From positions 1 through 40,307 of the IMG/VR virus record IMGVR_UViG_3300032233_001004: a DNA stretch of 40,307 nucleotides. One strand, given 5' to 3'. The notes beneath the pieces are model-generated. The model had not been told where the DNA came from. It saw only the letters and a program-made list of their open reading frames with translations, and ran no database searches. Made by a program: the position numbers and the translations under genes. Positions 1 through 40,307 of the stretch are shown here, piece by piece (position 1 is the first letter of the stretch; every line of letters begins with the position of its first letter). Origin of the DNA: a virus (Duplodnaviria > Caudoviricetes).

Positions 1-607
1 AATCAGTTGTGCGTTCTGTCGCATTGCTGCTTCAGCCCGACTACGTTCAGCAGGATCGTTCGTATTCTGATGGATTTGCTCCCATTGCTGGTTATATTGC
101 TGGAGTGTTACCAGTTCGTTGGCTGCGGTTTGCAGTTGAGGAACTATGGTTAACTCTAGCCCTATTTGCAGGCCATCAAGTTCATTTTTACGCTTCGATT
201 CAAACTCTTCAAACTCGGCTCGATCTGCTTTAAGCTTACGAGCATTCTCATGGATAGCACTGCCCTGGCCCAGAATAGAAGCCGCCTTTTCTGCTGTTAA
301 CTCAATAAAGCCACCATCGGCATCTTTATTGGGAATACGCAGCATCAAACTCGGATTCTCTTTTGCAAACTCAAGGAAATTGACTGCTTCGTTTACTCCA
401 TTGGAGGACTCAGCTTCGTTTTCCGAATCTACGGCATCTGACCCACTTGCATTACTATCTTCAGGTTCGGCTTCCTCATCAGGAGCCGCCTCGGGGGAAA
501 CTTTCGTTTCTTGTCCCGCTGGTGGTGGCGAACTGTTATCAGGCTGCGAACTGTTACGCTTGTTAGCGGCAATCATTGCAGCGATAGCATCGGCGGGATT
601 CGCGCTA
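1..607. repeat. Terminal direct overlap, copy 1 (of 39701..40307)
   Basis: Ungapped manual alignment with about 50 substitutions in 607 bp. Confidence 0.95.
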
Positions 608-651
608 CCAGTTTGCTCAGGGGCGGTCACATTAGTGATTACGTCTGACAT
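1..651 (-). CDS. Capsid scaffolding protein, N-terminal part (continues across the circular junction into 39239..39700)
   Basis: ATG at 651 gives MSDVITNVTAPEQTGSANPADAIAAMIAANKRNS..., matching the ORF at 39239..40276. It has an acidic disordered N-terminus and lies between portal and capsid. Confidence 0.8.
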   Translation of the reverse strand, partial: MSDVITNVTAPEQTGSANPADAIAAMIAANKRNSSQPDNSSPPPAGQETKVSPEAAPDEEAEPEDSNASGSDAVDSENEAESSNGVNEAVNFLEFAKENPSLMLRIPNKDADGGFIELTAEKAASILGQGSAIHENARKLKADRAEFEEFESKRKNELDGLQIGLELTIVPQLQTAANELVTLQQYNQQWEQIHQNTNDPAERSRAEAAMRQNAQLI

Positions 652-668
652 AGTTTACTCTCTTTTGG

Positions 669-986
669 TTAAGTGTTAATTTTAATTGCCACTTTCCCAA
701 GATATTCAGTCTTCTCAATGAAGCCAATGAAATCTCGGACTCCAGCAACAGCATGTGCATTATCAATACGCTCTGGATCAGTTTGGCAGTCTTCTAGCCG
801 TTCCAGTAAGTAAAACCTATATAGGTTAAACAGCAGTGCAAAATCCTCATTACGCATGAGGCGGGAAGCTGATTCCCCATTTTCAATAACTAGAGTTCTT
901 CGATTTACATTAGCCTCCTTTTTACTATCCTCAACCCGTGTTCTACGGTTAAAAAAATTCCGAATATTCAATACCAAGCTTTTCAT
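669..986 (-). CDS. Hypothetical protein between portal and scaffold
   Basis: 105 aa with AAGGA RBS, in a position typical of small head-associated genes in P22-like phages. Confidence 0.7.
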   Translation of the reverse strand: MKSLVLNIRNFFNRRTRVEDSKKEANVNRRTLVIENGESASRLMRNEDFALLFNLYRFYLLERLEDCQTDPERIDNAHAVAGVRDFIGFIEKTEYLGKVAIKINT

Positions 987-994
987 TGCAATCC

Positions 995-3148
995 TTAATC
1001 AATTTCTACTGCACTAAGTTTACCTCTTTTTGCAGCCATCATTTCAAACATATTATCAGTATCAACGTCTTCCGCTTTTTTCTGCGTAAACAAAGTTTTA
1101 GCCACAGTTTCATCTGTTTTGGCTTTATTCAAAGCAGTTCGAGAGTTAATTTCATCATGCTCTGGGGTAGGCGGTTGTTGCGATTTGGATTGGAACATCT
1201 TAGCCGCCTCTTCCAAGGTGGGCAGATATGCATCCACATCTTTTACACCTAGTACGCGCAAAGTATCTTCATATGGTCTACGAACTTTGGCAAACAACTC
1301 AGGAACACTTGGGTCAAGTTGCATTACCGATTGAGCAAATGCTTGTTGAGCCTGACCAATCAATTGTTGACGGGTAAGGCGGTTTTCATCAGACATGAAA
1401 CCCAAAGCCAAGTCAATGTTGATCAGTTTGCGGTCAATAAACTCATAGTTTTCCATAGACTTGGCATCCATGAATGGCTTGCCTTGGGCGCATACATTGG
1501 CTAGTTGTTGGATGTTGTAATCGTCCGAATACTGAATCAAGGTTTTCCAGACAATGTAAATCACATCCCGCAGACCAATGGCGCAGTTTTTAACCATCTC
1601 ATCTTGGATAAGTTGGTTTGGACCCATAGCCAGTTGCAGCTTGAACCCGCTGTTGCCATCCTTCATTACTTCAGGATTCATGACATCACTTGGGCTGGTC
1701 ATGCCAATCATTGCCATCTTGTCAGCTTCAAAACGCTGCATAGACGATTGAACGTAGGCAAGGTTACCCTGCATGGGCTGGAATTCAAAAACGTGCTTGT
1801 TGGAGTCAAATTTGCGATCTAGAATAAACATGGCAGACACGCCACGTTGGATTTCTTCTGCATCAATAAATTCAGGGTTGACACCAATCCTTGGGGTAGA
1901 TGCTTGCATGGCAAACGCCATCTCTGCACGGGCAATTGCGGTAGCGTATTCCTGCATAGGAACCAGACGCTCTGCAAGGGAGTAACCAAAGAAGTTGCCG
2001 GTAATCGGTTTAGGACACATGCTTGCCAAAGGAATAAAGTCCACTTCCTTGACATACAACACATAAGAACCCGAAAAGCAAACCTCTACGATTTCTTCTT
2101 CACCGTCACCATCCACATCTTTACGCAGCCATGCGGTGGTCAGCATAATGACTCGGCTATACCGATCTGCACCTGCGGAAGCAATTACGCCTTGTCCAGG
2201 GACGGGAGTAGAGTCACGGGCATGTAGGGCTAGGTCATTTTCCAATGCACCAGCTTGGTACGCTCCAGCAGGGCCATAGGCCGCATGGTCTGCAAGTTTC
2301 TCAATGTCCACATACGGAAATTGAGCCTTGCACTCATGGATGGTCATTGGGTCATAGAAACCCACAAAATCTTGGTCTTGAATGCCCGAAATGGTGGGGT
2401 TGCAGACAAAATAATGTTGGGCAACGTGCTTAATACGGACGGACGTAGAAAAGCCCGTCATCTTGTATTGAGCGCGGTAAATGGTGTGGGCATTTAGCGA
2501 GTCGCTGATGTTTTCCATTGGGCTGTCTTCTTGGCCCATAGCGTCTTGGGCAGCAGCGGCAAGATCCACATCAATCTTTCGCATGTTCTGACGTTTAACA
2601 GTAAGACCTTTGTCTGCCGCCATAGTCTCAAACACGCGCAATTGGTCTCTTGTTCCTTCAACGTCTTTGTATTGGGTAATAGGTTCCCGTACAGGTGACA
2701 CCATCACAATACCGTTTTTATGTAGCAGGGAGTCTTGCGCCCAATCCCGAATGATTTGGTAAGAATCGTTCTTACTGTTAATCATGTACTTGACCATTTC
2801 AGTAGCTTGGACGGCTTGCTCGCTATCCAATTCACTAAAACGCTCAAACTCAAAATTAACTTTTCCGTTTGGCATCAAGCACTTAGTGATGATTGCCGTT
2901 GCGTAATCTACGCCTGGGTTGACTACAGGATGGATGTAATCAATACCACGGATTGGCTCTGTGGAATTACTAACCGCAATATTTAAATAGTGGTAATCAG
3001 AAAGGCGGTTAAAAGTATTTTTTGCTTGAGTTAACCGTAGATAGTCCACCATTTTTAGATAGACCTCATGGGCTACCTGAAAAACAATGCCTTTATTACC
3101 AGAGGGAGCCTCGATGTACTCTACGATGATGTTTTGTTTATCAAGCAT
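995..3148 (-). CDS. Portal protein (P22-like podovirus type)
   Basis: ~717 aa directly after TerL. It has D-S-L-L-x-K-N-G-I-V, DVDGDGEEEIVEV and P-x-x-x-x-F-F-G-x-S motifs and a Gln-rich C-terminal barrel. Start set at MLDKQ (3148), downstream of AAAGGA. Confidence 0.9.
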   Translation of the reverse strand: MLDKQNIIVEYIEAPSGNKGIVFQVAHEVYLKMVDYLRLTQAKNTFNRLSDYHYLNIAVSNSTEPIRGIDYIHPVVNPGVDYATAIITKCLMPNGKVNFEFERFSELDSEQAVQATEMVKYMINSKNDSYQIIRDWAQDSLLHKNGIVMVSPVREPITQYKDVEGTRDQLRVFETMAADKGLTVKRQNMRKIDVDLAAAAQDAMGQEDSPMENISDSLNAHTIYRAQYKMTGFSTSVRIKHVAQHYFVCNPTISGIQDQDFVGFYDPMTIHECKAQFPYVDIEKLADHAAYGPAGAYQAGALENDLALHARDSTPVPGQGVIASAGADRYSRVIMLTTAWLRKDVDGDGEEEIVEVCFSGSYVLYVKEVDFIPLASMCPKPITGNFFGYSLAERLVPMQEYATAIARAEMAFAMQASTPRIGVNPEFIDAEEIQRGVSAMFILDRKFDSNKHVFEFQPMQGNLAYVQSSMQRFEADKMAMIGMTSPSDVMNPEVMKDGNSGFKLQLAMGPNQLIQDEMVKNCAIGLRDVIYIVWKTLIQYSDDYNIQQLANVCAQGKPFMDAKSMENYEFIDRKLINIDLALGFMSDENRLTRQQLIGQAQQAFAQSVMQLDPSVPELFAKVRRPYEDTLRVLGVKDVDAYLPTLEEAAKMFQSKSQQPPTPEHDEINSRTALNKAKTDETVAKTLFTQKKAEDVDTDNMFEMMAAKRGKLSAVEID

Positions 3149-3149
3149 G

Positions 3150-4742
3150 TTAAATCCTTTGAACCTTGCCTTCAACCGTGGATGGTCTGCGGAATTGGAA
3201 TGTATTGGCTCGGCTTACCATTGATTCACCATGACCTTGGATTAACGCCAAAATACCAATCCGCGCAGAGTCAATGTGATCATCAGGATCAGAAAAGCGT
3301 CCAGCATCGTCAATAGCATAGTTTCGTGCCTCATCCAAAAAGTCGGTGCAGGATTCGTTTATCATAAACGTCCCGCGCTCCATTCCCATCCGCATTATAT
3401 TGATTCCGTAAGACTTGTGGTTTGTAACCTTGCCTTGGTCATTTACGGGGTTCAATATAGCGCCTGGAATGCAGTTTAGCCCATAGCTGTCCTCAAACAC
3501 CTCGCGGACAGATTGTTCGGTCAAAGTATACCGCCCAGCCTGAGCCGCATCATGGGGCAAAGCAATAGGCACGTTTTTTGATTCCCTGTCCATCAGAAAG
3601 TGAACATATTCATCTGGGGTCTCCCCTTTAGCAATTTTTATCTGTTTATTTAGATAAATCGTTTCTTCTACGGGGTTTCTGAAGAAAAAACTTATTACCG
3701 TTGGGTCATTTTTAATGCCCAAGTCAAAAGAAATCAACCGCTCCAAAGCAGGATCGTTTTTCAAGTCAATGTCGGTAGACTTGTATGTAGGCCAGTTCAG
3801 CATGGGGAATACCACGCCTTTGCCAACCAAAGGAATACCTTTCATACGGCATTCCCGTTCCCACGGCATAAAGTCTCGGCTTAACTGATCCCGCTCTTTT
3901 TGAGAAAAAAATTCTTCATCCCATTCATTCTTAAACGGTACGTCATCCCAAGTAACACGCACATGGGTGTACCCATCAATCTTGTCCCAGAACTTTCGTA
4001 CTAGACCTGACATACCTTTGAGAGGCGTAAACGAACACAGTACTTGTCCATTACGTTGTGCTGTACGGACAACCAGTTCGGAGAATGTTTCATCGGGCGG
4101 TTGTTCGTCCAAGACAACCAAGTCAAGTTCAAAACCTTGCAGGTGACGCACTTGTTGCGTGTAGTTGGAGAAATAGAGTTTTGATTTACCGCCAGATTCA
4201 TGCCACACTTCAATAGCCAGAACATTGGCTCCATCGGTACGCATAGACTTTTCGTCAATGCATTCCCGTGGAATAGCGCCTGTTCCTAATTTGTACGATT
4301 GCTTGATGTCATCACACCCCAGCAGCTTGTTTTGCAGGGTCTTGGATACCTGTTCCCATGACTCTCCCGAAGCCATAGCAATGATGGGTTTGTCCCACTT
4401 CATGCCTTTCCAATTCTTTGGATACCTGCCGGTCAGGTGGTAGGCGGTCTCATAGGTAGACGCAATGGTCTTACCGGCACGGTTAGCTGCAATCATTCCC
4501 CTACGGGCATGGGTTGCGCCTGTGGCAAAGAATTCTTCCTGATACTTGAACGGCCTAAACCATTTCAAAGCATTGAACTGCATGTCTTTGGCAACCACAT
4601 CCCTAGCGGTTCGCATCTTTTGCAGTTGTTCAGGGGCTAGGTGCTTGATAGCACTCTTGCCTCCTACCAGCTTAATTAGATGCTTGAGCGCCCGATCCTT
4701 GTAGATAGGAAGGATGTAATCACTAGCTTCACTTTTTGCCAT
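3150..4742 (-). CDS. terL: Terminase large subunit
   Basis: Walker A AANRAGKT, Walker B LVVLDE, coupling motif FTP, nuclease motifs ISFDLG and DDHIDSAR. Confidence 0.95.
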   Translation of the reverse strand: MAKSEASDYILPIYKDRALKHLIKLVGGKSAIKHLAPEQLQKMRTARDVVAKDMQFNALKWFRPFKYQEEFFATGATHARRGMIAANRAGKTIASTYETAYHLTGRYPKNWKGMKWDKPIIAMASGESWEQVSKTLQNKLLGCDDIKQSYKLGTGAIPRECIDEKSMRTDGANVLAIEVWHESGGKSKLYFSNYTQQVRHLQGFELDLVVLDEQPPDETFSELVVRTAQRNGQVLCSFTPLKGMSGLVRKFWDKIDGYTHVRVTWDDVPFKNEWDEEFFSQKERDQLSRDFMPWERECRMKGIPLVGKGVVFPMLNWPTYKSTDIDLKNDPALERLISFDLGIKNDPTVISFFFRNPVEETIYLNKQIKIAKGETPDEYVHFLMDRESKNVPIALPHDAAQAGRYTLTEQSVREVFEDSYGLNCIPGAILNPVNDQGKVTNHKSYGINIMRMGMERGTFMINESCTDFLDEARNYAIDDAGRFSDPDDHIDSARIGILALIQGHGESMVSRANTFQFRRPSTVEGKVQRI

Positions 4743-4920
4743 ATGTGTCGCGGATGTCCAAAAGGATTTGGGCAGCGGACGCTAGATAGTAGACATCTTG
4801 AGGGCTTAAAGAATGCTCATGCTGCAAATCTTTCTGAAGCCACTCAAGAGCCTTACGCGCACAAACCTCGGATTGAGCCGGTAGCTTTTGACGGAAGAGG
4901 TTTGTAGGCTCTTCTATCAT
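4729..4920 (-). CDS. Hypothetical protein
   Basis: 63 aa, overlaps both neighbours (translational coupling). Confidence 0.6.
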   Translation of the reverse strand: MIEEPTNLFRQKLPAQSEVCARKALEWLQKDLQHEHSLSPQDVYYLASAAQILLDIRDTYGKK

Positions 4921-5555
4921 GCCCAGGGATCAGTCACATTTTTCTGTGTGAAGTTTGTAAGGTCACGGTCAATCAAAGGCCAGATGCCGCCACCTTTTTC
5001 GCCGCTGCAATACGCATACAGGCCACGGCCTTTTTCTGTGTATGTGCCATCAGCACGGCGCAGCATTGTCTCTGGGGTACGGGGATCCAGCCAAGTATAT
5101 TTTTCAGGCTGCTCTTGACCAAACTTATTGATGCGTTTACCAACAGCAGTCTTTTCCAATGGACCCATTACTTGGAAAGTAATTACGCCATTGTCGTACT
5201 TGCGGAAGTTAATCTGCACCTTGCGATCTGACTGTGGGTCAGTCGGGTGGGGCATGTTGGTAGCACCAAAGAAATGCACCCTAGCAGACTCATCAGGCAA
5301 ATCCGTAGACCGAGGCGGCATCGGCTTGATGCTGTCTTCAGGAATCAATTCTTTTTTGTCTATGTAAGGGTTCAAATCCGTCATGTAATCAGACGGGATC
5401 TTCTTACCTTCCAGCGCGTTTTTGGCTACTTGGTATTGGTCATCTTTTGGCTTACCAATCAGGTCTAGCGAAATTTGAGTTTTGTCGTAAACAAATTGCG
5501 CTAGGTCTTTTGCAGTAGGCAGGTCTGCTTTTAATGCCTCAATGTCATATGCCAT
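4917..5555 (-). CDS. Hypothetical protein in packaging cluster
   Basis: 212 aa with GAAAGG RBS and no recognised motif. Confidence 0.75.
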   Translation of the reverse strand: MAYDIEALKADLPTAKDLAQFVYDKTQISLDLIGKPKDDQYQVAKNALEGKKIPSDYMTDLNPYIDKKELIPEDSIKPMPPRSTDLPDESARVHFFGATNMPHPTDPQSDRKVQINFRKYDNGVITFQVMGPLEKTAVGKRINKFGQEQPEKYTWLDPRTPETMLRRADGTYTEKGRGLYAYCSGEKGGGIWPLIDRDLTNFTQKNVTDPWA

Positions 5556-5565
5556 GCTATACCTT

Positions 5566-5799
5566 TCAAATTTTTGCGGGTAGTTTCGGGGTGGTGAACT
5601 TCTTAGCTGCCTTCACATTGATGTCATTCAAATGTTGGTCAGACAATGGGTTTTGGTTAAAGGTGTCGCGGACCGATGTAGCCAAAATAGCCGACATCTT
5701 GTGGCTCTCAGCATACTCTTCCAATTTGTCATTGATGCCTTTGGTAAGACCCTTGGTCATACGCGCACCGCCAGAGATGATAGTTCCGTATCCAGACAT
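5566..5799 (-). CDS. Hypothetical protein
   Basis: 77 aa, tightly packed in the operon. Confidence 0.6.
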   Translation of the reverse strand: MSGYGTIISGGARMTKGLTKGINDKLEEYAESHKMSAILATSVRDTFNQNPLSDQHLNDINVKAAKKFTTPKLPAKI

Positions 5800-5802
5800 A
5801 GA

Positions 5803-6069
5803 TTACCCCAAGTAGTTTTTAACAGACTTATCCATGTAGCCATCGTTTTTGATGGTTCCACAGTAGTCAGCGTGGGTGCTGACCATAACCTTTTGATGAC
5901 GGCCTGTAATGTTGCCATTAGCATTAGGAGCGCCTTGGCTACCTTTGGGAGTAGCTACGCCGTGCTTAGGGCCGGTTACAGCAGTTACGCCATTAGAATG
6001 GCTGGGCGTGTGCTTGGAGACATTGCCTTTGCGGTTGGGCGCTTGGGCGGATTGAAAGTTAGTGGTCAT
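5803..6069 (-). CDS. Small basic, low-complexity hypothetical protein
   Basis: 88 aa, G/K/T/N-rich, ATGA overlap with the upstream ORF. Confidence 0.65.
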
Positions 6070-6218
6070 TTCTTGCCTTTCGGGTTGCGTTTCTCTTCAG
6101 ATTCACGTTTCATGGAATAGGCAATAGCCACAGCTTGATCTTGCGGTTTGCCAGCTTTCATCTCTGTCTTGATGTTTTTAGACATCGTTTTTTTGGAAGT
6201 ACCTTTTTTCAATGGCAT
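6066..6218 (-). CDS. Small Lys-rich protein (not in ORF track)
   Basis: Manual translation [50 protein letters not shown] (50 aa, 13 K), AAGGA RBS. Confidence 0.8.
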
Positions 6219-6252
6219 GGGATTTCCTTAAGTAATACCAGTTTAATTCTAA

Positions 6253-6411
6253 TCACTTTTTGGCGGTCTTGGCAGATTCTTTAAAAGCTTTGGCAGTAGG
6301 CGCGCCTTTAGAACCAGGCTTCCGCATTTTCTCTACGGTCTTGCCTTCAGCTTTCTCGCGTTTAATCCGCTCCTGCTTTTTATGGATGTTGGCATAAAGT
6401 CCGGGTTTCAT
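6253..6411 (-). CDS. Small Lys-rich protein (not in ORF track)
   Basis: Manual translation MKPGLYANIHKKQERIKREKAEGKTVEKMRKPGSKGAPTAKAFKESAKTAKK (52 aa, 14 K), TGATG coupling to the upstream gene. Confidence 0.8.
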   Translation of the reverse strand: MKPGLYANIHKKQERIKREKAEGKTVEKMRKPGSKGAPTAKAFKESAKTAKK

Positions 6412-6674
6412 CAGCAGTTCCAATTCTTCAAAGATGCCTTGGCGCGTTCTGCGGGACCTTTGGCATGTTTAACAACTCCCTCCATCCGCGCACAGAAAGA
6501 GGCTTTTCGTCCAGCGTCTTTCTTAGTCTTTGGATTAGGTGCAGGCGGCTTTAGATTGCTGCCGTTCTTAGCATTGTATGCCGCACGGCCCTTGGCGGTC
6601 ATTCCAGCGCCTTTGTCGGTAGGGTTGTACGTCTTACCCTTGCCGGTGGTTTTATGAGCGATAGGCTTGTTCAT
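6411..6674 (-). CDS. Small basic protein, DUF6321-like
   Basis: 87 aa, 16 K, with RKASFCARM and terminal WNC motifs. Confidence 0.7.
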   Translation of the reverse strand: MNKPIAHKTTGKGKTYNPTDKGAGMTAKGRAAYNAKNGSNLKPPAPNPKTKKDAGRKASFCARMEGVVKHAKGPAERAKASLKNWNC

Positions 6675-7123
6675 ACTTTACGGATAGCTGTTAGGAAATC
6701 ATCCAATGCCTCATCAGCAGATACTTCCTCATCCTTACTGATGTTTTGAACGTGCTCAATCGAAATGATAGGAGCGCGGCTAGATTCAAACGGGGCCAGT
6801 TTATCAGCAATTCTAGCCTTATCCTTGATGTCTATCTCATCGGACTGCATGGCATCAATCAGGACTTCCATAGCCGTCTTCAAGGGGGACAACCCTTTGG
6901 CGATCCGTTCTTCGTTTAGTTTATTAAACAAAGCGCCATACTCAGTAACCCGGTTGACAATGGATTTAGTCCTACTAGGGCCAACAATAGCTGGTTTAAT
7001 TTCAGGGATTAATTCCCCAGTAGCTATCTTCATGGCTTTCTTTTGGGCATACCTAGCCTTGGAAGCAGCCAATTTCTTTTCAGAAGAAACTAAAGAACCT
7101 TCAGGTCTTATTTCATCAAACAT
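6671..7123 (-). CDS. Putative terminase small subunit
   Basis: 150 aa helical protein with a T-A-M-E-V-L...A-D-K-L-A-P-F pattern seen in TerS-like proteins, upstream of TerL. Confidence 0.55.
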   Translation of the reverse strand: MFDEIRPEGSLVSSEKKLAASKARYAQKKAMKIATGELIPEIKPAIVGPSRTKSIVNRVTEYGALFNKLNEERIAKGLSPLKTAMEVLIDAMQSDEIDIKDKARIADKLAPFESSRAPIISIEHVQNISKDEEVSADEALDDFLTAIRKV

Positions 7124-7614
7124 TTCATACCCTCTTCAGTACGCAACCAAGCATATGATCCGTTAACAGTAAACCCACGCTTCTTATGTATCTTCATAAA
7201 CCCATTGTGTTCACTACGAATACTGGTTGAACAGATAACTGGTATCCCACATGCATTGGCCCACAGTATATGCTGGTCAATCATTTGGTGTACCAACTTC
7301 ACCCTGGTCTTAGCCGGTAGGGTTAAATCAACATGGTGGAACTTGGCGTTGGAGATTTCCTCATTCGCGTAGGTAGTATACCCACCTCGGTCATACCAAC
7401 AGAACCCCAACAGGCGTTCATCAGGCGTTCGACAGACCGCAATGAACTCTCGGTTCTTGTCAAACAGTTGGACAGTAGAAGCAATGGTGACGTTCTTGGT
7501 AAAGACCGCCTTGTCTCGCTTCAGTATCCCATCAGCCTCAGTTCCGAAGAAGGTATCCGACATCCAGACAATGTCTGCTACATCGTACATAGGGTGAGCC
7601 AACTTCCATTCCAT
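7108..7614 (-). CDS. GNAT-fold acetyltransferase-like protein
   Basis: LLGFCW strand, FHHVD motif-A region, helix ending in WANACGIPVI, and C-terminal KIHKKRGF motif B. First gene of the late block, with AGGAG RBS. Confidence 0.6.
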   Translation of the reverse strand: MEWKLAHPMYDVADIVWMSDTFFGTEADGILKRDKAVFTKNVTIASTVQLFDKNREFIAVCRTPDERLLGFCWYDRGGYTTYANEEISNAKFHHVDLTLPAKTRVKLVHQMIDQHILWANACGIPVICSTSIRSEHNGFMKIHKKRGFTVNGSYAWLRTEEGMKCLMK

Positions 7615-7699
7615 TGCAACTCCTATAAAAGTTCTATGTGAAAAATTTTATACCAGAAATGGCTATAGCAACTTTGAGTGGGGAAAAAGTTCTGTAGAA

Positions 7700-7852
7700 A
7701 TTTTGGGGATGGGTGACCGGCCCCCCCTATTAGCTCACCCTAGCAGGGGTACCCCCTCTAACCCAGCCATAGCGTGGGGGGGGTTCTGGCTGGGAATGGG
7801 AGGAGATGGAATTAGTGGGGAGGGGGGACCGATCTCTTTTGGGGTTTGGGAA
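7700..7852. other. G/C-tract region with GGGGTACCCC palindrome, candidate packaging/terminus site
   Basis: C7 tract, palindrome at 7746-7755, then G8, G3, G3, G4, G6, G4 and G3 runs. Non-coding and located at a strand switch upstream of TerS. Confidence 0.4.
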
Positions 7853-8128
7853 TGATGTTCGCGCTATGGTTCGGCGCATGTCTGGCGCTGGCAGTGCCTA
7901 TTGTTTGTGTGTTCTCCCCTATGTAATCACCTACTACAGCAGCACACACAGGCACAGGGTTTCCCTTGTTTTTCTTTTCGTTCACCCACTAGAACACCAG
8001 GCCGCATTGCCCCTATTCGGTGCGGCATCACTAAATCACTTGATAGGCTTTAATCAAGTAAAAGCCTGTATGCATCACCATGTAAATCACTGTACAGGCA
8101 CACACTAGGGTTTTGGAGCATATATACA

Positions 8129-8173
8129 AATCAAGGACTTACGATCGCTGGCACGATTCTCTTATGCTATATA
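8129..8173 (+). promoter_or_regulatory. IHF consensus site and putative promoter of the plus-strand cassette
   Basis: AATCAAGGACTTA (8129-8141) matches WATCAANNNNTTR. TGGCACG at 8149-8155 and an extended -10-like TGcTATATA at 8165-8173. Confidence 0.5.
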
Positions 8174-8223
8174 TGTGTAAGGGTAGATTTTTAGCCCTTA
8201 CTTAATCAACCATAGGAAATGTA

Positions 8224-8475
8224 ATGAAACAGTACACCTTCGAAATAATTGACGAGCAGCGCGGTACGATCAACTATGTAAGAGCCACAGCGGCCACAAC
8301 AGCCATTGCACGGGCTCAGGTAGTCCTTAAATATGCGCCACGATATGACGTAGCAGACATGCATTCCAGCATTGCCCCGGCGCACCATGTCTTAGGTGAA
8401 ATTGATTGTTCCGATTTCCCGTTATCCGATACCGCGTGGTTATTGCGTCAAGCGGCACAAACCGAAGCAGCATAA
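8224..8475 (+). CDS. Hypothetical early protein
   Basis: 83 aa, TAGGA RBS. Confidence 0.7.
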   Translation: MKQYTFEIIDEQRGTINYVRATAATTAIARAQVVLKYAPRYDVADMHSSIAPAHHVLGEIDCSDFPLSDTAWLLRQAAQTEAA

Positions 8476-8485
8476 AAGGCACACT

Positions 8486-8686
8486 ATGACAAACCCTATT
8501 GACTATCAAGTCCGCACCGAATGCAGTGATGAGACTGCAATCTACACTGACGAATGGGACAATGGCGTATCGCTTTCTGTAATGGTGCGCGGTGGCTCTG
8601 CTCGCGCTACTCTTACCCGTGAACAAGCCCATGCATTGATCGAAGCAGTCCAGTTCGCACTATCTGCTAATGGGGCGCAAGCATGA
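8486..8686 (+). CDS. Hypothetical early protein
   Basis: 66 aa from MTNPIDY, AAAGG RBS. Confidence 0.7.
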   Translation: MTNPIDYQVRTECSDETAIYTDEWDNGVSLSVMVRGGSARATLTREQAHALIEAVQFALSANGAQA

Positions 8687-8769
8687 AAACCATTATTTTC
8701 TTTTCTAAATGCTTTGCAATAGCGTTTGTATTATCTTTTCCATTGATTATGTATTTTTATAATATGTAA
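8683..8769 (+). CDS. Small hydrophobic peptide (not in ORF track)
   Basis: MKTIIFFSKCFAIAFVLSFPLIMYFYNM (28 aa), ATGA overlap, AT-rich. Confidence 0.5.
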   Translation: MKTIIFFSKCFAIAFVLSFPLIMYFYNM

Positions 8770-8815
8770 TTGGTTTTCTTTTATCCAAATTAATGTAATT
8801 CAATAGGATTTAATC

Positions 8816-9463
8816 ATGGTAAAAATTAGCAACACTTCTAAACTGGATGCCCGCTCATGGTCATTACAAGCTATCGATACATGCCCCGGATCATGGGCAG
8901 AACCCGGGGTTTTGGTTGACGCATGCCGGGGATGCTATGCAACTACAGGAAATTACAATTACCCGAATGTAATCGCGCCTAGGGTACACAATCGCGAAGA
9001 TTGGCAGCGCCTAGAATGGGCCGATGACATGGTGGCAGAGCTAGATTCGGATCGCTATTTCCGGTGGTTTGATTCCGGTGATGTCTATTCGCTGGGACTA
9101 GCAGAGAAAATTCTCGAAGTTATGCAGCGCACCCCATGGTGCAAACATTGGTTTCCCACACGCATGCACAAATTCCCCAAATTCCGGGCAGTGTTTGCGT
9201 CTATGCAGCGCTTGGATAACGTGATGGTCCGATTCTCTGCCGATAGCGTAGACGGTAGCTATACGCCGGGTTTGCATGGATCGGTAATAGGACCGGATGC
9301 CGAAAGCTTTGCCCCTACCGATGGCGCGAAGCTTTGCGAAGCTTATGCCCACAATGGACAATGCTCCGGATGCCGCGCATGCTGGGACAAGAGCATCGAT
9401 CTAATTGCATATCCGGCCCACGGGCGCAAGATGGCTAAAGTTATCCGTTTGATGGCTATCTAA
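8816..9463 (+). CDS. Gp88-like Cys-rich (radical-SAM-like Fe-S) protein
   Basis: TCPG...CxxCYA, YFRWFDSGD and C-terminal C...CxxCxxCW motifs characteristic of the phage GP88 family. Confidence 0.8.
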   Translation: MVKISNTSKLDARSWSLQAIDTCPGSWAEPGVLVDACRGCYATTGNYNYPNVIAPRVHNREDWQRLEWADDMVAELDSDRYFRWFDSGDVYSLGLAEKILEVMQRTPWCKHWFPTRMHKFPKFRAVFASMQRLDNVMVRFSADSVDGSYTPGLHGSVIGPDAESFAPTDGAKLCEAYAHNGQCSGCRACWDKSIDLIAYPAHGRKMAKVIRLMAI

Positions 9464-9481
9464 CCCACACAGTCACCCAGT

Positions 9482-9503
9482 AACCCGGCATGTCCGGGTT
9501 TTT
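9482..9503 (+). terminator. Rho-independent terminator
   Basis: ACCCGG-CATGT-CCGGGT followed by a T run, just after the gp88-like stop. Confidence 0.8.
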
Positions 9504-9521
9504 GCGTTTGTGCGCCCGTGA

Positions 9522-9596
9522 ATCGGTGCGCCATTGGATCGGTGCGCCCATTGTTTGCCCATTGTGGGCCGGTATCGGTGCGCCTATTGTGGGCCG
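9522..9596 (+). repeat. Imperfect tandem direct repeats
   Basis: ATCGGTGCGCC at 9522, 9538 and 9574, each followed by (C/T)ATTG or ATTG. ATTGTGGGCCG occurs twice (9561, 9586). Confidence 0.85.
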
Positions 9597-9874
9597 TTTA
9601 TAGGGGTTTGCTTATGCGTTTGTTTAGCAGTAAAGGGAAAGCCGATTCAAGGCATTCTAGGGGCTATTTAAGCGGGTTTTCTCGCGTTTGTATGGGTATG
9701 GTGCATGCATAGGCGCTGCGCGATTGTGGCGCGTTTTATCGATTTTGCCTATTAGATGGGGGGGGATATGGGGAATTCTTTAGTTCGTGCAGTGAACAAA
9801 GTACGATTTGTGCCAACATTCGGTGGATTGACTAAAAAACAGGCAATCTACAAAACGTGGAATTTTCAAGAGAA

Positions 9875-9903
9875 GACCCCCCCCCTCAAAAAGTTTTGAC
9901 CTC
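9875..9903 (+). repeat. C-tract motif, copy 1 (copy 2 at 10571..10600)
   Basis: GACCCCCCCCCTCAAAAAGTTTTGACCTC versus GACCCCCCCCTGCAAAAGTTTTTGACCCTC. Confidence 0.75.
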
Positions 9904-9941
9904 TGTTTTTGCTTTTCAAAAATGGGTTTTATTTTGTGGAA

Positions 9942-10301
9942 CTATCCGAGAAATTTCAACTTGTAGATTGTGGAATCAATGGACTGTGCAATTTCATCTA
10001 TCAGGTTTTGGATTTCGCTATCTTGCGGAAGCTCCTGTCGTTCCTGCTCAACGTACTGTTTCAAAGTTACCAGTTCCTGCAAGCTGTCAGGGTTAGGACC
10101 ATGATATGAAAGCGGGAATTGTGGAACTACTTCATAGCGGCCCATCAAAGCTTCGGTCAATTGGTCTATCAAATCGGGAAGGCCGGTGTAGAACTCGCCC
10201 AGGGCTTGATGTTCGCCGTATCGAGTTGCTTGCCAATGCAGGATATGGGTGTTTGTGGCTGCGTGTAGCAGGGTCAAAATGAAGTCGGCTACTTTATCCA
10301 T
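9942..10301 (-). CDS. Ferritin/Dps-like four-helix protein (DUF5856-like)
   Basis: HILHW...H-x-A-L-x-E-F-Y...D-x-x-x-E ferroxidase-like pattern, ending YKLKFL. Confidence 0.8.
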   Translation of the reverse strand: MDKVADFILTLLHAATNTHILHWQATRYGEHQALGEFYTGLPDLIDQLTEALMGRYEVVPQFPLSYHGPNPDSLQELVTLKQYVEQERQELPQDSEIQNLIDEIAQSIDSTIYKLKFLG

Positions 10302-10662
10302 GATTGATTCCCAAGTGATTAAGGACGTTTCGGGCTGCTTCCACCTTCCAAGGTCTAGTGGAAATATTATTGGCGATTTTATGCCACTCTGCTACTTGGA
10401 GCAAATGAGCGGCTTGGAATGCTTCTTCTTTTTCTTCTTTGCTGGCAGACCCCTGATCCAGCCATTGGTGGCATCCGAAGCATCCCCATACGCTATAGGC
10501 ATCACTAGCCTTGATGCCCATTCCCTTGCCAGACCGAGCCGAATTGTGATGGCAGGCAACTGTGGAATCAGACCCCCCCCTGCAAAAGTTTTTGACCCTC
10601 AAAAGGCAAAACTGGTCTTGTGCCAGCTTCAGCAGGGATTTGTCTCTATAAATTATGGTCAT
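10294..10662 (-). CDS. Zn-binding HNH-like nuclease (DUF1364/Ref-like)
   Basis: C-x6-C, TVACHHN, GKGMGIKASD and CxxCH motifs. Start moved to MTIIYRD because the track start lies inside a hairpin. Confidence 0.8.
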   Translation of the reverse strand: MTIIYRDKSLLKLAQDQFCLLRVKNFCRGGSDSTVACHHNSARSGKGMGIKASDAYSVWGCFGCHQWLDQGSASKEEKEEAFQAAHLLQVAEWHKIANNISTRPWKVEAARNVLNHLGINHG

Positions 10663-10693
10663 AGGTTTAGCGTATAGGTTGTTGGCGACCAAG

Positions 10694-10826
10694 AATCCCC
10701 AGCCCGACATGACCCTAATAGCTATCGCCATCTGTCTTTGCTTAACCAACACGGCTGGGGACTGTTTACTTCGGGCTACCTTACGGCGTTACCTAGTTGA
10801 TCGGCATCCAATCCCCATGCGTGTTG
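10694..10826 (-). ncRNA. Candidate structured cis-regulatory RNA
   Basis: 18-bp imperfect stem (10826-10809 with 10764-10747) plus a downstream segment (10707-10694) complementary to both the 3' arm and the loop. Confidence 0.5.
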
Positions 10827-10840
10827 AAGCAGTAAAAATT

Positions 10841-11164
10841 CTACCCCATGTTCCGCAGTTCTGCCCGTTTGCTGTATTCCTGTGTCTTCCAAATTTCTAC
10901 CCTTAGTTCCGCAGCCTTCAACATGAATTTAAGCCGCTCTTCCTCTTCGGTAGCTGCTCTTAGCCCTTTTAGCTGTTCCACATAGTCATCATGGGCATAT
11001 GCGTAGGCTTCCTTTGCCCCAAGAGTTCCCTCTTCATTGCCCATTAGCTTGGATTTCACAGAGCGTAGGTAGTTCTCAATGAATACACGATTAGCCTTGG
11101 CCTCGGCGTACTTTGGAGCGTTGTCCCGCAGGTACTCAACGGCTTTATTTGGGTCTATTTCCAT
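10841..11164 (-). CDS. Conserved helical hypothetical protein
   Basis: 107 aa coiled-coil character, AGGA RBS. Confidence 0.75.
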   Translation of the reverse strand: MEIDPNKAVEYLRDNAPKYAEAKANRVFIENYLRSVKSKLMGNEEGTLGAKEAYAYAHDDYVEQLKGLRAATEEEERLKFMLKAAELRVEIWKTQEYSKRAELRNMG

Positions 11165-11172
11165 GTCTATTC

Positions 11173-11445
11173 CTATAAGTTTTCGTCAATCAATTTCTGT
11201 ACACCAGCACTCAAGTCACCATTCCCCATGTCCAGCAGGATCTGATGCTGGATACGGGTGTGGTTAATGTAGACCTGGGAGTCGTAGGGTCTTTCTCTTT
11301 TTCTTCCTGCACCCTTGCGGTAGCCACCATGCTTACCAATAACCCTACCAAGTCTTTTAGCCCGAGCAGCCCTACGCTTCTCCCGCTGGAGTTCTTTCAA
11401 CCACTCAGGCTTTGTATATACAAATGGGTCTTCAATTTCCATCAC
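11173..11445 (-). CDS. Putative DNA-binding protein
   Basis: HGGYRKGAGRK basic motif followed by a ribbon-helix-helix-like segment. Confidence 0.6.
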   Translation of the reverse strand: MMEIEDPFVYTKPEWLKELQREKRRAARAKRLGRVIGKHGGYRKGAGRKRERPYDSQVYINHTRIQHQILLDMGNGDLSAGVQKLIDENL

Positions 11446-11704
11446 ATACCCTCAACATTTGTAATGCTGCGTCTACGCTGTCAACCCGGCAAACTGCACC
11501 GCCGGTCCACTTCTCAAAGAAATCTTTCTGCAAGTCAGTCAGACGTTTTTTGTTCGATGCCTTGATTTCCATCAACAAAGTGTGATTTTTGTATCCAACA
11601 AGCAAGTCTACGGGAAGCCCAATGATCCAAACATACGCTCCAGCATTCCGCAGTGCAGCCACAATTTCGGCCTGATTCACATCTACCCTGGCTGCGCGTC
11701 TCAT
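11432..11704 (-). CDS. VRR-NUC / PD-(D/E)xK nuclease, putative Holliday junction resolvase
   Basis: DLLVGY...LMEIK...LTDLQKDF motifs. Confidence 0.8.
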   Translation of the reverse strand: MRRAARVDVNQAEIVAALRNAGAYVWIIGLPVDLLVGYKNHTLLMEIKASNKKRLTDLQKDFFEKWTGGAVCRVDSVDAALQMLRVCDGN

Positions 11705-11886
11705 TCAATTTCCCCATCTTTGAACTGCCGTAAGTAAGCTTTAATCCGAGGAATAGCATCCCTGCCATAGTGATCCACAGACCGATTGACCAGCTTAACC
11801 ATGTTTTCCCGATCTTTTGTCAAACAAAATGTTATCCATATTTCTCTTGCTCGGGCAAGTTCCAAATAGTCTCGATCGTTCATCAA
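11701..11886 (-). CDS. Hypothetical protein
   Basis: 61 aa, ATGA overlap. Confidence 0.6.
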   Translation of the reverse strand: MMNDRDYLELARAREIWITFCLTKDRENMVKLVNRSVDHYGRDAIPRIKAYLRQFKDGEIE

Positions 11887-11888
11887 AA

Positions 11889-12557
11889 TTAAAATAACAA
11901 TGTTTGCGTCTGAACTTGCCCACCATCATCATATTTTTTGCTTTCGCCTTTCGGATATGGTTCTATGGTGTATTTCAACGCTTTCAACATTGCTTGTTTT
12001 TCATATTTGTTTCCCAAGAAAAAAATATAACGATGTTTTCTCGATCTGTCTTGCAAGTAAAAATCATCGCCAAATTTTTCACGCATCCATTCTGCTCTGT
12101 TTTCCTGTCCTCTACTCATGTCAGCAATTGTTGCACCATGTAAATGCTCCATACCTTTGATTTTCCAATCAGTGCGTTTTGCGCTTAAACCGGTATAAAT
12201 AAAATTAGTAGCTTGATAAACATAGCCAACATGCCCCTGCTCTGTATCTGCATAACTTACAACAATCAATGGCTTGGGTAACATTTGCAATGATTTTCCA
12301 ACCAACATAGAAGCCATATTTGGTTGGTTATCGCAACAAAGTCTATTTAATTCTATGACGTAATCAATGTATTCTGAGCCGCAAATTCCCATTCTTAAAG
12401 TGCTACTAGATGGAATGCCATAGGTAACAATGCCAATCAATTGTTTGTTTTTATATAACCCAAATGCATAAGAAATAGGACATATTCTTTTGGCGTAATG
12501 TTTTCGCAATAACCACGGCTCAACTTCTACAGTTTTGATCGGTAGCACTTGAAACAT
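11889..12557 (-). CDS. Mom-family DNA modification protein (GNAT fold)
   Basis: KHY, ELNRL and VSYADxxQGHxGxVYQATNFIYTG motifs as in phage Mu Mom homologues. Confidence 0.8.
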   Translation of the reverse strand: MFQVLPIKTVEVEPWLLRKHYAKRICPISYAFGLYKNKQLIGIVTYGIPSSSTLRMGICGSEYIDYVIELNRLCCDNQPNMASMLVGKSLQMLPKPLIVVSYADTEQGHVGYVYQATNFIYTGLSAKRTDWKIKGMEHLHGATIADMSRGQENRAEWMREKFGDDFYLQDRSRKHRYIFFLGNKYEKQAMLKALKYTIEPYPKGESKKYDDGGQVQTQTLLF

Positions 12558-12560
12558 TTT

Positions 12561-13541
12561 TTACGATGCCACATGCGGATAGTTCGGGAAGAACAAGGGC
12601 CGGTCATGCGGCTCTGCAACATATTGCTGGGCATCACGATGAAACCACAGCTTCACGGTTGGCTCACCTTCCCCGCTGCCTTCATAGTTCCGCTGCTTAC
12701 GGCACAACAGGTAATGGTCAGGATCGCCATTCTGCTTCGCAAACTCACCCTGGTCCTTGATGGCATCCTCTTTAACCTTGTTGCGCCAGACCAGCATGAC
12801 GTTGTCCACTAAGTCGGTGATAGCCCCCGATCCCTTGTTGTCGTGCTTGTCAGGAACGCTATTCTCATTGGCCGGTTTTTTCAAGTGGTGGACAAGGTGG
12901 ATGTGCATGTCGTAGTCCCGTGCAACTGATGTCAACTCATCCACAAACTGCTTTTGCCCGTTGTAGTCATCTTCACCCTTAACGCACTTCGCCAAGTTAT
13001 CCACAAAAACATGAGTTATTCCCAATTCCTTAGCGCAATAACGCACCATACCAATGGTGGTGGCGGCATCAGCAGTTCCCATCTGGTCATACAACCACAT
13101 GCTGCCGGTGGTCCATTCCCCAAATTGATCGTACAGGCTGTCAAGGGCATCTATCCCGTCTTCCCCTTGAAACTCAACCGAGAACGGGTTACAACCAATC
13201 CACATCCGCGCCATCCGCTGTAGGGTTGTGGCGGGTTTCATCTCAAAAGAGGCTACACACACCTTCTCGCCCTGCCCAATGAGGCTGAGAGCCACTTGGG
13301 AAGTCATCAGGGATTTGCCATGCCCGTTCTGTCCTGACCACAGAGTAACCTCACCCTTGCGGAACTCAAAGTTCTCATTTGTCTTGCCCCAAGGAAGGTA
13401 GGTGACATGCTGCTTAACCTTTTCCCGCAACCGGCTCTTGATCACCCCAACGTAGTCGGATGCCTTTTTGACCTTGGTCTTCGCGTCTGTCTCCCGTAGG
13501 TACAGTCGGAAGTCAATCGTGTCACTCAATATTTCAGCCAT
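12561..13541 (-). CDS. DnaB-like (SF4) replicative helicase
   Basis: Walker A GQNGHGKS, SFEM, VFVDNL, LVHH and KGSGAI motifs. Start at MAEILSD. Confidence 0.92.
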   Translation of the reverse strand: MAEILSDTIDFRLYLRETDAKTKVKKASDYVGVIKSRLREKVKQHVTYLPWGKTNENFEFRKGEVTLWSGQNGHGKSLMTSQVALSLIGQGEKVCVASFEMKPATTLQRMARMWIGCNPFSVEFQGEDGIDALDSLYDQFGEWTTGSMWLYDQMGTADAATTIGMVRYCAKELGITHVFVDNLAKCVKGEDDYNGQKQFVDELTSVARDYDMHIHLVHHLKKPANENSVPDKHDNKGSGAITDLVDNVMLVWRNKVKEDAIKDQGEFAKQNGDPDHYLLCRKQRNYEGSGEGEPTVKLWFHRDAQQYVAEPHDRPLFFPNYPHVAS

Positions 13542-13827
13542 GCCAATCAATCCAATTATCGCAACAGGCAATTACTTTGCTTGCTGAGTGCTTTATGCAT
13601 AAATCCAAGAGCGTCTTGGCCCGTTCCACGCTGTAGCTGCTGATGTGGACATCTAAGCCAACAGTGTACCGCAAATCAAGTGTATTCAAGTTGTCGCCAT
13701 CAACACAGACCACAGGATCGTCCTGAAACTCTTCCCAAGTAGTTGTGCAAGGGTAGTCGAGTAACCAGATCGCAGACGGCTTGTAGCCCTGCATACGCAT
13801 CTTGATGATGCCATCGTGACCCTTCAT
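13534..13827 (-). CDS. Hypothetical protein between initiator and helicase
   Basis: 97 aa, overlaps both neighbours. Confidence 0.7.
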   Translation of the reverse strand: MKGHDGIIKMRMQGYKPSAIWLLDYPCTTTWEEFQDDPVVCVDGDNLNTLDLRYTVGLDVHISSYSVERAKTLLDLCIKHSASKVIACCDNWIDWHG

Positions 13828-14450
13828 ATCGCCCCCGCCAATCGGTTACCGGTAACGGGTGCTGCCTTGGTCACCCATTCGGCTTTAAAGCTTCTCCAGC
13901 CCCTGATCACAGTCTCGGTCAGGGCGGCATCCAATGTCCACCCAGCAAGTGCTGCCTGTTTCTTGATGTCAGCAATGACCAGTTCGGTGATTGGTGCTTT
14001 CTTCGCCTTTCTTGCATCAACAAAGGATTCCCACACCTTTGGAGACACACCGTCAGGTGCTTCGACCCTATTACTTGTTATTGGTTTATGTTTCTTGTTT
14101 AGTTGAACGGGCGTTGGACTAGCGTTCAACCGGCGTTCAGCAGATGCCTTACCTGCCTTGCTTGCATTGGAGAGACGCGCCCTGTATTGCTCGATTTCAC
14201 GGTCACAACGGGCATTTGTCCAGCCACTTCCGTCTTCTTTCAACATAAAAAAAGACTCCAAAACATACTGCACAATGTCCTCATGTTCACGCATGCCAAT
14301 CTGTCGTGCAACGCCCGTTATACCGCTGTTCAACGGCTGTTCGTGAAGGTAGTATTCATCCAATAACCGCCGGTAGGCAAGGTCTTCCAACAGGCTCAAA
14401 TTGCGTGTGTGACTCATGTAGTCACCGATGTTGAATTGGTAGTAGTGCAT
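13824..14450 (-). CDS. Replication initiator, YdaU/DUF1376 family
   Basis: MHYYQFNIGDY...LAYRRLLDEYY N-terminus and C-terminal W-x-x-F...RKAKKAP...RGW domain. Confidence 0.85.
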   Translation of the reverse strand: MHYYQFNIGDYMSHTRNLSLLEDLAYRRLLDEYYLHEQPLNSGITGVARQIGMREHEDIVQYVLESFFMLKEDGSGWTNARCDREIEQYRARLSNASKAGKASAERRLNASPTPVQLNKKHKPITSNRVEAPDGVSPKVWESFVDARKAKKAPITELVIADIKKQAALAGWTLDAALTETVIRGWRSFKAEWVTKAAPVTGNRLAGAI

Positions 14451-14629
14451 CAGTCTTCCCAAATGTCCCAGCGTCCCGTTTTACGGAATGCGTCTTCCTG
14501 TTCCTGTTCTATTTCCCGCTGAAGATTCAACTCAAAAGTTGACCAGAAAGCAGTCTTTTTCGACTCACTCTCATCCATGCCAATCAGCCCACTGCGATAG
14601 GCTATCTGTTCAATGTCAAAAAAGTTCAT
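14450..14629 (-). CDS. Hypothetical protein
   Basis: 59 aa from MNFFDIE, AAGGAG RBS. Confidence 0.65.
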   Translation of the reverse strand: MNFFDIEQIAYRSGLIGMDESESKKTAFWSTFELNLQREIEQEQEDAFRKTGRWDIWED

Positions 14630-14862
14630 ATTTTGCTCCTTGCTCTGATTGCAGCGGCGCATTCATTGGACGCGATGGAATAATCGTATGCATCAGCATC
14701 TCCACTCCATTCGCTGTCACACAACTTGGCGCACTCTTCACGCTCATACGCGGCTATCAACTCAGCAAAGCGTTCAAGTTCTTCCAAATACCAAACAGCA
14801 CCACCAGGCCAATACGGTTTAAATTTTTCGTTGGCGTGTCCAGCAAATCCTCTGATGTTCAT
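14626..14862 (-). CDS. Hypothetical protein with EREECAKLC...AAAIRAR module
   Basis: Module recurrent in betaproteobacterial phages, AAGGAG RBS. Confidence 0.7.
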   Translation of the reverse strand: MNIRGFAGHANEKFKPYWPGGAVWYLEELERFAELIAAYEREECAKLCDSEWSGDADAYDYSIASNECAAAIRARSKI

Positions 14863-15047
14863 GTTTTCTCCTTAAAAAGTTCGTGGATGGGACGCAGCTT
14901 TCGGGCTGTAGCTATCTCAATTGCAGTCACCAAAGAGGCCACAATCGCTGCCTCTAGGTCTTCTGAATCAATGTGGTATTCAATACGGTCTGCGGCTATA
15001 GAAAGCAGTTCGTACGCCAGTTCTGTTTCGATGTTTTGAGGGTTCAT
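14859..15047 (-). CDS. Hypothetical protein
   Basis: 62 aa, first gene of the leftward replication block. Confidence 0.6.
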   Translation of the reverse strand: MNPQNIETELAYELLSIAADRIEYHIDSEDLEAAIVASLVTAIEIATARKLRPIHELFKEKT

Positions 15048-15167
15048 TCGGTGACCTTACATCAAAAAACCAGAAAAAAAACTAGGGAAAACCCCTAGAA
15101 GAAAAGCGTAAAAGCTGGTTTAACATCCGTTCCACTGCAATCGAGCAGCAACCCTAAAGGGCACAAA
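15048..15167. promoter_or_regulatory. Divergent promoter region with inverted repeat
   Basis: Strand switch, A-tracts, and CTAGGG-AAAAC-CCCTAG at 15082-15098. Confidence 0.6.
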
Positions 15168-15347
15168 ATGGAACTTACTTTACATCGTGTTACAAAAATT
15201 GAACTAGGAAACATTCGGGAGGACATAACTTATTCCACCCGCACCATCACCATCACAACGGAAGACGGAAAAGAGGTAACGGTTGTGTGTTTTGCCAAAA
15301 ATGATGAGTTCGACACTCTCACCGAAGCCTTGAAGGTGACTGTATGA
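15168..15347 (+). CDS. Hypothetical protein (not in ORF track)
   Basis: MELTLHRVTKIELG...ALKVTV (59 aa), AAAGG RBS, ATGA overlap with the next gene. Confidence 0.7.
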   Translation: MELTLHRVTKIELGNIREDITYSTRTITITTEDGKEVTVVCFAKNDEFDTLTEALKVTV

Positions 15348-15535
15348 ACACAGAGTACACCTACGAAGGCGCTACTTTTGAGATCGAATGTGATGTGGAT
15401 TGGGTGGATTCCAAATACAACACTTTCGCCACCATTGTTAGCATCAAACACGCTGGCGTAGAGTTTTGGGACATTTTGCCCTTAGACACCATCAAATTTA
15501 TTGAAGAGAAAATTAACAATCGCATGGAGAATTGA
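15344..15535 (+). CDS. Hypothetical protein
   Basis: 63 aa, coupled. Confidence 0.7.
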   Translation: MNTEYTYEGATFEIECDVDWVDSKYNTFATIVSIKHAGVEFWDILPLDTIKFIEEKINNRMEN

Positions 15536-15536
15536 A

Positions 15537-15755
15537 ATGAAATCAGTATTTGAACAGTATCAAGAAGAATTTCACGATGTAATGTATTGCTGCTATTGCT
15601 GCACACCCCAAGATGGTAAATGGGGCTGTTGCCAAGAGAACCATTTTGTGCCTTTTCAAGATTTGTACCCGGAAGACCAGACCGCAATTATTGAAGGCGA
15701 AATTGAATGGGCAATACAGCAATCACAAAAACAGGAAGCGGCAAATGGACGTTAA
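15537..15755 (+). CDS. Small Cys-rich (putative Zn-binding) protein
   Basis: YCCYCC...GCCQENHF, start MKSVFEQ with GGAG RBS. Confidence 0.7.
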   Translation: MKSVFEQYQEEFHDVMYCCYCCTPQDGKWGCCQENHFVPFQDLYPEDQTAIIEGEIEWAIQQSQKQEAANGR

Positions 15756-16320
15756 TACACTTCTGAAACTCAATGTAAACGAACACACTGAGAAAAAAGG
15801 CAACCTTACTTACCTGTCATGGGCATGGGCATGGGCCGAAGCATTGAAGGCAGACCCTGCGGCTACCTTTGAGGTCAAGATGTTTGGGGATAGCTGCTAT
15901 ACCGACATCAACGGTACGGCAATGGTCTGGGTGACTGCCGTGATGTTTGGCAAAGCTATGACCTGCCAGTTGCCGGTTATGGACCACCGGAACAAGCCTA
16001 TCACCAACCCGGACGCATTTGCGGTTAATACAGCCATCATGCGCTGCATGACTAAGGCGCTGTCGTTGCATGGCCTGGGCTTGTATATCTATGCCGGTGA
16101 AGACCTTCCCGAAGCAGACACATCCCTGATTGACAAGATCACCGATGCCATTCGGGACTTGCATAGCAAAGGTGATATGGCAGGAATGTATGGGGAATGG
16201 GAATCCATTGCCGACAATGAAGTCCGGTTATCAGTATGGGCATTACTGAAACCTGATGCAAAGGTGCGCTCTGCAATAAAAGCGTTTAAAGAAAAACTTG
16301 AATCAACAGAAAGCGATTAA
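15745..16320 (+). CDS. Sak-like single-strand annealing protein (DUF1071, Rad52 superfamily)
   Basis: LTYLSWAWAW, LPVMDHRN and MRCMTKALSLHGLGLYIYAGEDLP motifs. Confidence 0.9.
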   Translation: MDVNTLLKLNVNEHTEKKGNLTYLSWAWAWAEALKADPAATFEVKMFGDSCYTDINGTAMVWVTAVMFGKAMTCQLPVMDHRNKPITNPDAFAVNTAIMRCMTKALSLHGLGLYIYAGEDLPEADTSLIDKITDAIRDLHSKGDMAGMYGEWESIADNEVRLSVWALLKPDAKVRSAIKAFKEKLESTESD

Positions 16321-16569
16321 ATGGAATACGACAACACCAACCGGGGCAACCTCTTCAAGAATGACAAGAAAGAAGAGGAAAAACACCCAGACCTCAATGG
16401 CTCTGTCAACGTAGGCGGTACAGACTACTGGATCAGCGCATGGAAGAAGACTAGCAAAGCCGGTACGCCCTTCTACAGCCTGTCTGTGCGTCCAAAGCAG
16501 GAACAGGTAAGGCAGAGTAGCCAACCTACCCGTAAAGCCAAGGTAGACGATCTAGACGATTTCTTTTGA
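16321..16569 (+). CDS. Single-stranded DNA-binding protein (small phage type)
   Basis: LFKNDK...PD-x-x-G...ISAW pattern with acidic tail DDLDDFF, directly after the recombinase. Confidence 0.75.
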   Translation: MEYDNTNRGNLFKNDKKEEEKHPDLNGSVNVGGTDYWISAWKKTSKAGTPFYSLSVRPKQEQVRQSSQPTRKAKVDDLDDFF

Positions 16570-16574
16570 TTTTT

Positions 16575-16630
16575 GGGGGGAAAGCAGGGTATCAATTCGC
16601 AGTTGCCGCCTGATAGCAAGTACCCCCCCC
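16575..16630 (+). ncRNA. Candidate structured RNA with loop-E-like motif
   Basis: GGGGG-GAAA-GC...TATCA-loop-TGATA-GC-AAGTA-CCCCC in the ssb-mazG intergenic region. Confidence 0.5.
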
Positions 16631-16648
16631 TAATTTTTTGGAGTACCT

Positions 16649-16960
16649 ATGACAACGTATGCAGATGTAGAGATGGACATTGTGAGATGGGCAGAGGCTC
16701 GGAAGATCATTCCAAACAGCAACTCCCAGACTCAATTGTTAAAAGCTGTTTCTGAAATGGGTGAACTGGCAGATGCCACCATAAAACAAGATGGCCCAGG
16801 CATTGTGGACGGTGTGGGTGATGTGATGGTATGTCTCATTATTTATTGTGCTTTGCTAGACATTAACTTGGTAGATTGTATGGAATACGCATACAAAGAA
16901 ATCAAGGACCGTAAAGGCACTTTGTTGCCCAATGGGGTATTTTTAAAGAAATTGCCATGA
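16649..16960 (+). CDS. MazG-like nucleotide pyrophosphohydrolase
   Basis: SEMGELADA...DGVGDVMV metal-binding motif and AYKEIKDRKG. Confidence 0.85.
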   Translation: MTTYADVEMDIVRWAEARKIIPNSNSQTQLLKAVSEMGELADATIKQDGPGIVDGVGDVMVCLIIYCALLDINLVDCMEYAYKEIKDRKGTLLPNGVFLKKLP

Positions 16961-17100
16961 AAATAGTTTTTGATTTTTTTGCCCTTGTTGGCTTATGCGC
17001 CAGCATCATTGTGGCGGGATTTTGGTTTGGATATGCATCATATGAACCTAAATGCCACACTATTGCATCAGTGTTTACAAAATATTGCAAATTGAATTAA
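16957..17100 (+). CDS. Small membrane protein (not in ORF track)
   Basis: MKIVFDFFALVGLCASIIVAGFWFGY... (47 aa), ATGA overlap. Confidence 0.6.
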   Translation: MKIVFDFFALVGLCASIIVAGFWFGYASYEPKCHTIASVFTKYCKLN

Positions 17101-17110
17101 AGGAACAAAC

Positions 17111-17311
17111 ATGAAAAATTGGAATGTATTTGCCCGTATCTCTTTTTTGGAATCACAAGTCCAACAATTAACAAATCGCATCAACCATTTATCAGCACCC
17201 CCATCACCATTGGCTGACCGGGCATTGATTGAATTGCGTAAAGCTAAACAACGGGAATATGCCCGTAGGTTTTATCTGAAAAAGAAAAAAGAAAAGGCTG
17301 CAACCAAATGA
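17111..17311 (+). CDS. Hypothetical protein with basic C-terminus
   Basis: 66 aa, AAGGA RBS. Confidence 0.7.
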   Translation: MKNWNVFARISFLESQVQQLTNRINHLSAPPSPLADRALIELRKAKQREYARRFYLKKKKEKAATK

Positions 17312-17421
17312 ATGACGAAGATGAAGACTTAATGGTTACGTTGTTTTTCATAGCGTTCGTTATCTTCATTTTGTTTTTTACAGGCATTGGAATTGCAGCA
17401 TTTATATGGAGTTTTTTATGA
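17308..17421 (+). CDS. Small membrane peptide (not in ORF track)
   Basis: MNDEDEDLMVTLFFIAFVIFILFFTGIGIAAFIWSFL (37 aa), ATGA overlaps on both sides. Confidence 0.6.
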   Translation: MNDEDEDLMVTLFFIAFVIFILFFTGIGIAAFIWSFL

Positions 17422-17999
17422 CACCTGAAGACGAAGCGTTCGATGACCTTGCCCGCAAGCAGGGGATGTGGGGCGGTGGCTTTAATGCCAAACGCCAAGC
17501 GGCAATGGACAAAATAAATTCCCACTTTGATGAGGCGTACAAGAAGATGCACGAAGACCGCGCTATGTACGGCACATCATGGTCAAAAGATGGTGAGCGC
17601 ATTGACCCAACAAGCGTGTATCTTGAGGAACTAGCGCAGGAGCCGTATGACCAGACCGCACTTGAATTGTGCGGAGTGTGCGGGTGGAAAACTCTCATAC
17701 CTGATGATGGATGTTTAAACTGTGAACGGGCACAGCCAGCGCAGGAGCCTGTGGCAATGTATGGACGCTGTCCTATGTGCGGAGCAAAAGTCGTAAATCG
17801 GGAAAGACGGCTCAATGGTAATGACTTATGCGCGAGTGGTCACATATACCCATCACGCGATTCCACCACCCCACCAAAGCGCGAATGGGTGGGGCTGACA
17901 GATGAAGAACGCGAACAGCATCGAAATGACTGGCATTCAAACATCCACGACAAAGAGTTCTATGCTATTGAAGCCAAACTCAAGGAGAAGAACTTATGA
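17418..17999 (+). CDS. Mosaic hypothetical protein with two Zn-finger-like modules
   Basis: AQEP linkers, CxxC...CxxC and CxxC...CxxxH modules, C-terminal REWVGLTDEE module. Confidence 0.75.
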   Translation: MTPEDEAFDDLARKQGMWGGGFNAKRQAAMDKINSHFDEAYKKMHEDRAMYGTSWSKDGERIDPTSVYLEELAQEPYDQTALELCGVCGWKTLIPDDGCLNCERAQPAQEPVAMYGRCPMCGAKVVNRERRLNGNDLCASGHIYPSRDSTTPPKREWVGLTDEEREQHRNDWHSNIHDKEFYAIEAKLKEKNL

Positions 18000-18181
18000 G
18001 CAAACGTGACTTAGCATTGGATAGCCTGACGCGCATCTGCGAGATACAGCAGCGCCTAATTAACCAGCTTATTGCAATGGAGCAGAACTCTTATTCGCGT
18101 GGGTATGAAGATGGAATGGCGGCACAGGCTGAAGTAGACATTGCATTAGATGAAATGGTGGTTAAAAATGAAGCTATATAA
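17996..18181 (+). CDS. Hypothetical protein
   Basis: 61 aa, AAGGAG RBS. Confidence 0.65.
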   Translation: MSKRDLALDSLTRICEIQQRLINQLIAMEQNSYSRGYEDGMAAQAEVDIALDEMVVKNEAI

Positions 18182-18335
18182 CGTACCTAGAAATAGCACG
18201 ATCGTGCTTAAAGATGGGCTGGAGCTAAATTTTCACCACGTTGACGGCATGTACAGTGTGTGTACAGATGATGAGGGGAATGTGTACCACATTGCCGCAA
18301 CTGAAGAAGTAGAAGTTAAAGAAGAGTTTACATAA
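18168..18335 (+). CDS. Hypothetical protein
   Basis: 55 aa from MKLYNVPRNS with FHHVDGMYSVC motif. Confidence 0.65.
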   Translation: MKLYNVPRNSTIVLKDGLELNFHHVDGMYSVCTDDEGNVYHIAATEEVEVKEEFT

Positions 18336-18599
18336 ATGACTTTGGAAAACCAACACTATCAGCCTAAAGCCCCTGTGATTAGGGCTCTATTAAAAGCTTT
18401 CCCGGATGGCTTGAGTGTGAATGAAATCTGTTTAAAAACAGGCATTTCTTCAAGATGCGTTTACCCAACATTAAAGAAAATGCCAGATTGCTATATAGAT
18501 AGATGGGCGGCGGGGAAATTTCGTGTGCCACCCGCAGCTATCTGGTGCGTTGTAGAAGTCCCTGAAAATTGCCCTAGACCAAGGAAACAAAAGGAATGA
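18336..18599 (+). CDS. Putative winged-HTH protein
   Basis: DGLSVNEICLKTGIS HTH-like segment and YIDRW. Confidence 0.65.
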   Translation: MTLENQHYQPKAPVIRALLKAFPDGLSVNEICLKTGISSRCVYPTLKKMPDCYIDRWAAGKFRVPPAAIWCVVEVPENCPRPRKQKE

Positions 18600-18796
18600 A
18601 TATGAAAATCAATGCCACATTTCAAGACGAAGAAGAGGCCATCAAAGCTATCCACTCAGGGTATGCTTGGCAAACTCTGCATGAGATAAACGAAATACTG
18701 CGCCAACATAGAAAACACGACTTACCTTTTGAGCAAGTCGTGTCCAAAATCCAAGCGTCTGTTCAAGACGCATTGGCTATGATCTACCCGGATTAA
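18596..18796 (+). CDS. Hypothetical protein
   Basis: 66 aa, its stop shares TTAA with the convergent gene. Confidence 0.65.
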   Translation: MNMKINATFQDEEEAIKAIHSGYAWQTLHEINEILRQHRKHDLPFEQVVSKIQASVQDALAMIYPD

Positions 18797-19032
18797 GCAG
18801 CCTCGTCTTCTTCCCAGTAGATTTCTTCGTCTTCGTCGTCTTCTGCGACCAAGAGCCATTCGCCAGTGTCTTCGTTCAACCAGTACCACGCATCGTACAG
18901 TTCGTCGTACCAGCAGTAGCACTCATAGTCTTCGTCGTAGACATACTCTTCGCCTTCTTCGAAATTTTCGAAAAACGAGTCATCGTTTTCTACTTCTGCG
19001 ACTTCACCAATATACACAAAAAAATTAAACAT
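18793..19032 (-). CDS. Hyper-acidic aromatic-rich small protein
   Basis: 79 aa with 31 D/E, 20 F/Y/W and no K/R/H, AGGAG RBS. Confidence 0.75.
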   Translation of the reverse strand: MFNFFVYIGEVAEVENDDSFFENFEEGEEYVYDEDYECYCWYDELYDAWYWLNEDTGEWLLVAEDDEDEEIYWEEDEAA

Positions 19033-19041
19033 AAGAAACTC

Positions 19042-20010
19042 CTAAAGGTTGATAACTTGTCCTCGAAACTCAACCTGCGTATCGCTCCACTTGTGAACTA
19101 ACTCAGGCCACAAAAGCTTACCACCCTTAAATGTCAGCACAGCAAACCCAGACCTGTGGTTTAATGGGTTGTCTTCTCCGTATTCAAATTGTCGCCCATA
19201 GGGTTCTGCAAGAGTACCAGTATCTACACCATAACGATTACCCGTGTAGTCAGCGAATGGAGTTACTTTAAGGCTATGCAAATGGCCTGTAACAATACTT
19301 ATGCCAGCGTTGACGGTATTGTTATGAGCTGCATGAATGCCGCTTTTGTAACGGTGTTTAATAACGCAATCAGGCGTAGGCCAGACAGACCATGCGAACT
19401 CCCAGGCTGGTAAATGGTCTTCTAATTTAAACCCATGCACTTCCCGATACTGCGGGGCTTGTACTGCTAATTTGTTAGCAAAGCGGGTGTCGTGATTGCC
19501 CCAAGTGAACAACAGTTTACAGTTGTGTCTAGCGGCTTTGGCTGTTTCTTCTATCTCGCCAAGATGTGCCTGAACCGCTTTTAGTTCTTCTATAACTGAA
19601 GGGGTCTTGGACCAGCCCAATGGATCATGTCTGCTGATAGATGCACCATCAAATGCATCCCCGTTACTGATAACGGCATGGGGCTTCAACTCTTTGATAG
19701 CCCATAACAGCCCTTTGTAAGCAGTTGTGTATTCACCGGGCCAAAAGTGGGAGTCAGAAAAAACTATGATTGTTTGATCAAGTATGCCAAGCTCAACGCG
19801 ATTAAGAGATGTTTTGATGGGCTGCATGTGGGCATACGGCCTAGCCGCCTCATGGAAATTAACAAGCGGCTGATTGGTTTCCGTTTCCAATCTTCTTCTT
19901 CGCCGATGAACAGCGCGTTCGTCCATTTCTAAAAATTCTGCTACTTTTGAAGCAGAACCTAGTTGATTCCATGCATGTATAAATTCACTATTAGAAACTT
20001 TAGCTTGCAT
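19042..20010 (-). CDS. Calcineurin-like metallophosphoesterase with N-terminal HTH-like segment
   Basis: SDSH, GDAFD, GNHD, H and GHLH motifs. Confidence 0.9.
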   Translation of the reverse strand: MQAKVSNSEFIHAWNQLGSASKVAEFLEMDERAVHRRRRRLETETNQPLVNFHEAARPYAHMQPIKTSLNRVELGILDQTIIVFSDSHFWPGEYTTAYKGLLWAIKELKPHAVISNGDAFDGASISRHDPLGWSKTPSVIEELKAVQAHLGEIEETAKAARHNCKLLFTWGNHDTRFANKLAVQAPQYREVHGFKLEDHLPAWEFAWSVWPTPDCVIKHRYKSGIHAAHNNTVNAGISIVTGHLHSLKVTPFADYTGNRYGVDTGTLAEPYGRQFEYGEDNPLNHRSGFAVLTFKGGKLLWPELVHKWSDTQVEFRGQVINL

Positions 20011-20059
20011 AAGTGACCCCGCAAAGTTGCGCGGAATCTAACACATATCTATTGCATCA

Positions 20060-20476
20060 TCATGCAATCTTTGCGCCAGCTTGAAGTTGGGCCATTGTTA
20101 AACCGCTTGTGTATTGGAAGTGTGGGTACTCTTTGAACGTCTTCCAATCACCAGCCCACTCTAAACCGCAGGACTTTCCAATCTCACCGATCTGTTTCCA
20201 AATGGCTTGATCGTCCCATACGGCCTTACCGTTAATCAATGGGACAACATCTAAGGCACATCGATGGTTATGCCAAGACTGTCCTGCTTTGGCTCTGGTC
20301 ACTATGTTGCCAGGGGTGATGCGTCCTTGAGCATATAGCGCGTTCTGGCTCTCGCTATCGCGGTAAGTAGAGGTCACCAGCAAGTCAATGCCTTTAGCCT
20401 TAGCCGCCTCTACAAAGGCTTGTGCGCGTTGTTTAACGGGCGGGGCTAGATCATCAAGGCTACGGGAATTAATCAT
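20060..20476 (-). CDS. Endolysin, M15 L-Ala-D-Glu peptidase
   Basis: YRxxxxQxxLYAQGR, SWHNHxxALD and EYPH Zn-peptidase motifs. Confidence 0.92.
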   Translation of the reverse strand: MINSRSLDDLAPPVKQRAQAFVEAAKAKGIDLLVTSTYRDSESQNALYAQGRITPGNIVTRAKAGQSWHNHRCALDVVPLINGKAVWDDQAIWKQIGEIGKSCGLEWAGDWKTFKEYPHFQYTSGLTMAQLQAGAKIA

Positions 20477-20697
20477 ATGTTTTCTCTGCGTTTAGGTTTA
20501 ACATCGCTTTCCATAACCTTGGCAGGTGCAACAACGCAAGTAACCTCTACCGTAACTCCATTTATTTTTGAATATTTTTCTGCTTGTGCAAGTACCACTT
20601 GTTTGCATTCCTCTTCATCAGGATAAACAGCAAGCTGTTGCAGAAACTCACAGTGCCCGTTCAAGCATATGTACAGAACGGGTATGAAGAGGTTCAC
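20473..20697 (-). CDS. Hypothetical lysis-cassette protein
   Basis: 74 aa, hydrophobic N-terminus, four Cys. Confidence 0.6.
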   Translation of the reverse strand: MNLFIPVLYICLNGHCEFLQQLAVYPDEEECKQVVLAQAEKYSKINGVTVEVTCVVAPAKVMESDVKPKRRENI

Positions 20698-21101
20698 TTT
20701 GCTGCTACGCCGTTGATTTTCTCAGCAGTACGCATACCGGATAAGCCAAGCATTCCCAGCATCAAAGGCATCATGGTTCCCATGTCCATTGCGGGAAACT
20801 TTACGGGGTGACCATACAACGCCGATCCCCATTCAGCTAATGGGCCTACAACGAACTGGACGGCAAAGCCTGCGCCGCAGACCCAACCAATGCCTGGACG
20901 CCAGCCGCTAACAAACACCGATGGATTAGCGGCCTCTGCTTTATTGATGTCCAACTGTCCAGCAATGATTGACAGTTCGCCAGATTGCTGTAGCTTAAAT
21001 AGTTCCATCTTGGCAGCAGCAGCTTGCACGGGATCAGGCCACAGCCTGTCCATGACCTTGCCACCAATGTCAAGAAGTGCGGATACAGGATCAAGTGCCA
21101 T
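20694..21101 (-). CDS. Holin (3TM / GTA-holin-like family)
   Basis: FVSGWRPGIGWVC and LGMLGLSGMRTAEK motifs. Confidence 0.85.
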   Translation of the reverse strand: MALDPVSALLDIGGKVMDRLWPDPVQAAAAKMELFKLQQSGELSIIAGQLDINKAEAANPSVFVSGWRPGIGWVCGAGFAVQFVVGPLAEWGSALYGHPVKFPAMDMGTMMPLMLGMLGLSGMRTAEKINGVAAK

Positions 21102-21330
21102 TTGAAGGTCCTTTATTAGTACGAATGTCTACAATCTTTTCAGCGGTCTTACCCGCAAAGATAGCAGTAATAACAATAATCATGGCTTGCCCTAACAAGT
21201 CCACATATGCTCCCCGAGTCTCTAAATTAAAAACTGATAGCAAGGCAAAAAAGAAATAAGAAAACAACAAGAAAGCCACCGTAACCGGTTGAATGTTTCT
21301 TGCTAACCAGGATTCATTTTGCCCGTTCAT
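21091..21330 (-). CDS. Two-TM membrane protein, holin-like
   Basis: SWLARNIQP...two hydrophobic helices...FAGKTAEK. Confidence 0.65.
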   Translation of the reverse strand: MNGQNESWLARNIQPVTVAFLLFSYFFFALLSVFNLETRGAYVDLLGQAMIIVITAIFAGKTAEKIVDIRTNKGPSNGT

Positions 21331-21589
21331 ACAGCTTCTCTATTTTTGTCCTAATACGCATGGTGTCTGATACGCCTAAGACTTGCGCCAGATTCGTGTA
21401 AATGAGTCCCAACTGTTCTTTAGTGCAGACTTGGCCTGAGTCATCCAACCATTCAACAATTCGATCATGTCGTTCCTTTGGGTTGTTGTTACTGTAAGCA
21501 ATGTTTACAAAGTCGCTGACACTACATTCTCGCTTTTGTGTAGCGCCATACACCAAACTGGCACACACAAAAAGAAGTAACCAGCGCAT
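21314..21589 (-). CDS. Putative exported protein
   Basis: Signal-peptide-like N-terminus, 91 aa. Confidence 0.6.
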   Translation of the reverse strand: MRWLLLFVCASLVYGATQKRECSVSDFVNIAYSNNNPKERHDRIVEWLDDSGQVCTKEQLGLIYTNLAQVLGVSDTMRIRTKIEKLYERAK

Positions 21590-21590
21590 T

Positions 21591-21824
21591 TCATTTGTCA
21601 GCTTTGTTTTCTAGCCGGTCAAACAAGCGTTCCAAGGTGGCATCTATTTTGTCAAACCGGCTTTCAATGTCTTTCTTACTGACATAGTTTTTGGGCAGGT
21701 CAATTTCAATGGCTTTAATGTCTGCTTTCAAAGCCTTGACAGAATCCCAGATTTCTTTACACCACCAGCCAATGGCTACAAGAAGTACGCCACCGACAAA
21801 GTTAAACATTGCTTGAAATTCCAT
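21591..21824 (-). CDS. Single-TM coiled-coil protein (holin/antiholin-like)
   Basis: N-terminal TM, LPKNYVSK, C-terminal KADK. Confidence 0.7.
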   Translation of the reverse strand: MEFQAMFNFVGGVLLVAIGWWCKEIWDSVKALKADIKAIEIDLPKNYVSKKDIESRFDKIDATLERLFDRLENKADK

Positions 21825-21826
21825 GA

Positions 21827-23476
21827 TTACCTCGCAGGGGGAGCAATTGGTAACAAAGTAGTGCGGTTAATAGGCTGCGTAGAACCAATTGCCGGTTTTA
21901 TAAAGCGTGAACTATTGTACTCAGGGAACGATGACAATTTAGACAAGTATTGTTCCCTAGCCACATTGAATTCATCGGGAGACATAGTTTTACGCATATT
22001 TGCTAAAACATCTCTTACACCAGAACGATTAAGAACCTCAGTATATGGATTTTCGTTAAATAATTTTCCTGATTGCAAAGTGCTTCCTGTTAATGCGGCA
22101 GCAGCAGTGCCGACATAAGGAATAGCGCCTACACCTATATCAAAAGCCGTTTCCATCAAAGGACCTGCATTCCCTGTACGGGCAGAATTAGTAAAAGCAT
22201 TAGCAACATCAGACATCGCCATAATTGCTCCAGCAACACCCGCAACTTTTGCACCTTTCATGGCAATGCCTTTGGTATTTTCTTGCAAAGGCAATCCAAG
22301 AGATTTACGCAATGCCCGATCTGCTGGTGGTCCCATGCGTTGTTCGGCATTGTATTTGTTCATAAAGTCCACAGCTTCATTGTGTGAGCCAAATGGCCCA
22401 CCATGTAATTGGACTGCTGCTTTGTAGCCTTCTGGCGTTTCAAGATTGCGAATAGTATTTGTGCCTGGGCCTACCCCTGGAACAAATGCATATCCCGCAG
22501 GAACTTCTTTCACGCTTGCAAATTCTTTAGGCATCCGTTGGTATTGCTTGCCTTCACCAGCATAAGCGGGTAATCCTGCTCCGGTTCTGAGTTCACCAGT
22601 AGGAGACACAGGTGCTGCTGTAGGCACAACAGGGGCTGTAGTAGCTGCTAATGCTGCGGGTGGTGTAGGCACTACAGGTCTACGAGGGCCAGTAAATTCA
22701 GGTGGGCCTACAGGCTGCGTTGGGCCAACAAATTCACCTGTTGCAGGTATGCCAGCAGCGACTTTAGCTTTTAATTCTTCAAGCTTGGTGTTGACAGGTG
22801 CAGCAGGCGCAGTAGTAACAGCGGGCGTAGCAGGTGCAGTAGCATCACCCAAAAAATTGCCAAAAGAAGGATCACTATGAATGTCCCAATTTTGAATCGG
22901 TGATGCTGATGGTGTAACTACTGGTGCTGGTGGCGTAACGCGAGGGCCAGAACCGCCTACAAATGGTTGTGGTTGGGCAGAACTAGCGGACATCTTGGAA
23001 CCAAGCGTGTCAAACAAGCCTAGTTTGTTAGCTCCATATGCCAATGGAATAGCAGCCAATGCGCCTGTTAATTCTGGGTTATTGGCAACAGCATTACGAG
23101 CATAGTCCAATGAATCTTGAACAAAGTTACTACCAGCAGTGGCAACATTTTGACCAACAGCACCTACTCGCTGTTCAGGTGGCGTTCCCATTCCTGACGG
23201 TACTGTTTTTCCGGTAAACAAATCTGCCGCAGTAGTTCCTGCTGGTACTGTTGGAACAGATAGGCTTGATGTTGCAGGAGAAGCAACAGATGCGGCAGGG
23301 GCGGGTTGAGTTGTTGCAACAGGTTCAGCAGCTACTTTTGTAGAATTTAAAGTGTCTTTACGTTCTGCTGCTCTATCATCTTTCATCATAGTATCAGCTT
23401 CTGATTCAATTTCAGATTCTGTAAAAGCGCCAGATGCCCTTAGTTTGTTTACCAAAGTTTGTCTATCAAGTGCCAT
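21827..23476 (-). CDS. Putative ejection / internal virion protein
   Basis: 549 aa, P/A/T-rich linkers and Gly/Ala hydrophobic segments, located after the tail genes. Confidence 0.55.
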   Translation of the reverse strand: MALDRQTLVNKLRASGAFTESEIESEADTMMKDDRAAERKDTLNSTKVAAEPVATTQPAPAASVASPATSSLSVPTVPAGTTAADLFTGKTVPSGMGTPPEQRVGAVGQNVATAGSNFVQDSLDYARNAVANNPELTGALAAIPLAYGANKLGLFDTLGSKMSASSAQPQPFVGGSGPRVTPPAPVVTPSASPIQNWDIHSDPSFGNFLGDATAPATPAVTTAPAAPVNTKLEELKAKVAAGIPATGEFVGPTQPVGPPEFTGPRRPVVPTPPAALAATTAPVVPTAAPVSPTGELRTGAGLPAYAGEGKQYQRMPKEFASVKEVPAGYAFVPGVGPGTNTIRNLETPEGYKAAVQLHGGPFGSHNEAVDFMNKYNAEQRMGPPADRALRKSLGLPLQENTKGIAMKGAKVAGVAGAIMAMSDVANAFTNSARTGNAGPLMETAFDIGVGAIPYVGTAAAALTGSTLQSGKLFNENPYTEVLNRSGVRDVLANMRKTMSPDEFNVAREQYLSKLSSFPEYNSSRFIKPAIGSTQPINRTTLLPIAPPAR

Positions 23477-23486
23477 GATAAATCCT

Positions 23487-25274
23487 TTATTTCTTAGCTG
23501 CTGCTGCCGCTGCTTCTTTTGCTTCTTTTCTTGCTGCTGCTTTTTTAGCTTCTAACTCAGCAGCCTTAGCTTCAGCAGATTTTTCAGTTGGTTTAGCAGA
23601 ACCGGCAGGTTGTTTTTGAGCGTCTTTACTAGCAGGAAATTGACCAATAAGAGGGGCTGCTATTGGTGCAGCAACTTCTGCGGATGCAGATGAACCTGCG
23701 GCTGGAGAAGCAGTAGTTGGTAAAAATTCTCTAGGCTCTCTCAAAATGGAATCAGCTTCTTTCTTGTAATCATTTAACAAGGATTTGTATGTATCAGTAG
23801 CAGCAAATCCTGCTTGCAAATCACCAGGCTTTGGAGGAGAAGAACTATTTTCGGATATGCTTTTCACATAAGCAGCATAGGCTTGATGGAATTTTTGAGT
23901 AACAATTCCTTGTTCTGCTTGAATTCTGGCGCGAGCAAATTCATCAGTTACACCAAATCCAACAGTTGGAATGGCATATGGCATAGTAGGCAAAGCAGCT
24001 TCTTTTTGTGCCAATGATTTAGCCAATTCTAAAGCTTGGGTAAATTTTAATTGCAATTGACCTGTTGGGTCTTTTTGCGCCAATCCACTCATTACAGCAT
24101 TTTTGGCAAAATCCGCTTGTGATTGACTAAAGTTTTTTTCAATTTCTGAATTTACACCAGATGTAGTTGTATTGTTTTCTAATTCTTGAATAGAAAATGT
24201 TTTTCCATTAGAAGAAACAGTTTTGCCATCTGCATTAAATTTTGCTCCAGGTATGCCTAGTGCAGCAGCAATAGCGGCTGAAACGTCATCACCTTCTTTG
24301 ACGCCACCTGAAGACATGGTTTGTTTTAATCTTTCTAAAGCGCCACGCCTAGATTGACTTAAACCCAATGTGTTGTTTGTAAATTTTGTAAGCAATGCCA
24401 TTGATGCAGGATCAAGACCTGAGTTTTTGAGGTCATTGCTCAGTAATTTCAATTGCTCATATCCAACTTTCATTCCAGGTGCAGCGGCAGCAACTGTTCC
24501 AGCTGTTTTGTAATCTTCATTAGCTTGTTTGGCCCAAGCAGTAGAATTTTCTTTTTCAACAATGTATTTTTTGGATTGTTCCAATGTGCCTAATTTACCT
24601 ACTACCTTACTAAAGTCATCAGGCGACAATTGTTGACCAGTAGTTTCATTTCTTGCCCAATGGTAATCACCATTTTGATCAACACCGTATTTAATCAAAT
24701 GACCAGTATCGGTATCAATTTGGCTTTTTTCGTTGATAGCACCACCACTTAACAATTTCTTAGCAGCATTAACATTACCAAGTGCATACTGAATAAAAGC
24801 ATTTCCATATTGAGGAGCATTGTCTGCGTTTTGCCATAATTTGGCGTATTCCAATCTGCCAGTTGGGGTTGTCATACCACCAGCAGAAGCTACTTTGTCA
24901 ATAGTTTCATTAGCAACTTGCTGACCTTTAACAGCATTTTGATAACGAAGTAATGCACCTTGCACTGCTCCAGGATCATCTCTTACTTGATGAGCAATGT
25001 CCAAATAATCTCTGGGAGAAGAAGCTGTTTGCAAAGCTGCATTAGCTTTGTCTACAGAATTTGGAAGTTCACTAGTAACCGTAACAGATGGAGTTGCTAC
25101 AGCATTAGCAACAGGAGCAACTTCAGGAACTACAGCACCTTGAACAGGGCGTGTGCCACTATCTAAAGAAATACCGCCAGTACGAATTCCCCGAAAAACA
25201 TCGCCAACTTTATCAAAAAAAGACGGTTCTTCAGATGCATTGGTTGCAACAAGTGCAGGTGCAGCCATAATCAT
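23487..25274 (-). CDS. Putative ejection / internal virion protein
   Basis: 595 aa, Ala/Gln/Lys-rich helical protein in the ejection-gene position. Confidence 0.6.
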   Translation of the reverse strand: MIMAAPALVATNASEEPSFFDKVGDVFRGIRTGGISLDSGTRPVQGAVVPEVAPVANAVATPSVTVTSELPNSVDKANAALQTASSPRDYLDIAHQVRDDPGAVQGALLRYQNAVKGQQVANETIDKVASAGGMTTPTGRLEYAKLWQNADNAPQYGNAFIQYALGNVNAAKKLLSGGAINEKSQIDTDTGHLIKYGVDQNGDYHWARNETTGQQLSPDDFSKVVGKLGTLEQSKKYIVEKENSTAWAKQANEDYKTAGTVAAAAPGMKVGYEQLKLLSNDLKNSGLDPASMALLTKFTNNTLGLSQSRRGALERLKQTMSSGGVKEGDDVSAAIAAALGIPGAKFNADGKTVSSNGKTFSIQELENNTTTSGVNSEIEKNFSQSQADFAKNAVMSGLAQKDPTGQLQLKFTQALELAKSLAQKEAALPTMPYAIPTVGFGVTDEFARARIQAEQGIVTQKFHQAYAAYVKSISENSSSPPKPGDLQAGFAATDTYKSLLNDYKKEADSILREPREFLPTTASPAAGSSASAEVAAPIAAPLIGQFPASKDAQKQPAGSAKPTEKSAEAKAAELEAKKAAARKEAKEAAAAAAKK

Positions 25275-25283
25275 TGCTCCTTA

Positions 25284-25634
25284 TTAGTGAATGTTAGTTA
25301 ATGATGCTGCGTTTACTTGTTTAGCAATTTCATCATCTGAATTTAAACCATATACTGGTTGAATAGGATTAGTTGTATCAACTTTTGGACCATACGCATA
25401 TGCTGGGTTGACTCCTGCTCCTACAGGCGCACCTGCACCCAAAGGAGGGGCTACGGGCGACAATTTGCTTTGTAACCAATCAATTGCTGGTTTGCCGTAT
25501 TCTGTTGCCAAATAGTTAGCAGGAATGTCAATAGCACCTTGCAGCAAACCAGGCATTTCACTGGGGCCGGGTTCGCCAAAGTATTTTTTTTCATCGCCCA
25601 AATATCCTAATCCCAAACCAGAAAAGCCAGCCAT
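25284..25634 (-). CDS. Putative internal virion protein
   Basis: 116 aa, G/P/A-rich. Confidence 0.5.
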   Translation of the reverse strand: MAGFSGLGLGYLGDEKKYFGEPGPSEMPGLLQGAIDIPANYLATEYGKPAIDWLQSKLSPVAPPLGAGAPVGAGVNPAYAYGPKVDTTNPIQPVYGLNSDDEIAKQVNAASLTNIH

Positions 25635-25637
25635 AAT

Positions 25638-26381
25638 TTACCCCACTGCAACAGTTGGTTTAAATCCAAACCCAGAACTCTTGCTGCTGCCAGTTTGAGT
25701 TGTGCCTTGAGTGCCAGCGTAGTTAGGATTGGTAGACTGTTGAGGCGTTCCAAAGACCACAGAAGCGTACTTCTGATAAACGTCTTGGGGTACACCAGCA
25801 TAGCCCACTTGAGCGCCAGCAGCTTGATTTGCGGCACTGAGGCCAGTACCACCAATAGCAGCCAGTTGTTGGGCAGCAGCAGCTTTGTTTGCTTGCACTT
25901 GAGCCTGTGCGCCAGCAGCAGCAGTTGCTTGCCGTTGTGCTTGCAAACCAGCAAGGTTTTCTGTAGCCAATGCAGCACGGGCAGACCCCAAACCACCAGC
26001 CCCACCATAATCGGCTACTTGCTTGTTAACTAGTTCACGACCAGATTCTCGGCCTGATTGCAACGCAGCGTTTATTTGATTTTTTTCGTAATTTGGGTCA
26101 AATAAAGACTGCAATCCTTGTACGCCTGACGTAAGCGCACCTGCACCTGTAAGACCTTGGAGAGCGCCTGTTTTGCCAGCAATGTTACTAGCGTTACCAG
26201 CCGCTGCTGTAGCCGCTGGAGCAACTTGCCCATAAACATCTTTGGCTCCTGTGACGGTGTTTTCATATGCTGGCAAAAATGTATTTTTAAGCGCAGCATT
26301 TTGAAGTGCAATTGTTTCGCGTTGTTCAGGGGTTAATTGAACAGTGGTTTGCTGATTACCTGATGATTTACCGCCGCCCAT
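25638..26381 (-). CDS. Putative DNA transfer / pilot protein
   Basis: MGGGKSSG start, A/G/Q-rich, GGxGSAR motif typical of podovirus ejection proteins. Confidence 0.65.
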   Translation of the reverse strand: MGGGKSSGNQQTTVQLTPEQRETIALQNAALKNTFLPAYENTVTGAKDVYGQVAPAATAAAGNASNIAGKTGALQGLTGAGALTSGVQGLQSLFDPNYEKNQINAALQSGRESGRELVNKQVADYGGAGGLGSARAALATENLAGLQAQRQATAAAGAQAQVQANKAAAAQQLAAIGGTGLSAANQAAGAQVGYAGVPQDVYQKYASVVFGTPQQSTNPNYAGTQGTTQTGSSKSSGFGFKPTVAVG

Positions 26382-26383
26382 GA

Positions 26384-26626
26384 TTACGCTCCTTTACCTT
26401 TCCCGCTCACAGCAGGTTGAGTTGACATCCCAGTGGGGGGATTATCCCATGAACTAATAGTATTGGGGTATGGATTAGGTTGCCCCATTGCAGGTTGACC
26501 GCCTTGGCCTGGGAACGTCACCGCACCTTGCGTACCCTGCATAGGCGGGGTAAGCGTTGATCCACCCATCTTTCCCGATGTCTGGGAAGACTGCGGTGAT
26601 TGAATTTGAGCGGTAGGAATACCCAT
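26384..26626 (-). CDS. Low-complexity hypothetical protein
   Basis: 80 aa, P/Q/G/S-rich, AAGGA RBS. Confidence 0.6.
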   Translation of the reverse strand: MGIPTAQIQSPQSSQTSGKMGGSTLTPPMQGTQGAVTFPGQGGQPAMGQPNPYPNTISSWDNPPTGMSTQPAVSGKGKGA

Positions 26627-26635
26627 TTTTAATCC

Positions 26636-27364
26636 TTAACGAAGTTCGGCCCAACCAGTAAGATTGCCACTTGTACTTGTAACTACATAAGTGGCTCCCG
26701 GAGGAATAATTGTGTCACCAGCAACAGAGTTAGCAGCCGCATAATTTAAAGTTACACCATTAATAGCAATTGCGTAATTGTATGTAGCATTGCTACCAGA
26801 ACTCACCGTTATATGAACAACAATTGATTTGCCAGTATTATTTGTATAAGTAACTCCATAATCGCGTTGTGTGCCAACAGTAAATGTTTGCCATGATTGG
26901 CCCACGCCAATTGCCAAATTAGTACTACTAACCCAATTTGTACCATTACTGGTTAAAACATTGGTAGAAGTGCTAGGTGCAACTGTTTGTAAAGCACTAG
27001 TTCCATTGCCAAGCAAAACATTGTTGACAGTAGCCGTGGCAAGGCCAGTACCTCCATTTGCTACAGGCAATGTACCTGTCACGGCAGTAGTCAAAGGTAC
27101 ACCCGTTACATTGGTCATCACGCCTGATGCAGGTGTTCCCAAAGCAGGTGTAGTCAATGTAGGGCTAGACAACACTCCATTGGTAATAGTAGGTGAAGTT
27201 AACGTAGGACTAGTAGCCAAAACAATGCTGCCGCTACCAGTAGAAGTTGATGCTCCACTGCCACCTTTAGATACGGGTACAGGAGCATTTAAAACTGTTG
27301 GGGCTACTTGTCCAGATGTATCCAAGTAATTAGAAAAATTAGCAAGATTCATTGCTTGAGTCAT
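26636..27364 (-). CDS. Short tail fibre / receptor-binding protein
   Basis: LPVANGGTG repeats and C-terminal IGVGQSWQ...YTNNTGKSI...WAELR tip domain. Confidence 0.8.
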
Positions 27365-29520
27365 TTGAAACCTTTCAATTGCTTAATTTGCTTTTTGAGC
27401 AAGTTAATTTGCTTTTGCATATCTTTGAACATGTCGTTAATGGTTGGCTCTTGCTCTATGACTACAGGGTAATCCATACCTAACACGGCAGCAGAACTCA
27501 AAGAAGAGGCAGATGCTTCTCCTGCGCTGTTAAAAGACAAGTATTGGCTAGGCTGACCGCTAAAACTTAATGCACCAATGATGGTGTAATTGTATGTCAA
27601 TGCAGCAGAACCGGGCATGGTGTAATCCGTACCCGGACGTAACAAAGCGCCGTTAAACCACATCAAATGGGAATTCCGATAAAACGGAGTAGAAAATACT
27701 ACATTGGTAGAGCCAGAACTAGTTTCGGTGTAGTTTTCAGCAAAAATCAAAGTACTGGCATTATTGAAAGAAAACACAACAATGTCCAAATTGCCGCCAA
27801 TAGAAGGATTGTTTAGCACATACCCTTGATTGGTTCCGACATATGAATAGTCCGTATCTACTAACAATACGCCATTCAAAAACAAAAATTCAGAACCATC
27901 TGTATAGCTAGTAGATATAACAGTTTGACCATTTGTCAATGTTTGGTTATATACAACAAAAGGAACCTTGTCGGCAGAAGTAGTGCCATCAATCAACCTG
28001 ATGTAATAAATGGCTATTACATCATTGAGCGCACAAGCAGAAGCAAAAGTAACGGTAGTGGATGTTCTGGTGAAGTCTGTACCGGGTTTCAGAAAACTGC
28101 CATTGCGAAACACCAAGATTTGATTAGCTTGTGCATTGGAAAAGGTAAATGCCGTTTGACCTGCCGTAGCATGAGTCAACATGGAACTGAATCGCACTTG
28201 GTCAGCAGCGCCAGTTTGGACAACTCTACCAAACGAATCTACTGTGATAGATGATGTAACCAATGGATTGATAGTAAAGCCACCAGTATTTTTGCCTTGC
28301 CCATAAGTGTCAAGATTGATGTTGATAATGCCATTGACATTGGAGGATGAATATGCCAATCGTCCATCAGTAGGGCTTGAAATGTTAGTGACTACTTGCC
28401 CTGATCGTGCATACACATCAATGTATGGATCAAGCACATCGGTCTGCAATGTGACGTTTTGCCAGCCAGAAGTATCAGGCGCATCTTGCGTAAAGCTAAA
28501 TTGCACCGTATTGCCACTTGCCGTTCTAGCCCATAAATTTATGGTGGTTAAAAAAGTAGCCCCTGCATCAAACCATAGGTAGTCTGCTGGGTTGTCGTCC
28601 AATGTCAAAACATCGGATGCTTGTAAGCCAAAAAATTGTTTACCAGCAGGGTTAGAAGTCAAGCCAGTGCCAATAAGATCATTGGCATAACGAACTAAAA
28701 AGTAACGATAAGGGGACTGAACAATAAGCGGTGTTTGGGAAATAATGCCAACAGCTTCTGTTGTGCCAAGTGTAAAAACGTCAAGATTTAAGACATCGCC
28801 CTTGTATTGGATGAAACCAATTGGCTGATAGGTAGACGGTAATACATCAATGTTACGCGCACCATAACACCGGTAATACAACTTGTATGTGCTGCCAAAT
28901 GCAAATGGTGACCATTCGTAATCAGTAGGAGTGGTAGAAACGCTGCCATCAGTGCTAGTGTAAATGCCATAAAACAATTTGCTTGTAGGCGAAGAACTAA
29001 ACCCTGTACCTACAGAATCATCGGCGTACTTAAATACCAAATATTGATTAAAGACAGCAAAAGGATTGTCAAGGTCAATAGACCGAACAGGAACAACACG
29101 CCAATTTTGATTATTGTCAGGTGGTTCTTGTGATACAGCAAACGCTGCATGTCTTCCTCCCGAGGTAGTGATCCATAGCACTTTGGTAATGCCAAAACCA
29201 CCAGTTACTTGTACCCATGTGTAATCTGCGGGGTTGGTGCTTTCTGCGGCAGTATCGTCATTGCGAATACCAAAATATAACCGTCCATATGGATTATCAG
29301 AAAAATTTAAACCAGCGGTATTGTCTGCATATTTAATGTCCAAATACCGGTATTGGTATTGGATGATGTCACCTACGCTATTGGAAATGAATCCCGTTGT
29401 TGGATTATTAGAAACAGTATAAGAAGTGGGAGGTGTGCCATTGTTTAAATTGGCAAGCAAATAGTTAATTGCTCCCGATATTTCGGAAGCACTAGGATCG
29501 CCGTCTAAAGCAAAAGACAT
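27361..29520 (-). CDS. Tail structural protein with internal repeats
   Basis: Three YA(D/N)...G...P...(Y/F)G...PxDYxW repeats and three VFxNGxxL...DY repeats. Confidence 0.7.
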
Positions 29521-31136
29521 TAGAACGCATCCTCAACTACTGTCGCTTGCCAATTCAACGCTGTTAGATTCCATGTGTCAGTAGCATCGTTAGACGCTAC
29601 TTTTATTGAGATGGTGCGTACATTGTTTTGCTGTGTAGTTACCCAAGGTGTATCTGTAGCGATAGACACTACACCAGTTTGTCCATATGTAGGTGCTTGG
29701 GCGGTAGAGTTAGCACCGCCTACAGTAATGTTCATTGTTCCGCTACCAGACACTTCAGGCAGCAAACGATGGGTGTAAACCTTAGAACTGTACGGAACTG
29801 GCCCTTTGTCAGTTTGTAAAACAATGTTGTCCCGTTGGAACAAGCAATTTATTGCACCACTATTGATGAACGAATTGCCTATGCCGGTCTGAATGATCTT
29901 TTGGCTAGTAACCCCACCAGTAAGGTACGAAACCGTCCTGGAGGCGTATTTAAAAGCTCCGCTGACGTATTTGGGCGCTTCACAAGCATTGCAAGCATTG
30001 GCTACATCTTTGGGGGCATTCCACACTTGCAGGTCATAGCGCCAAGACAGCATCTTGTTGCACCAGCCTGTAGAAGTCAAGTCAGGGTAATACAGTTCAA
30101 TTTGGTTTTTTTGCGTATTGTTGACCATGAAAACACGATCCGAATATGCCGTGCTCAAATTGGTAAAAAAGTAATCACGAACTTTTTGGTTGCCCAATGG
30201 ATTGAAATTGGAGCCATCAAAAATCCAAATGTCTCGGCTATCTACGCCATACACATTGGCATCGGTGTTAGACCAGCAGTTATTGTTGAGCAATCCACGG
30301 CCTTGGTTAAACAAACGCACACCAAAAATTGGAGCGGTGCTGTTTTGGTAAGACAACGGGGCAAAGATTACCGTATCCCAATAAGAGCAAACATAGAAAT
30401 TAGCTCCCAAGAAAAACCCGTCAACAATAGGACCGCGCAAAGGAATTTCTTGTTCGTTGGCAATGTTGGTCAGTGTAGGTTGCCAAGTAGCAGGAACACC
30501 GGTATTGGCAAAAGACTGCGACCACCGCACCGTAGTGGGATAGTTCACAGTAGTGCCGCTAGAAATAAAATCTTTGGTTAGGTTACCAGCAATCAGGATG
30601 TTGCCGACATTTGGCGAACAAAAGTTGCGTACAAATTCAGCACGAACTGCACTGACATTGCTTTCATAGTTCCAAATGTAGTTATCAGGGGCAGATCCAT
30701 ATAAGTATATTTCTGTAGCCGTAGGCAAAAAATACATTGGTGGACGCAAAGCATCATTGATAAAGAAAACATTACCAACCCATGAGGTAGTGATGTTTAC
30801 ATCATCGGAATAGCCGCTCAATGCTACATTGGGATTGGCTCCAACGCCTGGGGTAATATTTGTTATGCCACTAGCAGTAATTGCATACCATTTACCGGCA
30901 TTGGTGGCAACAATGTAAGTCCAAATTGTTCCACGGAAACCTCCGTCCACAAAAACAGGATTGCCTGGTACTTGGCTAAGAATCGCCTCTTCGCCAGAAA
31001 TCTTTTTGATACCACGCACATCAGCTTCTACGTTTAATCCATTGTTGTACTCATTTGCACCCAATGCGTTTGAAGGCACATCTGGGGTAAACGACATATT
31101 TAAAAATGGAGTCCGAAGACGGGCGTAATCAGCCAT
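29520..31136 (-). CDS. Tail hub / nozzle protein (P22 gp10-like beta-propeller)
   Basis: 538 aa beta-rich protein with VRWS, IWIFDG and downstream W motifs, in the expected position. Confidence 0.7.
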   Translation of the reverse strand: MADYARLRTPFLNMSFTPDVPSNALGANEYNNGLNVEADVRGIKKISGEEAILSQVPGNPVFVDGGFRGTIWTYIVATNAGKWYAITASGITNITPGVGANPNVALSGYSDDVNITTSWVGNVFFINDALRPPMYFLPTATEIYLYGSAPDNYIWNYESNVSAVRAEFVRNFCSPNVGNILIAGNLTKDFISSGTTVNYPTTVRWSQSFANTGVPATWQPTLTNIANEQEIPLRGPIVDGFFLGANFYVCSYWDTVIFAPLSYQNSTAPIFGVRLFNQGRGLLNNNCWSNTDANVYGVDSRDIWIFDGSNFNPLGNQKVRDYFFTNLSTAYSDRVFMVNNTQKNQIELYYPDLTSTGWCNKMLSWRYDLQVWNAPKDVANACNACEAPKYVSGAFKYASRTVSYLTGGVTSQKIIQTGIGNSFINSGAINCLFQRDNIVLQTDKGPVPYSSKVYTHRLLPEVSGSGTMNITVGGANSTAQAPTYGQTGVVSIATDTPWVTTQQNNVRTISIKVASNDATDTWNLTALNWQATVVEDAF

Positions 31137-31139
31137 TTT

Positions 31140-31499
31140 TTATTCCTGTTTGATCCACGACAAAGATGTTTCGTCCCATGCATATATTTTGTCATCAGTA
31201 GGATATGGTGTAGGGGGAACCCACTGGCAAAGTCCTTCATCCAACGTCCAACTTGCGTATGGTTGCGGCGCAATAAACGCATCACGGGTTACATCATAAA
31301 CATAACCTATACCAGCGTAGTTTTTGCGAATACGCCCGTTGTAACTAGTTTTAATCCACACGCCACCAAATAAATCATGGCAAAATTTTGCTCCAATGGT
31401 TTCTTGTTCGTTGCCATATTGGTCTTTGCATTCGTCATTGCCTACAACAATCACACGCAAAACTGTGTTATCTAATCCTATTTCTGCAAAATGCGCCAT
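31140..31499 (-). CDS. Tail-fibre-associated protein
   Basis: MAHFAEI...TSYN...RKNYAGIG...DAFIAPQPY family that commonly follows Gly-rich fibre genes. Confidence 0.75.
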   Translation of the reverse strand: MAHFAEIGLDNTVLRVIVVGNDECKDQYGNEQETIGAKFCHDLFGGVWIKTSYNGRIRKNYAGIGYVYDVTRDAFIAPQPYASWTLDEGLCQWVPPTPYPTDDKIYAWDETSLSWIKQE

Positions 31500-31507
31500 A
31501 TTTTTAC

Positions 31508-32425
31508 CTACGCTGTATAAGAACCAGAGGCTTTAAAAATCATTACTGTATTTGACCCATTAATAACAACAGTTGGGGAGCCAGTTGTTGTTCCCGTGTA
31601 ATTTCCGGTTGGAACAGAAATAATGACACATCCAGAACCACCATTTCCACCATACCAACTTTGTCCACCACCACCGCCACCGCCGCTGTTTGCAAGCCCA
31701 GCATCTCCTGGTGTGCCGCTAGTTCTGCCCGTGCCACCACCACCAGAACCGCCTGCTGCGCCTGGAGACCCGGCTCCTCCTCCTCCTGCAAAATACAAGC
31801 TGCTGCTAACAACTTGACCAACACTTGCAGATGTAGCCTGTGTAGTGGTAATGAGAGTTGTTGTTGATCCAATGCCACCAGGTCCGCTTACGCCACTGCT
31901 TCCATTTCCACCAACAGCGGCTGCACCACCACCACCACCACCACCATCTTGGGTACTAGAACCTCCGGCAAAACCTTGGCCTGAAGTTCCAGCAGCGCCA
32001 GCTTTAAAAGAAGCACCGCCAGCCCAACCGCCACCGCCAGAACCACCTGATCCATTATTTGTATTTTGCGTACTTCCATATCCACCGCCAATAGCAGTAA
32101 GCGATAATCCAGTGCTATCTGTTCCATTGGTTGCAGAATTGCTTGATGCTGGATTTCCAGTCCCGCCGCCACCAACTGTAACTGAGTACGTTGTAAGGGT
32201 TGATAAAGCAACAGTTCCTGATAAAAATCCACCAGCACCACCACCAGCAGCACCGCCTCCACCACCTCCTCCAACTATTAAATAACTTACGTTATAAGCA
32301 TATCCAGGCCATGTTCCGCTTTGCCTTGCTTGCATTTGTTCAGTAAGCGTCCATTTCCCAGTTGCTTCCGAAATAGAAAGTGTGGGTGGTGTAGCAGACC
32401 GAAGGCTACCTCTAAACCTGTTCAT
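31508..32425 (-). CDS. Glycine-rich tail fibre protein
   Basis: YLIVGGGGGGG, AGGGGAG and GGNGGSGCVII glycine-rich domain. Confidence 0.8.
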   Translation of the reverse strand: MNRFRGSLRSATPPTLSISEATGKWTLTEQMQARQSGTWPGYAYNVSYLIVGGGGGGGAAGGGAGGFLSGTVALSTLTTYSVTVGGGGTGNPASSNSATNGTDSTGLSLTAIGGGYGSTQNTNNGSGGSGGGGWAGGASFKAGAAGTSGQGFAGGSSTQDGGGGGGGAAAVGGNGSSGVSGPGGIGSTTTLITTTQATSASVGQVVSSSLYFAGGGGAGSPGAAGGSGGGGTGRTSGTPGDAGLANSGGGGGGGQSWYGGNGGSGCVIISVPTGNYTGTTTGSPTVVINGSNTVMIFKASGSYTA

Positions 32426-32796
32426 TAGCTTATCGCCTCAAGTGCAGCAACCATTTCGATGGAATTGGTTGTGCCTGATGTGACCACAATAGACTGAGCC
32501 TCACCAACATAAATCATGGTGCTTTTGTCAATAACCAGCAAAGATGAATTGCCTGGGACGCTAGTCTGATAAGTCAACCGATACGCAGTACCACCACCCG
32601 CAGTTGCGCTGTTAATTGACACTGTAACCGTAGCTGCTGTACTTGTAACATTAGATGCAACCATGCTATTGATTTTATTAACCGTGCCAGTGGCAGGAGT
32701 CAAAGCAGTCCACGTTGTTGCCGTGGTGGTGGTTGGGACAAGATATGACGTACTTCCATAAATAGAAGTGACGTTAACTATATTGGGATTTGCCAT
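32425..32796 (-). CDS. Conserved virion structural protein
   Basis: MANPNIVNVTSIYG family, beta-rich, in the fibre cluster. Confidence 0.7.
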   Translation of the reverse strand: MANPNIVNVTSIYGSTSYLVPTTTTATTWTALTPATGTVNKINSMVASNVTSTAATVTVSINSATAGGGTAYRLTYQTSVPGNSSLLVIDKSTMIYVGEAQSIVVTSGTTNSIEMVAALEAIS

Positions 32797-32805
32797 GTTA
32801 TGTCC

Positions 32806-35649
32806 TTAAAAGCCAAAAATCATCGCCATTGCAATAGATTTACCAGTTGTAATTCCACTTCCACCACCCGTAGACGCAATTGTAATTGCTCCACTTGTAT
32901 TTGTAATGGTAATGTTGGAGCCTGCTGTCAGCGTGGTGCGAGTAAACCCTGTTCCATTACCGATGTCAATTTCTCCATTAGCTGGAGTTGCAGTTAATCC
33001 TGTTCCACCATTGGCAACAGGCAGGGCAGTTCCCGAATACGAAATTGCCAAAGTTCCCGCAGTAGTAATGGGACTACCGCTGATTGACAAAAATGATGGC
33101 ACTGTTGCCGCAACGCTTGTAACTGTTCCAAGTCCAGCCGCAGAAGCCCATGCAAAGCCTGTTCCGGTATATTGCAAATATGTGCTGCCAATAGTAGGAG
33201 CAGTAATAAACGATGTCGTGCCTGAGCCTGTGTTGTACGGAATTTGAAGATTTGTACCACCAGCAATGTTGGTAGCAGTTGTTGCCGTTGTAGCAGAAGC
33301 GGCACTTCCGGTGGTGTTCTGATTAAGAGTTGGAACATCAGCAGCCTGGATGGTGGACATCACCACGTTTGTGCCATTGCCACGCAAATACGAGCCACTA
33401 GTCACTGCTCCAGCAAAAGCGTTCATAGCTGCTTGTGCTGTAGTGGCTCCAGAACCGCCATTTGCAATTGGCAAAGCTGTTCCGGAATAGCTGATAGCCA
33501 ACGTACCGGATGTTGTAATGGGGCTTCCTGATACCGACAAAAATGACGGAACAGAAGCCGCAACGCTAGTGACCGTGCCAGTGCCATATCCAGACGGATT
33601 AGACGCAGGATAAGCGCCTAAGTTTGTAAGGGCCGCAGAAGCCGTTGTAGCGCCCGTTCCACCGTTTGCTATGGCTACTGTGCCGGTGACGTTAGAAGCC
33701 GTTCCTGTGGTGTTTTGGTTCCATGTAGGCACAACTCCCGACAATTGAGAGTACGGCAAGCTTAAACTGCTCAACGTGGTCAACGTACTATTGCTTGTCG
33801 CTGTAATGTTTGCAGCAGTTCCTGTGGTGTTCTGATTGAGCGTAGGAATGTCAGCAGCAACAATAGCCCTAAATGTCGGTACACCAGCAGTGCCATTCGG
33901 CGCAGCTAAAACGTAGTTGGCTGTCTTGGATGCATATGGATTTTGAGTGTCACCATAACTAGCAGCAAGGCTGATAGCAGGGGTTGCACCGCCGCTAGAC
34001 ACAACAGGAGATGTACCAGTTACAGAGGTAACAGTCCCAGCAGAAGCCGCAGTCCAAGACGCTGTTGTGCCATTAGATGTTAAAACATAACCATTAGTAC
34101 CAATAGCCAAACGAGTTGCGCTGTTTGTACCATTGCCAATAATTAAATCGCCCGTACTAGTAATAGGCGACAAAGCATTAAATCCAGCGGTAGCAGTAGT
34201 TTGACCAGTGCCGCCTCTATTAATGGCAACGGCAACACCATTCCATGTGGCTGAAGTTATAGAACCGGGGTAATCCAACGTATTGGTAGACCAAGACACA
34301 TTAGAAGGTGCAAGGTTATGCACATCCCATGATCCAGCAGCAATTGAATTGCTTAACAAGCTTACATCAACCAAACCGCCTGATTGAATGGTGGTAATGG
34401 TAGTGCCTGAATTATTTTTAACAACAATGGTTCCGCTGCTTTGATTATTGTTAAAAGTGTAATTTACGCCATTTGCCAAAGTGGTGGCATCAGGCAATTG
34501 ATATGTTTGCCCACCTGAACCAGTAACTACATAATTAGGTACAGAAGCAACAGTCAGCGTTGTGGTTGTGCCAGCAGCAGCAACATTGGAATATCCTTCG
34601 CTGATAGAGTTGACGCTAATGTTTACACTAGCATCACGCAAAACAACACTATTGGCCCCGGAAGAAGCAGTTACTCCAGTGCCGCCATTAGCCACCGGCA
34701 AAGCAGTGCCTGAATAGCTAATTGCCAATGTCCCACTTGTTGTAATGGGAGAACCAGCTACCGATAAAAAGCTAGGTACAGTTGCTGCAACGCTTGTGAC
34801 AGAACCAGAACCTTTGCTGTTGAATGTAGACCAATCAGTAGAGGTCAAATAACCGTTTACAGATGCAGTAGCTGCTGCCATGCTGATAGCAGGGGTTGTG
34901 CCGCCAGACGATACAACAGGAGCAGTACCTGTAACCGATGTCACAGTGCCTTGTGGGTTGGCAGCAGTTGTAATGCTGGTTACGCGCCCGTAGGTATCAA
35001 TGGTGACTACCGGAACAAGCGTTGCAGAGCCTGTGGTTCCAGGTGTCGCCACACCGCTTGCCAAATCAATAACAGGTGTAGCGCCGCCCGTGCTAGTTAC
35101 ACGGCCTGTAGTGCCTGAAACAGAAGTGACAGTACCCGACCCCTTGCTGTTAAAGGTAGTCCAATCTGCTGCACTCAATGCGCCGCGATTAGTAGCGGAT
35201 GCTGTAGGCAAATTCAGCGTAATGACCGGGGCAATTGTTGGGTTGGATACAGTAGAGGAAACATCTGTTCCCGCAGTTGTAAGCGTCAATGCAGCTACGC
35301 TTGTAACGGTTCCAGTACCGGCAGGGTTAGCAAAAATGCCTGGGGTTGACCAAGTAAGAGTTGCCGTTGATTTGGAATTGACCAAAGCAATGGAAATCCA
35401 TACCTTGCCTGTTGGGACTTGTGGTGGATTGTTAGTCCAGCCAGCTGGTGGCGTACCCGTATTGGTTACAAAACTCCAAGAGCCGCCCGTAGGGGTAGCA
35501 GGAGTAGAAACCGAATCAAGAAAAATTAGGTATTCAAAATAGCTGCCACCAAATACGGTGTTATTACCGTACAGACCTACAGATTCGGAACCTGACTGAG
35601 GAGCAACTGTTCCGGTAGAGGTGCTGCCATAAAGACCACTTGTAGCCAT
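32806..35649 (-). CDS. Long tail fibre with modular repeats
   Basis: 947 aa T/S/G/A-rich with GTVTSV, ANGGTG and NQNTTG repeats, ending KSIAMAMIFG. Confidence 0.85.
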   Translation of the reverse strand: MATSGLYGSTSTGTVAPQSGSESVGLYGNNTVFGGSYFEYLIFLDSVSTPATPTGGSWSFVTNTGTPPAGWTNNPPQVPTGKVWISIALVNSKSTATLTWSTPGIFANPAGTGTVTSVAALTLTTAGTDVSSTVSNPTIAPVITLNLPTASATNRGALSAADWTTFNSKGSGTVTSVSGTTGRVTSTGGATPVIDLASGVATPGTTGSATLVPVVTIDTYGRVTSITTAANPQGTVTSVTGTAPVVSSGGTTPAISMAAATASVNGYLTSTDWSTFNSKGSGSVTSVAATVPSFLSVAGSPITTSGTLAISYSGTALPVANGGTGVTASSGANSVVLRDASVNISVNSISEGYSNVAAAGTTTTLTVASVPNYVVTGSGGQTYQLPDATTLANGVNYTFNNNQSSGTIVVKNNSGTTITTIQSGGLVDVSLLSNSIAAGSWDVHNLAPSNVSWSTNTLDYPGSITSATWNGVAVAINRGGTGQTTATAGFNALSPITSTGDLIIGNGTNSATRLAIGTNGYVLTSNGTTASWTAASAGTVTSVTGTSPVVSSGGATPAISLAASYGDTQNPYASKTANYVLAAPNGTAGVPTFRAIVAADIPTLNQNTTGTAANITATSNSTLTTLSSLSLPYSQLSGVVPTWNQNTTGTASNVTGTVAIANGGTGATTASAALTNLGAYPASNPSGYGTGTVTSVAASVPSFLSVSGSPITTSGTLAISYSGTALPIANGGSGATTAQAAMNAFAGAVTSGSYLRGNGTNVVMSTIQAADVPTLNQNTTGSAASATTATTATNIAGGTNLQIPYNTGSGTTSFITAPTIGSTYLQYTGTGFAWASAAGLGTVTSVAATVPSFLSISGSPITTAGTLAISYSGTALPVANGGTGLTATPANGEIDIGNGTGFTRTTLTAGSNITITNTSGAITIASTGGGSGITTGKSIAMAMIFGF

Positions 35650-35657
35650 GTGCGCCC

Positions 35658-36629
35658 CTATTTAAACGAATAGCGATAACTGCGGGGTTGGAATTCTGAA
35701 GTAAGGTGCTGATCCCCACCTTTCCATTTTCCACGAAAGTTTTGGTCTTCAATCAAACCGTAGGCAGTATCAAAACGGGAAATCCATTTTTGGGATTCAT
35801 CAACATTTTTGTTTTTATCGTAATAAGCCCACAAAGTGCCGTACAGATAGCCTTCAGGGAAAGAAGACAAAACCGCATTGTTTTGCACAATTGGGTTTAG
35901 CGCATCAGTAGTTGGGCTAAACAAAAATGGGAATGTTTGCTGGTAATACGCTTTGATGATGACGTTTTCACCAGGGTTAGGCGTAAACACATAGTTAGGC
36001 CCAACTTCAGAGAAAGAAGCTCGAATAACCCGTGGAACACCAAATGGGCGAATGTACAACTGGTCAATCATCCTACGGCGAATGATTTCTCTGTCACCAA
36101 CACGGTCATACACAATCCACGGGCCTACATTAGTAGAGCCTCCACTAGGCTGTGATTCTTGAAAAAACAAAATAGGCATGTTCATATCCGATGGGATAGG
36201 AGCCATGCCCTGGGCATTGGTAGTCAAGATAGAAGGAGTAGCCGAATATGGGTCTGTACGCAATGACGGCAATTCAATAGTCCGCATTTTTAGTTCTGCC
36301 ATTTGAATGCAGGACATGATTTCTACAGACGATTGCGTAGGTACTTTGAGGATGGCGGTAGGCAATGTAGCACCTGACCACATGCCATCAGGATCATTGA
36401 CGGTAATGGTGGTGCTAGTAACGGCGGTTACCGCGGTGAACGGGCCGGTAACGGCAGGTCCAATAAAGTCACCCACCAAAACTGTCCCAACAGCCGTAGA
36501 AGAGGTGGTAATTGCTCCACTTACGCTGTTGTATGCGGTAGCGTTGATTGACAGTGCAGACGGTATGGCTCCAACCCATTGTGCCACCCTACTTACTAAT
36601 GCGTTGGCAGATTGAATAAAGAGAGCCAT
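35658..36629 (-). CDS. Head-tail adaptor protein
   Basis: IQMAE...R, G-x-P-R, F-x-P-x-P and P-x-x-YLYGTL motifs of podovirus adaptors. Confidence 0.7.
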   Translation of the reverse strand: MALFIQSANALVSRVAQWVGAIPSALSINATAYNSVSGAITTSSTAVGTVLVGDFIGPAVTGPFTAVTAVTSTTITVNDPDGMWSGATLPTAILKVPTQSSVEIMSCIQMAELKMRTIELPSLRTDPYSATPSILTTNAQGMAPIPSDMNMPILFFQESQPSGGSTNVGPWIVYDRVGDREIIRRRMIDQLYIRPFGVPRVIRASFSEVGPNYVFTPNPGENVIIKAYYQQTFPFLFSPTTDALNPIVQNNAVLSSFPEGYLYGTLWAYYDKNKNVDESQKWISRFDTAYGLIEDQNFRGKWKGGDQHLTSEFQPRSYRYSFK

Positions 36630-36637
36630 GTTGTTCC

Positions 36638-37147
36638 TTACTTAGTCGGAATAATTGGATTATACGGCAAGGGTATTTTGCCGGTTGGGTGAACTACAAA
36701 ATCCGAATAGTATTCATTGACTATTGCATAGAACAAAATCTTGTCCTGCTTTTCTTTTTTAATCAGCTCCCAAGGACGGTTATTAAACCACTTGGAACTG
36801 ATTTCATGGGCAAAGCATTTTGGCAATTCCATCATGTGGGCAGTACCGGCAAAGAATGGGTTATCAGTCCCATGTTCTTTGTAGAAAGCTCGCATTTCTT
36901 TACAACGCTCCCGAATGGATTCTACGTTCTTTTGATCGTATTGGACATAACGCTGCCCGTTAATAGCACCAACTTTGTAGTCAATGTTGGGCGTATTAAA
37001 AGTTTGCGACCAAGTGCCTGATTTAACTTCTTGGAACAATTTGTCATTGTGGCGAAACACCCCATCAATGCCAGCCTCAAGAATACCTTTTGTATAGTAT
37101 TCCTCGTTAACTTTTACATCATCATTATCATTCATATTTAATGCCAT
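36638..37147 (-). CDS. Hypothetical protein downstream of capsid genes
   Basis: 169 aa, AAGGAG RBS. Confidence 0.7.
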   Translation of the reverse strand: MALNMNDNDDVKVNEEYYTKGILEAGIDGVFRHNDKLFQEVKSGTWSQTFNTPNIDYKVGAINGQRYVQYDQKNVESIRERCKEMRAFYKEHGTDNPFFAGTAHMMELPKCFAHEISSKWFNNRPWELIKKEKQDKILFYAIVNEYYSDFVVHPTGKIPLPYNPIIPTK

Positions 37148-37161
37148 ATGGACTCCTTACC

Positions 37162-37186
37162 AAAAGGGCCTTTTACAAAGCCCTTT
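37162..37186 (-). terminator. Probable Rho-independent terminator
   Basis: Minus strand AAAGGGCTTT-GTAA-AAGGCCCTTTT. Confidence 0.65.
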
Positions 37187-37205
37187 CAGTAACTTAGTCA
37201 ATAAG

Positions 37206-38012
37206 TTAGTCTTTAGGATTCAAAGTGATAGTGAAGCCTTCCAGCACGATGTGGTCAGTTGCAGTAGCAGTATCACCAGTAATGGTAATTGCAACAGCAG
37301 CAGAACTATCAATTGCCGTGTAGACATGAGCACTAGCTGCTGCTCCACCAATCAACTGGGTAGACTGCACACCCAATGCACCACGATTACGGATGGAGTT
37401 CATAGAACTGCCACCAGTAGAAGTAGTGTAGGACGATGCAGTACCAATTGCACTGCCGCCAAAGTACACAGTACCTGTTTTAGCACCAGCCGAGTTGTTG
37501 CAAGACCAGTTAGCGGTAACAACGACTTGACCGTTATTGCCCATAGCTCCAGCAGGAAGCGATACGTTAATCAAAGTAGTTTCAGTGGTAGAACCAGTGA
37601 AAGAACTATTAGAACCCGTAACAGCAGTCAAAGTGCCAGTTGGAACAACAGGAGTGAACGCAACAGCGCCTACACCGTTAGCAACGCCATATTTACCAGC
37701 ATAAACCACACCTACAGTAGTGCTAGAAAACACCACATAGTAGATGCCGCCAGTTGAGTCGCCCGACACAGCAGAAGCTGGGAAGTAGACAAAAGCATTA
37801 GCGTAGGTTGTGGGCAAAGCAGTACCCAAAGTCACAGTGCCGCTAGTGGCAATAGTGCCAGTGTTAGCAACAATAACTGGAATACCCGATTCGCTCAAAG
37901 TGCGTGGGAAATATTGAACTTGACCTTGCGTTCCCAAAACGCCAGTAATGTCACCAGTAACAACATCAGACACAAAAGCAGAGTTGTATTCTTTCCAAGA
38001 GATAAAAGCCAT
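37206..38012 (-). CDS. Putative capsid decoration / head fibre protein
   Basis: T/G/S/A-rich beta protein directly after the capsid gene. Start MAFISW with AAGGA RBS. Confidence 0.6.
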   Translation of the reverse strand: MAFISWKEYNSAFVSDVVTGDITGVLGTQGQVQYFPRTLSESGIPVIVANTGTIATSGTVTLGTALPTTYANAFVYFPASAVSGDSTGGIYYVVFSSTTVGVVYAGKYGVANGVGAVAFTPVVPTGTLTAVTGSNSSFTGSTTETTLINVSLPAGAMGNNGQVVVTANWSCNNSAGAKTGTVYFGGSAIGTASSYTTSTGGSSMNSIRNRGALGVQSTQLIGGAAASAHVYTAIDSSAAVAITITGDTATATDHIVLEGFTITLNPKD

Positions 38013-38035
38013 AATTTTTTCCTTTAAAAACAATT

Positions 38036-38063
38036 AAAAAAAGGGGGGTTATTAGCCCCCCTT
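38036..38063 (-). terminator. Rho-independent terminator after capsid gene
   Basis: Minus strand AAGGGGGG-CTAATAA-CCCCCC followed by T7. Confidence 0.85.
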
Positions 38064-38067
38064 GGGA

Positions 38068-39225
38068 TTACGTCAAGTAGCGTTGGCACTGGGTAGAGGT
38101 ACGGGGAGCCGTAACAGTAGCACCAGTTGGGCTAATTGCAGCAAGCACAGCCACACCTGCGGGGTTACGCACAATCAGCGTACCTTCCATGATGTACTGA
38201 TCCAACGATGCGTCAGCAGAACTGAACACTTCGTTATTTGGACCCAGTTCACGCAAGGAACCCCACTGGATAACGTCAGGGTTCAAGAACAGAGCGGAGG
38301 TGTTGTCAGCGCCGGTCTGGTCCATAACCCAAGAGTCATCGATCTGGTAGGTGTAGTTGAAGTCACCTTCGTAAGTACCAATCGTATCACCCTTGTCAGC
38401 AGGGTTAAAACGGTTGATAGAACGGCTGGTAGGCATCATGTCCGAGATGTGAGTACGCATGGAAGTGGGAACAACCATGTTAGTAATCTTGGCATTGAAG
38501 CGCTGTTCAGCGGTGGTTACCAATTGCTTGTACAAGTACGGGCTGAATTGCTGAAGGGTAACGCCACTTGAAAAAGTGAAGTAGCCCAGACCAGCGTTAG
38601 ACAGCAAGCCATTGAACGGTTGGTTGGTGTTGGTTGCGGAAGTAACATCATTACCGTCAGAGGTAGCAATGTTCAACACAGAAGTGCCATCAGTATCATT
38701 ACCAGAACGAGTTCCAGCAAAAGAATACAACGAACCCAAACGGCGACCATTGTTAGGGCTAGAACCCTGGGTTGCAGCTTGACCGCTGTATTTGATAGAA
38801 GCACCATCAGCACGAACCAATTGCAGTTCCACATCAAACATGATCTCGGTCAATTGCTTGACTTCTTGATACGCTTGGGGATCTCCACCAGCTTGTTCCA
38901 CAGCGCGAGCAGTGCCAGTAGCACCAATCACGGTAGTAAAAATCTGGGTGTAGTTGCCGCAGTTAGCACGGGTGTTGTTAGCAGCATCAGATGCGGCTAC
39001 AGCAGCGCCTTCCAGCTTTGCATTCAAAGCGGGAACACGGTAGTAGTCAACAGGCCAGATGTGCAGAGTCGAATTGACTTTGCGCTTCTTGCTCATTGCC
39101 ATGTTGGTTAGAGGGGTACGGTCTTTAACATAGTTAGAGACAGTCATATCGAGGTCTTTGACCACGATGTCGGTGGTATACGAACCGTTACCGTTGCCAA
39201 GGTTGGCACTAGTGATAGTAGACAT
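38068..39225 (-). CDS. Major capsid protein (DUF5309 / SU10-like HK97 fold)
   Basis: TP...H-x-W-x-x-D, EG, NYTQIF, AYQ...DVE and EGTLIVRNP motifs, strong RBS, terminator downstream. Confidence 0.9.
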   Translation of the reverse strand: MSTITSANLGNGNGSYTTDIVVKDLDMTVSNYVKDRTPLTNMAMSKKRKVNSTLHIWPVDYYRVPALNAKLEGAAVAASDAANNTRANCGNYTQIFTTVIGATGTARAVEQAGGDPQAYQEVKQLTEIMFDVELQLVRADGASIKYSGQAATQGSSPNNGRRLGSLYSFAGTRSGNDTDGTSVLNIATSDGNDVTSATNTNQPFNGLLSNAGLGYFTFSSGVTLQQFSPYLYKQLVTTAEQRFNAKITNMVVPTSMRTHISDMMPTSRSINRFNPADKGDTIGTYEGDFNYTYQIDDSWVMDQTGADNTSALFLNPDVIQWGSLRELGPNNEVFSSADASLDQYIMEGTLIVRNPAGVAVLAAISPTGATVTAPRTSTQCQRYLT

Positions 39226-39238
39226 AAAAAACTCCTAA

Positions 39239-40307
39239 TTAACGCCGCCGCTGTTTGTTTGCGGCTAGCATGGTTGCCAAAAGGTCACGCGCTGCGCCCT
39301 TATCGCCTGTCTTTGCCTTACTTTGAAGCTTTTCCATCTCATTCTCGGGCGCGGTTTTAGATTTTGCTACTGGCCTATTGGCTGCTGCCAATGAACCACC
39401 AGCGTTTTTAATCTTTGGACCTTCACGGAACTTCATACCATCCCGCAACAGTCCCAACAGGTATTCATCACTAGATACCAAATCAATGTTTGGTACACCA
39501 GGGACAAACGACTGACTTGCCGCCTTCCATTCTTTACTAATCTTATCTCTAAGTTCAGTAAACAACGCCTTATTGCTTAACTCTTTATCAGTAAAGGATT
39601 GTCGTGCTTGTTCCAAGGTTTCTTGGACACGGGCTTTCCGATGCTCATAAAAGCGTTCAACATTAGGCCGATTCGTTTGGATGAATTGCGACTTTTCCTG
39701 AATCAGTTGTGCGTTTTGGCGTATTGCAGCTTCAGCGCGACTACGTTCAGCAGGATCAGTAGCACTTTGATGGATTTGTTCCCATTGCTGGTTATATTGC
39801 TGGAGGGTTACCAGTTCGTCTGCTGCTGTTTGCAGTTGAGGAACAATAGTTAACTCAAGCCCTATTTGCAGTCCATCAATTTCATTTCTACGTTTCGATT
39901 CAAACTCTTCAAACTCGGCTCGGTCAGCTTTAAGCTTGCGAGCATTCTCATGGATAGCACTGCCTTGACCCAGAATTGAAGCCGCTCTTTCTGCTGTTAG
40001 TTCAACAAATCCACCTTCGGCGTCTTTATTGGGGATACGCAGCATTAAACTCGGATTCTCTTTCGCAAACTCAAGGAAATTGACTGCTTCGTTTACCCCA
40101 TCGGGGGACTCTGCTTCACTTTCCGAATCTACGGCATCTGACTCACTCGCATTACTATCTTCAGGTTCGGCTACCTCATCAGGAGCCGCCTCGGGGGAAA
40201 CTTTCGTTTCTTGTCCCGCTGGTGGTGGCGAACTGTTATCAGGCTGCGGACTGTTACGCTTGTTAGCGGCAATCATTGCAGCGATAGCATCGGCGGGATT
40301 CGCGCTA
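39239..40307 (-). CDS. Capsid scaffolding protein (5' end supplied by 608..651)
   Basis: Acidic N-terminus, coiled coil and C-terminal AKTGD..AA helix, immediately upstream of the capsid gene. Confidence 0.8.
   Translation of the reverse strand, partial: SANPADAIAAMIAANKRNSPQPDNSSPPPAGQETKVSPEAAPDEVAEPEDSNASESDAVDSESEAESPDGVNEAVNFLEFAKENPSLMLRIPNKDAEGGFVELTAERAASILGQGSAIHENARKLKADRAEFEEFESKRRNEIDGLQIGLELTIVPQLQTAADELVTLQQYNQQWEQIHQSATDPAERSRAEAAIRQNAQLIQEKSQFIQTNRPNVERFYEHRKARVQETLEQARQSFTDKELSNKALFTELRDKISKEWKAASQSFVPGVPNIDLVSSDEYLLGLLRDGMKFREGPKIKNAGGSLAAANRPVAKSKTAPENEMEKLQSKAKTGDKGAARDLLATMLAANKQRRR
39701..40307. repeat. Terminal direct overlap, copy 2 (of 1..607)
   Basis: Same start AATCAGTTGTGCGTT and same end GGGATTCGCGCTA, no indels. 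Confidence 0.95.

Follow-up and report, generated by a model that had tools for sequence, protein, structure and literature searches.

The window analysed here, 40,307 nucleotides in length, is a complete linear phage record of 40.3 kb (CheckV 100%) and encodes a portal, terminase, capsid, primase/helicase, Sak, SSB, MazG, and a lysis cassette. Its minus-strand arm runs in the order holin, M15 endolysin, HTH-metallophosphoesterase (MPE), and a gene for a hyper-acidic 79-aa protein, the last of the lysis/late arm. The acidic gene (18793..19032), to which the initial annotation had assigned no strand, is read on the minus strand from 19032 to 18793; a plus-strand reading of the same interval was rejected as a shadow frame. 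It represents a short form of its family and ends in a TTAA stop overlap with a convergent plus-strand gene. The MPE (19042..20010, minus strand; phrog_221, PF00149) is an HTH-fused calcineurin-like enzyme with all five metal-binding motifs intact and an Arg-rich HTH helix. The good ribosome-binding site and the 9-bp distance from the MPE noted initially were both recovered. The Shine-Dalgarno (SD) sequence TAGGAG (19039..19044, minus strand) includes the MPE stop codon as its TAG, so that AGGAG overlaps the stop, and 9 nt separate the MPE from the acidic-gene ATG. The overlap of SD and stop would couple translation of the acidic gene to that of the MPE.

Two terminator-like hairpins were tentatively marked just 3' of the acidic gene, within the convergent gene (18713..18771, minus strand). 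The evidence is weak, as the hairpin scan gave 5 sites against 4.5 in shuffles and is not above chance; the second hairpin is near-invariant across 8 aligned loci, yet that stretch is also coding. The convergent 66-aa gene (18596-18796, plus strand), on whose antisense strand the hairpins lie, lies tail-to-tail with the acidic gene at 21 of the 27 family loci fetched first. The window also carries a Dps/ferritin-like 'starvation-inducible' gene (9942-10301, minus strand; phrog_858), a Mom-like DNA modification gene (11889-12557, minus strand), and a MazG-like pyrophosphatase gene (16649-16960, plus strand).

A recount confirmed the composition first reported for the acidic protein: 79 residues with 31 D/E, 20 aromatics (6 F, 9 Y, and 5 W) and no K, R or H, which corresponds to a net charge of -31 and 39% carboxylate residues. 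Of 355 window ORFs with at least 35 aa, none is as acidic as this one (net charge per residue -0.39; runner-up -0.14). The 10-residue periodicity claimed for its core also held, the BLOSUM self-score of residues 29-62 peaking at lag 10 (p=0.005 for the maximum across lags 5-15, tested with 20,000 shuffles), with p=0.03 when aromatics alone were tested. A protein search yielded 40 candidates, 39 of which are homologues, and 27 viral loci were retrieved. Together with the window they contain 22 distinct 39-codon cores, in which the in-frame pN/pS was 0.18 with no stops (0/22), while the other five frames gave pN/pS values of 0.30-2.5 and stops in 3-22 of the 22. The gene is therefore real and coding, as initially supposed, since its core is constrained and free of in-frame stops and the other frames are broken or unconstrained.

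The AlphaFold2 model (37 sequences) has a mean pLDDT of 65, with disordered flanks (pLDDT <50), and half of the chain is predicted to be disordered. The conserved core, residues 24-62 (18847..18963, minus strand), is predicted to form a four-strand aromatic beta-meander with strands at 30-33, 38-43, 48-53, and 58-62 (pLDDT about 80) and contains invariant W, Y and C residues. From the alternation along the strands, the model suggests a single sheet whose two faces both carry aromatics. The variable N-terminal segment (18964..19032, minus strand), which consists of one hydrophobic strand and an acidic linker, is exchanged among near-identical phages and may be a relic of the beta-beta-alpha domain of the long forms.

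The acidic protein had no match in Pfam, PHROGs, PADLOC, or NCBIfam, and 40 family members compared with the family libraries gave scattered weak rows only. PDB fold searches with two models returned nothing at E<0.001 (best Z 3.4 with rmsd 6.4 over 72 aligned positions, and 3.6 with rmsd 2.9 over 43); Ugi was the top Foldseek row at E=1.6. Sequence searches of solved structures gave nothing significant, BFVD only uncharacterised proteins of uncultured phages, and the ESM Atlas only unnamed viral clusters (0.84 and 0.75). A profile search of 1.84 billion representatives produced 13 matches; 12 belong to the family, and the other is a 741-aa protein (E=4.9e-4). No match was obtained by tblastn in 50,697 phage records with the low-complexity filter on, and in cellular genomes the core profile matched none of 416 pattern stretches. 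The OCRE/beta-meander likeness drawn in the initial annotation stood as far as the predicted four-strand meander is concerned; no Pfam match to OCRE (PF17780) was found for the protein itself, and weak scores occurred in two of nine relatives, the best at 21 bits against a cut-off of 24.7. Two other candidates were rejected. Choline-binding repeats gave only 4cnl (E=0.27 over 14 residues) and no Pfam match, and an SSB-tail reading conflicts with the C-terminus EEDEAA, compared with DDLDDFF in the window SSB, and with the folded and conserved core. No paper on the family was found by title or abstract start; subscription journals and supplements, whose tables may bear on novelty, lay outside the scope of that search. 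Only two cellular records were found: a 2.5-kb contig from a Ca. Methylopumilus MAG encodes the MPE together with a family gene, and a Fluviibacter MAG encodes the MPE without one. They are weak evidence that phages with the family probably infect Betaproteobacteria.

The family is widespread, with several hundred loci, and unnamed in the libraries searched. Two subfamily queries matched 427 and 141 viral contigs, of which the best 80 each were kept. In total, 225 distinct proteins of 61-148 aa contain 31-48% D/E, so the acidic pattern is kept by homologues as expected. The absence of K, R and H holds for the window protein and does not extend to the family, whose members have a median of two K+R; nevertheless, both residues are depleted family-wide relative to a codon-position base model (K 1.9% vs 4.1%, R 0.5% vs 1.7%). 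In other phages, the slot adjacent to the MPE holds other hyper-acidic ORFs, in which a predicted beta-beta-alpha domain precedes four, three, two or zero aromatic strands. Among the 80 closest MPE loci, 21 have an acidic protein without the meander (a contig end truncates one of them), contrary to the view that aromatics are essential as base mimics. Chimeras such as L403 combine beta-beta-alpha and meander modules, phages with 98-99% identical MPEs carry different N-terminal segments, and linker and tail lengths vary freely. Since the slot can equally be taken by meander-less members, acidity is the invariant of the family and the aromatics are one exchangeable module. Frame changes, which may be assembly errors, were seen in the acidic-gene tails of L300, L301, and L302 and in the MPE of L175 and L243.

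The neighbourhood was described from 255 family-anchored loci pooled from overlapping queries (189 distinct C-termini; two queries contributed the best 80 of 427 and of 141 matches). Of these, 246 have an MPE (in whichever orientation) or an HNH gene no more than 1 kb away: 67 with the MPE on the same strand, 115 with the MPE tail-to-tail, 63 with HNH (phrog_3106/2255), and one with both. The remaining nine comprise eight loci cut by contig ends and one filter miss that does have HNH, so none is free of both partners. The HNH context belongs to another phage group with genomes of about 60 kb, in which the cassette is located downstream of the terminator of the capsid gene. No MPE was found in three complete or near-complete genomes of this context, with positive controls run, and the HNH of that context was absent from four complete MPE-context genomes. 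Among 80 capsid-anchored loci, the downstream DNA was long enough in 61 (six with acidic gene and HNH, one with HNH only, 54 with neither); the acidic gene thus follows the capsid at 6/7 HNH loci and 0/54 HNH-free loci (p=1.3e-7, the lineages not being independent). Acidic proteins 94% (87/93) and 88% identical adjoin unrelated partners in the two unrelated phage groups. Both partners, MPE and HNH, have very strongly basic N-terminal helices.

Each partner also occurs without the acidic gene. This was observed for the MPE at 22 of 80 more distant MPE loci and in four complete phages with 40-58% identical MPEs (control 4/4), and for HNH at 21 of 80 HNH loci by script, at least one of which (L469) is a missed positive. 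The two-gene unit proposed initially is therefore borne out as a link seen in many phages and not as an obligate one, because complete HNH-context phages lack the MPE and MPEs occur alone; pairing with the MPE is frequent, neither obligate nor cognate. A 1.2-kb contig (L521:1-1243) carries MPE, acidic gene, and convergent HNH together, with an acidic gene resembling a hybrid of both contexts, and may be a true recombinant or an assembly chimera. In the L351-L430 loci, the region directly 3' of the major capsid gene is a hot spot of free-standing nucleases; in addition to the HNH/acidic cassette, ORFs resembling GIY-YIG or other HNH endonucleases occur at several of these loci. Most MPE loci without an acidic gene have a 120-aa gene coupled directly upstream of the MPE (e.g., L102:2619-2993 and L106:1628-1987), which in that clade stands where a separate promoter would be and presumably ends in an HExxH-like stretch. 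In the clade of L105 and L111-L131, the gene coupled upstream of the MPE (L105:1522-1944) is presumably an acetyltransferase, and no pho-like site lies directly before the MPE.

The main clue, missed in the initial annotation, is a promoter signal of phosphate-starvation type. Free-standing family genes are preceded by TGTCAY, 10-11 nt, and TAnnAT, followed by a 5' hairpin and an SD sequence. TGTCAY with 9-11 nt and TAnnWT was present in 73 of 121 distinct upstream regions, against 0.19 in shuffles, and the canonical 15-17 nt spacing in none (0/121). Among the 118 scored promoters (122 regions minus four without a -10 to anchor), the half-site was a perfect YTGTCAY in 71 and matched at six or more of seven positions in 79, with a 10-nt spacer in 65 of those 79. 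The 5' hairpin was more stable than shuffles in 99/109 genes. PhoB has the consensus CTGTCAT, which overlaps the -35 region (PMC3511308), and most pho boxes are described as having two tandem half-sites (PMC3511308, PMC3978041). A second tandem half-site at an 11-bp offset was found in one of the 79 acidic-gene promoters; a degenerate upstream TCAY, partly confounded by coding, occurs only in some MPE promoters.

Host pstS promoters were used as a control (n=25: 23 pstS loci over the cut-off in 41 genomes of the order of G019, and two pstS-like loci under the cut-off in G019). The half-site was present in 24/25 upstream regions, and the half-site with 10/11 nt and TAnnnT in 9/25, against 0.32 in shuffles; one of these sites shares its -10, TAGGAT, with phage genes. 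A second half-site accompanies eight of the nine flagged host sites, unlike the phage acidic-gene promoters. Degenerate proximal sites (CTGCAAC, TCGCAAT) are common at host pstS, although this fit arises partly by construction. The phage layout, with a half-site overlapping the -35 and lying 10 nt before the -10, matches host pstS promoters. Of three Pho-regulon sequence features, the half-site and the -35/-10 layout were thus found and tandem half-sites were not.

In five phage genomes and the window, such sites were no commoner than in shuffles. The six followed by an SD sequence and an ORF precede the acidic gene (three), the MPE (two), and a window lysis gene (one); G004, scanned over 39,700 of its 40,349 nt, had no such promoter site. 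The lysis-gene site, a perfect TTGTCAT with 11 nt and TACAAT before the first gene of the cassette (21903-21936, minus strand), is likely due to chance, since it was not found in six relatives. A scoring matrix was trained on pstS sites from the order of G019, taken as a putative host group. Scores above the 95% shuffle level, to which the -10 alone contributes a part, were obtained for 79/85 MPE-convergent acidic promoters and 15/34 HNH-context ones. For MPE promoters, they were obtained in 32/56 of the window clade and 18/25 other convergent cases, and in none of 20 other coupled MPEs or 23 MPEs without an acidic gene. All these promoter counts overstate independence because the sequences are related.

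In the window clade, the signal lies inside the 3' end of the MPE gene. The predicted internal promoter of the acidic gene (19115..19137, minus strand) consists of CTGACAT (19137-19131), 10 nt, and the -10 TAAGCT (19120-19115), 88 nt upstream of the ATG. With the host pstS-trained matrix, none of the 80,546 window positions scores higher, and the top score is shared. A generic sigma-70 scan gave no promoter for the acidic gene. YTGACAT with 10 nt and TAnnnT is present in 58/58 distinct window-clade segments and elsewhere in 3/26 convergent, 0/21 other coupled, and 0/22 acid-free MPE segments. At this signal, Thr is encoded by ACA in 58/58 (background 240/959) and Leu by CTG/TTG in 58/58. The -10 is TAGGAT in 33 segments, as in free-standing promoters, TAAGCT in 24, and TAGGCT in one, and it is retained while the MPE protein switches from Lys-Leu to Arg-Ile. 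The codon pattern indicates that the signal is maintained by codon choice in this clade. The window half-site matches at 6/7 positions and also reads as an inverted TGTCA; because of the mismatch and this second reading, it could serve a different OmpR-type regulator or an activator from the phage. The predicted MPE promoter (20018..20068, minus strand) has a degenerate half-site conserved across the clade, ATGCAAT (20057-20051), followed by 10 nt, the -10 TAGATT (20040-20035), and a 5' hairpin, and ranks 42 of 80,546 positions.

The acidic gene is probably under host PhoB control, and by its sequence signals the MPE (phrog_221) is likely a phosphate-starvation gene. Points against PhoB are the missing second half-site, the mismatch at the window site, the coupled MPE clade (0/20), the HNH-context promoters (15/34), the missing site in G004, and the lack of any phoH match above the cut-off in five genomes. 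On composition, polyanion or nucleic-acid mimicry, as proposed initially, remains the most economical biochemical reading. The general polyanion version follows from 39% carboxylate, avoidance of Lys and Arg, free linker length, and swapped folded modules, and the promoter signal points to nutrient stress rather than to constitutive counter-defence. We tentatively favour a polyanion free of phosphorus that is induced by phosphate starvation and targets basic nucleic-acid-binding proteins. On this view, the MPE and acidic genes would both be activated during phosphate starvation by host PhoB, or by a related activator of the OmpR type, and the acidic protein would replace DNA, RNA or polyphosphate in the basic grooves of proteins that bind nucleic acids. 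Its carboxylate tracts would bind, with the aromatic meander or the beta-beta-alpha domain adding affinity or target preference. Basic host proteins (nucleoid, ribosomal, and nuclease surfaces) would be stripped or occupied and, with the co-regulated MPE, host nucleic-acid phosphorus would be freed for phage DNA; alternatively, host enzymes induced by starvation would be denied access to phage DNA. The HNH neighbour would be a mobile carrier and not the target.

Two rivals share this chemistry and differ in target and timing. According to the first, the protein is an anti-defence DNA mimic of the Ocr/Arn/anti-CRISPR type, made early and abundantly from a self-contained cassette against restriction, CRISPR and other systems. 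Its small size and acidity, its own promoter, 5' hairpin and strong SD sequence, the swapping of N-terminal segments among phages with near-identical MPEs, and the 94% identical proteins in unrelated groups would suit such a role. Nevertheless, it appears rather unlikely: canonical -35 spacing is lacking and the promoter looks activator-dependent, the gene occupies the last position of the lysis arm or follows the capsid gene, and the family libraries gave no match to known mimics. Shape-matched mimics, moreover, are not known to show the free variation in linker and tail length of this family. A mycobacteriophage metallophosphoesterase reported to be an anti-defence DNase (PMC12287305) speaks for the anti-defence role.

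According to the second, the protein inhibits or buffers the neighbouring phage nuclease, MPE or HNH, as a self-protecting counterpart of acidic nuclease-immunity proteins. The presence of one partner within 1 kb at 246/255 loci, the association with HNH after the capsid gene in lineages that are not independent, the very basic N-terminal helices of both partners, and the coupling that fixes stoichiometry in the window clade argue for it. However, the partners have unrelated folds, yet near-identical acidic proteins adjoin either, and both occur alone (22/80 MPE; 21/80 HNH by script, including at least one missed positive). Hitchhiking with mobile HNH genes and local inversion at the operon junction account for the adjacency, and just two independent neighbourhoods are represented. 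This inhibitor role is unlikely.

An OCRE-like peptide adaptor, with the acidic aromatic sheet recognising Pro/Arg-rich peptides from one particular protein of host or phage, is improbable. It would agree with the single sheet bearing aromatics on both faces, the invariant W, Y and C, the weak OCRE scores in relatives, and the negatively charged OCRE domain of RBM5, which binds an Arg-flanked polyproline helix (PMC5127646); however, the period is 10 and not 8, scores stay under the Pfam cut-off, and the same slot is filled by members without a meander (21/80). A cation sponge or polyphosphate substitute binding Mg, Ca, Fe or polyamines freed in phosphate starvation, with no protein target, draws on the same promoter evidence as the favoured polyanion and on the conservation of charge rather than sequence in long variable acidic tracts, but is hardly probable, as plain chelation does not need conserved folded modules with invariant Trp/Tyr.

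The starvation-induced polyanion can be extended to a broader and more doubtful picture, in which freshwater phages would carry a mobile mini Pho regulon with a phosphorus-free nucleic-acid substitute as its payload. In the phosphate-starved host, the PhoB-induced polyanion would strip basic proteins from host RNA and DNA, or feed back on PhoB, the phage would harvest phosphorus, and the promoter would matter enough to be written into MPE codons. Phosphorus limits phage production in lakes, and the family is a common candidate for coping with this in small phages that lack both pstS and phoH. If the polyanion reading is true, nucleic-acid mimicry extends from immunity to nutrient economy, and the promoter signal offers a route to starvation-responsive genes among phage hypotheticals.

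Among known systems, acidic nuclease-immunity proteins (colicin Im, NuiA, and barstar) are likewise encoded by a small acidic gene beside a nuclease gene, as cognate and obligate pairs. In the present family, the partners vary and often occur without the acidic gene, and near-identical acidic proteins adjoin unrelated ones. Gp48 of mycobacteriophage A10ZJ24 is, like the window MPE, a phage calcineurin-like phosphoesterase with five motifs; it is reported to be an early, toxic anti-defence DNase, and the parts of that report used here mention no acidic partner (PMC12287305). The OCRE domain (RBM5, PF17780) shares acidity, aromatic residues, and a single antiparallel sheet of short repeats, which is predicted here, but has five octamers and six strands (PMC5127646), in contrast to three 10-residue repeats and four predicted strands in a stand-alone phage protein below the Pfam cut-off. 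Phage DNA mimics (Ocr, Arn, Ugi, p56, SAUGI, and acidic anti-CRISPRs) are also small and strongly acidic and compete with DNA through carboxylates (PMC3902945). The acidic protein may be likened to them by composition only, as the family shows no sequence or significant fold match, is half disordered, has exchangeable modules, and has a promoter of starvation-type appearance. Cyanophage pstS, mazG, hli2, and gp43 are under host PhoBR control (PMC10976474), and the window phage has mazG too; here, however, the candidates in small phages are the genes of an HTH-phosphoesterase and of an uncharacterised polyanionic protein, mostly with one half-site. Acidic mimics and host-regulated phage starvation genes are known kinds, and the PhoB-type half-site signal on the genes of this family is new.
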